Shown: in pieces, positions 1-29,540 of the stretch
Layout: each line of letters opens with the position of its first letter
Numbering within the stretch: the first letter of the stretch is position 1
Virus record (IMG/VR): IMGVR_UViG_3300044300_001206
Span: 1 to 29,540 of that record
DNA length: 29,540 nt
Reading direction: 5' to 3' (one strand)
From: a virus
Lineage: Duplodnaviria > Caudoviricetes
Notes under the pieces: model-generated
Told to the model about the DNA's origin: nothing
Seen by the model: the letters and a program-made list of their open reading frames with translations, nothing else
Database searches by the model: none
Translations under genes and position numbers: made by a program

Positions 1-198
1 GAAAGTCTTACCGCCTTGGATATAGTATGCAAGATCGTTAAGTTTGTTTTCATAACCTACGTGTAGGTCTGTAGCTCTAGACTTATAATCTGAACCTGTG
101 TACTTAGCTTTGGTTTCTACGTTGACATATGGTCCAGCAAAAGCAGAAGGAACTGCAAGAGTACTTACTGCGGCTACGCTAAGAAATGATTTAATCAT
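1..198 (-). CDS. Cyanophage outer-membrane-protein-like beta-barrel protein (5' part; runs off the window)
   Basis: Not in the ORF track. Hand translation MIKSFLSVAAVSTLAVPSAFAGPYVNVETKAKYTGSDYKSRATDLHVGYENKLNDLAYYIQGGKTF shows a signal peptide ending AFA, then GPYVNVE...TGSDY...TDLHVGYE...YIQGG, a pattern I recognise from cyanophage/picocyanobacterial OMP-like proteins. Confidence 0.75.
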   Translation of the reverse strand, partial: MIKSFLSVAAVSTLAVPSAFAGPYVNVETKAKYTGSDYKSRATDLHVGYENKLNDLAYYIQGGKTF

Positions 199-221
199 TT
201 TAAATACTTATTATTCTTTTG

Positions 222-230
222 AATCTAGCA
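222..230 (-). promoter_or_regulatory. Extended -10 promoter candidate (TGCTAGATT)
   Basis: TGnTAnnnT 23 nt upstream of the ATG at 198; the same pattern recurs before other genes. Confidence 0.45.
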
Positions 231-268
231 TTAAACAAATAGATATAAGTACCTAATCAGACAGTTAT

Positions 269-358
269 TTAATCATCATCTTTTAAAGCTTGTATAACTA
301 AAACAATTAAAAAAGCAGTTAGATATGTCCACGCAAAAGTATATGCAAACTCACTCAT
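269..358 (-). CDS. 29-aa single-transmembrane microprotein
   Basis: Not in the track. MSEFAYTFAWTYLTAFLIVLVIQALKDDD; its ATG overlaps the upstream TGA (ATGA coupling); hydrophobic core and acidic tail. Confidence 0.6.
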   Translation of the reverse strand: MSEFAYTFAWTYLTAFLIVLVIQALKDDD

Positions 359-561
359 TGTCCTACAAGACTAGGAATAATATTTACATCTAACCCAAGA
401 AATGGAGGTATTCTCCCAAGGATTCTGAATAAACCATCAACAAAAGCAGCTAAGCAAAAGAAGCCAAGAATGGCACTAATAAGTGTTGCAGTTTTATTAT
501 GCTTGTCCATTGCAATTTCAATAGACCTATCAATCATGTTTTTAACGTCTTCTTTATTCAT
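355..561 (-). CDS. Small membrane protein of a type seen in marine cyanophages
   Basis: 68 aa; MID..I..H(N)..A..IS...G followed by a TM helix and GxIPP, resembling recalled cyanomyovirus hypothetical proteins. Confidence 0.7.
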   Translation of the reverse strand: MNKEDVKNMIDRSIEIAMDKHNKTATLISAILGFFCLAAFVDGLFRILGRIPPFLGLDVNIIPSLVGQ

Positions 562-602
562 TTTTTAATCTGTATTTATATTTATTGTATTAAAAGATTA
601 CC

Positions 603-630
603 AAAAAAAAAGCCTCCCGTTAAGAGAGGC
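603..630 (-). terminator. Rho-independent terminator after psbA
   Basis: Minus strand GCCTCTC-TTAAC-GGGAGGC followed by a T9 run, about 20 nt after the psbA stop. Confidence 0.85.
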
Positions 631-651
631 ATATCAAATTGTATAAGATAT

Positions 652-1737
652 TTAACCTACAGCTGGAGCTAGAAGAGCTACAGAAGTAGACTCAGCAGCT
701 GCTAGGTCAAGTGGGAAGTTGTGAGCATTACGCTCATGCATTACTTCCATACCAAGGTTTGCACGGTTGAGTACATCACCCCAAGTAGGGACAACCTTTC
801 CTGATGAATCAACAACAGACTGGTTAAAGTTAAAACCATTCAAGTTGAAGGCCATGGTGCATATACCCATTGAGGTAAGCCATACGCAGATAACAGGCCA
901 AGAAGCAAGAAAGAAATGAAGACTACGAGAGTTGTTAAAGGAGGCGTATTGGAAGATAAGACGTCCGAAGTAGCCATGGGCTGCGACGATGTTGTACGTC
1001 TCTTCTTCTTGTCCGAATTTGTATCCATAGTTCTGTGAATCTAATCCTGTTGTTTCACGAATAAGTGAAGATGTAACAAGTGACCCATGCATAGCACTAA
1101 ACAAAGCGCCGCCAAACATACCCGCCACACCTGCCATGTGGAATGGATGCATGAGGATATTATGTTCCGCCTGAAAGACAAACATAAAGTTGAACGTGCC
1201 TGAAATGCCGAGAGGCATACCGTCACTGAATGATCCTTGTCCGAAAGGATAGACCAAGAAGACAGCAAAAGCGGCTGAGACTGGTGCGGAGTAAGCAACA
1301 CAGATCCAAGGGCGCATCCCTAGTCGATAACTAAGTTCCCATTGGCGTCCCATGTAAGCTGAGATACCGATAAGGAAGTGAAAGATAACGAGTTGATATG
1401 GTCCTCCGTTGTATAGCCATTCATCAAGACTTGCTGCTTCCCAGATTGGGTAGAAGTGGAGTCCGATAGCATTGGAACTTGGGACGACTGCTCCTGAAAT
1501 GATGTTGTTTCCATACAGGAATGATCCTGCAACTGGTTCTCTGATTCCATCAATATCAACAGGAGGTGCTGCGATAAACGCAATAATAAAACAAGTGGTT
1601 GCTGCTAGTAAGCAAGGGATCATAAGTACTCCAAACCAACCGACATAAACACGGTTATTTGTAGACGTAACCCACTCACAAAACTCAGGCCAACCTGCCA
1701 GAGAACTTCGTTCCCTAGCTTCTATAGCGGTTGCCAT
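652..1737 (-). CDS. psbA: Photosystem II reaction-centre protein D1 (phage-encoded)
   Basis: Full-length uninterrupted D1: [61 protein letters not shown]. Confidence 0.99.
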
Positions 1738-1765
1738 AATTTACTAAGTATAAGTGCGGAATGTC

Positions 1766-1797
1766 AGCCTTTCCTCAAAAGGCTTAATATAAGTATA
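1766..1797 (-). promoter_or_regulatory. psbA -10 box (TATACT, 1792-1797) and 5'-leader hairpin (1766-1784)
   Basis: Minus strand TATACT followed 7 nt later by AGCCTTT-TGAGG-AAAGGCT. Confidence 0.5.
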
Positions 1798-1805
1798 CAG
1801 ACTAT

Positions 1806-2036
1806 TTACTCGGCAGGGTCTACACCACTTGCAAAAGCTCCCCAAGCTAATCCAATGGCTTCAATAGTGGAAGTTTCACCTGCTTGGTATGGAAGATGAA
1901 CAACGTCTCCAGCATGATATGTAGCTGGATTTCCTTCTACTTGAATATCGCTATCACCAAATTTTCTTTTTTTACGTTGCTCACTTGAATAGATAAAATT
2001 CGAGTCAACAACATCACCAAATTTAGGATTAGTCAT
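1806..2036 (-). CDS. Hypothetical protein (possibly virion-associated)
   Basis: 76 aa, ATGA-coupled to the upstream gene. Confidence 0.7.
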   Translation of the reverse strand: MTNPKFGDVVDSNFIYSSEQRKKRKFGDSDIQVEGNPATYHAGDVVHLPYQAGETSTIEAIGLAWGAFASGVDPAE

Positions 2037-3574
2037 AAAGCAGGAGCACCTCCTTGAGATGGTGTATAAGCTTTTCCAGTCTTATCATACATAGTAAAAT
2101 TCTGTAACAAAACAAAATTACTAGGTATATTAAATAGTTTTTGCATCATGGTTACCATCATTGGAGATTGACAGTTAAAAGGAGGTATATCCATATAAGA
2201 CAAGCCAGTAGCTAATAATTTTTCAACAGCTTCATTTTGATCCTTTTCTGTCTTAGCAACTAACTTCTGCTCCCAATCAACCATGCTTCCTACACCTACA
2301 GGGAAATCAGAAGGTTCTGCAGGAAATAATCCCTCTTCAAATTTCATAGAGTAGATATGTTTACAATATCGAAACTCATCCAAAACTGGTTCCCAAAAGT
2401 CAGTTAAAGATGTAATTACATTATCTTTTGCTGTGTAGTCTTCGTATGAAGGTATACCATCTGATTTAGCTCCAGGTAGAGAAGGGTCTGACCCACTTCT
2501 TATATAGACAGAACCAAAGTCACTATATACACCTGGATTGTCTCTAGTTGATCCTGGAACGGTTTGAGTCGTAGGAGCAACAGAAGGAGGAACATTAAAG
2601 TCAGCAGAAGGTGAAATAATTTCCATCTTTCTATTAACTACTGCACTTGTCATTGCTTGGTTAGAAACTTTTTCACCAATCTTTAAAACTTCATATCTTC
2701 CAGGTTTTAAGGATGCAACTCTAGTTAAAGGAAATTTTTTACCTTTTGTTTGGCCTAAAGAAGATATGTAAGCATAATCCCTCCTTGTATAGTCCTGACA
2801 GCTGCAGTAATACCTCGTACCTGTCATAAAGTATCTACCAACATTTGGTGGCCTTGTAGCAGGAGTAACAAGGACTCTATCAGGTGTAGCTTCTACTGAG
2901 CCTCTTTTTCTAAGCTTAATTACTCCAGTATTTTGATTTACATCAGCTACAACAGCTTGTACAAATCCATATCGTTTTTGAGTATTAGGATCAATACTAT
3001 CTCTAGTTATAGGAACACCTTCTGGAGCAATTATTCTATCTTCAATAACTTCTCCATTGGTAGGCTTGATGCCATCAGTACCTGCAATAGGTATAAAGAG
3101 TGGAGCAGGAAGAGTATTAGTAGAACTCCAAGTACCTGCTAATTGAACATACCAAAATTCTTTATCTTCTGTTACTGAAGCTATAGAAGCACGTACGTTA
3201 CTAGCATCTAAAACATTATCAAAACGAAGACTTCCTGCAACACGTACACCTGCCCAATGACAACTTAATTCTTTATTTTTAGTAGGAAAGCCTCTAAAGA
3301 CACCAGGTATTGCTGGTTGGTTACCTGATGCAGGTGAAGCACCAGCTGGTAAAGGAATTTTATAAGTAAATGGATAATCTATTGTGTTATGAGCTAAAGA
3401 AGCAGTAGCTATTTCAAAACCACGCCTCCAACGTGACCAAGATGATTCTCTATTGATTGTATAAATTGAATCAGGCTCACTTCCACCGAACTCAGATTTA
3501 ATAGGTTCTATAGCAAACTTTTGTTTTTTTGGAGGTTTGCTAAACGCACTAAATGATCCAAAGGTTTTTGCCAT
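2033..3574 (-). CDS. 513-aa protein with split SWIM-like zinc finger; possible tail/virion protein
   Basis: YYCSCQD (2798-2806) ... RYCKHIY (2357-2365) matches CxC-xn-CxH with n=144; lies at the end of the structural operon. Confidence 0.55.
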   Translation of the reverse strand: MAKTFGSFSAFSKPPKKQKFAIEPIKSEFGGSEPDSIYTINRESSWSRWRRGFEIATASLAHNTIDYPFTYKIPLPAGASPASGNQPAIPGVFRGFPTKNKELSCHWAGVRVAGSLRFDNVLDASNVRASIASVTEDKEFWYVQLAGTWSSTNTLPAPLFIPIAGTDGIKPTNGEVIEDRIIAPEGVPITRDSIDPNTQKRYGFVQAVVADVNQNTGVIKLRKRGSVEATPDRVLVTPATRPPNVGRYFMTGTRYYCSCQDYTRRDYAYISSLGQTKGKKFPLTRVASLKPGRYEVLKIGEKVSNQAMTSAVVNRKMEIISPSADFNVPPSVAPTTQTVPGSTRDNPGVYSDFGSVYIRSGSDPSLPGAKSDGIPSYEDYTAKDNVITSLTDFWEPVLDEFRYCKHIYSMKFEEGLFPAEPSDFPVGVGSMVDWEQKLVAKTEKDQNEAVEKLLATGLSYMDIPPFNCQSPMMVTMMQKLFNIPSNFVLLQNFTMYDKTGKAYTPSQGGAPAL

Positions 3575-3585
3575 GTCTATTTGGC

Positions 3586-4374
3586 TTAGAAGAATCCACC
3601 TTGTGCAATTATATGAGCACCTTTTGCATATCCAGCAGTATTAGGACCTTCTGCATAAACACCTACATAAATACGATCACCACGCTCTAGATAAATTCCT
3701 TTATTACGTAAAGGAGAAGCATTTCCTAATCCTGTTGTATTACCTGCACTAACTGTTGGTACTGCAACTTGTGGCATTAAATCTGAACAATCTATAGTTC
3801 CACTTTCAGCAGGAACAGTTTTAGCAAATAAAACTTTATAATCACCAGATGCAGGAATAGGAGTTGTAGTTCCACGAGTCTGATAAAAAACAAATGTTAC
3901 CTCTGGTTGTTTGCCATGAACTAAACCAAGGTCTGTATAGCCAGTTGTTGTAGCTGTATTAGTAAAATCAAAAGCACTAATTAAACCTGTTACAGGAGTT
4001 GATCCAATAAATTTGTAATATTTATTACCTGCATTTTTAACAGCTGTAACTGCAGATTGCTGAGAATCTTTAGCATAAATAATTTGTCCACTAATAAAAG
4101 ATGAAGCTGTTCCTGATGTTGTGGAATCTAATACGTAATCATTACCTCTATGTTTATCATCTCTTGTGATTTGTATTGAATCTACAATTCCACCATTATT
4201 ATTATCATCAGAAGTAGCAGCATCCATATCTACTAATAAAGCTGGTGCTTGTCCACCTTGTACAAATAAAGTATTTGTAGATTCTTGTCCAACTGTTTGA
4301 GTAGTAACTCTTACTGTATCGGATAACGGACGGTCAACCAAAAGTGGTTGTTTATTAGTTGAGGTTGAAGACAC
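3586..4374 (-). CDS. Putative tail/appendage structural protein
   Basis: 262 aa, GTG start, T/G/S-rich beta-type composition, C-terminal GIYLERGDRIYVGV; downstream of the head genes. Confidence 0.45.
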   Translation of the reverse strand: MSSTSTNKQPLLVDRPLSDTVRVTTQTVGQESTNTLFVQGGQAPALLVDMDAATSDDNNNGGIVDSIQITRDDKHRGNDYVLDSTTSGTASSFISGQIIYAKDSQQSAVTAVKNAGNKYYKFIGSTPVTGLISAFDFTNTATTTGYTDLGLVHGKQPEVTFVFYQTRGTTTPIPASGDYKVLFAKTVPAESGTIDCSDLMPQVAVPTVSAGNTTGLGNASPLRNKGIYLERGDRIYVGVYAEGPNTAGYAKGAHIIAQGGFF

Positions 4375-4416
4375 TTTTAATTACATCACTTATTTACTTA
4401 TTATATAACGTTGTTT

Positions 4417-4710
4417 TTATCCCATCTTCATAGCTTGTAAAAACCCAGTTGGTAACTCCATTAATTTAGTACCGATTAGTGCATTAGGATTCTTACTTAA
4501 GTTTAAAAATGTTTGGAAAGATTGTGATTGATCGGGAGATTTTTCAATAGGAAAATCCCACATTTGATTTACTCTATAATCAATCATTTCTTGTGGAGTA
4601 CGTTGATAAGAATTAAATGTACTTCCATATACTTCTCCAGGTAGATAATCAGAATCTTGTCCTGCATACTGAGCATATTTAAAAGTTGGTCTTCTTTTCT
4701 TATATGCCAT
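4417..4710 (-). CDS. Hypothetical protein
   Basis: 97 aa, TAATG-coupled to the upstream gene. Confidence 0.7.
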   Translation of the reverse strand: MAYKKRRPTFKYAQYAGQDSDYLPGEVYGSTFNSYQRTPQEMIDYRVNQMWDFPIEKSPDQSQSFQTFLNLSKNPNALIGTKLMELPTGFLQAMKMG

Positions 4711-5918
4711 TAAAGATATTCTCCGTGAGTAAAGTTACGTCCTTGATCTTTTCTCCAACGCTGATTATTTAAATGAGTTTCCCATAATTGTTCAGGACTG
4801 AAAGCACCTGACTGTTGTGCTGGACTATTAGCAGTATCTGCTATCCATTTTGCTTTAGCTTGTTCTACTAAAGATTGTGCAGCATCTTCAGAAGGTACTG
4901 TTGATGGTACAGCAGATTCAACTACTACTGGTGCAGGATTAACTAAACCTGTATTAATAGTAAAACTAGGAGAAGTGAAGCTAGGAGGAGTTCTAGGACC
5001 TGGATCTCCTGTAACTCTATCTAATACTGGTGCTGGTGCTAATTGTGTAAATTCAGTAGTTTCTTGAGAAGCTTGTGGTCCTTGATAAAAACTTTGATTT
5101 AATGGATCAGCTTCATTTTGAGAAATTAAATTTCTTAGTTTTATTTTCTCTTGTAATTGATCCATAGTTAAATCACTTTCAGGAAGTTCACTAAGAGATT
5201 TTTCGGCTGCAGCTGTATTTTCATTTAAAAAATTTCTATAGTCTGCAAACTCATCTTTAGGTCCTGCTGGACGTTGATCTAATAAAGCAAGAGCTGTAGC
5301 TGCTGCACCTGCTTTTAATGTCACAGGATTAGTAAGCATTTGTGCTCCTTTTACAACCTCTCCAGGAGTTGCATAAATATGTGGTACTCCAGTTAATTGT
5401 TCTATCCCCTGTGCTGTTAAACCTCTTTTCGCAAGTCCCCAAGTTGGATTAAGAATGTTACGAGGGGTAAAATTAATGCCAGATTTGAATACACCTAAGT
5501 TTCTTACATCTCCTACCTTACCTTTTAAGAAATCTGCAGCTCCTTTAATATTTTTCTTAATACCATATCTCTGCATCTCACCACCTATATTGATAGGCTT
5601 ATCTAAAAATTCTTTAACTCCCCCTAATCGAAATTTAGTTTTATCTAGAATATTTGGTCCTTTGATATTTAAATCAAGATCTAAGGGACTTAGACCTAAT
5701 CGATTCTTAGCTTGGTTAATAAGATTATTGACTGTACTATTACCACCACTGGTTTTAAGAATATTATCTAAAGTTGATTTAGCTGTTTTAGGTATTTCAG
5801 GAGCTACTCTATTAATGAAACCTCTTGACTGATTTACATAGTTTTGTAGCCAATCAGGACCATATGCCATACCTCCAGAACTTAATAAACTTTGGATATA
5901 TTTTTCAGGAACAGACAT
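4710..5918 (-). CDS. Hypothetical protein, possible internal virion protein
   Basis: Long ORF; start moved to the ATG at 5918 (MSVPEKY), which forms a TAATG overlap with the upstream stop. Confidence 0.7.
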   Translation of the reverse strand: MSVPEKYIQSLLSSGGMAYGPDWLQNYVNQSRGFINRVAPEIPKTAKSTLDNILKTSGGNSTVNNLINQAKNRLGLSPLDLDLNIKGPNILDKTKFRLGGVKEFLDKPINIGGEMQRYGIKKNIKGAADFLKGKVGDVRNLGVFKSGINFTPRNILNPTWGLAKRGLTAQGIEQLTGVPHIYATPGEVVKGAQMLTNPVTLKAGAAATALALLDQRPAGPKDEFADYRNFLNENTAAAEKSLSELPESDLTMDQLQEKIKLRNLISQNEADPLNQSFYQGPQASQETTEFTQLAPAPVLDRVTGDPGPRTPPSFTSPSFTINTGLVNPAPVVVESAVPSTVPSEDAAQSLVEQAKAKWIADTANSPAQQSGAFSPEQLWETHLNNQRWRKDQGRNFTHGEYL

Positions 5919-6379
5919 TATCTCCAACTCTCCGCTAAATACTGACGAGAACCGACAGCAGTGTCGGCAGGACCAGGTAAAGCTTGTATAAACTCAGCTC
6001 CTGATCTTTCATATCTATACCTAGCCTGTAAAGGATCTTTGTAGTTAGGTACGTAAAGAATCGCAGCTAAGCGATTCGTTTCATAAAGATATATCTCATC
6101 CCAAATCTTTAAAGCTTCTTTTGCGTTACTGGATTTAATTGTTCTATCAACGTCTCCAGCAATTGTTTCTAATCTTGTAGATGGAGTTGAGGCTACTTCG
6201 GTTTTCTTCTCTGCAGTATCACATCTACCTATTTGAAGAGCAATCTTGTCATAGAAATATGAATCAGGAATAGTATTCATTGCTTCTTCCAGCCGTGCAT
6301 AATCACCTGCTGGTACTGAAACAGTGAAGTATCCTAAATGATACCTGACCCTGCTTTTATCAAAGTCGGATAACTGCAC
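5918..6379 (-). CDS. Putative head-tail adaptor
   Basis: 153 aa helical protein starting LSDFDKSRVRYHLGY; size and position after capsid genes fit an adaptor. Function inferred from synteny. Confidence 0.45.
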   Translation of the reverse strand: MQLSDFDKSRVRYHLGYFTVSVPAGDYARLEEAMNTIPDSYFYDKIALQIGRCDTAEKKTEVASTPSTRLETIAGDVDRTIKSSNAKEALKIWDEIYLYETNRLAAILYVPNYKDPLQARYRYERSGAEFIQALPGPADTAVGSRQYLAESWR

Positions 6380-6403
6380 AACAAAAAAACCTGCGTATTT
6401 TAA

Positions 6404-6814
6404 TTATACTCTGATTAAATTAGCAGCTAAAACAGAATCCCAATCAACCCTCTTTATCTGTTTTAATTGGTCCAAATTTGCAAATCTCTCACCCGATAAA
6501 GACATTTGTAAATCTTTAATTTCTCTTGCCGTCTTAATTCCTATTCCTTTTATATGATCTGCAATCATCTGAGGAGTAGCTCCATTGATATTTAATCTCA
6601 TATCAGGAGGGAAATCACGGGGTTCTTCTTTAGCTGCTTTGTCTTTAACCTGTAAAGTTTTTACCTTTTTAGTAGCTTGTTTATCAGCTTCAAGTTCATG
6701 TTTGTAAGCGGTATATAATTTACCGTCTTGGTCTTCAACCATAAACCAGTCACCATTATCAAATTCACTGATGAGCTTGACACGGGCTCCTGTTTTTTTG
6801 TGCTGATAAAGCAT
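6404..6814 (-). CDS. ComEA-like helix-hairpin-helix DNA-binding protein
   Basis: RLNINGATPQMIADHIKGIGIKTAREI...RFANLDQLKQIKRV matches the ComEA pattern (ININTA...GIG..A..I...F..LEDL..VKG); small beta-rich N-terminal domain. Confidence 0.8.
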   Translation of the reverse strand: MLYQHKKTGARVKLISEFDNGDWFMVEDQDGKLYTAYKHELEADKQATKKVKTLQVKDKAAKEEPRDFPPDMRLNINGATPQMIADHIKGIGIKTAREIKDLQMSLSGERFANLDQLKQIKRVDWDSVLAANLIRV

Positions 6815-6845
6815 AACTAGGACTAGAGAATATCTAATCCTAGCT
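6815..6845 (-). promoter_or_regulatory. 13-bp RNA hairpin abutting the start codon of the HhH gene
   Basis: Minus strand AGCTAGGATTAGA-TATTC-TCTAGTCCTAGTT-ATG (two G-U pairs). Confidence 0.6.
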
Positions 6846-6855
6846 TACCTTGTAA

Positions 6856-7686
6856 TTAGCTAACTGTCCTAGCAGATAGGTACTGCTCGATGTCCTCGTA
6901 TCCAGGAGCATCATCAGGCTGTAAGTAGCATGTTTCAACTACGATATAACCTTTTCTACCAGCATCAGCATCAGCATCAGAGATGTATAAACCATCAGCA
7001 GCACTGGAAGCGGAAGTAGCATTAGCAGTTGCTTTTACATACACTTTAAATGTAGTAGCAGCTTGGATTACCTTATAAGGAGTATTAGGGTTATCGGAAC
7101 CACCTGCGTTCACACCACTTGCTGTTACGAGTGGATTGTAGCTGTAACCAGCAACACCACCAGCATAGTAAACAGAGTTAGCAGCACCACCAGCAGCAGG
7201 ACCATCTACTGTAGATGTGATGTTTGCTTGTGCAGGACCTTCGCCAAGACCAGAAGCAGCAACTGGGTTACCACCATTGTCTCTACCGAAAGAAATTAAG
7301 TTTCCTGTATCTGTATAAACACCAGATGCAACTCTTCCATCACCCCAACCAGATGCTACAGAAACTGTAGAACGGTAGATGTAAGAAGACTGAGTAGCAT
7401 TTCCAGAAACTACCATTCCAGTAATATCTGTACGAGTGTCGTCATTCCTATAAGGAGAAGGAACGATTACATCAGCACTAGTGAATGCAGAAGCTGCTTT
7501 TCCTGTAACTTCAACATAACCACGTTGTTGGAAATACTTCCAACCTGGTACAGCTAATACGGCAGTAGGACCACCTTTAGTTGCATCATTTGTGGAATCA
7601 TCGTTGGTATCAATATTTTTGTACCAACCGTTAAGAGGCTCTGCCCAGTTCCCTGGATAGATTTTCTTAGAAGACAAATAGGCCAT
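6856..7686 (-). CDS. Putative capsid decoration/minor structural protein
   Basis: 276 aa, A/G/S/T-rich, RBS GGAG, immediately downstream of the major capsid gene. Confidence 0.5.
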   Translation of the reverse strand: MAYLSSKKIYPGNWAEPLNGWYKNIDTNDDSTNDATKGGPTAVLAVPGWKYFQQRGYVEVTGKAASAFTSADVIVPSPYRNDDTRTDITGMVVSGNATQSSYIYRSTVSVASGWGDGRVASGVYTDTGNLISFGRDNGGNPVAASGLGEGPAQANITSTVDGPAAGGAANSVYYAGGVAGYSYNPLVTASGVNAGGSDNPNTPYKVIQAATTFKVYVKATANATSASSAADGLYISDADADAGRKGYIVVETCYLQPDDAPGYEDIEQYLSARTVS

Positions 7687-7723
7687 TTATTTCTCCAATT
7701 GTATTTTTACTAAATGTTATTTA

Positions 7724-8884
7724 CTATACAGATCCGTCATCTTCAACGAAGCTGAATCCTGTAGTTACGAAATCTTTATTAAGGATCTCAAACCCAGCGT
7801 ACAACTGCCAAATCAAAATTATAAATCTTGAAAAGTCATCATTATTATTAATAAGAACTTGTGCATTTGGTCCACCAATTCCAACACCAATTGCTTGTGG
7901 TCCGAAGAAATAACCTTGTGCAACTTCTTTAGAAGCATAAGAACTATTATCGAATGTAGCAGTTATATTTTTTGTTGGGAAGTTAGTAGATTCAAAGAAC
8001 TTAACACCTTCAAACTGTACGCCTGTTGGCATTACAGGTTCGCCAGCTAGGAAATAAGCTTGTCCAGCTTGAGGTCCCTGATAGAAGCTAGCGTTGTTAG
8101 GAATCATGGGGTTGCCCATGTACATTCCTTGTCCAGGAGCACCGGAGTAACGTGCGATTTCTCTGAAGTCAGAGTCACGACGTAAGTGCATCATGAATGT
8201 TGGGTCGCATATGCAACGATATAAACCATCTGCATATGTAGGAACATTACGCTTACGTAAGTCCTTAACAACAGTTAAGAGGTCAGTTTTAACTGAGAAC
8301 TGTTGAATCTGGTTGCCATACTCTGTAGTTGTATAAGCAATTCTTCCAGTTGAGTCTTTTGTCTTACCACCAGCAAAGTAGTAACCACCTTGACTAGTAG
8401 ATGCAGCACCATTAGCTTCTGCTTTAGAAAGCTCGTCAATAAAGACACGGTCACGCCATCTTCTGTAGTCATCAAGCAAGGTAAGTGAACCTATGCTCTG
8501 ATGGAACATATTAAGGTTCCCTGTGTCAAGTAGTAGACGTTGTGCTGTTACAAGAGTCTCTCTTGCAATCTTGAAAGTACTTGACTGAGTAGCATCACCA
8601 GGATCTGCAGGACCTGTGTATTCTTTAAGTACAACAAGTACCTTTTCCTTTGTGATGTTACGGCTGTTAGCAGTACCGATAGTCTGATCAGCTACACGCT
8701 CACGACTATCCTTTGTACCAGGGGTTCCCCAGAACTTATATCTATCCAACTGAACGGTTTGTCCAGGTTGGCGTGTAAAGTCATGTACCACTACTGGCTC
8801 ACAAGCCATCTCCGCTATATAAGCTGGATGGGGTCTATAGAGCTCGGCTCCCAAAATTTTTGGGAAATCATTATCAATGAACAC
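7724..8884 (-). CDS. Major capsid protein (probably HK97 fold; reminiscent of N4-gp56-like MCPs)
   Basis: 386 aa; GQTVQLDRY E-loop-like segment, GVQFEGVKFFESTN and GYFFGPQAIG motifs typical of MCP C-terminal halves; strong GGAGG RBS with GTG start; follows portal and scaffold. Confidence 0.8.
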   Translation of the reverse strand: MFIDNDFPKILGAELYRPHPAYIAEMACEPVVVHDFTRQPGQTVQLDRYKFWGTPGTKDSRERVADQTIGTANSRNITKEKVLVVLKEYTGPADPGDATQSSTFKIARETLVTAQRLLLDTGNLNMFHQSIGSLTLLDDYRRWRDRVFIDELSKAEANGAASTSQGGYYFAGGKTKDSTGRIAYTTTEYGNQIQQFSVKTDLLTVVKDLRKRNVPTYADGLYRCICDPTFMMHLRRDSDFREIARYSGAPGQGMYMGNPMIPNNASFYQGPQAGQAYFLAGEPVMPTGVQFEGVKFFESTNFPTKNITATFDNSSYASKEVAQGYFFGPQAIGVGIGGPNAQVLINNNDDFSRFIILIWQLYAGFEILNKDFVTTGFSFVEDDGSV

Positions 8885-8958
8885 TTTGTTTTATCCTCCA
8901 GGGGCGCAAAGAAAATATCGGATGAAAGAATGAGACAATTTAGTCTTATCTACATAAA

Positions 8959-8967
8959 ATTTTAACA
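8959..8967 (-). promoter_or_regulatory. Extended -10 promoter candidate for the MCP gene (TGTTAAAAT)
   Basis: In the intergenic gap, 74 nt upstream of the GTG. Confidence 0.55.
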
Positions 8968-8991
8968 GCGTCTAATTTTCCTTAAATATTA

Positions 8992-9639
8992 TTAAGAATA
9001 TTGAGCTGTCGAGGCTTTATAACGAGCCCCAGGCGAATTACTAGAACCATAAGATTCTGGATCAATTCCCGTAAAGCCAGGTACACCTAAAGCACCTGGA
9101 ATAGCACCAGCGGCTACACCGCCAAGACCTGCTGTTAATGCACTAGCAGGAACTAAACCTGCTGCAGCTGCATATTTTGTCCCACTTAAGAAGTTAGGGT
9201 TTGTACCCATAGTGGCTGCTTGAGTTAACATCTCTGCTAAATCTTCTGCCCTATTAGCTCTAAAACTCCTATCTCCTCGAAGAACTGATTTTTTTGAAGG
9301 TCCTCTACCACTTTTTGCATAGTGATAAGGATCTCTCGGTTCAGCTACGGTATAACCACTTGCATCTCTAGTAATGCCTTTTTTAGCATTAAGATTATCA
9401 GCGTAAGTAGTAAGCCTATCTACTGCTCCTTGTGCTTTTGGACCTGCAAATAAACCTGCAAATCTACCAGCAAGTTCTGGAGCAGCAGCACGAGCACCTT
9501 TTAAACCAGCGTACGCACCTAAGCCACCAGCAATACCAGCTAGACCTGTTGAGCCTAAATCCTCATCTTGAGAAGCAGCATAACCTGCAGTGCCGATACC
9601 GACAGATGTAGGTATGCCGTATTTAATAGCTCCTCTCAT
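8992..9639 (-). CDS. Gly/Ala-rich protein with glycine-zipper segments
   Basis: 215 aa; GLAGIAGGLGAYAG and AGLGGVAAGAIPGALG. Confidence 0.7.
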   Translation of the reverse strand: MRGAIKYGIPTSVGIGTAGYAASQDEDLGSTGLAGIAGGLGAYAGLKGARAAAPELAGRFAGLFAGPKAQGAVDRLTTYADNLNAKKGITRDASGYTVAEPRDPYHYAKSGRGPSKKSVLRGDRSFRANRAEDLAEMLTQAATMGTNPNFLSGTKYAAAAGLVPASALTAGLGGVAAGAIPGALGVPGFTGIDPESYGSSNSPGARYKASTAQYS

Positions 9640-9643
9640 AGGT

Positions 9644-10675
9644 CTACTCCATTACAAACAATTTATTAGCAACTGTTTGTGGCTGAGCTTGGTTCAACAT
9701 TCTCCATGCATTTCCTGGGTCACGAGACATTTGCTCGTTGAATGTACCCCAGAAATTCTCAGGCTGTTGTGGTGGAGCAGCTTGAGGAGGTGCAGGGAAG
9801 TTCTGACCAGCTGTAGCTAAAGCGTTAGGAGTTTGAGGCTGCCCTTCAACTGCAGGCTGTTGGCCTACTGGAGCTGTTGGATATCCTTTAGTTTCTAACT
9901 GTTGCTCATTTTCATAAACAGGGTATGGACCTTCTGGACCAAAGAACTTCAATGTATAGTCACTAAGCACATCTGGGTTAGTAAGTATCTCGTTATAAGC
10001 AAGATTCTCTTGATGCTCTTGTACAGAAAAATCAGCGTATCCTTTAATTACTTCTTGTGCTCTATTTCCCCACGTTACGGCGTTGTCCAGCATTCCTTCT
10101 AGATTTACCGCGTACTGGTTTAGTACCGCTGGTGCCTCTATCCCGAACGCGTCCATCACCTGACGGCTTTCGTTGCTCATTCCTACCTGGTTCTGGACTG
10201 CGTCCAGCTGAGCCGAGGAGAGATTCGAAGAGGTTTGGGAAGAGCTGTCCGAGTATGTCTGGCTGGCTGGCGAGATCTGCGGAGCCGATTGTGGCATAGT
10301 TGGGGCGCTCACCTGACCGTAGTTGGCCTGGGTATACTGAGGAGCCGCCGTCTGAGATTGTTGACCCTGGAACGGGGATTGGACTGGAGTGCTCAGTAGT
10401 CCTACCACCTTGTTGAACGCCGATTCCCATGGACCGTCCTGCTGAGGAGCCGCCGGTTGGGATTGGGGGGCGTACTGAGTAGGGGCGGATTGGAAGCTGG
10501 GGGTTCCCTGTGGTACTGCTTGTGGGAAGCTGGTACCCACTTGATATTGACCCGGTGTCTGTGGAGCCGCCTGTGGAGCTGCTGCTGGAGCTGCCGCCAC
10601 GTAACTGCTCGGAGCCACTGTCGCTGTTGGTGCTTGGCTCGTCTGTTGGGTCGATTGGTCTGTAGCGACCTGCAT
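9644..10675 (-). CDS. Putative capsid scaffolding protein
   Basis: 343 aa, Q/P/A-rich disordered regions with a helical core; RBS AAGGAG 7 nt before the ATG; lies between portal and MCP. Confidence 0.6.
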   Translation of the reverse strand: MQVATDQSTQQTSQAPTATVAPSSYVAAAPAAAPQAAPQTPGQYQVGTSFPQAVPQGTPSFQSAPTQYAPQSQPAAPQQDGPWESAFNKVVGLLSTPVQSPFQGQQSQTAAPQYTQANYGQVSAPTMPQSAPQISPASQTYSDSSSQTSSNLSSAQLDAVQNQVGMSNESRQVMDAFGIEAPAVLNQYAVNLEGMLDNAVTWGNRAQEVIKGYADFSVQEHQENLAYNEILTNPDVLSDYTLKFFGPEGPYPVYENEQQLETKGYPTAPVGQQPAVEGQPQTPNALATAGQNFPAPPQAAPPQQPENFWGTFNEQMSRDPGNAWRMLNQAQPQTVANKLFVME

Positions 10676-12422
10676 AACTCATCTCCTTTTGTAACGCCTC
10701 GAGTGTTCGATACAGATATGGTGTCAGATCTAGGCGTGGATCTGCTGCCATAGGTAAGTCGGGTGACTGAGGATGAGGAGTCTGCATCATTCCCCCCACG
10801 AGTCTTGCAAATTGAGAGTATGCACCCTGCAATTCATTAACCATTCTGAATGGGAAGCCCGATAACATGGCAGCCCTTTCTTCATCCGTTTTCGACGGAA
10901 AGAGATACTTCAGTGCTTCTATGCTATCTACCCCTAATTCTTGTAGGTTTCTTACAACAATTGAGTTATTCAAAGTATCCTGAGTTGAGTCTTCATATAC
11001 TGGTCCGAGCCATCTCCACTGAATTGTTACATCTCCGTCTGGTATTAGACCTGTAACACCTGGTGGAATTTGCTGAGATTGCAGACATGCCATCATTAGT
11101 TGCTTAACTTGCTCTTCGTAATATCCCATTGCTTCTGTATAAAGCTTTGTCTCTTCAGGGGATGGATTAGCAGGAAGATCAATTGGTTTTTCTAAACCTA
11201 CTGCTCGTGCAAGACTCTCTTTAAATAGATTTTCTTCTTGGAAAATTATTAGTTCTAAACAACGACAAAGACCATATGTGTAAAGTGAAGTAGCTTTCTT
11301 CTTAGAAGTAGCAGCAACTCGGCCAAATAATGACTTATATTCAGTAGCAGTTACACCTGCAGATATAGATAGTTCATCTACTCCACCAAGCGCAGTTCTT
11401 ATTTCTTCTCTGTATTGACGAGAAAAAGAGTTCTGATCTCCAGTAATAGCATCAGGAACTATATAACCAACACGATCATTTGGTTCTAAGTTTGCAATAA
11501 CTCTAGGTACTCTTATCTGTCCATCAATACCACGGGATAATGGATCAGCTTTATATCGAGAACCACTTAAAGGACCTAATCCTGTAAATCCTGAATTAGA
11601 TGCAATAGAAGGACGTTGTACTTGGGCTTCTCCAGATTCCATTAAATCTGTCTTAGGACGAGAAGATAATAATGTTGGATTACCAAAGAAGGTTACGTTC
11701 TTCCTCATGGTGCGGATCATTTCATCATGAGTACATATATGGTTAGCTAGTGCATCAAACTCACCTGATCCTTCGGCAGAAAACCCTTTTGCGTTATTGA
11801 ATATCTCAACACAAGGTATAAAACCTAATGTATTAGTAAACGTCTTAGTTTTACCAGGTACACTATGATGCTGATTTTCAAAAGAAATTTCACCTTCTGA
11901 ATGAGTTTCTTCAATTGTTTTACGCTTAATAGAAAGTCTTATATATTTCTTAGTTCCTTGTTGAACACCATTTGTTGAACCTGTTAAATTCTGAGTAGCA
12001 ATATCCTGTTGATAACCTAAACCTTGACGAACTTTATAGCTATAGATAATTACAACTTCATCCAGCTGGCCATCAAGATTGTAATAGCTACGATATTCGT
12101 GCTTACGAAAATAATATAGTCTGTAATTTGTAGAGGTTGGTCGAATGTAAAAAATGCCTTGTCCATCACAAAGAAAGTAATCCCATATGGAATCAAGTCT
12201 AGTATCTAATTGATTATATTTAATTACTCTGTCTATAAAATCTTTACGTTGATTACCAAAATTATCTTGAGCAGGAAAAAATTCAACACCTTGTCTAATA
12301 CCGAATAGCTTCATCTGGGCTAAATGAGAAGCTACAATTCCTGTATCGATTCCACCTCCACCATCTCTTTCAAGATAAGAATCGATAATTTCCTTTAAAC
12401 GTGATTTAGCGTCACTAGCCAT
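10062..12422 (-). CDS. Putative portal protein with about 200-aa disordered C-terminal extension
   Basis: 786 aa; NTLGFIPCVEIFN...EGSGEFD and SAGVTATEYK motifs resemble SPP1-like portals; position between TerL and MCP. Confidence 0.75.
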   Translation of the reverse strand: MASDAKSRLKEIIDSYLERDGGGGIDTGIVASHLAQMKLFGIRQGVEFFPAQDNFGNQRKDFIDRVIKYNQLDTRLDSIWDYFLCDGQGIFYIRPTSTNYRLYYFRKHEYRSYYNLDGQLDEVVIIYSYKVRQGLGYQQDIATQNLTGSTNGVQQGTKKYIRLSIKRKTIEETHSEGEISFENQHHSVPGKTKTFTNTLGFIPCVEIFNNAKGFSAEGSGEFDALANHICTHDEMIRTMRKNVTFFGNPTLLSSRPKTDLMESGEAQVQRPSIASNSGFTGLGPLSGSRYKADPLSRGIDGQIRVPRVIANLEPNDRVGYIVPDAITGDQNSFSRQYREEIRTALGGVDELSISAGVTATEYKSLFGRVAATSKKKATSLYTYGLCRCLELIIFQEENLFKESLARAVGLEKPIDLPANPSPEETKLYTEAMGYYEEQVKQLMMACLQSQQIPPGVTGLIPDGDVTIQWRWLGPVYEDSTQDTLNNSIVVRNLQELGVDSIEALKYLFPSKTDEERAAMLSGFPFRMVNELQGAYSQFARLVGGMMQTPHPQSPDLPMAADPRLDLTPYLYRTLEALQKEMSYAGRYRPIDPTDEPSTNSDSGSEQLRGGSSSSSSTGGSTDTGSISSGYQLPTSSTTGNPQLPIRPYSVRPPIPTGGSSAGRSMGIGVQQGGRTTEHSSPIPVPGSTISDGGSSVYPGQLRSGERPNYATIGSADLASQPDILGQLFPNLFESLLGSAGRSPEPGRNEQRKPSGDGRVRDRGTSGTKPVRGKSRRNAGQRRNVGK

Positions 12423-12499
12423 TATTCTTTGCTACGTTTATCTTTATACATCTTAGCAGCTTTTGTTGCTTGAGTATATTTGGAGTTGCTTTCTGCCAT
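12422..12499 (-). CDS. 25-aa basic microprotein
   Basis: Not in the track. MAESNSKYTQATKAAKMYKDKRSKE; abuts the upstream stop, and its TAA overlaps the portal ATG. Confidence 0.5.
   Translation of the reverse strand: MAESNSKYTQATKAAKMYKDKRSKE
12450..12458 (-). promoter_or_regulatory. Extended -10 promoter candidate for portal (TGCTAAGAT)
   Basis: 27 nt upstream of the portal ATG. Confidence 0.45.
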
Positions 12500-12619
12500 T
12501 TACTTTTTGCTTTTGTTTTTTTTATGTAAGAAGAGCCAATTTTTAAAAAATAATATTTCTTCTTGAGTAAATAATTTTGGATTTTTAACTGCTTTTTTTA
12601 CAAGCTTTTTTAATTTCAT
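12500..12619 (-). CDS. 39-aa Lys-rich microprotein
   Basis: Not in the track. MKLKKLVKKAVKNPKLFTQEEILFFKNWLFLHKKNKSKK; ATGA-coupled; resembles small cyanophage hypotheticals with a KxPxxxTxxE core. Confidence 0.6.
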   Translation of the reverse strand: MKLKKLVKKAVKNPKLFTQEEILFFKNWLFLHKKNKSKK

Positions 12620-13218
12620 CCGTAATAAGGTAAAGGAACTGCAAAAGATCCTCCTTTATAAGTACCTATAGGAGCTCCAACTGCTCCTCCTGTATAGGGA
12701 CCTGTACTTATTTGAGGAATTTCTTGTTTAAATCCAGGTGTCATAAACTGTCCTGCTACTTGAGGAATTCCTTGTTTGCCTAAATAACCGTTATTATACA
12801 TTCCGTTACCAGGGTCAGATCCTGCGCTAGATATAGGCATCCCAGTTAAATAATCTACTATTTTTCTAGGATCATTACCTATACCTGGAAAAGAATTTAA
12901 TTCAGGAGCAGGAACAGTTTTATAACCAACTCCAATACTTTTTAAAGGACCAGTTATTTTATTAGCTCCCAATTGACTTTGAAGTACTCCATTTATAGCA
13001 TCTATTTCTTCATCTGTTGGTGCTGTACCTGGTATAGGATTCATACCTGGATCTCTTAACTCATTATGCTGTCTTGGATCATGATGTTGATCTGTCCAGT
13101 ATCTAGGAATACCATCAATAATTTCTATTGGTTCATGGATACGATGTGCTAAAGCATTTGCCATTGACCCGTTACCTGGTCCAAGAATATCATTTGATGC
13201 TCCGCCTGAATATCTCAT
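12616..13218 (-). CDS. Gly/Pro-rich hypothetical protein
   Basis: 200-aa ORF within the operon. Confidence 0.65.
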   Translation of the reverse strand: MRYSGGASNDILGPGNGSMANALAHRIHEPIEIIDGIPRYWTDQHHDPRQHNELRDPGMNPIPGTAPTDEEIDAINGVLQSQLGANKITGPLKSIGVGYKTVPAPELNSFPGIGNDPRKIVDYLTGMPISSAGSDPGNGMYNNGYLGKQGIPQVAGQFMTPGFKQEIPQISTGPYTGGAVGAPIGTYKGGSFAVPLPYYG

Positions 13219-13243
13219 AGTTTTTATTAGTATTGTTTATATT

Positions 13244-13429
13244 CTACTCTTCGTTTATTTCATAAGTAAAAGGTTCATTTATTCGATTAATAGTTAAACC
13301 TAAACCTTTCATATTCCATTCAATTATATCTCCTTCTTTCCAACCTAAATCATCTTGGACTTCATCTGGTAAGTGTACAAATAGGTCGCCATTATTAGCT
13401 TGTTGCAACGCTATTGAATACTCTGTCAT
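13244..13429 (-). CDS. AbrB/MazE/SpoVT-like DNA-binding protein
   Basis: GDLFVHLPDEVQDDLGWKEGDIIEW is the swapped-hairpin signature. Confidence 0.75.
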   Translation of the reverse strand: MTEYSIALQQANNGDLFVHLPDEVQDDLGWKEGDIIEWNMKGLGLTINRINEPFTYEINEE

Positions 13430-13719
13430 TTTTCTATTAGCTTTTCCATTAGCTTATCAAGCTTATTATGAATTGCTCTAAAGTGATCATTCATATCTTG
13501 CAATTCCCGAACAAAATCTACTTTTAAGACATACTCTAAAGGCATTCTATTTACATGTTCTTCCAGTGCATTTATACGCATACGTTGATTTTCTAGGTTT
13601 TGAATAGAGTCTTTCAGTCGTTCTTTATGACGTTCTAAAACTTTACTTGCAATCCAACCTCCTCCTGTTACAGAAGAGATAACAGCTGTTAACGCAAGTG
13701 TCAGAAAATCTGGTCCCAC
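13426..13719 (-). CDS. N-terminal TM plus coiled-coil protein (possible lysis-related membrane protein)
   Basis: 97 aa; hydrophobic N-terminus, heptad repeats, YVLKVDF...KLDKL; GTG start with AAGGA RBS. Confidence 0.5.
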   Translation of the reverse strand: MGPDFLTLALTAVISSVTGGGWIASKVLERHKERLKDSIQNLENQRMRINALEEHVNRMPLEYVLKVDFVRELQDMNDHFRAIHNKLDKLMEKLIEK

Positions 13720-13746
13720 TGTTTTATCCTTTTTCTATATTCTAAA

Positions 13747-15078
13747 TCACTTAGGCATCGCAATATTCCTAAGTACCCCAGGTAAACCTCTTACACGGGT
13801 AATTGGTATCTCCTCTCTACCTCCTATTTCCGTAAGCCAAGGTGCTATTGAATTCACGATAGGACTTACGATATTGTTGGTTAGCAAAACTTTTCTAAAA
13901 GGTACATTTTGTAAAGGAGCATCAACAGTTCTTCTAGGTTCTATATTATGTTTGCTTGGATCATATCCATATTGTCTAAGACTCGCTTCTAAATCTGTAT
14001 CTCCCCCACGTATTTTCCTAGCTAACGGGTCCATAACTCCGTGTTCAAACATATCCATACCATGATCAGCCATTTCATTTAAAAGATATCCTGGAATAAC
14101 ACTTGCTGCTCCTGTTGCTAATGGAGCTGCTACATATGAACCTCTCATTAATAATTGGTTCTTAAGACTCCAAGGAGTACCAGCAACTTTTGCAATCTTT
14201 CTACCAAACTGATCAGCCCTATATTCTGTTCCTAGTGTATTTCTCCATTCAGGACTAAGTATTTCACCTGCAGCTCCTTCAAGCATTTGCATAGGTAAAC
14301 TTTGATTCGGGTTAAGTGCTCCTATAGCAGAAACTAAAATTTGAGTAGGACTTCCGCCTTTAAATTTTTTATTGAGTTCTCCTGAACCTCTTGCATCTAA
14401 ACTCTTTTTTCCACTAGGTGTTGAGTAATCTAATGCATGTCCTAATTCATGTGCAGTAGTAGTTGCTCCATAAAGATAGTCTGCTGGAATAGATGGTTGA
14501 TTTGGATTAAAAGGAGAACGTAACAAACTTAAATTAGATTCAGTTGTTCCTATTGGACCAGAAATAACTAAACCTTTTTTATTTCCTTGATATAAAGGAT
14601 TTGACTCTTGTACAAAAGCAGAAAGTAAATAAGGATACTTTTTCTTTATAAGATTTAAATCTTCTTGAAAAACTTGCTCAGCAGTTCCTCCTAAACCGGA
14701 GACAAGACCACTCTTATCTGCTTTAAGTTTTTGGTAATAATCTAAAGGGGATTCTGGGAACTTCCTAGATAAATTAGCTACATCTCCTTCTCCATAAAGA
14801 GCTTCTGGATTATTAATATCTACAGGATTACCACCTAATTTTTTATAAGCATCTGCAACACGAACTGCTTGTTGTGTAGTAATTGGAACATCTGTATCTG
14901 CTAAGAAGTTATGAAAGGGTTGTAACTTTTCTGCTCCCTGTATTTGAAGTCTTCTTCCATATTTTGTAAGTCCTTCACTTATAGGCTCAAATAAACCCTC
15001 TAACTTTTTGTAATAACCTTTATCTTCCCATTTCCCTTTTAAACTGGGAAACATATTTTTAAGATCTTTTTTATCCAT
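13747..15078 (-). CDS. Putative zinc metallopeptidase (gluzincin, M48-like motif arrangement)
   Basis: TAHELGHALD (14437-14451) plus EYRAD (14212-14226) 70 aa downstream. Confidence 0.7.
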   Translation of the reverse strand: MDKKDLKNMFPSLKGKWEDKGYYKKLEGLFEPISEGLTKYGRRLQIQGAEKLQPFHNFLADTDVPITTQQAVRVADAYKKLGGNPVDINNPEALYGEGDVANLSRKFPESPLDYYQKLKADKSGLVSGLGGTAEQVFQEDLNLIKKKYPYLLSAFVQESNPLYQGNKKGLVISGPIGTTESNLSLLRSPFNPNQPSIPADYLYGATTTAHELGHALDYSTPSGKKSLDARGSGELNKKFKGGSPTQILVSAIGALNPNQSLPMQMLEGAAGEILSPEWRNTLGTEYRADQFGRKIAKVAGTPWSLKNQLLMRGSYVAAPLATGAASVIPGYLLNEMADHGMDMFEHGVMDPLARKIRGGDTDLEASLRQYGYDPSKHNIEPRRTVDAPLQNVPFRKVLLTNNIVSPIVNSIAPWLTEIGGREEIPITRVRGLPGVLRNIAMPK

Positions 15079-15084
15079 AACTAA

Positions 15085-15717
15085 TTAGAACATTCTCATT
15101 TGATTAAAAGGATGTCCTTGCATTTTTTGCTCAACGGAACGCAAATCTAAAGGAAAGTTAAACTTAATTAGTTTTCCAGAACCACCAGGATCTCTTATAA
15201 ATGTTGAATGTGGATTAGCAGTATTAGCACGAGCAAGTTTAATGGGAGGAGCTAAAGGATCTGTACCTTTAGGATTCATATAATCGTCATATTCTTTTTG
15301 ATACTTCTCTTGTAACTTGTCATAATCTTCCTTTGGAACATCACCTCTAGCAATAGCTTCATCTAATGTTCCAGCGGCAAGAGGTTGAGGAGAAATTAAA
15401 TCACCTACAATCAATCCAGGTAGTCCTCCAGCAAGTCGTCCCACTGGACTCAAGTTGGCTAATGCTCGTAGTGGTCTTTTAATTATTTCTCTACCTAATG
15501 GAGTTGGTCCTGACATAAAACCACCTTCACCTGCAGGAACCCCTGGACGAAATCCACGAGTTAAATCCCATCCTCCTTTAGATCCACCTTTACCAAACTT
15601 TCCTCTTTGCAACCAATCATCAGAAACTAATTCACCTAAACTAGCTTTAGCTTCATTAGGAATTCTTGTATTTAACCCACGGTTAAACCACTCCATGGCT
15701 TTGCCAGCTATATCCAT
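15085..15717 (-). CDS. Gly-rich hypothetical protein
   Basis: 210-aa ORF within the operon. Confidence 0.65.
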   Translation of the reverse strand: MDIAGKAMEWFNRGLNTRIPNEAKASLGELVSDDWLQRGKFGKGGSKGGWDLTRGFRPGVPAGEGGFMSGPTPLGREIIKRPLRALANLSPVGRLAGGLPGLIVGDLISPQPLAAGTLDEAIARGDVPKEDYDKLQEKYQKEYDDYMNPKGTDPLAPPIKLARANTANPHSTFIRDPGGSGKLIKFNFPLDLRSVEQKMQGHPFNQMRMF

Positions 15718-15738
15718 TAATCACTTACAATTTCTATA

Positions 15739-17265
15739 TTAAAAGTCTAACTGAAGGTTACCTTTCCTCATTAACCCTGTAACTAACCACACTAAAGCGT
15801 CTACACAATCATCATGACTACTAACACCAAAGTTAGTTAATTCTTCAAACATATTCGTAAAGTTTCTATAGCGGTTGAAGATAATTTTTCTATCTTCAAA
15901 CATACCCATAATTCCTCTAAATCTAGCTAACTTATCTGCTCTAAATCCTTTAACAGGATGCCAAACTAAATTATATAAATTCTCTCCTTGTAAACAAACT
16001 CGTTTAAAGTCAGCTTCTAATGAAGCCTGGTATTGAACTGCTTCTGACCAAATATCACATGTTGAATAAGTAGGGTAGTAGATACCGTTTTGATCTTGTC
16101 CTATAACAGACCAATCATTTAATAACTCTTTTAAAGCATCTAATTTTTCTAAATTACCCATTACTCGTATACGTCTGTAATCAATTATGTGTATACGGTC
16201 TTCAATTCTCCCTCCAAGAACCATAACTGTGTAGTCATTCTTTTCTCTAACACCTGCAGATAAGTCAACTCCTATTCCTAACGTATCAAATTCTGTTGTT
16301 ATTTCGGCTTTAACAATTAACTCTGGTGCTAGTGATAGTTCATTTTGACGAATAACTTTATTCATATACTGGAATGAAAAAGCAATAGGAGCTTGTCGTT
16401 TCTTTTCTTTTAAATACTCCAGTGACCACATATCAGGCCAATAGGATTTTTCTTCACCTGTTTCTTTATCATTATTAATTGCAGATAAGACTATTTGAGT
16501 CCAATTATTCTGATCGTTAAAAGTAGTTGAATGGATATCATCATGTCTGAACCTAGTTCCTAAACATATAGCTCTAGCTCCTTCAAACATAGTTGGTGCA
16601 ATAACAGCATTCCAATTGTCTTGCATCTGTTTTCTAATATCTGGGTTAGCTATATCAGCAGCAGATTTAATAGCGTCATCAATCATCACAAGATGAGAAC
16701 GCTTAGATGTAACAGAACCTTTTAATCCAGCAGCACATAAAGTAAATTGTTCTTCACCAGTAGTATCTATTCCTGCAAACTTATGATCAATAGACCAGTA
16801 CTCATTACTTGTAACATTCTTTAAAAGACGTACATGAGGAAAGACTTCTTGATATCTTTTACTTTCAATAATTCTTTTAATAGTTGCAGACTTAGATCGA
16901 GCAATATCAACAGTGTAAGAAAGATAGAGAATCTGTAATGGTAACTTAGCTTCTGTATGTATCCCAATAGCCCAAGCAGTAAGTAAACCTAAAACTGTAG
17001 ACTTAGCAGAACCACGAGGTGCTAAGAGATCTACATTTGGTCCAGCAATCTTAATTAAACAGCTACTATCTTCTCCAGTTATAAAATGTCTATGCCATTC
17101 TTTATGATGCTCAGCAGGAGGTTTATCAGCTACATACTCACAAAAATAAGCAAAATTATCTCTTGCTTTTTCCAGTAACTCTAAATTTTTAGGTTTCTTG
17201 ATTTGTTGCTTACGAGCAGCAGCCTTAGCATTACGTCTATATGCAAGATGGGTATAAGAAGGCAC
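15739..17265 (-). CDS. terL: Terminase large subunit
   Basis: Walker A APRGSAKST, Walker B LVMIDD, coupling motif LGTR, nuclease acidic motifs GVDLS, NDYT and HDDCVDA. Confidence 0.95.
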   Translation of the reverse strand: MPSYTHLAYRRNAKAAARKQQIKKPKNLELLEKARDNFAYFCEYVADKPPAEHHKEWHRHFITGEDSSCLIKIAGPNVDLLAPRGSAKSTVLGLLTAWAIGIHTEAKLPLQILYLSYTVDIARSKSATIKRIIESKRYQEVFPHVRLLKNVTSNEYWSIDHKFAGIDTTGEEQFTLCAAGLKGSVTSKRSHLVMIDDAIKSAADIANPDIRKQMQDNWNAVIAPTMFEGARAICLGTRFRHDDIHSTTFNDQNNWTQIVLSAINNDKETGEEKSYWPDMWSLEYLKEKKRQAPIAFSFQYMNKVIRQNELSLAPELIVKAEITTEFDTLGIGVDLSAGVREKNDYTVMVLGGRIEDRIHIIDYRRIRVMGNLEKLDALKELLNDWSVIGQDQNGIYYPTYSTCDIWSEAVQYQASLEADFKRVCLQGENLYNLVWHPVKGFRADKLARFRGIMGMFEDRKIIFNRYRNFTNMFEELTNFGVSSHDDCVDALVWLVTGLMRKGNLQLDF

Positions 17266-17297
17266 TAACTGTATTCAACGTACTATTAAATACTAAC

Positions 17298-17456
17298 TTA
17301 TTTCTTTTCTTTTGACTTTTGCTCTTTATACTTACGTGCTTTATCTAGAGCTTCTTTACGCTTCTCTTTATCTGATAATTTAGTACCATCATCTTTCTCT
17401 TTATTTTTATTCTTAAAATACTCAACTAATTGAGGAGGCATTTTACCTTTAGCCAT
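17298..17456 (-). CDS. 52-aa Lys-rich protein
   Basis: Not in the track. MAKGKMPPQLVEYFKNKNKEKDDGTKLSDKEKRKEALDKARKYKEQKSKEKK; fills the gap before terL; -10-like CGCTAAAAT at 17484-17492. Confidence 0.7.
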   Translation of the reverse strand: MAKGKMPPQLVEYFKNKNKEKDDGTKLSDKEKRKEALDKARKYKEQKSKEKK

Positions 17457-17513
17457 ATCCCTATTTAAATTCTGAATAAATATATTTTAGCGTAGCTACT
17501 TTTCTATTATTAG

Positions 17514-18389
17514 TTACTTTCTTCCTCTAAGTTCTTTTAGCTTACTTAAGAAATTTTTGAATCTAGAAGAATCAACGCCTTTTGGAAGTTTAGATTCTGA
17601 GTAACCTACTTTAGGTGTATTAGACGTATCAGAAGAGGGGCCTCGACCTCGTTGCCAAGCAGATCCTTCTGGTGGTCTAAAACCTCCGTTTGAAGCAGTC
17701 CACGTTTCTCCTGTTTCAGGGTTATACCAATCCACCAAAGCCATGGTAGATATTCCTCCAGAATGAGTAAAGCCATGGGGATTTACCAGCTTTGCCATCT
17801 GCTCTGGAGTTAAGTTCTTATAATCTATCTCAGGTTTTTTCCCTTCAACTGGTGGTTTATTTGGAAAACGCCCTTCTTTAGGTGGCCATCTACGAACTGG
17901 TTTGTCTCTAGGTGGTCTACCTCCTCTTAACCAATCTGGTTTTCTAGGTCCCTCTCTCTCTGGAAGGTCTATACGTCCAAAACCAGGACGACGATCAGGA
18001 CGACGATCAGGACGACGATCAGGACGACGATTAGATCTTCTTTCAGCCTCTCGTCTATCTCGTTCTCTTCTTCTGTCCATTTCCATTTCCTTTCTTTGTC
18101 TATATTTATCACGTTCTACTCTTCCTGACTCCATAGCAACTCTCCAAGAATTAGGTCCTGAACCACCTCCTCTAAATATGGGTGGGGTATCTCGATCTAC
18201 TCTTTCTCTACTACCTCCCTTGTAGATACCTCGATCTTTTGCTATCTCTGAAGCACCTTTAAATATTGTAGATATAGTAGATCCACCATCACCAAAAGGT
18301 TTAGGACCTGGTTGTTGATTTCCTTGATCAGGAAAACCAGGAAGTCCTACTTCTTTATTTCCTTTAAATGTAGCTTTAGAGCCGCCCAT
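17514..18389 (-). CDS. Arg/Gly/Pro-rich disordered basic protein
   Basis: 291 aa, RBS GAGGA, begins MGGSK, contains RRPD repeats. Confidence 0.7.
   Translation of the reverse strand: MGGSKATFKGNKEVGLPGFPDQGNQQPGPKPFGDGGSTISTIFKGASEIAKDRGIYKGGSRERVDRDTPPIFRGGGSGPNSWRVAMESGRVERDKYRQRKEMEMDRRRERDRREAERRSNRRPDRRPDRRPDRRPGFGRIDLPEREGPRKPDWLRGGRPPRDKPVRRWPPKEGRFPNKPPVEGKKPEIDYKNLTPEQMAKLVNPHGFTHSGGISTMALVDWYNPETGETWTASNGGFRPPEGSAWQRGRGPSSDTSNTPKVGYSESKLPKGVDSSRFKNFLSKLKELRGRK
17984..18031. repeat. Four perfect tandem copies of CAGGACGACGAT
   Basis: Directly visible; encodes NRRPDRRPDRRPDRRP on the minus strand. Confidence 0.95.
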
Positions 18390-18442
18390 TATTTAAATCC
18401 TCTATATAATAATTTAAAAGACTTTCTAGTATTTTAGAATAA

Positions 18443-19060
18443 CTATTCTTCTAATTGCATTCTTGCCCAGACACTCATAGTTGCTTCTTCTAAAGGTATT
18501 TCAATTGGATCATCTTTAAAAATAAACATCAACTCACGTATCGCTCTATCAGCTCCAGCCATTAGTAAACCTTTTCTATCCTTAGTGCTAGTGAACTGTT
18601 CTATCTGTGCAATTGTTCCACGTAATTCTTTTTGCATTTGAGCAATACGAGCAACTCCTGCGTCACGCTTAACTAATCCTGTTTCTACATCTTCTCTTAA
18701 CTTACGTATATCTTCTTGCATCTCATCTATTTCAAATAGAAGTTTCTTTCGATGATCAGGTTTTGTATAAATATCTTTTAACCAAGCATCACATGCAACA
18801 ATACTTCCCTCATAACCAAGGAAACGTGAATATAAATAAATTTCTATTATTGAATAATTTTCTGAAGCAAATGAACAAAATGACTCCTGTGTAGAGGAGT
18901 CTAAATTATCTACCCAAGTATTAAATACATCAATATTTATACGCTGATTGGGACTGTTTACGATCTCTTTCTTCTTCCCTTTCACGGAACTCTTGTTTCT
19001 GGCGATCAGAGGTTCTTTGCTCTGTAGCTCCTTTACCAATGGTTTCTCGTTCTTGGGCAC
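18443..19060 (-). CDS. Putative terminase small subunit (helical/coiled-coil protein)
   Basis: Helical protein shortly upstream of terL; best start is the GTG at 19060, 6 nt after GGAGG (19067-19071). Function from synteny and architecture only. Confidence 0.4.
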   Translation of the reverse strand: MPKNEKPLVKELQSKEPLIARNKSSVKGKKKEIVNSPNQRINIDVFNTWVDNLDSSTQESFCSFASENYSIIEIYLYSRFLGYEGSIVACDAWLKDIYTKPDHRKKLLFEIDEMQEDIRKLREDVETGLVKRDAGVARIAQMQKELRGTIAQIEQFTSTKDRKGLLMAGADRAIRELMFIFKDDPIEIPLEEATMSVWARMQLEE

Positions 19061-19169
19061 CTGCATCCTCCAATTTCTTCTTAGAAAAATCGTAGGCAAC
19101 TCCAGCGGCTTGACGATATTTGTCTATATCAAACCAGTCGTCATCACCATAAGTTTCTTCTACAGCCAT
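18930..19169 (-). CDS. 79-aa charged hypothetical protein
   Basis: Coiled-coil-like; overlaps the next gene. Confidence 0.65.
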   Translation of the reverse strand: MAVEETYGDDDWFDIDKYRQAAGVAYDFSKKKLEDAGAQERETIGKGATEQRTSDRQKQEFREREEERDRKQSQSAYKY

Positions 19170-19193
19170 GATAGTAACCTACGTTAAGAAAAA

Positions 19194-19385
19194 CTAGAAG
19201 TTGCCCATCATTGAAGCAAGACCCTGTGAGAAGATGTCACGACGACCTTCTACAGACTTCTGACGTTGCTGACGCTTTTTAGATGCTTCAAGACGATTTA
19301 ATAATTTTTCAAATCTATTAATATCAAAATCTGAAGAAGTGTCTGTAGTTCCTTGTTCTACATCAGTATTGTATGCTTCAGTCAT
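19194..19385 (-). CDS. 63-aa hypothetical protein
   Basis: ORF with an upstream extended -10. Confidence 0.7.
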   Translation of the reverse strand: MTEAYNTDVEQGTTDTSSDFDINRFEKLLNRLEASKKRQQRQKSVEGRRDIFSQGLASMMGNF

Positions 19386-19411
19386 TTACTTTTAAAAATC
19401 ATATTATAATA

Positions 19412-19420
19412 ATTATAACA
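19412..19420 (-). promoter_or_regulatory. Consensus extended -10 promoter (TGTTATAAT)
   Basis: Perfect TGnTATAAT in the intergenic gap, 26 nt before the ATG at 19385. Confidence 0.65.
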
Positions 19421-19438
19421 ATAGGAATATTTAAATTA

Positions 19439-20590
19439 CTAACTCCAGAATCCACTTAGTGCTCCTGTAATAATATTTGTATCGGATTGGATACGAGCAA
19501 TATCTTTCTGACCTTCAGTTTTAATCTTTGCAGTTTCTTTATCAATATCTCCTTGGAGAGAAGTTAAACCAGCACTGTATAGATATTTTCTAGTATCTCT
19601 GATGTTTTGTGTACCTTCTTCAAGTTCTTTAACTGTTCTTGCTTCTGAGAAGTAATCTGTAAAGTCAGGAGTAGTAATACCAGATTTAGTTTTTAAATCT
19701 TCGCTTACTGTTGGTAATAAAGAAGCATCAAAAGTATACTTACGTTTACCTGTTTTATTACCATCATCATCAACAGTTTGCTTACCAAACATCGTGTCGT
19801 AATAGTTATCTAAGTAGCTTTGATTAAACTTCTTGGTATATTCAGAACCTGATTTAATAGAATCACGAAGACCGGATATACCAGCACCACCATAAGCACG
19901 GTCTTGTAGTCTTTGTAAACCTGTGCTTATTTCATCTTCAGTTGCTGCTCTACCTAACAGATCTTCATATGCAGTTTCAATACCTGTAGTTCTTTGCCTA
20001 CCTAAGATACCTGTATCACCATCACCAGTTCCTCCGTAAGCTTCCCATAGGTTTTTTACATATTGTTGTGGATCTGACCATTCATCCCAATCAGTATCCC
20101 ACTCATATTCAGGAGGAGTATAAGGAGGTTGGAATGTAGTATCTGGATCTTCCTGTGTTGTTACAGTTGTACTTGCAGGTTCATAATCAGGAGATCCTGG
20201 TTGTCCTATAGCTTCAGTAGTAGTTGTAGTAGTTGATGTAACTGTAGGCACATCATCAGGATCAGCTGGATCTGGATAATCAGTTATATCTGTTTGACCT
20301 GGAGTCATTAAATTGTAACGACTAATATAATTTTCTAGTTGACTTGCAGCGTCTTGATAACCAATGACACCTGAAGTCATTTGATTCTGCAAAGTATCAT
20401 AGTAAGACTGTAAACCTCTACCACCAGCCGCTTGACGACCTTCTGTCCTAGCTCTGTCGTAGGAAGTTTGCTTCTCAGCACGATCTGCTAATCGATTTTC
20501 ACGTTCAGTTTGGTACTGCAGATACTTCTCAAACGATTTATCTGGGGGTAATGGCTTAGGAGCCTCAATAACAGTTTTAGAACCACCCAT
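19439..20590 (-). CDS. Putative internal virion/DNA-ejection protein
   Basis: 383 aa; MGGSK...PKPLPP N-terminus, acidic Thr/Pro/Asp insert, YEDLLGRAATEDEI segment, amphipathic C-terminus ITGALSGFWS. Confidence 0.45.
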   Translation of the reverse strand: MGGSKTVIEAPKPLPPDKSFEKYLQYQTERENRLADRAEKQTSYDRARTEGRQAAGGRGLQSYYDTLQNQMTSGVIGYQDAASQLENYISRYNLMTPGQTDITDYPDPADPDDVPTVTSTTTTTTEAIGQPGSPDYEPASTTVTTQEDPDTTFQPPYTPPEYEWDTDWDEWSDPQQYVKNLWEAYGGTGDGDTGILGRQRTTGIETAYEDLLGRAATEDEISTGLQRLQDRAYGGAGISGLRDSIKSGSEYTKKFNQSYLDNYYDTMFGKQTVDDDGNKTGKRKYTFDASLLPTVSEDLKTKSGITTPDFTDYFSEARTVKELEEGTQNIRDTRKYLYSAGLTSLQGDIDKETAKIKTEGQKDIARIQSDTNIITGALSGFWS

Positions 20591-21204
20591 TATCCAAATC
20601 CTCCGGAGATTGGTCCAAACATACCAGCCATTGCAGCTTGGTTTCTTGCTACTTCTTTTCTTATCTCATGCTCTCGTTCTCTACTCTTAGATGCCCTGTA
20701 ATTAGGATCAGTAAGCAATGCAATCTTTTGTTTAGAGTCCCTAAAGTTAGCATCTCTATCTAAATCTCTACCTACTGTTTTATCCCACATCTTAGCTGCT
20801 TTCTGTCTTTGAAAATCTAAGTCTGCACCCCAACCAAATGTAGCATTTCTTGCTGCAGTACTTTGTCCTATATTTCCTTTTCCTACATCTTTATGGGCAC
20901 CAGCAGCTATATTCGCTTGATGCATACCGGCTTGGGCTGTTGTATTGGCCGCATTTTGCATAGCACGGCCTTGCATTATCCCTCCTAAGAGGTTTAAACC
21001 TGCACTTGCAAACATCCATGGTCCCATTCCTTGCATTCCTCCGTATGATGATGGATTTGGTGTGCTTCCACCTGCTCCACCGCTAAAGCCTCCGGCATCT
21101 GTTCCCCAGTCATAAATGAAAGCATCTCGCTTAGCATCCTCATAAGAAGGCATGCCCCATCCTGGCCAGTTAGGATCTGATGGATCTCCAGGGTATCCGT
21201 TCAT
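20590..21204 (-). CDS. Putative DNA pilot/ejection protein
   Basis: ASAGLNLLGGIMQG followed by an Ala/Gln helical run, an architecture like P22 gp7, T7 gp14 or microvirus H. Confidence 0.45.
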   Translation of the reverse strand: MNGYPGDPSDPNWPGWGMPSYEDAKRDAFIYDWGTDAGGFSGGAGGSTPNPSSYGGMQGMGPWMFASAGLNLLGGIMQGRAMQNAANTTAQAGMHQANIAAGAHKDVGKGNIGQSTAARNATFGWGADLDFQRQKAAKMWDKTVGRDLDRDANFRDSKQKIALLTDPNYRASKSREREHEIRKEVARNQAAMAGMFGPISGGFG

Positions 21205-21210
21205 CTTATT

Positions 21211-21705
21211 TTACCCGAAGTACTTTCTGTTAGGAACAGATCCGGGGTCAATGGTTTTGACATTATCCATTAGAGCTATACTCCTTATGAAGTCTTGTGT
21301 TCTCTTGGCTTGTTCTTGTGCTGCTTGTAGTTGTATAGCACCTGGCATTCTAGCTATATCCGCTATCTGTCCTGGTATCTGCATCATCATCTTTGTCTTT
21401 GCTCCTTCTCTTGAATATTTCAAAGCATCTTCAAATCTTTTGGATTCAGCATTTATATCATCTTGATTCATCTCTCTCATAACGCCCATTACGTCTTTTA
21501 GATAGGCATTAGGATCTTTACTAAGATCTCTTTCAGTTTTACTGGTATTTAAAAATGTAGAATATCTATCAAAAATTGTATTCTTACCAGCTTGATCAAG
21601 TATCTGATAATCCGCAGGAGTCATACCTTCTCGAAGTAAAAACCCCTCCCATAGATCTTGATCTTGTACTCCAGCTAAATTTCCTGCTTCTCCTGGTAAT
21701 GGCAT
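21211..21705 (-). CDS. Hypothetical helical protein (possible internal virion protein)
   Basis: 164-aa ORF within the operon. Confidence 0.65.
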   Translation of the reverse strand: MPLPGEAGNLAGVQDQDLWEGFLLREGMTPADYQILDQAGKNTIFDRYSTFLNTSKTERDLSKDPNAYLKDVMGVMREMNQDDINAESKRFEDALKYSREGAKTKMMMQIPGQIADIARMPGAIQLQAAQEQAKRTQDFIRSIALMDNVKTIDPGSVPNRKYFG

Positions 21706-21707
21706 GG

Positions 21708-22571
21708 TTATAAACTCGAGGGATCTAAGATTGCTTTATAGCGAGGATCATACTGAATTTGAGCTCTTCTAGTAGCTCCTCTTTCGCTCATAGCTCTATC
21801 ATACAAGCTCATCATCCCAGTCATCTGAGTGATTTGTTGAGCTAGTTGTCCTTGAGTATTTAACAGTGCTTGCTTAGCTACTAATTCTCTTTGTAAATTT
21901 TTCTCGTAAAAAGGATCTGCTGTTTCTAAGGCTGTTTGTTGTGCTTTCTTAGCAATCTCTATGTCAACAGCGGCTTGTTTTTTCTGTTGATATCTCTTAC
22001 CTATGTAGGGTATATCAGCAAAGATTCCACCAAGACCTCCAGAGCTAGCACCATAAGGTATAGCACCGGCAGCTAATCCAGTTACTCCTGTTGGACCACC
22101 TCTGCCTTGTCCAGGATTTAAAGCCTGTCTTTTAACACTTTGTGCAACACCTACAGCAGTAGCCGGAGCAAGTAATCTTAATGCTCCACCAGCCATTTTT
22201 ACATAAGGATTTGGACTAGCCATCATCCCTGAAGTGAGTCCTGTTGTTAATCTATTTGCTCCTATTGCAAGGCCAAAATCTATAGGTGCAGTAAGAACAG
22301 CACCAAGAGGATCTCCAGCTAATGCTTGATCTACTAATCCTAATGTTGCAGCAGACTTACCAAATCTTCCTCGTCTAGCTACGCCAGTAGGTGTATACCA
22401 CATATTACCTTTAAAACCAGCTCCACCTACATCTGCTGGATCAGTAGAAACATATTTTCTAAAACCAAAGTCAGGAAGCTGCGGACCAGGGCTTTTATCA
22501 CCGATCATCTCGGTAGCCATTGGACTTACTTTTAGCCATTCCCTCCAACTTGTAAAAGGTTTGTCTGCCAT
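21708..22571 (-). CDS. Gly/Ala-rich protein with C-terminal coiled coil (possible ejection protein)
   Basis: 287 aa; hydrophobic Gly/Ala helices followed by a Q/A-rich helix. Confidence 0.6.
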   Translation of the reverse strand: MADKPFTSWREWLKVSPMATEMIGDKSPGPQLPDFGFRKYVSTDPADVGGAGFKGNMWYTPTGVARRGRFGKSAATLGLVDQALAGDPLGAVLTAPIDFGLAIGANRLTTGLTSGMMASPNPYVKMAGGALRLLAPATAVGVAQSVKRQALNPGQGRGGPTGVTGLAAGAIPYGASSGGLGGIFADIPYIGKRYQQKKQAAVDIEIAKKAQQTALETADPFYEKNLQRELVAKQALLNTQGQLAQQITQMTGMMSLYDRAMSERGATRRAQIQYDPRYKAILDPSSL

Positions 22572-22601
22572 TATTTAATACAAGTTCTCTTAATATATTT
22601 A

Positions 22602-22610
22602 ATTTTATCA
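22602..22610 (-). promoter_or_regulatory. Extended -10 promoter candidate (TGATAAAAT)
   Basis: Intergenic, 30 nt before the ATG at 22571. Confidence 0.55.
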
Positions 22611-22619
22611 GGGGTTATA

Positions 22620-23699
22620 CTACTCATACGGACTCATTGGTAATTGTGTGTTTTTTTGAGTTGCTGCTAACGCACGATTGAACAGATTTCCAGCCAAGGC
22701 TCCACCAGTACTTCCTGCTAGACCACCCCCAATTGCTCTAAGGATGGGTGCTTTACCCATAGTTCGTGTTTTGACGGGCTTGCCGCCGAGCCCTGGTAAT
22801 GTTCCCTGTACTGTTGTTGTGACCGAAGGAGCACGTTTTATCGCTTCACGGGCACCTAATACACCTCCTGCTAATCCCGTTACCGATGGCACACTAACTG
22901 GGTAACCTAAAAACCTGGCTTCTGGATTTCCCTGCAGGTTTTCACCTGTGAACTTTACAAGTCCACCTGTTACCTTACCTACTGGATCTGGGTTGTTATA
23001 CAAGAAATTAAGATACTGTCCATAACGCTGCTTAGTTAGCGTAGGTATCTCTTCTTGTGCTGAAGAATACTTAAGTGGTCTACCTGTTCTACCTTGGAAG
23101 AATCTTTGAAAAACTTCTGTTGCTGGGTTAGCAGTTTCGGTAGGATCATCTGATCTTGGTGTGTTCTGTTTAAATCCCTTTGGCCTACCTAGTTGAGCAA
23201 GGTTAGTAGGATTATAAGCACCTGTTGCAGCAACAGCTGGTTGAACAGCTGCTAAACCAATCCAACTTGCTTGATACTTATCTAATTTACCTGTTGGATC
23301 AACTGTTCCTCGTAATAACTCATCAGCTATAGCTAAAGGATGATTCATTCGCCAATAATATTTTCTTGTCTCATCAGAAGTGATATCTCCAGCAAATCTG
23401 GCTGCATATGCACCTGTTGCAGCTAAAGGAGTCTTTTTAAAATCTATACCTTGAGCTTTTAATTGCTGTCTAAACTCAGGATCATAAAATACATTTCTTC
23501 CATAATCTGGTCTATCTACTGCAAGCTGAGCCATAGTCCGGCCACCTGCTTCTAAACCACCTAAAAATCCTGTAGGACGTCTAACATCTTTCTTAACATT
23601 TTGAATATCTTCTCCTAACAATCTCTTCAAAAAGAAGTCACTTTTTTCTTGTTTTCCAACTGCTTGAGGTCTTTGACCTGCTAATTTAGTTTTAGTCAT
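22620..23699 (-). CDS. Protein with C-terminal glycine-zipper hairpin (possible internal virion protein)
   Basis: 359 aa; GLAGGVLGA and AIGGGLAGSTGGALAGNL. Confidence 0.65.
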   Translation of the reverse strand: MTKTKLAGQRPQAVGKQEKSDFFLKRLLGEDIQNVKKDVRRPTGFLGGLEAGGRTMAQLAVDRPDYGRNVFYDPEFRQQLKAQGIDFKKTPLAATGAYAARFAGDITSDETRKYYWRMNHPLAIADELLRGTVDPTGKLDKYQASWIGLAAVQPAVAATGAYNPTNLAQLGRPKGFKQNTPRSDDPTETANPATEVFQRFFQGRTGRPLKYSSAQEEIPTLTKQRYGQYLNFLYNNPDPVGKVTGGLVKFTGENLQGNPEARFLGYPVSVPSVTGLAGGVLGAREAIKRAPSVTTTVQGTLPGLGGKPVKTRTMGKAPILRAIGGGLAGSTGGALAGNLFNRALAATQKNTQLPMSPYE

Positions 23700-24154
23700 C
23701 CGTATTGACCCTCTTGCTGAAGCCTACGTAAGACCTCTGGCGGAAGATCTACACCTGGGTAATAGTATTGACTTGTTAGTTGTGTAGGAACTGAACGATC
23801 TTTATATAAAGCACCTCGAGTTATTAAATCTACTAACGGATAAGAAGCTACTGATGCACCTATATTCACCGCTGTCTCTAAACCTGAAGTTAAAGGCATA
23901 TTTTCCTTAAGAACTTTTGTTCGATCTAATTTGGATACTAATGTTCCAGGTATTGCTGGTTTTATTCCTCTAGCTAAAGCAATTGCTGGTGTATTTAAAG
24001 CAAGATCTCCTAAGCCATAAGCAACTGCACCTAATGGCCCTGCAGTTAAACCACCAAATAATGCATTTAAAACAGATCCTGGTAGAGCAGCTGACATTGA
24101 ACCTGGTAAATTCTGTAAAAATCTTCCGGCTAAATTTGCTTTTGCTTTAGACAT
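23696..24154 (-). CDS. Gly/Ala-rich membrane-like protein
   Basis: Start moved to the ATG at 24154 (MSKAKANLAG), preceded by GGGGGA. Confidence 0.65.
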   Translation of the reverse strand: MSKAKANLAGRFLQNLPGSMSAALPGSVLNALFGGLTAGPLGAVAYGLGDLALNTPAIALARGIKPAIPGTLVSKLDRTKVLKENMPLTSGLETAVNIGASVASYPLVDLITRGALYKDRSVPTQLTSQYYYPGVDLPPEVLRRLQQEGQYG

Positions 24155-24168
24155 ACTCTTTCCCCCTA

Positions 24169-24843
24169 TCAAACTATTTTATCTGGGCTTATCTCAGGAG
24201 AGCCTTCTTCTTTATCTTCTACTGTTTTTTCACCTTCTTTTTCTTCGGCTTTAACTTTTTTTGGCTTGTCTGAGACTGACCCTCCTCCTTCTTCCAATAA
24301 CTGAGCTACTGTCTTATCTCCTTCATTTTCACCTTCAGCTCTCTTCTCTGCTTGACCCATTAGATAGCCTCTAGGATCTGGGTTACGAGCACTAGGCATT
24401 ACATTTCTAACTGAATCAGATGGATTCAATGTTGGACTTAACTCATATAACTCCACCCATCTATGACTAAAGTCTGGTTGATCTTGAGGACGTTGACGTG
24501 TAAAAGGTTTACCCTCAGCAAAGTCATAATCTTGAGCTTTACGAAATCTACCTAAACCTTCAAACAACTCAAAGTTAGGTTCTGGTTGCTCACCGTCTTT
24601 TGTATTTTCTTTAAACCAAGGGCTATTACTAACAAAATTTAATCTAGGGTTTGTAGTCTTCTTACGGGACTGTGCCTTCTTGATTAAATCTTCTGTTTGA
24701 AATCTATCATTATTCCAAGGATATTCTCCAACAGGAGCCTTAGCTCTAAATAGCTCACCAAAATCTAACTGCCTGTTAATTCTCCCTCTTCCATCAAAAG
24801 GATTACGTACATACCTGTTTAAATCTAGACGAGCATCTCTCAT
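24169..24843 (-). CDS. Hypothetical protein with Glu/Lys-rich tail
   Basis: 224 aa, ATGA-coupled. Confidence 0.7.
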   Translation of the reverse strand: MRDARLDLNRYVRNPFDGRGRINRQLDFGELFRAKAPVGEYPWNNDRFQTEDLIKKAQSRKKTTNPRLNFVSNSPWFKENTKDGEQPEPNFELFEGLGRFRKAQDYDFAEGKPFTRQRPQDQPDFSHRWVELYELSPTLNPSDSVRNVMPSARNPDPRGYLMGQAEKRAEGENEGDKTVAQLLEEGGGSVSDKPKKVKAEEKEGEKTVEDKEEGSPEISPDKIV

Positions 24844-25049
24844 GATTTTTTACGTCCTTTTAAACCTACTAATGTTTTACGTAAGCGAGCTTGCTTAACC
24901 GTCTTCTCATCATAGTCGTCAGGATTAGATAAGACATTCTCTTGTAGCTGTGCAGAAGTTATACCCTTCTTTTCAGCTTTGGCAGTGAAAGCTCCCTTAT
25001 GAAGATTAGCTTTCTGTACCCACTTTTTGTCTTTCTTTTCTTTTGTCAT
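24840..25049 (-). CDS. 69-aa basic protein
   Basis: KKWVQKA..HKGAFT...KQARLRKTL, a small basic phage protein pattern; ATGA-coupled on both sides. Confidence 0.7.
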   Translation of the reverse strand: MTKEKKDKKWVQKANLHKGAFTAKAEKKGITSAQLQENVLSNPDDYDEKTVKQARLRKTLVGLKGRKKS

Positions 25050-28048
25050 GACTGACTCCTTGCTCTACTCGTTCTTATTAGCTGTTCAATCATTGTTTCT
25101 GAAGGAGGTTGATAAGGTCTTAGAGATTTTTTAAGTTTATTTCCCTGCTTTCCTGGCTGAGCAACAATACGTCCTATCTCTCCTGGTTTATCCCCTTTCA
25201 AGTTAGCGTGAGTAAATGCAACATAATTTGCTAAGTGTGTTCGAACTGCTGCATCTCTTTCAGCACTAAGAACTTCCTCTTTTTGACTCAAAAGTGTAGC
25301 CGGTCCTTGCCAGTTAAGTAGATCTTTTTGACTTAAAGGAGTAGATTGTCCAGTCACGTATGTTTGTCCTTTAGATTGACTACCTACATTTCTAGCATCT
25401 TGAGTTCTAGCTTGCATTTGTTCAGGAGAAGCTTTTCTCTCTTTACCTTTAGCTCTAAGTGATAATATTGCTTGAGTAATTGAATTAGGAGTTACATCCT
25501 TTGCTCCTTTCTGTTGATACATGTTACTAACATTACTTACAATATTCTGATATTGTTCTTTAGAAGCTAATTTACCTTGTGAAGATTTCGCAGATTTTAA
25601 AAGCTGTAAAGTATCTTTAGTTGCTGCATCAAGTGTAAGATTTTGTCCTTGAAGTGTTTGTAGAGCAGTTACACGTTTTCTTTGATCTGGTGGTGGATCA
25701 GTTCTCATCTCTAATCTAGGAACACCCCAGACAGCATCATCAGCTGAACCTTCTACCAATGATTTATCAATACCTCCAAGACCTGCTGTTTTAACTCCTG
25801 TTAATTCCCTAGCTTCTGTTGGCTCATTTAAAGCTTTATCCCAAGCACCTCTATCTCTACCCGTTGCAGTTTGACCTCCAACCGATCTACGGCCAAAGAC
25901 TTTACTCTCACCTTCTAGCTTTAAAACATCTTTAACAAACTGAGACTTAATATACATGTCTTGAAGTACAGGTAAGTCAGTTCCTAAACCACCAGCTTGT
26001 TGAGGGGCTTTAATCTTTTCATATGAGATATCTGCAATCTGTGAATAATAGGTTTTAGGATCTACAGGTTCAAGTGAAGCATCTACTTGCTGTTTGGCCT
26101 GACTCATTAGACCACGAACTCTATCCATAGGTAGTTTTGCATTCTTTAGCTTTCCATCCACTCTTTGTTTTAACTTTCCATAGATAGGAACTGAAGTCAC
26201 AAATGATTCAACACCACCTGGTTGACCTGTTTGTTTAGCAAGTGCAGTCTTCTCTTGAACTACCTTAGTAACTGAGTAAGGTTGAACATCTAACGTAGGA
26301 CTACTTGGGTCATAAGTAGTAGTCTTCATATTTTGAACTTGCTTTAAGTTTCCAATAGGAAGAAGCTGACCCTGACCTGTTAATTCAGATTTAACGACAC
26401 TATAGGGAACCATTTGGGGATTCTTAGTTTTTTCGTTAACTATGATTGAGACAGTATCAAAATCAAATACCTGAACTGGTTCCGCTGTACGATACCCACC
26501 TACTTGAGCAGCAATCGATCCAGGTGCAGAAACCTTTGCTGGAGTAGGTAATTGACTAATTTTCTTTAACTCAGTAGTAGGTCTAGTTTCCAATCCACTA
26601 CCCTGTCTTATGAGTTTCCTTTCACGAGTACCAATATTTGGATTAAGTTTCTGTCCGTCTCTAACTTCTTCAACAAGAATAGATTTACCTCCTTTCTGTC
26701 TACGATCTGTAGTAGTCTTAACTTCCTGTAAAAGATTTCTAGGTTCTTGAGTATCTACAATTGTCTCAGGAACTTCATCTAAACCATGTTGCCTTGCTAA
26801 CTGATTAAGCTTTTTACCACTTATCTCATACAGTTGTTTATCTTGTGGGGTACTAGCCATAAGTTTGGCTTCTTGATATTTAACTGGCTGTCCATTTATC
26901 AATGATTCTCTTGGAGCAACATAACCTTTAGAAGCTAATACATCCCAATCTCTAACAAAATTTACCCACCTTTTCTCATACTCTGGATTCATTGTTGTTC
27001 TTGTACCTGTAGCTCCTTCTGCTCCCATAGCTTTCATCATCTCTCCTTCTTCAGAAAGAGTAAGAGGAACTGTACCCTTAGAAGCTGAGATCTCATACGT
27101 AGGATTAACCTTACTTAAAACTCTTGAGATTCTTGGGTCAGAGGTAGGAACAGTACGATCTAACAGAAGTTGTTTTTCTTCAAAAGTAGGCTGCCATGTG
27201 TTACTACCAGCTGTAGCATTAATTCTATTTAAAGCATCTTCTCTATTAACTTTTGAAGGGAAAGCCTGTGTATCCGCAGTTACACCTAATTGCTTCATTC
27301 TCTGTCTTGGAAGATTTAAATCACCAACTCTACCTGTCAAGTTAAATACTATAGGCATACCTTGTTCTTTGACATAAGAAGTCAAAGCAGTTCCAACTGA
27401 CTCTTTTGCTTTTTCAAATTGAGGTTGTGAAGAAGGTCTTCCTTGTCTCCCTACATTTACTCGACCCCATGGAAGATCAATAGTGGTTAACTCATCTGCT
27501 TTTAATTGCTCCTGTAATTGATTTACACTTCTATTGAAATCTCGATACCCAGGTGAAGCTGGAACTACAGGAGTCCTTTGACTCATCTGCTCTATTAGAT
27601 TTGCTCTTCTATTAAATTCTCTAAATTCAGGTGATGCATCAGATCTAGCTGGTCCTCCAGTGAGTACAGTCTTACTAGGTGCAACTGAAACTTGTACTTC
27701 GTCTTTTTTAGGAACTTTAGAAATCTGTTCCTGCAGTTGTTCTAACTTAGCTTTACCCTGGACAATGCCTTCATTCCCGGATCTCGGTCTAGCAACCGTA
27801 CTTTTTGCTCTACCTCTAAAACCTTGGGCAGCACTTATCCCTGTAGCTAACGCCATGCCAAATAATCCGGCACCCATAGCGATATCTGAAAGATCTGGGC
27901 CAGATTGCTCTTGAGCTGGGGCACGTAATTGACTTTGTCTAAACCTACGGACTTCAGGTACTAGTCGTGCTCTTTCTTCTGCAGATTCAGGGTATTGCGT
28001 ACCTGTGGCTTGGCTATATGCATAGAAATCATTAGGTGCAAGTACCAT
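25046..28048 (-). CDS. About 1000-aa protein, putative large internal virion protein
   Basis: Start moved to the ATG at 28048 (MVLAPNDFYAY); one hydrophobic segment near the N-terminus; short internal duplication ASPEFREFNR/ASPGYRDFNR; no catalytic motif recognised. Confidence 0.65.
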   Translation of the reverse strand: MVLAPNDFYAYSQATGTQYPESAEERARLVPEVRRFRQSQLRAPAQEQSGPDLSDIAMGAGLFGMALATGISAAQGFRGRAKSTVARPRSGNEGIVQGKAKLEQLQEQISKVPKKDEVQVSVAPSKTVLTGGPARSDASPEFREFNRRANLIEQMSQRTPVVPASPGYRDFNRSVNQLQEQLKADELTTIDLPWGRVNVGRQGRPSSQPQFEKAKESVGTALTSYVKEQGMPIVFNLTGRVGDLNLPRQRMKQLGVTADTQAFPSKVNREDALNRINATAGSNTWQPTFEEKQLLLDRTVPTSDPRISRVLSKVNPTYEISASKGTVPLTLSEEGEMMKAMGAEGATGTRTTMNPEYEKRWVNFVRDWDVLASKGYVAPRESLINGQPVKYQEAKLMASTPQDKQLYEISGKKLNQLARQHGLDEVPETIVDTQEPRNLLQEVKTTTDRRQKGGKSILVEEVRDGQKLNPNIGTRERKLIRQGSGLETRPTTELKKISQLPTPAKVSAPGSIAAQVGGYRTAEPVQVFDFDTVSIIVNEKTKNPQMVPYSVVKSELTGQGQLLPIGNLKQVQNMKTTTYDPSSPTLDVQPYSVTKVVQEKTALAKQTGQPGGVESFVTSVPIYGKLKQRVDGKLKNAKLPMDRVRGLMSQAKQQVDASLEPVDPKTYYSQIADISYEKIKAPQQAGGLGTDLPVLQDMYIKSQFVKDVLKLEGESKVFGRRSVGGQTATGRDRGAWDKALNEPTEARELTGVKTAGLGGIDKSLVEGSADDAVWGVPRLEMRTDPPPDQRKRVTALQTLQGQNLTLDAATKDTLQLLKSAKSSQGKLASKEQYQNIVSNVSNMYQQKGAKDVTPNSITQAILSLRAKGKERKASPEQMQARTQDARNVGSQSKGQTYVTGQSTPLSQKDLLNWQGPATLLSQKEEVLSAERDAAVRTHLANYVAFTHANLKGDKPGEIGRIVAQPGKQGNKLKKSLRPYQPPSETMIEQLIRTSRARSQS

Positions 28049-28108
28049 CTGCTTTGTATTGTTACTGTTTTCTACCTTTGAGTATTCTATGAGGAAGAAA
28101 TCTACCCG

Positions 28109-28117
28109 TGATAGCAT
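28109..28117 (+). promoter_or_regulatory. Extended -10 promoter candidate (TGATAGCAT), divergent from the late region
   Basis: 33 nt before the ATG at 28151; a minus-strand TAGAAT lies at about 28084-28089. Confidence 0.4.
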
Positions 28118-28150
28118 TAATACTAGGAATTACACTGATTTGTCAGTCGA

Positions 28151-28357
28151 ATGGACATTGAAGCTCGTAAAAATAAAGTCAAAGGACTAGAAGCCATAAA
28201 ATCTAAGGCATTAGACATGGCAACTCAGGGTGCAGACTCTCTAGAAGTACGTGATTTTGTATCAGAGGCTTCAAAAGAGTTGGCCTACAGAAATCCAGAC
28301 GAAGATGCCTTCAAGAAAGCGGCAAAAGCTAGCAAAATCTTTAAGAAACGTAAATAA
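28151..28357 (+). CDS. 68-aa helical protein with basic C-terminus
   Basis: Clean ORF followed by a terminator. Confidence 0.7.
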   Translation: MDIEARKNKVKGLEAIKSKALDMATQGADSLEVRDFVSEASKELAYRNPDEDAFKKAAKASKIFKKRK

Positions 28358-28386
28358 AGTTTTAATAACCTAATCAATACTTATAC

Positions 28387-28410
28387 GCCGGGCTATGCTC
28401 CCGGCTTTTT
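28387..28410 (+). terminator. Rho-independent terminator
   Basis: GCCGGG-CTATGCT-CCCGGC-TTTTT. Confidence 0.8.
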
Positions 28411-28644
28411 GGTCTAGTTTCTTGGGCTGGTTGGGGATTTTTAGTACAAAACGGCACATATACTACCAAGATAGGGAATAGAAATACCGAGCGCTTCTCC
28501 ATAACCTCTCCTGATTGGTCTGCTGTATAGAAAAAAAATAAAGGGTGGGGTCGGTCATATATATGGTGGGGTAAGCAGATCTGGCACTGTGTTTTCCACA
28601 GGTAAGTCCAGAAGTGTCTCGTATATCTGTACGAGAGAGTTACT

Positions 28645-28747
28645 ATGCGTAGCTTTTTCCACACTCTGGGGAAAATGCGTAGCTTCTTTTTGTTGCTTAG
28701 CAATAATTAGTAGCTCATTTCTGTTGCTTTGCGACAGTTAGTAGCTC
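28645..28747. repeat. GTAGCT-punctuated array of short palindromes with 30-31-nt period
   Basis: GTAGCT at 28649, 28679, 28710 and 28741; ATGCGTAGCTT twice; 26-nt direct repeat 28691-28716/28722-28747 (22 of 26 identical). Confidence 0.8.
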
Positions 28748-28810
28748 GTCCAACACTGGCCTGGACTCGGATGCCAGACGTCAACGCCTAATCTACGGAG
28801 GTTTTCCACA

Positions 28811-29098
28811 ATGGCGACAACAACTCAGCGCAAATCCACTACTAAGAGCGTAGCTCCTAAGACTACTGCGCAGAAACCTGTTGAAAAGCAGGAGTTTTCC
28901 ACAATCTGGAGGCTTAAGGACCACCACACACCTGTCCTAGTTGATGGTGTAATAGAAATCAAGTGGAGCGCCAAACTCATACTTCGTTTCGTGGTCCCTA
29001 GTACCCACAAACCTGAAGACATTCTTAAGAAAGTCCAGGAAGTAGGGCGCATAGACACCTCCAAGTGGCAAAAGGAGTTCCCAGAAGTCATATTTTGA
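28811..29098 (+). CDS. 95-aa hypothetical protein, probable first early gene
   Basis: GGAGG RBS at 28797-28801; basic disordered N-terminus and small beta domain. Confidence 0.75.
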   Translation: MATTTQRKSTTKSVAPKTTAQKPVEKQEFSTIWRLKDHHTPVLVDGVIEIKWSAKLILRFVVPSTHKPEDILKKVQEVGRIDTSKWQKEFPEVIF

Positions 29099-29163
29099 GG
29101 ATTCCCGCACGAAATTAGGGAGCGATCCTTCGCACGGTTGCCTTGAGACAGAACTGTTATGAC

Positions 29164-29203
29164 CCCGGTACCTTGGTTTTCCACAACCGAGTGCCGGGTT
29201 TTT
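29164..29203 (+). terminator. Long hairpin/terminator with a TTTTCCACA at its apex
   Basis: CCCGGTA-C-CTTGGTT-TTCCAC-AACCGAG-TGCCGGG-TTTTT. Confidence 0.65.
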
Positions 29204-29215
29204 ACTGGTTCTACA

Positions 29216-29282
29216 GTTGAGCAATGCATGGTACTTGTAGTTTTCCACAACTACTTGAGCAGGTTCGACCCCTGCCTCAACA
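29216..29282 (+). ncRNA. tRNA-like element (non-canonical)
   Basis: Acceptor-like stem GTTGAG/CTCAAC, canonical T arm GCAGG-TTCGACC-CCTGC, anticodon-position hairpin GTAGTT-TTCCAC-AACTAC, no D stem, no encoded CCA. Confidence 0.6.
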
Positions 29283-29317
29283 CTTACCACCTACTGAGGG
29301 TGGTCTTAATTCAAATC

Positions 29318-29494
29318 ATGAAACTTTCTAAATCCACATGGCATTTAATCGCTGGCGTTATTCTCGTCGGTGCTGGCATGGGACAGCTCCAGTCACTTGC
29401 TAACCGTGTATTCCACCAGGACATACAACAAGAGTGCCTTGATGGTACAAGAAACAGAACCTTCTGCATTAAGCAGGGTTTCAAAGTCTCCTGA
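29318..29494 (+). CDS. 58-aa protein with N-terminal TM/signal segment and Cys pair
   Basis: Start moved to the ATG at 29318: MKLSKSTWHLIAGVILVGAGMG...C...C. Confidence 0.6.
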   Translation: MKLSKSTWHLIAGVILVGAGMGQLQSLANRVFHQDIQQECLDGTRNRTFCIKQGFKVS

Positions 29495-29500
29495 CACCCC

Positions 29501-29540
29501 TACCCCCTAAAATTCGACACCCGCAGGGGGTAAATTTTTC
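29501..29540 (+). terminator. Hairpin, possible terminator
   Basis: TACCCCCT/AGGGGGTA 8-bp stem with a 16-nt loop, then AATTTTT, just after the stop at 29494. Confidence 0.4.

Follow-up and report, generated by a model that had tools for sequence, protein, structure and literature searches.

Scaffold genes that lie inside another gene are known from the C/Nu3 pair of phage lambda and the protease/scaffold pair of herpesviruses; both are read in the same frame as the gene around them, whereas the portal/scaffold pair described here is out-of-frame. Overprinting is familiar from genes B and E of phiX174, a small, size-limited ssDNA phage, whereas a complete genome related to the one studied here is 79 kb. 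In lambda, Rz1 lies in the +1 frame of Rz. Two-component spanin genes such as lambda Rz/Rz1 occur in separated, overlapped and embedded forms among relatives, and, like the portal/scaffold pair, they are same-strand, out-of-frame genes of tailed phages with products that act in one process, as far as the available part of that study goes (PMC6139136, Kongari et al. 2018). Spanins, however, are lysis proteins, whereas the present genes belong to the core of head assembly and share about 200 mostly disordered codons over which constraint alternates between the frames. In the accessible parts of two surveys, +1 overlaps have a median of 14 nt (IQR 8-26; PMC8903798) and 84% of viral overlaps are under 50 nt (PMC7017920). 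The overlap of 614 nt reported here is far above these published lengths, and the view of the sequence-only reading that it is unusual for two core head genes is borne out. A conserved overlap of nblA with an exonuclease gene in T7-like cyanophages extends, in the portion of the report available, up to 110 nt and concerns an accessory gene (PMC12695635), whereas overlaps of 443-668 nt between core genes are described below.

Contact between scaffold and portal is itself not new. The C-terminal barrel of the P22 portal is an extension of >100 residues into the head that is unfolded in the procapsid, and scaffold acts directly on the portal during assembly (PMC5529062, Motwani et al. 2017, from the part available); scaffold-portal contact during assembly is likewise established for HK97, according to the excerpt available (PMC10275583). 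The P22 barrel turns helical, whereas the tail described below carries short motifs in a Ser/Gly/Pro-rich sequence that gives no indication of a long helix, and the available part of the P22 study describes no such gene overlap (PMC5529062). A preprint on a related marine lineage names the portal and, in its accessible part, uses 'overlap' for the genome ends (10.1101/325100). No paper describing the overlap was found in the literature searched, the original S-EIV1 paper lying outside that search.

Setting and identity of the two genes

The DNA analysed, referred to as the window, is the whole of a 29.5-kb linear virus record (29,540 nt, 37% complete) that carries psbA, large terminase and major capsid protein (MCP) genes, and it is a fragment of an S-EIV1-like cyanophage. 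When 50,697 GenBank phage records were searched with the two overlapping proteins, S-EIV1 was the sole match to either (73% and 67% identity). The genes and elements considered are as follows.

15739..17265 (-), large terminase, context (phrog_38, PF17289)
10062..12422 (-), portal gene, 786 aa, with a core of ~583 residues and a low-complexity C-terminal tail of 203 residues (from ORF and predicted fold)
10676..10688 (-), Shine-Dalgarno AAGGAG (10688-10683) and a 7-nt spacer that holds a TGA in the scaffold frame
10062..10675 (-), dual-coding overlap, 614 nt (two open frames, conservation, selection on both)
9644..10675 (-), likely capsid scaffold, 343 aa, read in the +1 frame relative to the portal (ORF, synteny, predicted helices)
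10391..10435 (-), N-terminal amphipathic W..AF segment of the scaffold, residues 81-95 (scaffold frame dominates)
9647..9754 (-), C-terminal helical unit of the scaffold, residues 308-343, predicted coat-binding end (conserved in all clades, helical in the model)
7724..8884 (-), MCP, context (phrog_1357, E 7.6e-16)

Several other features of the window were recorded. The viral psbA gene (photosystem II D1; 652-1737, -) sits at the end of the structural block. A 215-aa Gly/Ala-rich ORF (8992-9639, -) separates the scaffold from the capsid gene, a spacing that is about 110 to 2,400 nt in related loci and 10-30 nt in those farthest removed. Immediately upstream of the terminase lies a 291-aa ORF (17514-18389, -) with Arg-rich repeats (RRPD units), raised GC and no family match, and a 1023-aa ORF (25046-28117, -) is without a Pfam or PHROG match. 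A terminator-like hairpin of 13 pairs (6845-6815, -) directly follows the 276-aa gene that comes after the capsid gene; it would close a scaffold-capsid transcription unit.

The product of 10062-12422 has, as modelled, the fold of a portal protein. An AlphaFold2 model of residues 1-574 reached a pLDDT of 85, and the top 50 entries of a structure search over 48,161 chains were all portal or neck entries (Z 20.7 to 12.3), the best match having a Z of 20.7 and an rmsd of 4.3 over 324 aligned residues. The Atlas feature score to portal clusters was 0.96, which together with this fold upholds the portal assignment of the sequence-only reading; a sequence search of solved structures gave a portal match only at E 0.087. 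The gene stands between the terminase and capsid genes in the window, and in one distant locus (L252) terminase, portal, scaffold and capsid genes are adjacent.

The product of 9644-10675 is likely a capsid scaffold, by synteny and modelling; this identity, taken for granted in the sequence-only reading, is kept as likely but unproven. The gene lies 10-30 nt upstream of an MCP homologue in five distant loci (L246-L250) and directly before it in two more (L251, L252). A structure model of the last 185 residues shows a helix of 65 residues and three short C-terminal helices that form a bundle (pLDDT 79.8, pTM 0.38), and a loose W..AF/W..AL pattern for the N-terminal segment recurs in 60 of 67 loci (being relatives of one another, these loci do not provide independent events, here or in the counts below). 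When the C-terminal 51 residues were modelled in complex with the MCP the support was weak, with a score of 0.57 against 0.00 for the best control; one of three runs scored 0.00 (contact agreement at least 0%, partner pLDDT at least 40). The mark for this score was reached by 116 of 157 solved pairs and 2 of 215 mismatched ones, and scores at 0.60 or under took in only 18 solved pairs but both mismatches. That the gene instead encodes some other internal head or ejection protein would fit with the intervening gene in the window, with the lack of a scaffold family match in Pfam or PHROG, with an Atlas score of 0.77 ('putative scaffolding protein', a lead only) and with a fold search which, barely testing the C-terminal unit, returned only generic coiled coils (Z at most 5.7). 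Searching the sequences of solved structures gave nothing for the MCP profile and nothing meaningful for the scaffold end. We regard this alternative as improbable given the position directly before the MCP in distant loci, the layout of a long helix followed by C-terminal helices and the weak complex support.

The orthologous locus of S-EIV1 (KJ410740; AHV82224.1, AHV82225.1) has 73% portal identity and a 554-nt overlap from the same start. In GenBank both genes are hypothetical and the second begins at 59863, after the portal stop, as a protein of 133 aa; the open scaffold frame begins at 59287 and encodes 325 aa (59287-60264, or 9751-10728 of the locus extracted here, L081). The annotation therefore keeps the last 133 of 325 codons and misses the overlap, which is corrected here. 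In the S-EIV1 capsid region the annotation is broken up around an antisense ORF (60784-61545).

Extent and conservation of the overlap

The portal ORF and the ORF at 9644-10675 are offset by +1 and have 614 nt in common, and this is not due to chance. The portal frame, put at about 204 open codons past the scaffold ATG in the sequence-only reading, stays open for exactly 203 codons and the stop, and the ribosome-binding site AAGGAG ascribed there to the scaffold is found at 10688-10683, 7 nt ahead of the ATG. The third frame has 11 stops within the overlap, and in the portal frame 15 stops occur over the 139 codons that follow its own. With the scaffold protein held fixed, 11.4 portal-frame stops would be expected under the codon usage of the window and 6.6 under uniform usage, and none was seen; the codon test that had been suggested for stop-free length put the probability of an open portal frame at 1.1e-7 and 4.2e-4 respectively. 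The reverse test, for an open scaffold frame, gave 7.2e-4 (window usage) or 1.6e-2 (uniform usage). The compositional observations held as well: the four hand counts of GC (40, 33, 23 and 16 of 60) were all correct, and the overlap has a GC content of 58.5%, compared with 43.3% for the remainder of the scaffold gene, 37.7% for the portal core and 38.9% for the window. The scaffold codons GCG/ACG/CCG number 9/3/5 within the overlap and 0/0/0 after the portal stop, and T-ending scaffold codons before AA/AG/GA number 0 of 24 inside (an open frame makes this zero by definition) and 15 of 21 outside.

The overlap recurs throughout the relatives. A close set of 82 loci was made up of the best 80 of 653 viral loci, S-EIV1 and the window; the junction was reached in 80 of the 82, with an ATG at the same place in 80/80. 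In the 72 close loci that reach the portal stop the overlap measures 518-668 nt in 71, the remaining one (L080) having a portal stop at a 185-nt overlap, 9 nt from the contig end. Portal stops are thus not scattered near 10680, the observation that the sequence-only reading had named as contrary to it; the other, an assembly error that removed a stop, is ruled out by the recurrence of the overlap in many independent contigs. A search of 1.84 billion representatives found 298 relatives, and the portal tail has at least 100 residues in 49 of 55 near-full-length aligned protein representatives, with short tails of 18-66 residues in some distant portals (P0061, P0095, P0067, P0077 and P0006).

Distant loci were added by profile scans, and 250 loci were cut to 171 distinct ones by dropping duplicates (identical last 260 residues), loci that lacked the junction or ended before the portal stop, and L138, which has many frame breaks across several genes, likely from sequencing error. 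The +1 frame is free of stops from the junction to the portal stop in 170 of the 171, over a range of 32-100% portal identity. The 6 loci below 40% identity have overlaps of 266-521 nt, the 91 loci at 40-60% have 443-590 nt and the 74 above 60% have 185-668 nt, and the position of the portal stop varies by about 50 codons. The sole exception, L172, has a +1 stop 28 codons past the first ATG and a later start that leaves a 359-nt overlap; its late-starting scaffold-like ORF (5644-6100) has a tandem helical repeat (QIAD.IAQ.YQAQE units). GTDB genomes yielded 9 loci, mostly on short contigs in MAGs of unrelated taxa, and these 9 gave no sign of a cyanobacterial prophage.

Selection on both frames and the portal tail

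Purifying selection acts on each frame, in alternating blocks. Omega was estimated from isolated substitutions on a minimum spanning tree of 58 close sequences, each classed by its effect per frame. In the overlap the close clade has a portal-frame omega of 0.22 (95% 0.13-0.36) and a scaffold-frame omega of 0.11 (0.07-0.17), and past the portal stop the portal-frame value is 1.77 (0.84-4.06). In two distant clades (43 and 35 sequences) the portal values are 0.18 (0.11-0.27) and 0.26 (0.18-0.36), with controls past the stop of 1.53 and 3.59, and the scaffold values are 0.14 and 0.20. Simulation of selection on the scaffold alone, with avoidance of stops, gave portal values of 0.65-0.94, so that the proposal of selection on both frames stands in three clades. 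In the close clade the portal frame dominates scaffold codons 1-16, where 49 changes are silent in the portal frame alone and 7 in the scaffold frame alone, and codons 125-157, where portal omega is 0.08. The scaffold frame dominates codons 17-60, 81-100 (scaffold omega 0.03, portal omega 1.13) and 158-204. Portal omega is about 1 or above at codons 69-100 and 158-204; over the latter, the last third of the overlap, it is 1.75, without selection at the level of residues, and the frame is still open. The Gly codon of the scaffold W-G-N is GGA in 24 of 24 loci inside the overlap and in 4 of 11 outside.

The tail begins after the crown region, and the portal crown faces the head interior in established portal structures. 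With 51% S/G/T/P the tail is as rich in these residues as had been described. From its start it consists of a conserved junction, an S/G/T linker, a Pro-rich segment and then a motif, an amphipathic segment and a basic tip. Four of these elements were placed on the sequence.

10635..10685 (-), portal junction segment, residues 580-596 (portal frame dominates constraint)
10359..10382 (-), P.P.PG[S/T] motif of the portal tail, residues 681-688 (near-invariant in the close clade)
10212..10277 (-), DL...QLFPNL amphipathic segment of the portal tail, residues 716-737 (portal frame dominates)
10065..10112 (-), basic tip at the C-terminus of the tail (net charge against a recoding null)

At the junction, portal codons Q578-M581 (CAA AAG GAG ATG) and Y583 (TAT) are invariant in 35/35 non-redundant close loci. 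The P.P.PG[S/T] motif, scored by a loose pattern that is permissive in Pro-rich sequence, was present in 57 of the 67 loci and in 51 of the 55 protein representatives, and an [LYF][FY]P pattern for the amphipathic segment in 14 of 67 and 23 of 55. The amphipathic island noticed in the single sequence is thus only partly general: it is conserved in the close clade and in many distant portals, QLFP recurring in many at about 40% identity, but in two large clades other motifs replace QLFP after the same PD/AD-L anchor. The basic end was confirmed, the net charge of the last 26 residues being above the recoding null in 63 of the 67 loci (mean +6.0 against +2.8). The portal-frame selection seen in three clades supports the suggestion that this is a functional, disordered tail. 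Taken together, the sequence comparisons indicate that the overlap very probably encodes two proteins, a flexible portal tail and the flexible front half of the likely scaffold.

An RNA signal upstream of the scaffold start

Constraint on the portal gene was also detected ahead of the junction.

10773..10937 (-), zone of low synonymous variation with conserved hairpins in the coding region of the portal crown (synonymous entropy, covariation, folding)

In the close clade, synonymous entropy is 0.31-0.58 from portal codon 496 to the junction against 0.64-0.86 before, and the two distant clades show only weak synonymous suppression upstream of the junction. A further ORF was rejected as the cause, as each of the other five frames has conserved stops there. 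A six-helix structure was paired in 92% of cells against 37-49% in slid controls and had 28 double changes against 10.8 in shuffles, although it was derived from the same sequences that were scored, a circumstance under which both controls are favourable to it. In three clades a stretch of 180 nt that ends 60 nt ahead of the junction folds better than its synonymous shuffles (z -2.0 to -2.6; folding controls, -1.0 to 0.0). A candidate -10 hexamer, TAGCAT, lies at 10926-10921 (-) with an invariant GCA codon 7 nt later, and the two could mark an internal promoter. A consensus promoter scan found no site upstream of the scaffold start, did not list TAGCAT and gave totals at the level of shuffles; Rfam returned one match only, at chance level (E 0.77). 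Possibly, 10773-10937 forms the structured leader of an internal transcript.

Weighing of alternatives

The best explanation overall, to which we give a probability of about 0.8, is that two separately started proteins are made from the same 614 bases, together with the mechanism set out below. Under a reading in which only the scaffold is selected, the open portal frame would be a by-product of composition or of constraint on the RNA and the tail would be neutral. The scaffold N-terminus is indeed low in K/N/D/E and hence has lower odds of a portal-frame stop, the stop varies in position and portal omega is about 1 or more over codons 69-100 and 158-204. Even so, the absence of stops where 6.6-11.4 are expected, portal omegas below the simulated range in all three clades, tail motifs that recur at about 40% core identity and a tip more basic than recoding gives make a neutral tail hardly credible. 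The sequence-only reading had also allowed for a fusion. A programmed +1 (or -2) frameshift in the overlap would explain it by joining portal and scaffold into a fusion that holds scaffold at the portal vertex; in all clades the portal core ends just where the +1 frame opens, structured RNA is nearby and many loci of one clade (ELTY) are without a clear Shine-Dalgarno. Such a fusion needs no start at the junction, yet one is kept: a clade at about 53% identity has no junction ATG but opens its +1 frame at the same place, with a GTG one codon downstream after the retained AAGGAG (46 loci at that offset), and in other lineages an ATG or GTG lies 0-18 nt from the junction, in every clade. No slippery site leading from the portal into the scaffold frame is conserved among the 35 close loci, where the conserved heptamers are of the -1 type only and the same-residue +1 sites are Pro/Gly runs. 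The hairpins moreover lie upstream and not downstream of the junction, and a fusion leaves selection on the portal frame 150 codons downstream unexplained. A fusion is on these grounds very unlikely as the explanation of the overlap, although a minor fusion product may be made, and separate initiation appears preferable since the start codon is kept at the junction (ATG to GTG) and no slippery site is conserved. Two of the -1 heptamers were looked at singly. C CCA AAC, in the portal frame at QLFPNL (10237-10243 region), occurs in 27 of 35 close loci; a shift there would enter the third, stop-rich frame, and the heptamer is probably a by-product of the codons. G GGA AA(C/T) at the scaffold W-G-N (23/35) was rejected as a -1 signal, not being kept where the portal has already stopped.

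With two separately started proteins as the preferred reading, there remains the order in which their frames arose. The portal tail probably grew over an older scaffold, as suggested by the overlaps of only 44-215 nt in the four loci farthest away. These (L251-L254, 28-33% identity) have the most divergent portals for which DNA was available; their overlaps of 215, 44, 95 and 95 nt are again in the +1 frame, the portals are without the tail motifs, and the scaffolds keep the N-terminal amphipathic segment, which in L252 lies beyond the portal stop, and the C-terminal unit. In a quick midpoint-rooted tree of 45 cores the short-overlap group came first and a group with ~270 nt next, with long branches meeting there. 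The direction implied when the tail was first described as overprinted on the scaffold thus fits the short-overlap outgroup but gains no confirmation from codon usage, which across 67 loci favours the scaffold frame in 23 and the portal frame in 44 (mean r 0.05 and 0.09). This slight leaning, the dominance of the portal frame over the first 16 codons and the persistence of tail motifs in short-tailed distant portals would suit the reverse, an older portal tail over which the scaffold gene was lengthened when it acquired a start farther upstream. We consider that order unlikely: the most distant group already has the scaffold start at the same junction, with short portal tails devoid of the motifs, and has the amphipathic scaffold segment inside or outside the overlap.

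Proposed mechanism and significance

We propose that ribosomes begun at the portal start would read on to the portal stop and that others would start at the AAGGAG/ATG within the portal gene, with scaffold likely made mainly from a more abundant internal transcript with a structured leader. Coming after the crown domain, the tail would project into the head, where 12 copies would line the inside of the portal vertex, the basic tip likely touching DNA. The tail motifs may dock on scaffold, coat or internal head proteins in procapsid nucleation, a role to which we give somewhat less than even odds. The overlap likely grew by loss of portal stops over the older scaffold and then by in-frame insertions, each of which would lengthen both disordered regions at once. 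A more ambitious version, which we hold to be doubtful, is that of a hard-wired assembly module, in which the two products of the overlap, portal tail and scaffold N-terminus, would bind one another and nucleate the procapsid at the portal vertex, and the leader would set the ratio of portal to scaffold. Were this true, every in-frame insertion would lengthen both tethers together, and a functional appendage of ~200 residues would have arisen de novo on a highly conserved virion protein and spread through a global cyanophage lineage.

The overlap is a real and old dual-coding region. At 450-670 nt, kept down to ~40% portal identity and without an obvious limit on genome size, the portal/scaffold overlap is far outside the published range. 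Its graded relatives (44, 95, 215, about 270 and 450-670 nt) provide a natural series for the growth of an overprinted region and for the way in which two disordered proteins come to share a sequence. It also points to an unstudied appendage of the portal that can be tested in a cultured phage, S-EIV1.

Follow-up and report, generated by a model that had tools for sequence, protein, structure and literature searches.

Host DnaA is known to be used by phage lambda, and by plasmid-like replicons. Why, then, would a cyanophage carry six perfect copies of what appears to be the DnaA box of its host within about 660 bp, and what would DnaA do there? This question is raised by a 29,540-base contig, which is an entire virus record and was analyzed at full length (hereafter, the window). 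We found no description of DnaA-box arrays in cyanophages in the open-access literature.

The phage and its late/early junction

The minus strand of the window carries psbA, the major head protein, the terminase and the structural module. TerL shows 81% identity to that of Synechococcus phage S-EIV1 over 98%, and the next matches reach only ~23%. The window shares with S-EIV1 both this terminase and a small conserved gene (the anchor gene) at the same strand switch, and judged from these genes it is an S-EIV1-like cyanophage. An S-EIV1-related marine lineage has been described (bioRxiv 10.1101/325100), and the available part of that preprint contains no mention of DnaA that we could find. The best named matches of psbA were from Prochlorococcus phages (93%), and sequence comparison indicates that the host is probably Prochlorococcus. 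The dnaA gene was present in all five small picocyanobacterial genomes examined. Near-identical DNA occurs in seawater metagenomes, seven matches being possibly the window's own source. As a separate observation, this S-EIV1-like phage has a psbA (652-1737, minus strand) of the Prochlorococcus-phage type, and the S-EIV1 record lists no psbA.

The boxes lie at a junction, here called the hub, where the minus-strand late genes (start codon at 28117) diverge from small plus-strand genes that are predicted to be early from this divergent layout. The coding strand also switches at the hub in four complete relatives. This position supports the initial annotation insofar as it had proposed a control region. 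The features of the hub are as follows.

28151-28357, plus strand: conserved 68-aa gene at the late/early junction, used as the anchor for relatives (44 homologues)
28387-28405, plus strand: terminator-like hairpin 3' of the anchor gene (terminator scan)
28495-28538, no strand assigned: conserved hub core (TTCTC ... A-run); 23 of 46 lineages, S-EIV1 among them, match the strict pattern
28592-28600, plus strand: box 1, within a TGGC...GTAAG.CCA hairpin whose variable stem it occupies; 7 of 8 close loci have it exactly
28655-28663, plus strand: box 2, first member of a head-to-head pair; exact in 8 of 8 close loci
28667-28675, minus strand: inverted copy with one mismatch, at 12 bp from box 2 (plus/minus pairs at 12-13 bp)
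28679-28747, no strand assigned: 31-bp tandem repeat, candidate iteron-like; copy number varies in close relatives
28802-28810, plus strand: box 3, in the RBS-ATG spacer of the first predicted early ORF; exact in 7 of 8 close loci
28811-29098, plus strand: predicted early ORF of 95 aa; similar ORFs in box-less sister lineages (by eye)
28895-28903, plus strand: box 4, which reads Phe-Ser-Thr in frame and is the weakest of the six; 6 of 8 close loci have it exactly
29106-29161, plus strand: conserved cis-element ending in ACTGT (HMM match in 25 of 46 lineages)
29177-29185, plus strand: box 5, 24 nt past ACTGT, where a terminator-like hairpin (29164-29203) has its loop; present in 8 of 8 close loci
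29216-29281, plus strand: tRNA-shaped intercistronic element, with box 6 (29241-29249) as the loop of its middle stem (fold and sister lineages)

The 9-mer TTTTCCACA occurs six times exactly, always on the plus strand (starting at 28592, 28655, 28802, 28895, 29177 and 29241), and no further exact copy was found elsewhere in the 29,540-nt window. In 100 shuffles of the window the mean count was 0.52 and the maximum 3, and six copies were never reached, so the count and strand first noticed stand. These shuffles and the Markov simulation described below ruled out a chance origin of the cluster. Two one-mismatch inverted copies had also been pointed out; both are present (28667-28675 and 28879-28887), but such copies are not enriched over the window (12 vs. 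11.5 expected). The copy at 28879 was therefore given no weight, and the one at 28667 counts solely by its geometry with box 2. The placements that had drawn attention were all confirmed: box 3 fills the space between GGAGG and the ATG at 28811, box 4 lies within the ORF, and boxes 5 and 6 cap stems.

In the eighth close locus, box 1 still keeps the consensus TTWTNCACA, and its box-bearing TGGC...GTAAG.CCA context is also found in lineages L053, L062 and L140. Box 4 is also missing from a strain contig of run X11. Four close relatives lack one unit of the 31-bp repeat, and L081 has two extra. Plus/minus pairs at 12-13 bp occur in six lineages, including that of the window. A contig of 161 nt from one metatranscriptome covers 28619-28776, giving neither strand nor level and carrying no weight here, and other contigs lie on late genes; two other RNA runs had no contigs matching the window. 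The anchor gene has no match in Pfam or PHROG, and the 95-aa ORF has no family or atlas match. Apart from its boxes, a hairpin of the form TGGC-[variable stem]-GTAAG.CCA (28581-28609 in the window) is found close to where the early region begins in ~15 of the 46 lineages, L027, L037, L042, L043, L053 and L060 among them.

The hub core is a candidate origin, packaging site or promoter element. It includes an imperfect inverted repeat and an A-run. In several lineages the core contains two one-mismatch DnaA-like 9-mers, which are absent from that of the window. A DNA pattern for the core matched 13 loci, mostly unrelated or duplicates, which were left out of the counts. A fixed genome end at the hub was looked for, and the contig ends of the relatives were scattered.

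The hub in 46 related lineages

An alignment search with the 68-aa anchor protein identified 55 viral loci; to these the best 80 of 184 metagenome loci were added, and the window and S-EIV1 bring the total to 137. The 93 loci with at least 1150 nt downstream were kept (44 were too short and were left out) and clustered into 46 lineages, each with one representative. In the hub interval (+400 to +1200 from the anchor; 36.8 kb in all), TTTTCCACA was the commonest 9-mer, with 31 copies in 14 of the 46 lineages, and the 406.8 kb of flanks of the 46 representatives contained none. The interval was set after the positions were known, and the contrast is independent of its fine limits. A Markov simulation of the hub count (300 runs) gave a mean of 0.41 and a maximum of 2 against the 31 observed. 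At least two boxes were found in 11 of the 46 hubs, and most box-bearing lineages have one to three. Farther downstream, no box was found anywhere from +1200 to +6200, a region with ~40 kb of non-coding DNA (delimited by rough masking) in which the hub rate would predict 62. Position therefore matters, and this box-free stretch led us to reject non-coding slack as the cause of the confinement. Five virus records with boxes, of which one is complete and four are 39-66% complete, have 11 copies between them, 10 of these in the hub; complete genomes had zero to two stray copies outside it, similar to the reversed control, a level that does not establish avoidance of the motif there.

As to conservation in relatives, the lack of which was to refute the initial reading, the motif recurs at the same hub in the 14 lineages, but the refutation holds in part: the exact box is absent from the hub of the other 32 of 46 and from that of S-EIV1, which has a single copy of TTTTCCACA in 79 kb. 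The feature is thus optional. A link with lysogeny was considered and dropped: boxes without an integrase are found in G001 and the reverse in G003, and five records are too few. A pattern search for box 6 matched a single close relative along with six further records.

TTTTCCACA is the cyanobacterial DnaA box (PMC4674748) and fits the DnaA-box consensus TTWTNCACA. Over the 46 lineages the copies are split between the strands (20 plus, 11 minus), the six of the window being all plus. In lineages other than that of the window they are tightly grouped, with a spacing of 11, 12, 13 or 21 bp; spacings of 11, 12 and 21 bp were also seen in cyanobacterial chromosomal arrays, at six tandem-pair loci that had been chosen for an 11-13 bp pair. 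Variants keep to the consensus: in L021 box 1 reads TTTTGCACA, altered at the free fifth position alone, and a triad in L031 contains the canonical TTATCCACA. Box 2 and its inverted neighbor have the 12-bp head-to-head geometry of L031, L041 and L044. Because the copies lie on both strands and are paired at 11-13 or 21 bp as in cyanobacterial arrays, the hub boxes, including the six 9-mers of the window, very likely serve as sites for host DnaA, as the initial annotation had proposed, and we consider it highly probable that DnaA binds them. A tandem-pair scan of genomes matched many phyla, so tandem pairs as such are not specific to cyanobacteria, and the head-to-head pair pattern matched ~190 viral stretches. 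Separately, the Vulcanococcus genome G005 (C15 293845-304608 and C24 229172-229484) has forward and reverse copies of TTTTCCACA ~293-303 nt apart, four times and away from dnaN, which may mark where a small repeated element begins and ends.

A tree was made from the anchor protein (70 columns); it is weak, with few forks resolved. The lineage of the window nests in a clade of 11 (99/96), of which the other ten lineages are box-less. Multi-box hubs are scattered over the tree (10 changes), their clustering is no greater than in shuffles, and at least four of the 10 changes are forced by well-supported branches. Where the window has box 6, five sister lineages have a tRNA-shaped element with a TTTTC loop; where box 4 gives Phe-Ser-Thr, some sister ORFs read Phe-Ser-Pro (by eye); and the usual RBS spacers of the family (TTTCCT, TTATCC and TTTATCC) resemble box 3. 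Boxes 3, 4 and 6 thus look like small edits of T-rich sequence that was already there, which would explain their shared strand. The pattern reads as selection for more sites in the hub zone. Accident may account in part for boxes 3 and 4, which are few changes away from the usual spacer and Phe-Ser codons and were lost in one and two of the eight close loci, respectively. In those eight loci the non-coding boxes had 2 variable columns of 45 vs. 51 of 587 in their surroundings, a conservation not significantly higher than that of the neighboring DNA (P = 0.25, at low divergence). The six-box hub and its ten box-less sisters, some of which share the gene and the RNA elements, provide a natural comparison.

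Other repeats occupy the hub in other lineages. The palindrome TACGAATTCGTA is found in 8 of 46 (L028, L034, L047, L056, L059, L062, L117 and L138), and CGCTCGCT repeats are found in 6 of 46 (L082, L032, L098, L099, L106 and L114), which are box-less and belong to the clade of the window.

Possible roles of host DnaA at the hub

The main role that we favor for host DnaA at the hub is control of transcription, a tentative choice to which we give somewhat less than an even chance; bound DnaA would most likely regulate early transcription and not open an origin. DnaA is known to terminate transcription in an orientation-dependent manner, and lambda pR has a DnaA site at +18. In the hub, the conserved element ending in ACTGT provides a point of reference, which we infer to be a putative promoter or transcript start; a sigma-70 scan did not call it. 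Boxes are placed at +24 from ACTGT in the window's lineage, L053, L062 and L140, in different local sequence, and at -45 to -75 in L117, L041, L044, L055 and L149. These offsets cover 9 of the 14 box-bearing lineages, few of them independent, as L053/L062/L140 and L041/L044/L055/L149 are kin groups. Four of the 14 gave no match to the element, and 9 of the 11 seeds of its HMM were box-bearing. Boxes 1-4 of the window lie 258-561 nt upstream of it. If the element marks the start site, the offsets are those expected of a transcription regulator.

In the proposed mechanism, host DnaA would bind the incoming phage DNA at the perfect boxes. The boxes just before the promoter-like element or 24 nt past it, and the one over the first RBS, would alter how the early transcript is initiated or elongated, as at lambda pR, by either activation or a roadblock. 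Photosynthesis-dependent DnaA would then tie the pace of early expression, and hence of phage replication, to the light state of the host. For lambda, DnaA footprints and DnaA-stimulated transcriptional activation have been reported (PMC3985674). Like lambda pR/pO-ori, the hub would present host DnaA sites, predicted here, beside early or replication promoters on phage DNA, and as in lambda the phage would have its own initiation protein, with DnaA acting through transcription. The two differ in phage family and host, the hub promoter is putative, and the lambda sites resemble the consensus whereas the boxes of the window are perfect and as many as six (PMC3985674). In S. elongatus, 30 min without light lowers the binding of DnaA to oriC by about two thirds, and DCMU almost abolishes it (PMC6478999). 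DnaA could therefore report light; the dependence was measured at oriC of S. elongatus, neither at isolated perfect boxes nor in Prochlorococcus. A wider proposal is that unrelated cyanophage families repeatedly evolved perfect DnaA boxes at early hubs as a photosynthesis sensor, by which DnaA bound in the light would permit early transcription and replication and the infection would idle in darkness; we regard it as rather unlikely, and give the same low weight to its corollary that the lineage of the window represents a gain in progress, with boxes settling in an RBS spacer, codons and RNA loops. A phage-borne array of this kind would be a concrete cis-element for infection that follows light or for disturbed host DNA replication.

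A role in replication has to be weighed against transcription control. The initial annotation had suggested a host oriC mimic. At a true mimic, host DnaA would oligomerize, unwind the DNA and load host DnaB on the phage. The hub resembles the picocyanobacterial oriC upstream of dnaN in having the same 9-mer and, in relatives, tandem pairs (PMC4674748, PMC8287927), some of them 11 bp apart. The perfect boxes of the window outnumber those of host-family origins, which hold zero to two exact copies in the 700 nt before dnaN (scored at 26 of 30 loci, four having no upstream DNA or called start) together with degenerate boxes in both orientations over ~500 nt. Host origins often have CTA trios, a part of the DnaA-trio unwinding module (PMC8287927): at least three, (CTA)3, were found at 15 of 30 host dnaN loci, mostly directly after a box pair, vs. 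none of the 46 phage hubs with a strict pattern that misses degenerate trios. The boxes of the window are 63-282 nt apart on a single strand, interleaved with an ORF and RNA elements, instead of forming a compact cluster in both orientations. In the four complete relatives, GC skew does not invert at the hub. The complete relative G001, which has two boxes and is the only genome scanned in this respect, encodes a Prim-Pol/D5-type primase-helicase, Pol A and SSB, so that host helicase loading is not obviously needed. An oriC mimic is extremely unlikely on these grounds. It is also possible, though unlikely, that the boxes are helper sites of a phage origin, at which DnaA would aid opening or loading beside 31-bp repeats for the phage primase-helicase. 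Genes diverge from the hub, the conserved core is found there in at least 23 of 46 lineages, the 31-bp repeat abuts the head-to-head pair, and in all four complete genomes the cumulative AT skew reaches its minimum no more than 60 nt from the start of the anchor gene. This AT-skew turn, however, coincides with the coding-strand switch where GC skew does not turn, the 31-bp repeat is found in the close clade only, most lineages have no boxes, and box-bearing G001 has replication proteins of its own. DnaA boxes are contained in the iteron plasmid origins of P1, F, RK2 and pSC101. The hub is similar to these in that DnaA boxes lie beside a tandem repeat in a control region; it differs in having no adjacent Rep gene and a lineage-restricted repeat of ~2-4 imperfect copies. 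Help to a phage origin and transcription control could go together, by analogy with lambda.

The boxes could instead act on the host. Phage copies would titrate DnaA, or DARS-like pairs would modify its nucleotide state, so that host initiation is disturbed and nucleotides are freed; we judge this fairly unlikely. In addition to the few exact boxes in host-family origins, two low-GC host-family chromosomes total only 23 and 31 boxes, so four or five phage copies equal one chromosome and titration is arithmetically feasible. Boxes also appear to have been added wherever this was cheap, which would suit selection for number. A sink needs no fixed place, yet the copies are confined to the hub, and most box-bearing lineages have too few (one to three) to fit it well. 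The cores of E. coli DARS1 and DARS2 have boxes in forward-reverse-reverse order with spacings of 14 and 12 (PMC6868365). Such triads, spaced 12-13 and then 12 or 21, were found in 4 of the 14 box-bearing lineages (L029/L133, L031, L041 and L044), and the head-to-head pair is a further likeness, but its spacing is 12-13 and not 14 bp, and the window has one mismatched pair and no third box. To our knowledge, DARS are not known in cyanobacteria. Sites for a phage-encoded protein, such as iterons of a D5-type helicase, or for another host protein, with a coincidental match to the DnaA box, are very unlikely. The repeats TACGAATTCGTA and CGCTCGCT indicate that the hub hosts repeated protein sites, and CGCTCGCT and the boxes are mutually exclusive in hubs; against this, the boxes are identical with the cyanobacterial one, show the TTATCCACA substitution and host-like spacings, and are patchy although replication genes are probably core.

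The remaining alternative places the signal in RNA, as a hairpin-loop tag on the early transcript (boxB-like antitermination or an anticodon-loop decoy), and we see little chance of it. In its favor, all six copies of the window are on the transcribed strand, and boxes 5 and 6 cap stems in the same register; box 5 sits on a long hairpin with five T after it (z -2.6; not listed by the terminator scan), whose stem varies in the eight close loci while the loop is constant. The hairpin GUU-UUCCAC-AAC proposed at the outset holds for these two boxes but fails at boxes 1-4: box 1 is half in a stem, box 2 is in a stem, and boxes 3 and 4 have no fold better than shuffles, which makes four different structural contexts among six copies. 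Across lineages only 3 of 20 plus-strand copies are in hairpin loops and 11 of 31 copies are on the opposite strand, so the boxB-like tag was not borne out. The homologous loops of sister lineages are TTTTC or other short loops, and the strand bias of boxes 3, 4 and 6 is explained by the pre-existing T-rich sequence.

tRNA-shaped elements and overlapping reading frames

The tRNA-shaped element around box 6 was called by neither ARAGORN nor Rfam, and a tRNA gene or known RNA family at box 6 was rejected on this basis. Its predicted loop is 6 nt, or 8 nt if the closing pair opens, where the anticodon loop of a tRNA cloverleaf has 7 nt.

Similar intercistronic elements, with a short acceptor-like stem, one hairpin and a T-loop arm, recur up to four times per genome within 3 kb. 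They were seen in the window (29216-29310), in L029, L072, L149, L155 and others (+600 to +2900 from the anchor), and in S-EIV1. No Rfam match was obtained in four loci. Most of them are followed by a small H-type pseudoknot and then an RBS, and the second stem of the pseudoknot covaries (GCGG/CCGC, GTGG/CCAC, GCAG/CTGC and AGGG/CCCT). The elements look like an undescribed RNA family, and together with the pseudoknot they are possibly a signal for processing plus protection of the 5' end.

In the structural module, an ORF of 786 aa (10062-12422) overlaps one of 343 aa (9644-10675) in another frame by ~600 nt (10062-10675, minus strand). G001 has ORFs of 785 and 323 aa whose starts are similar to those of this overlapping pair.
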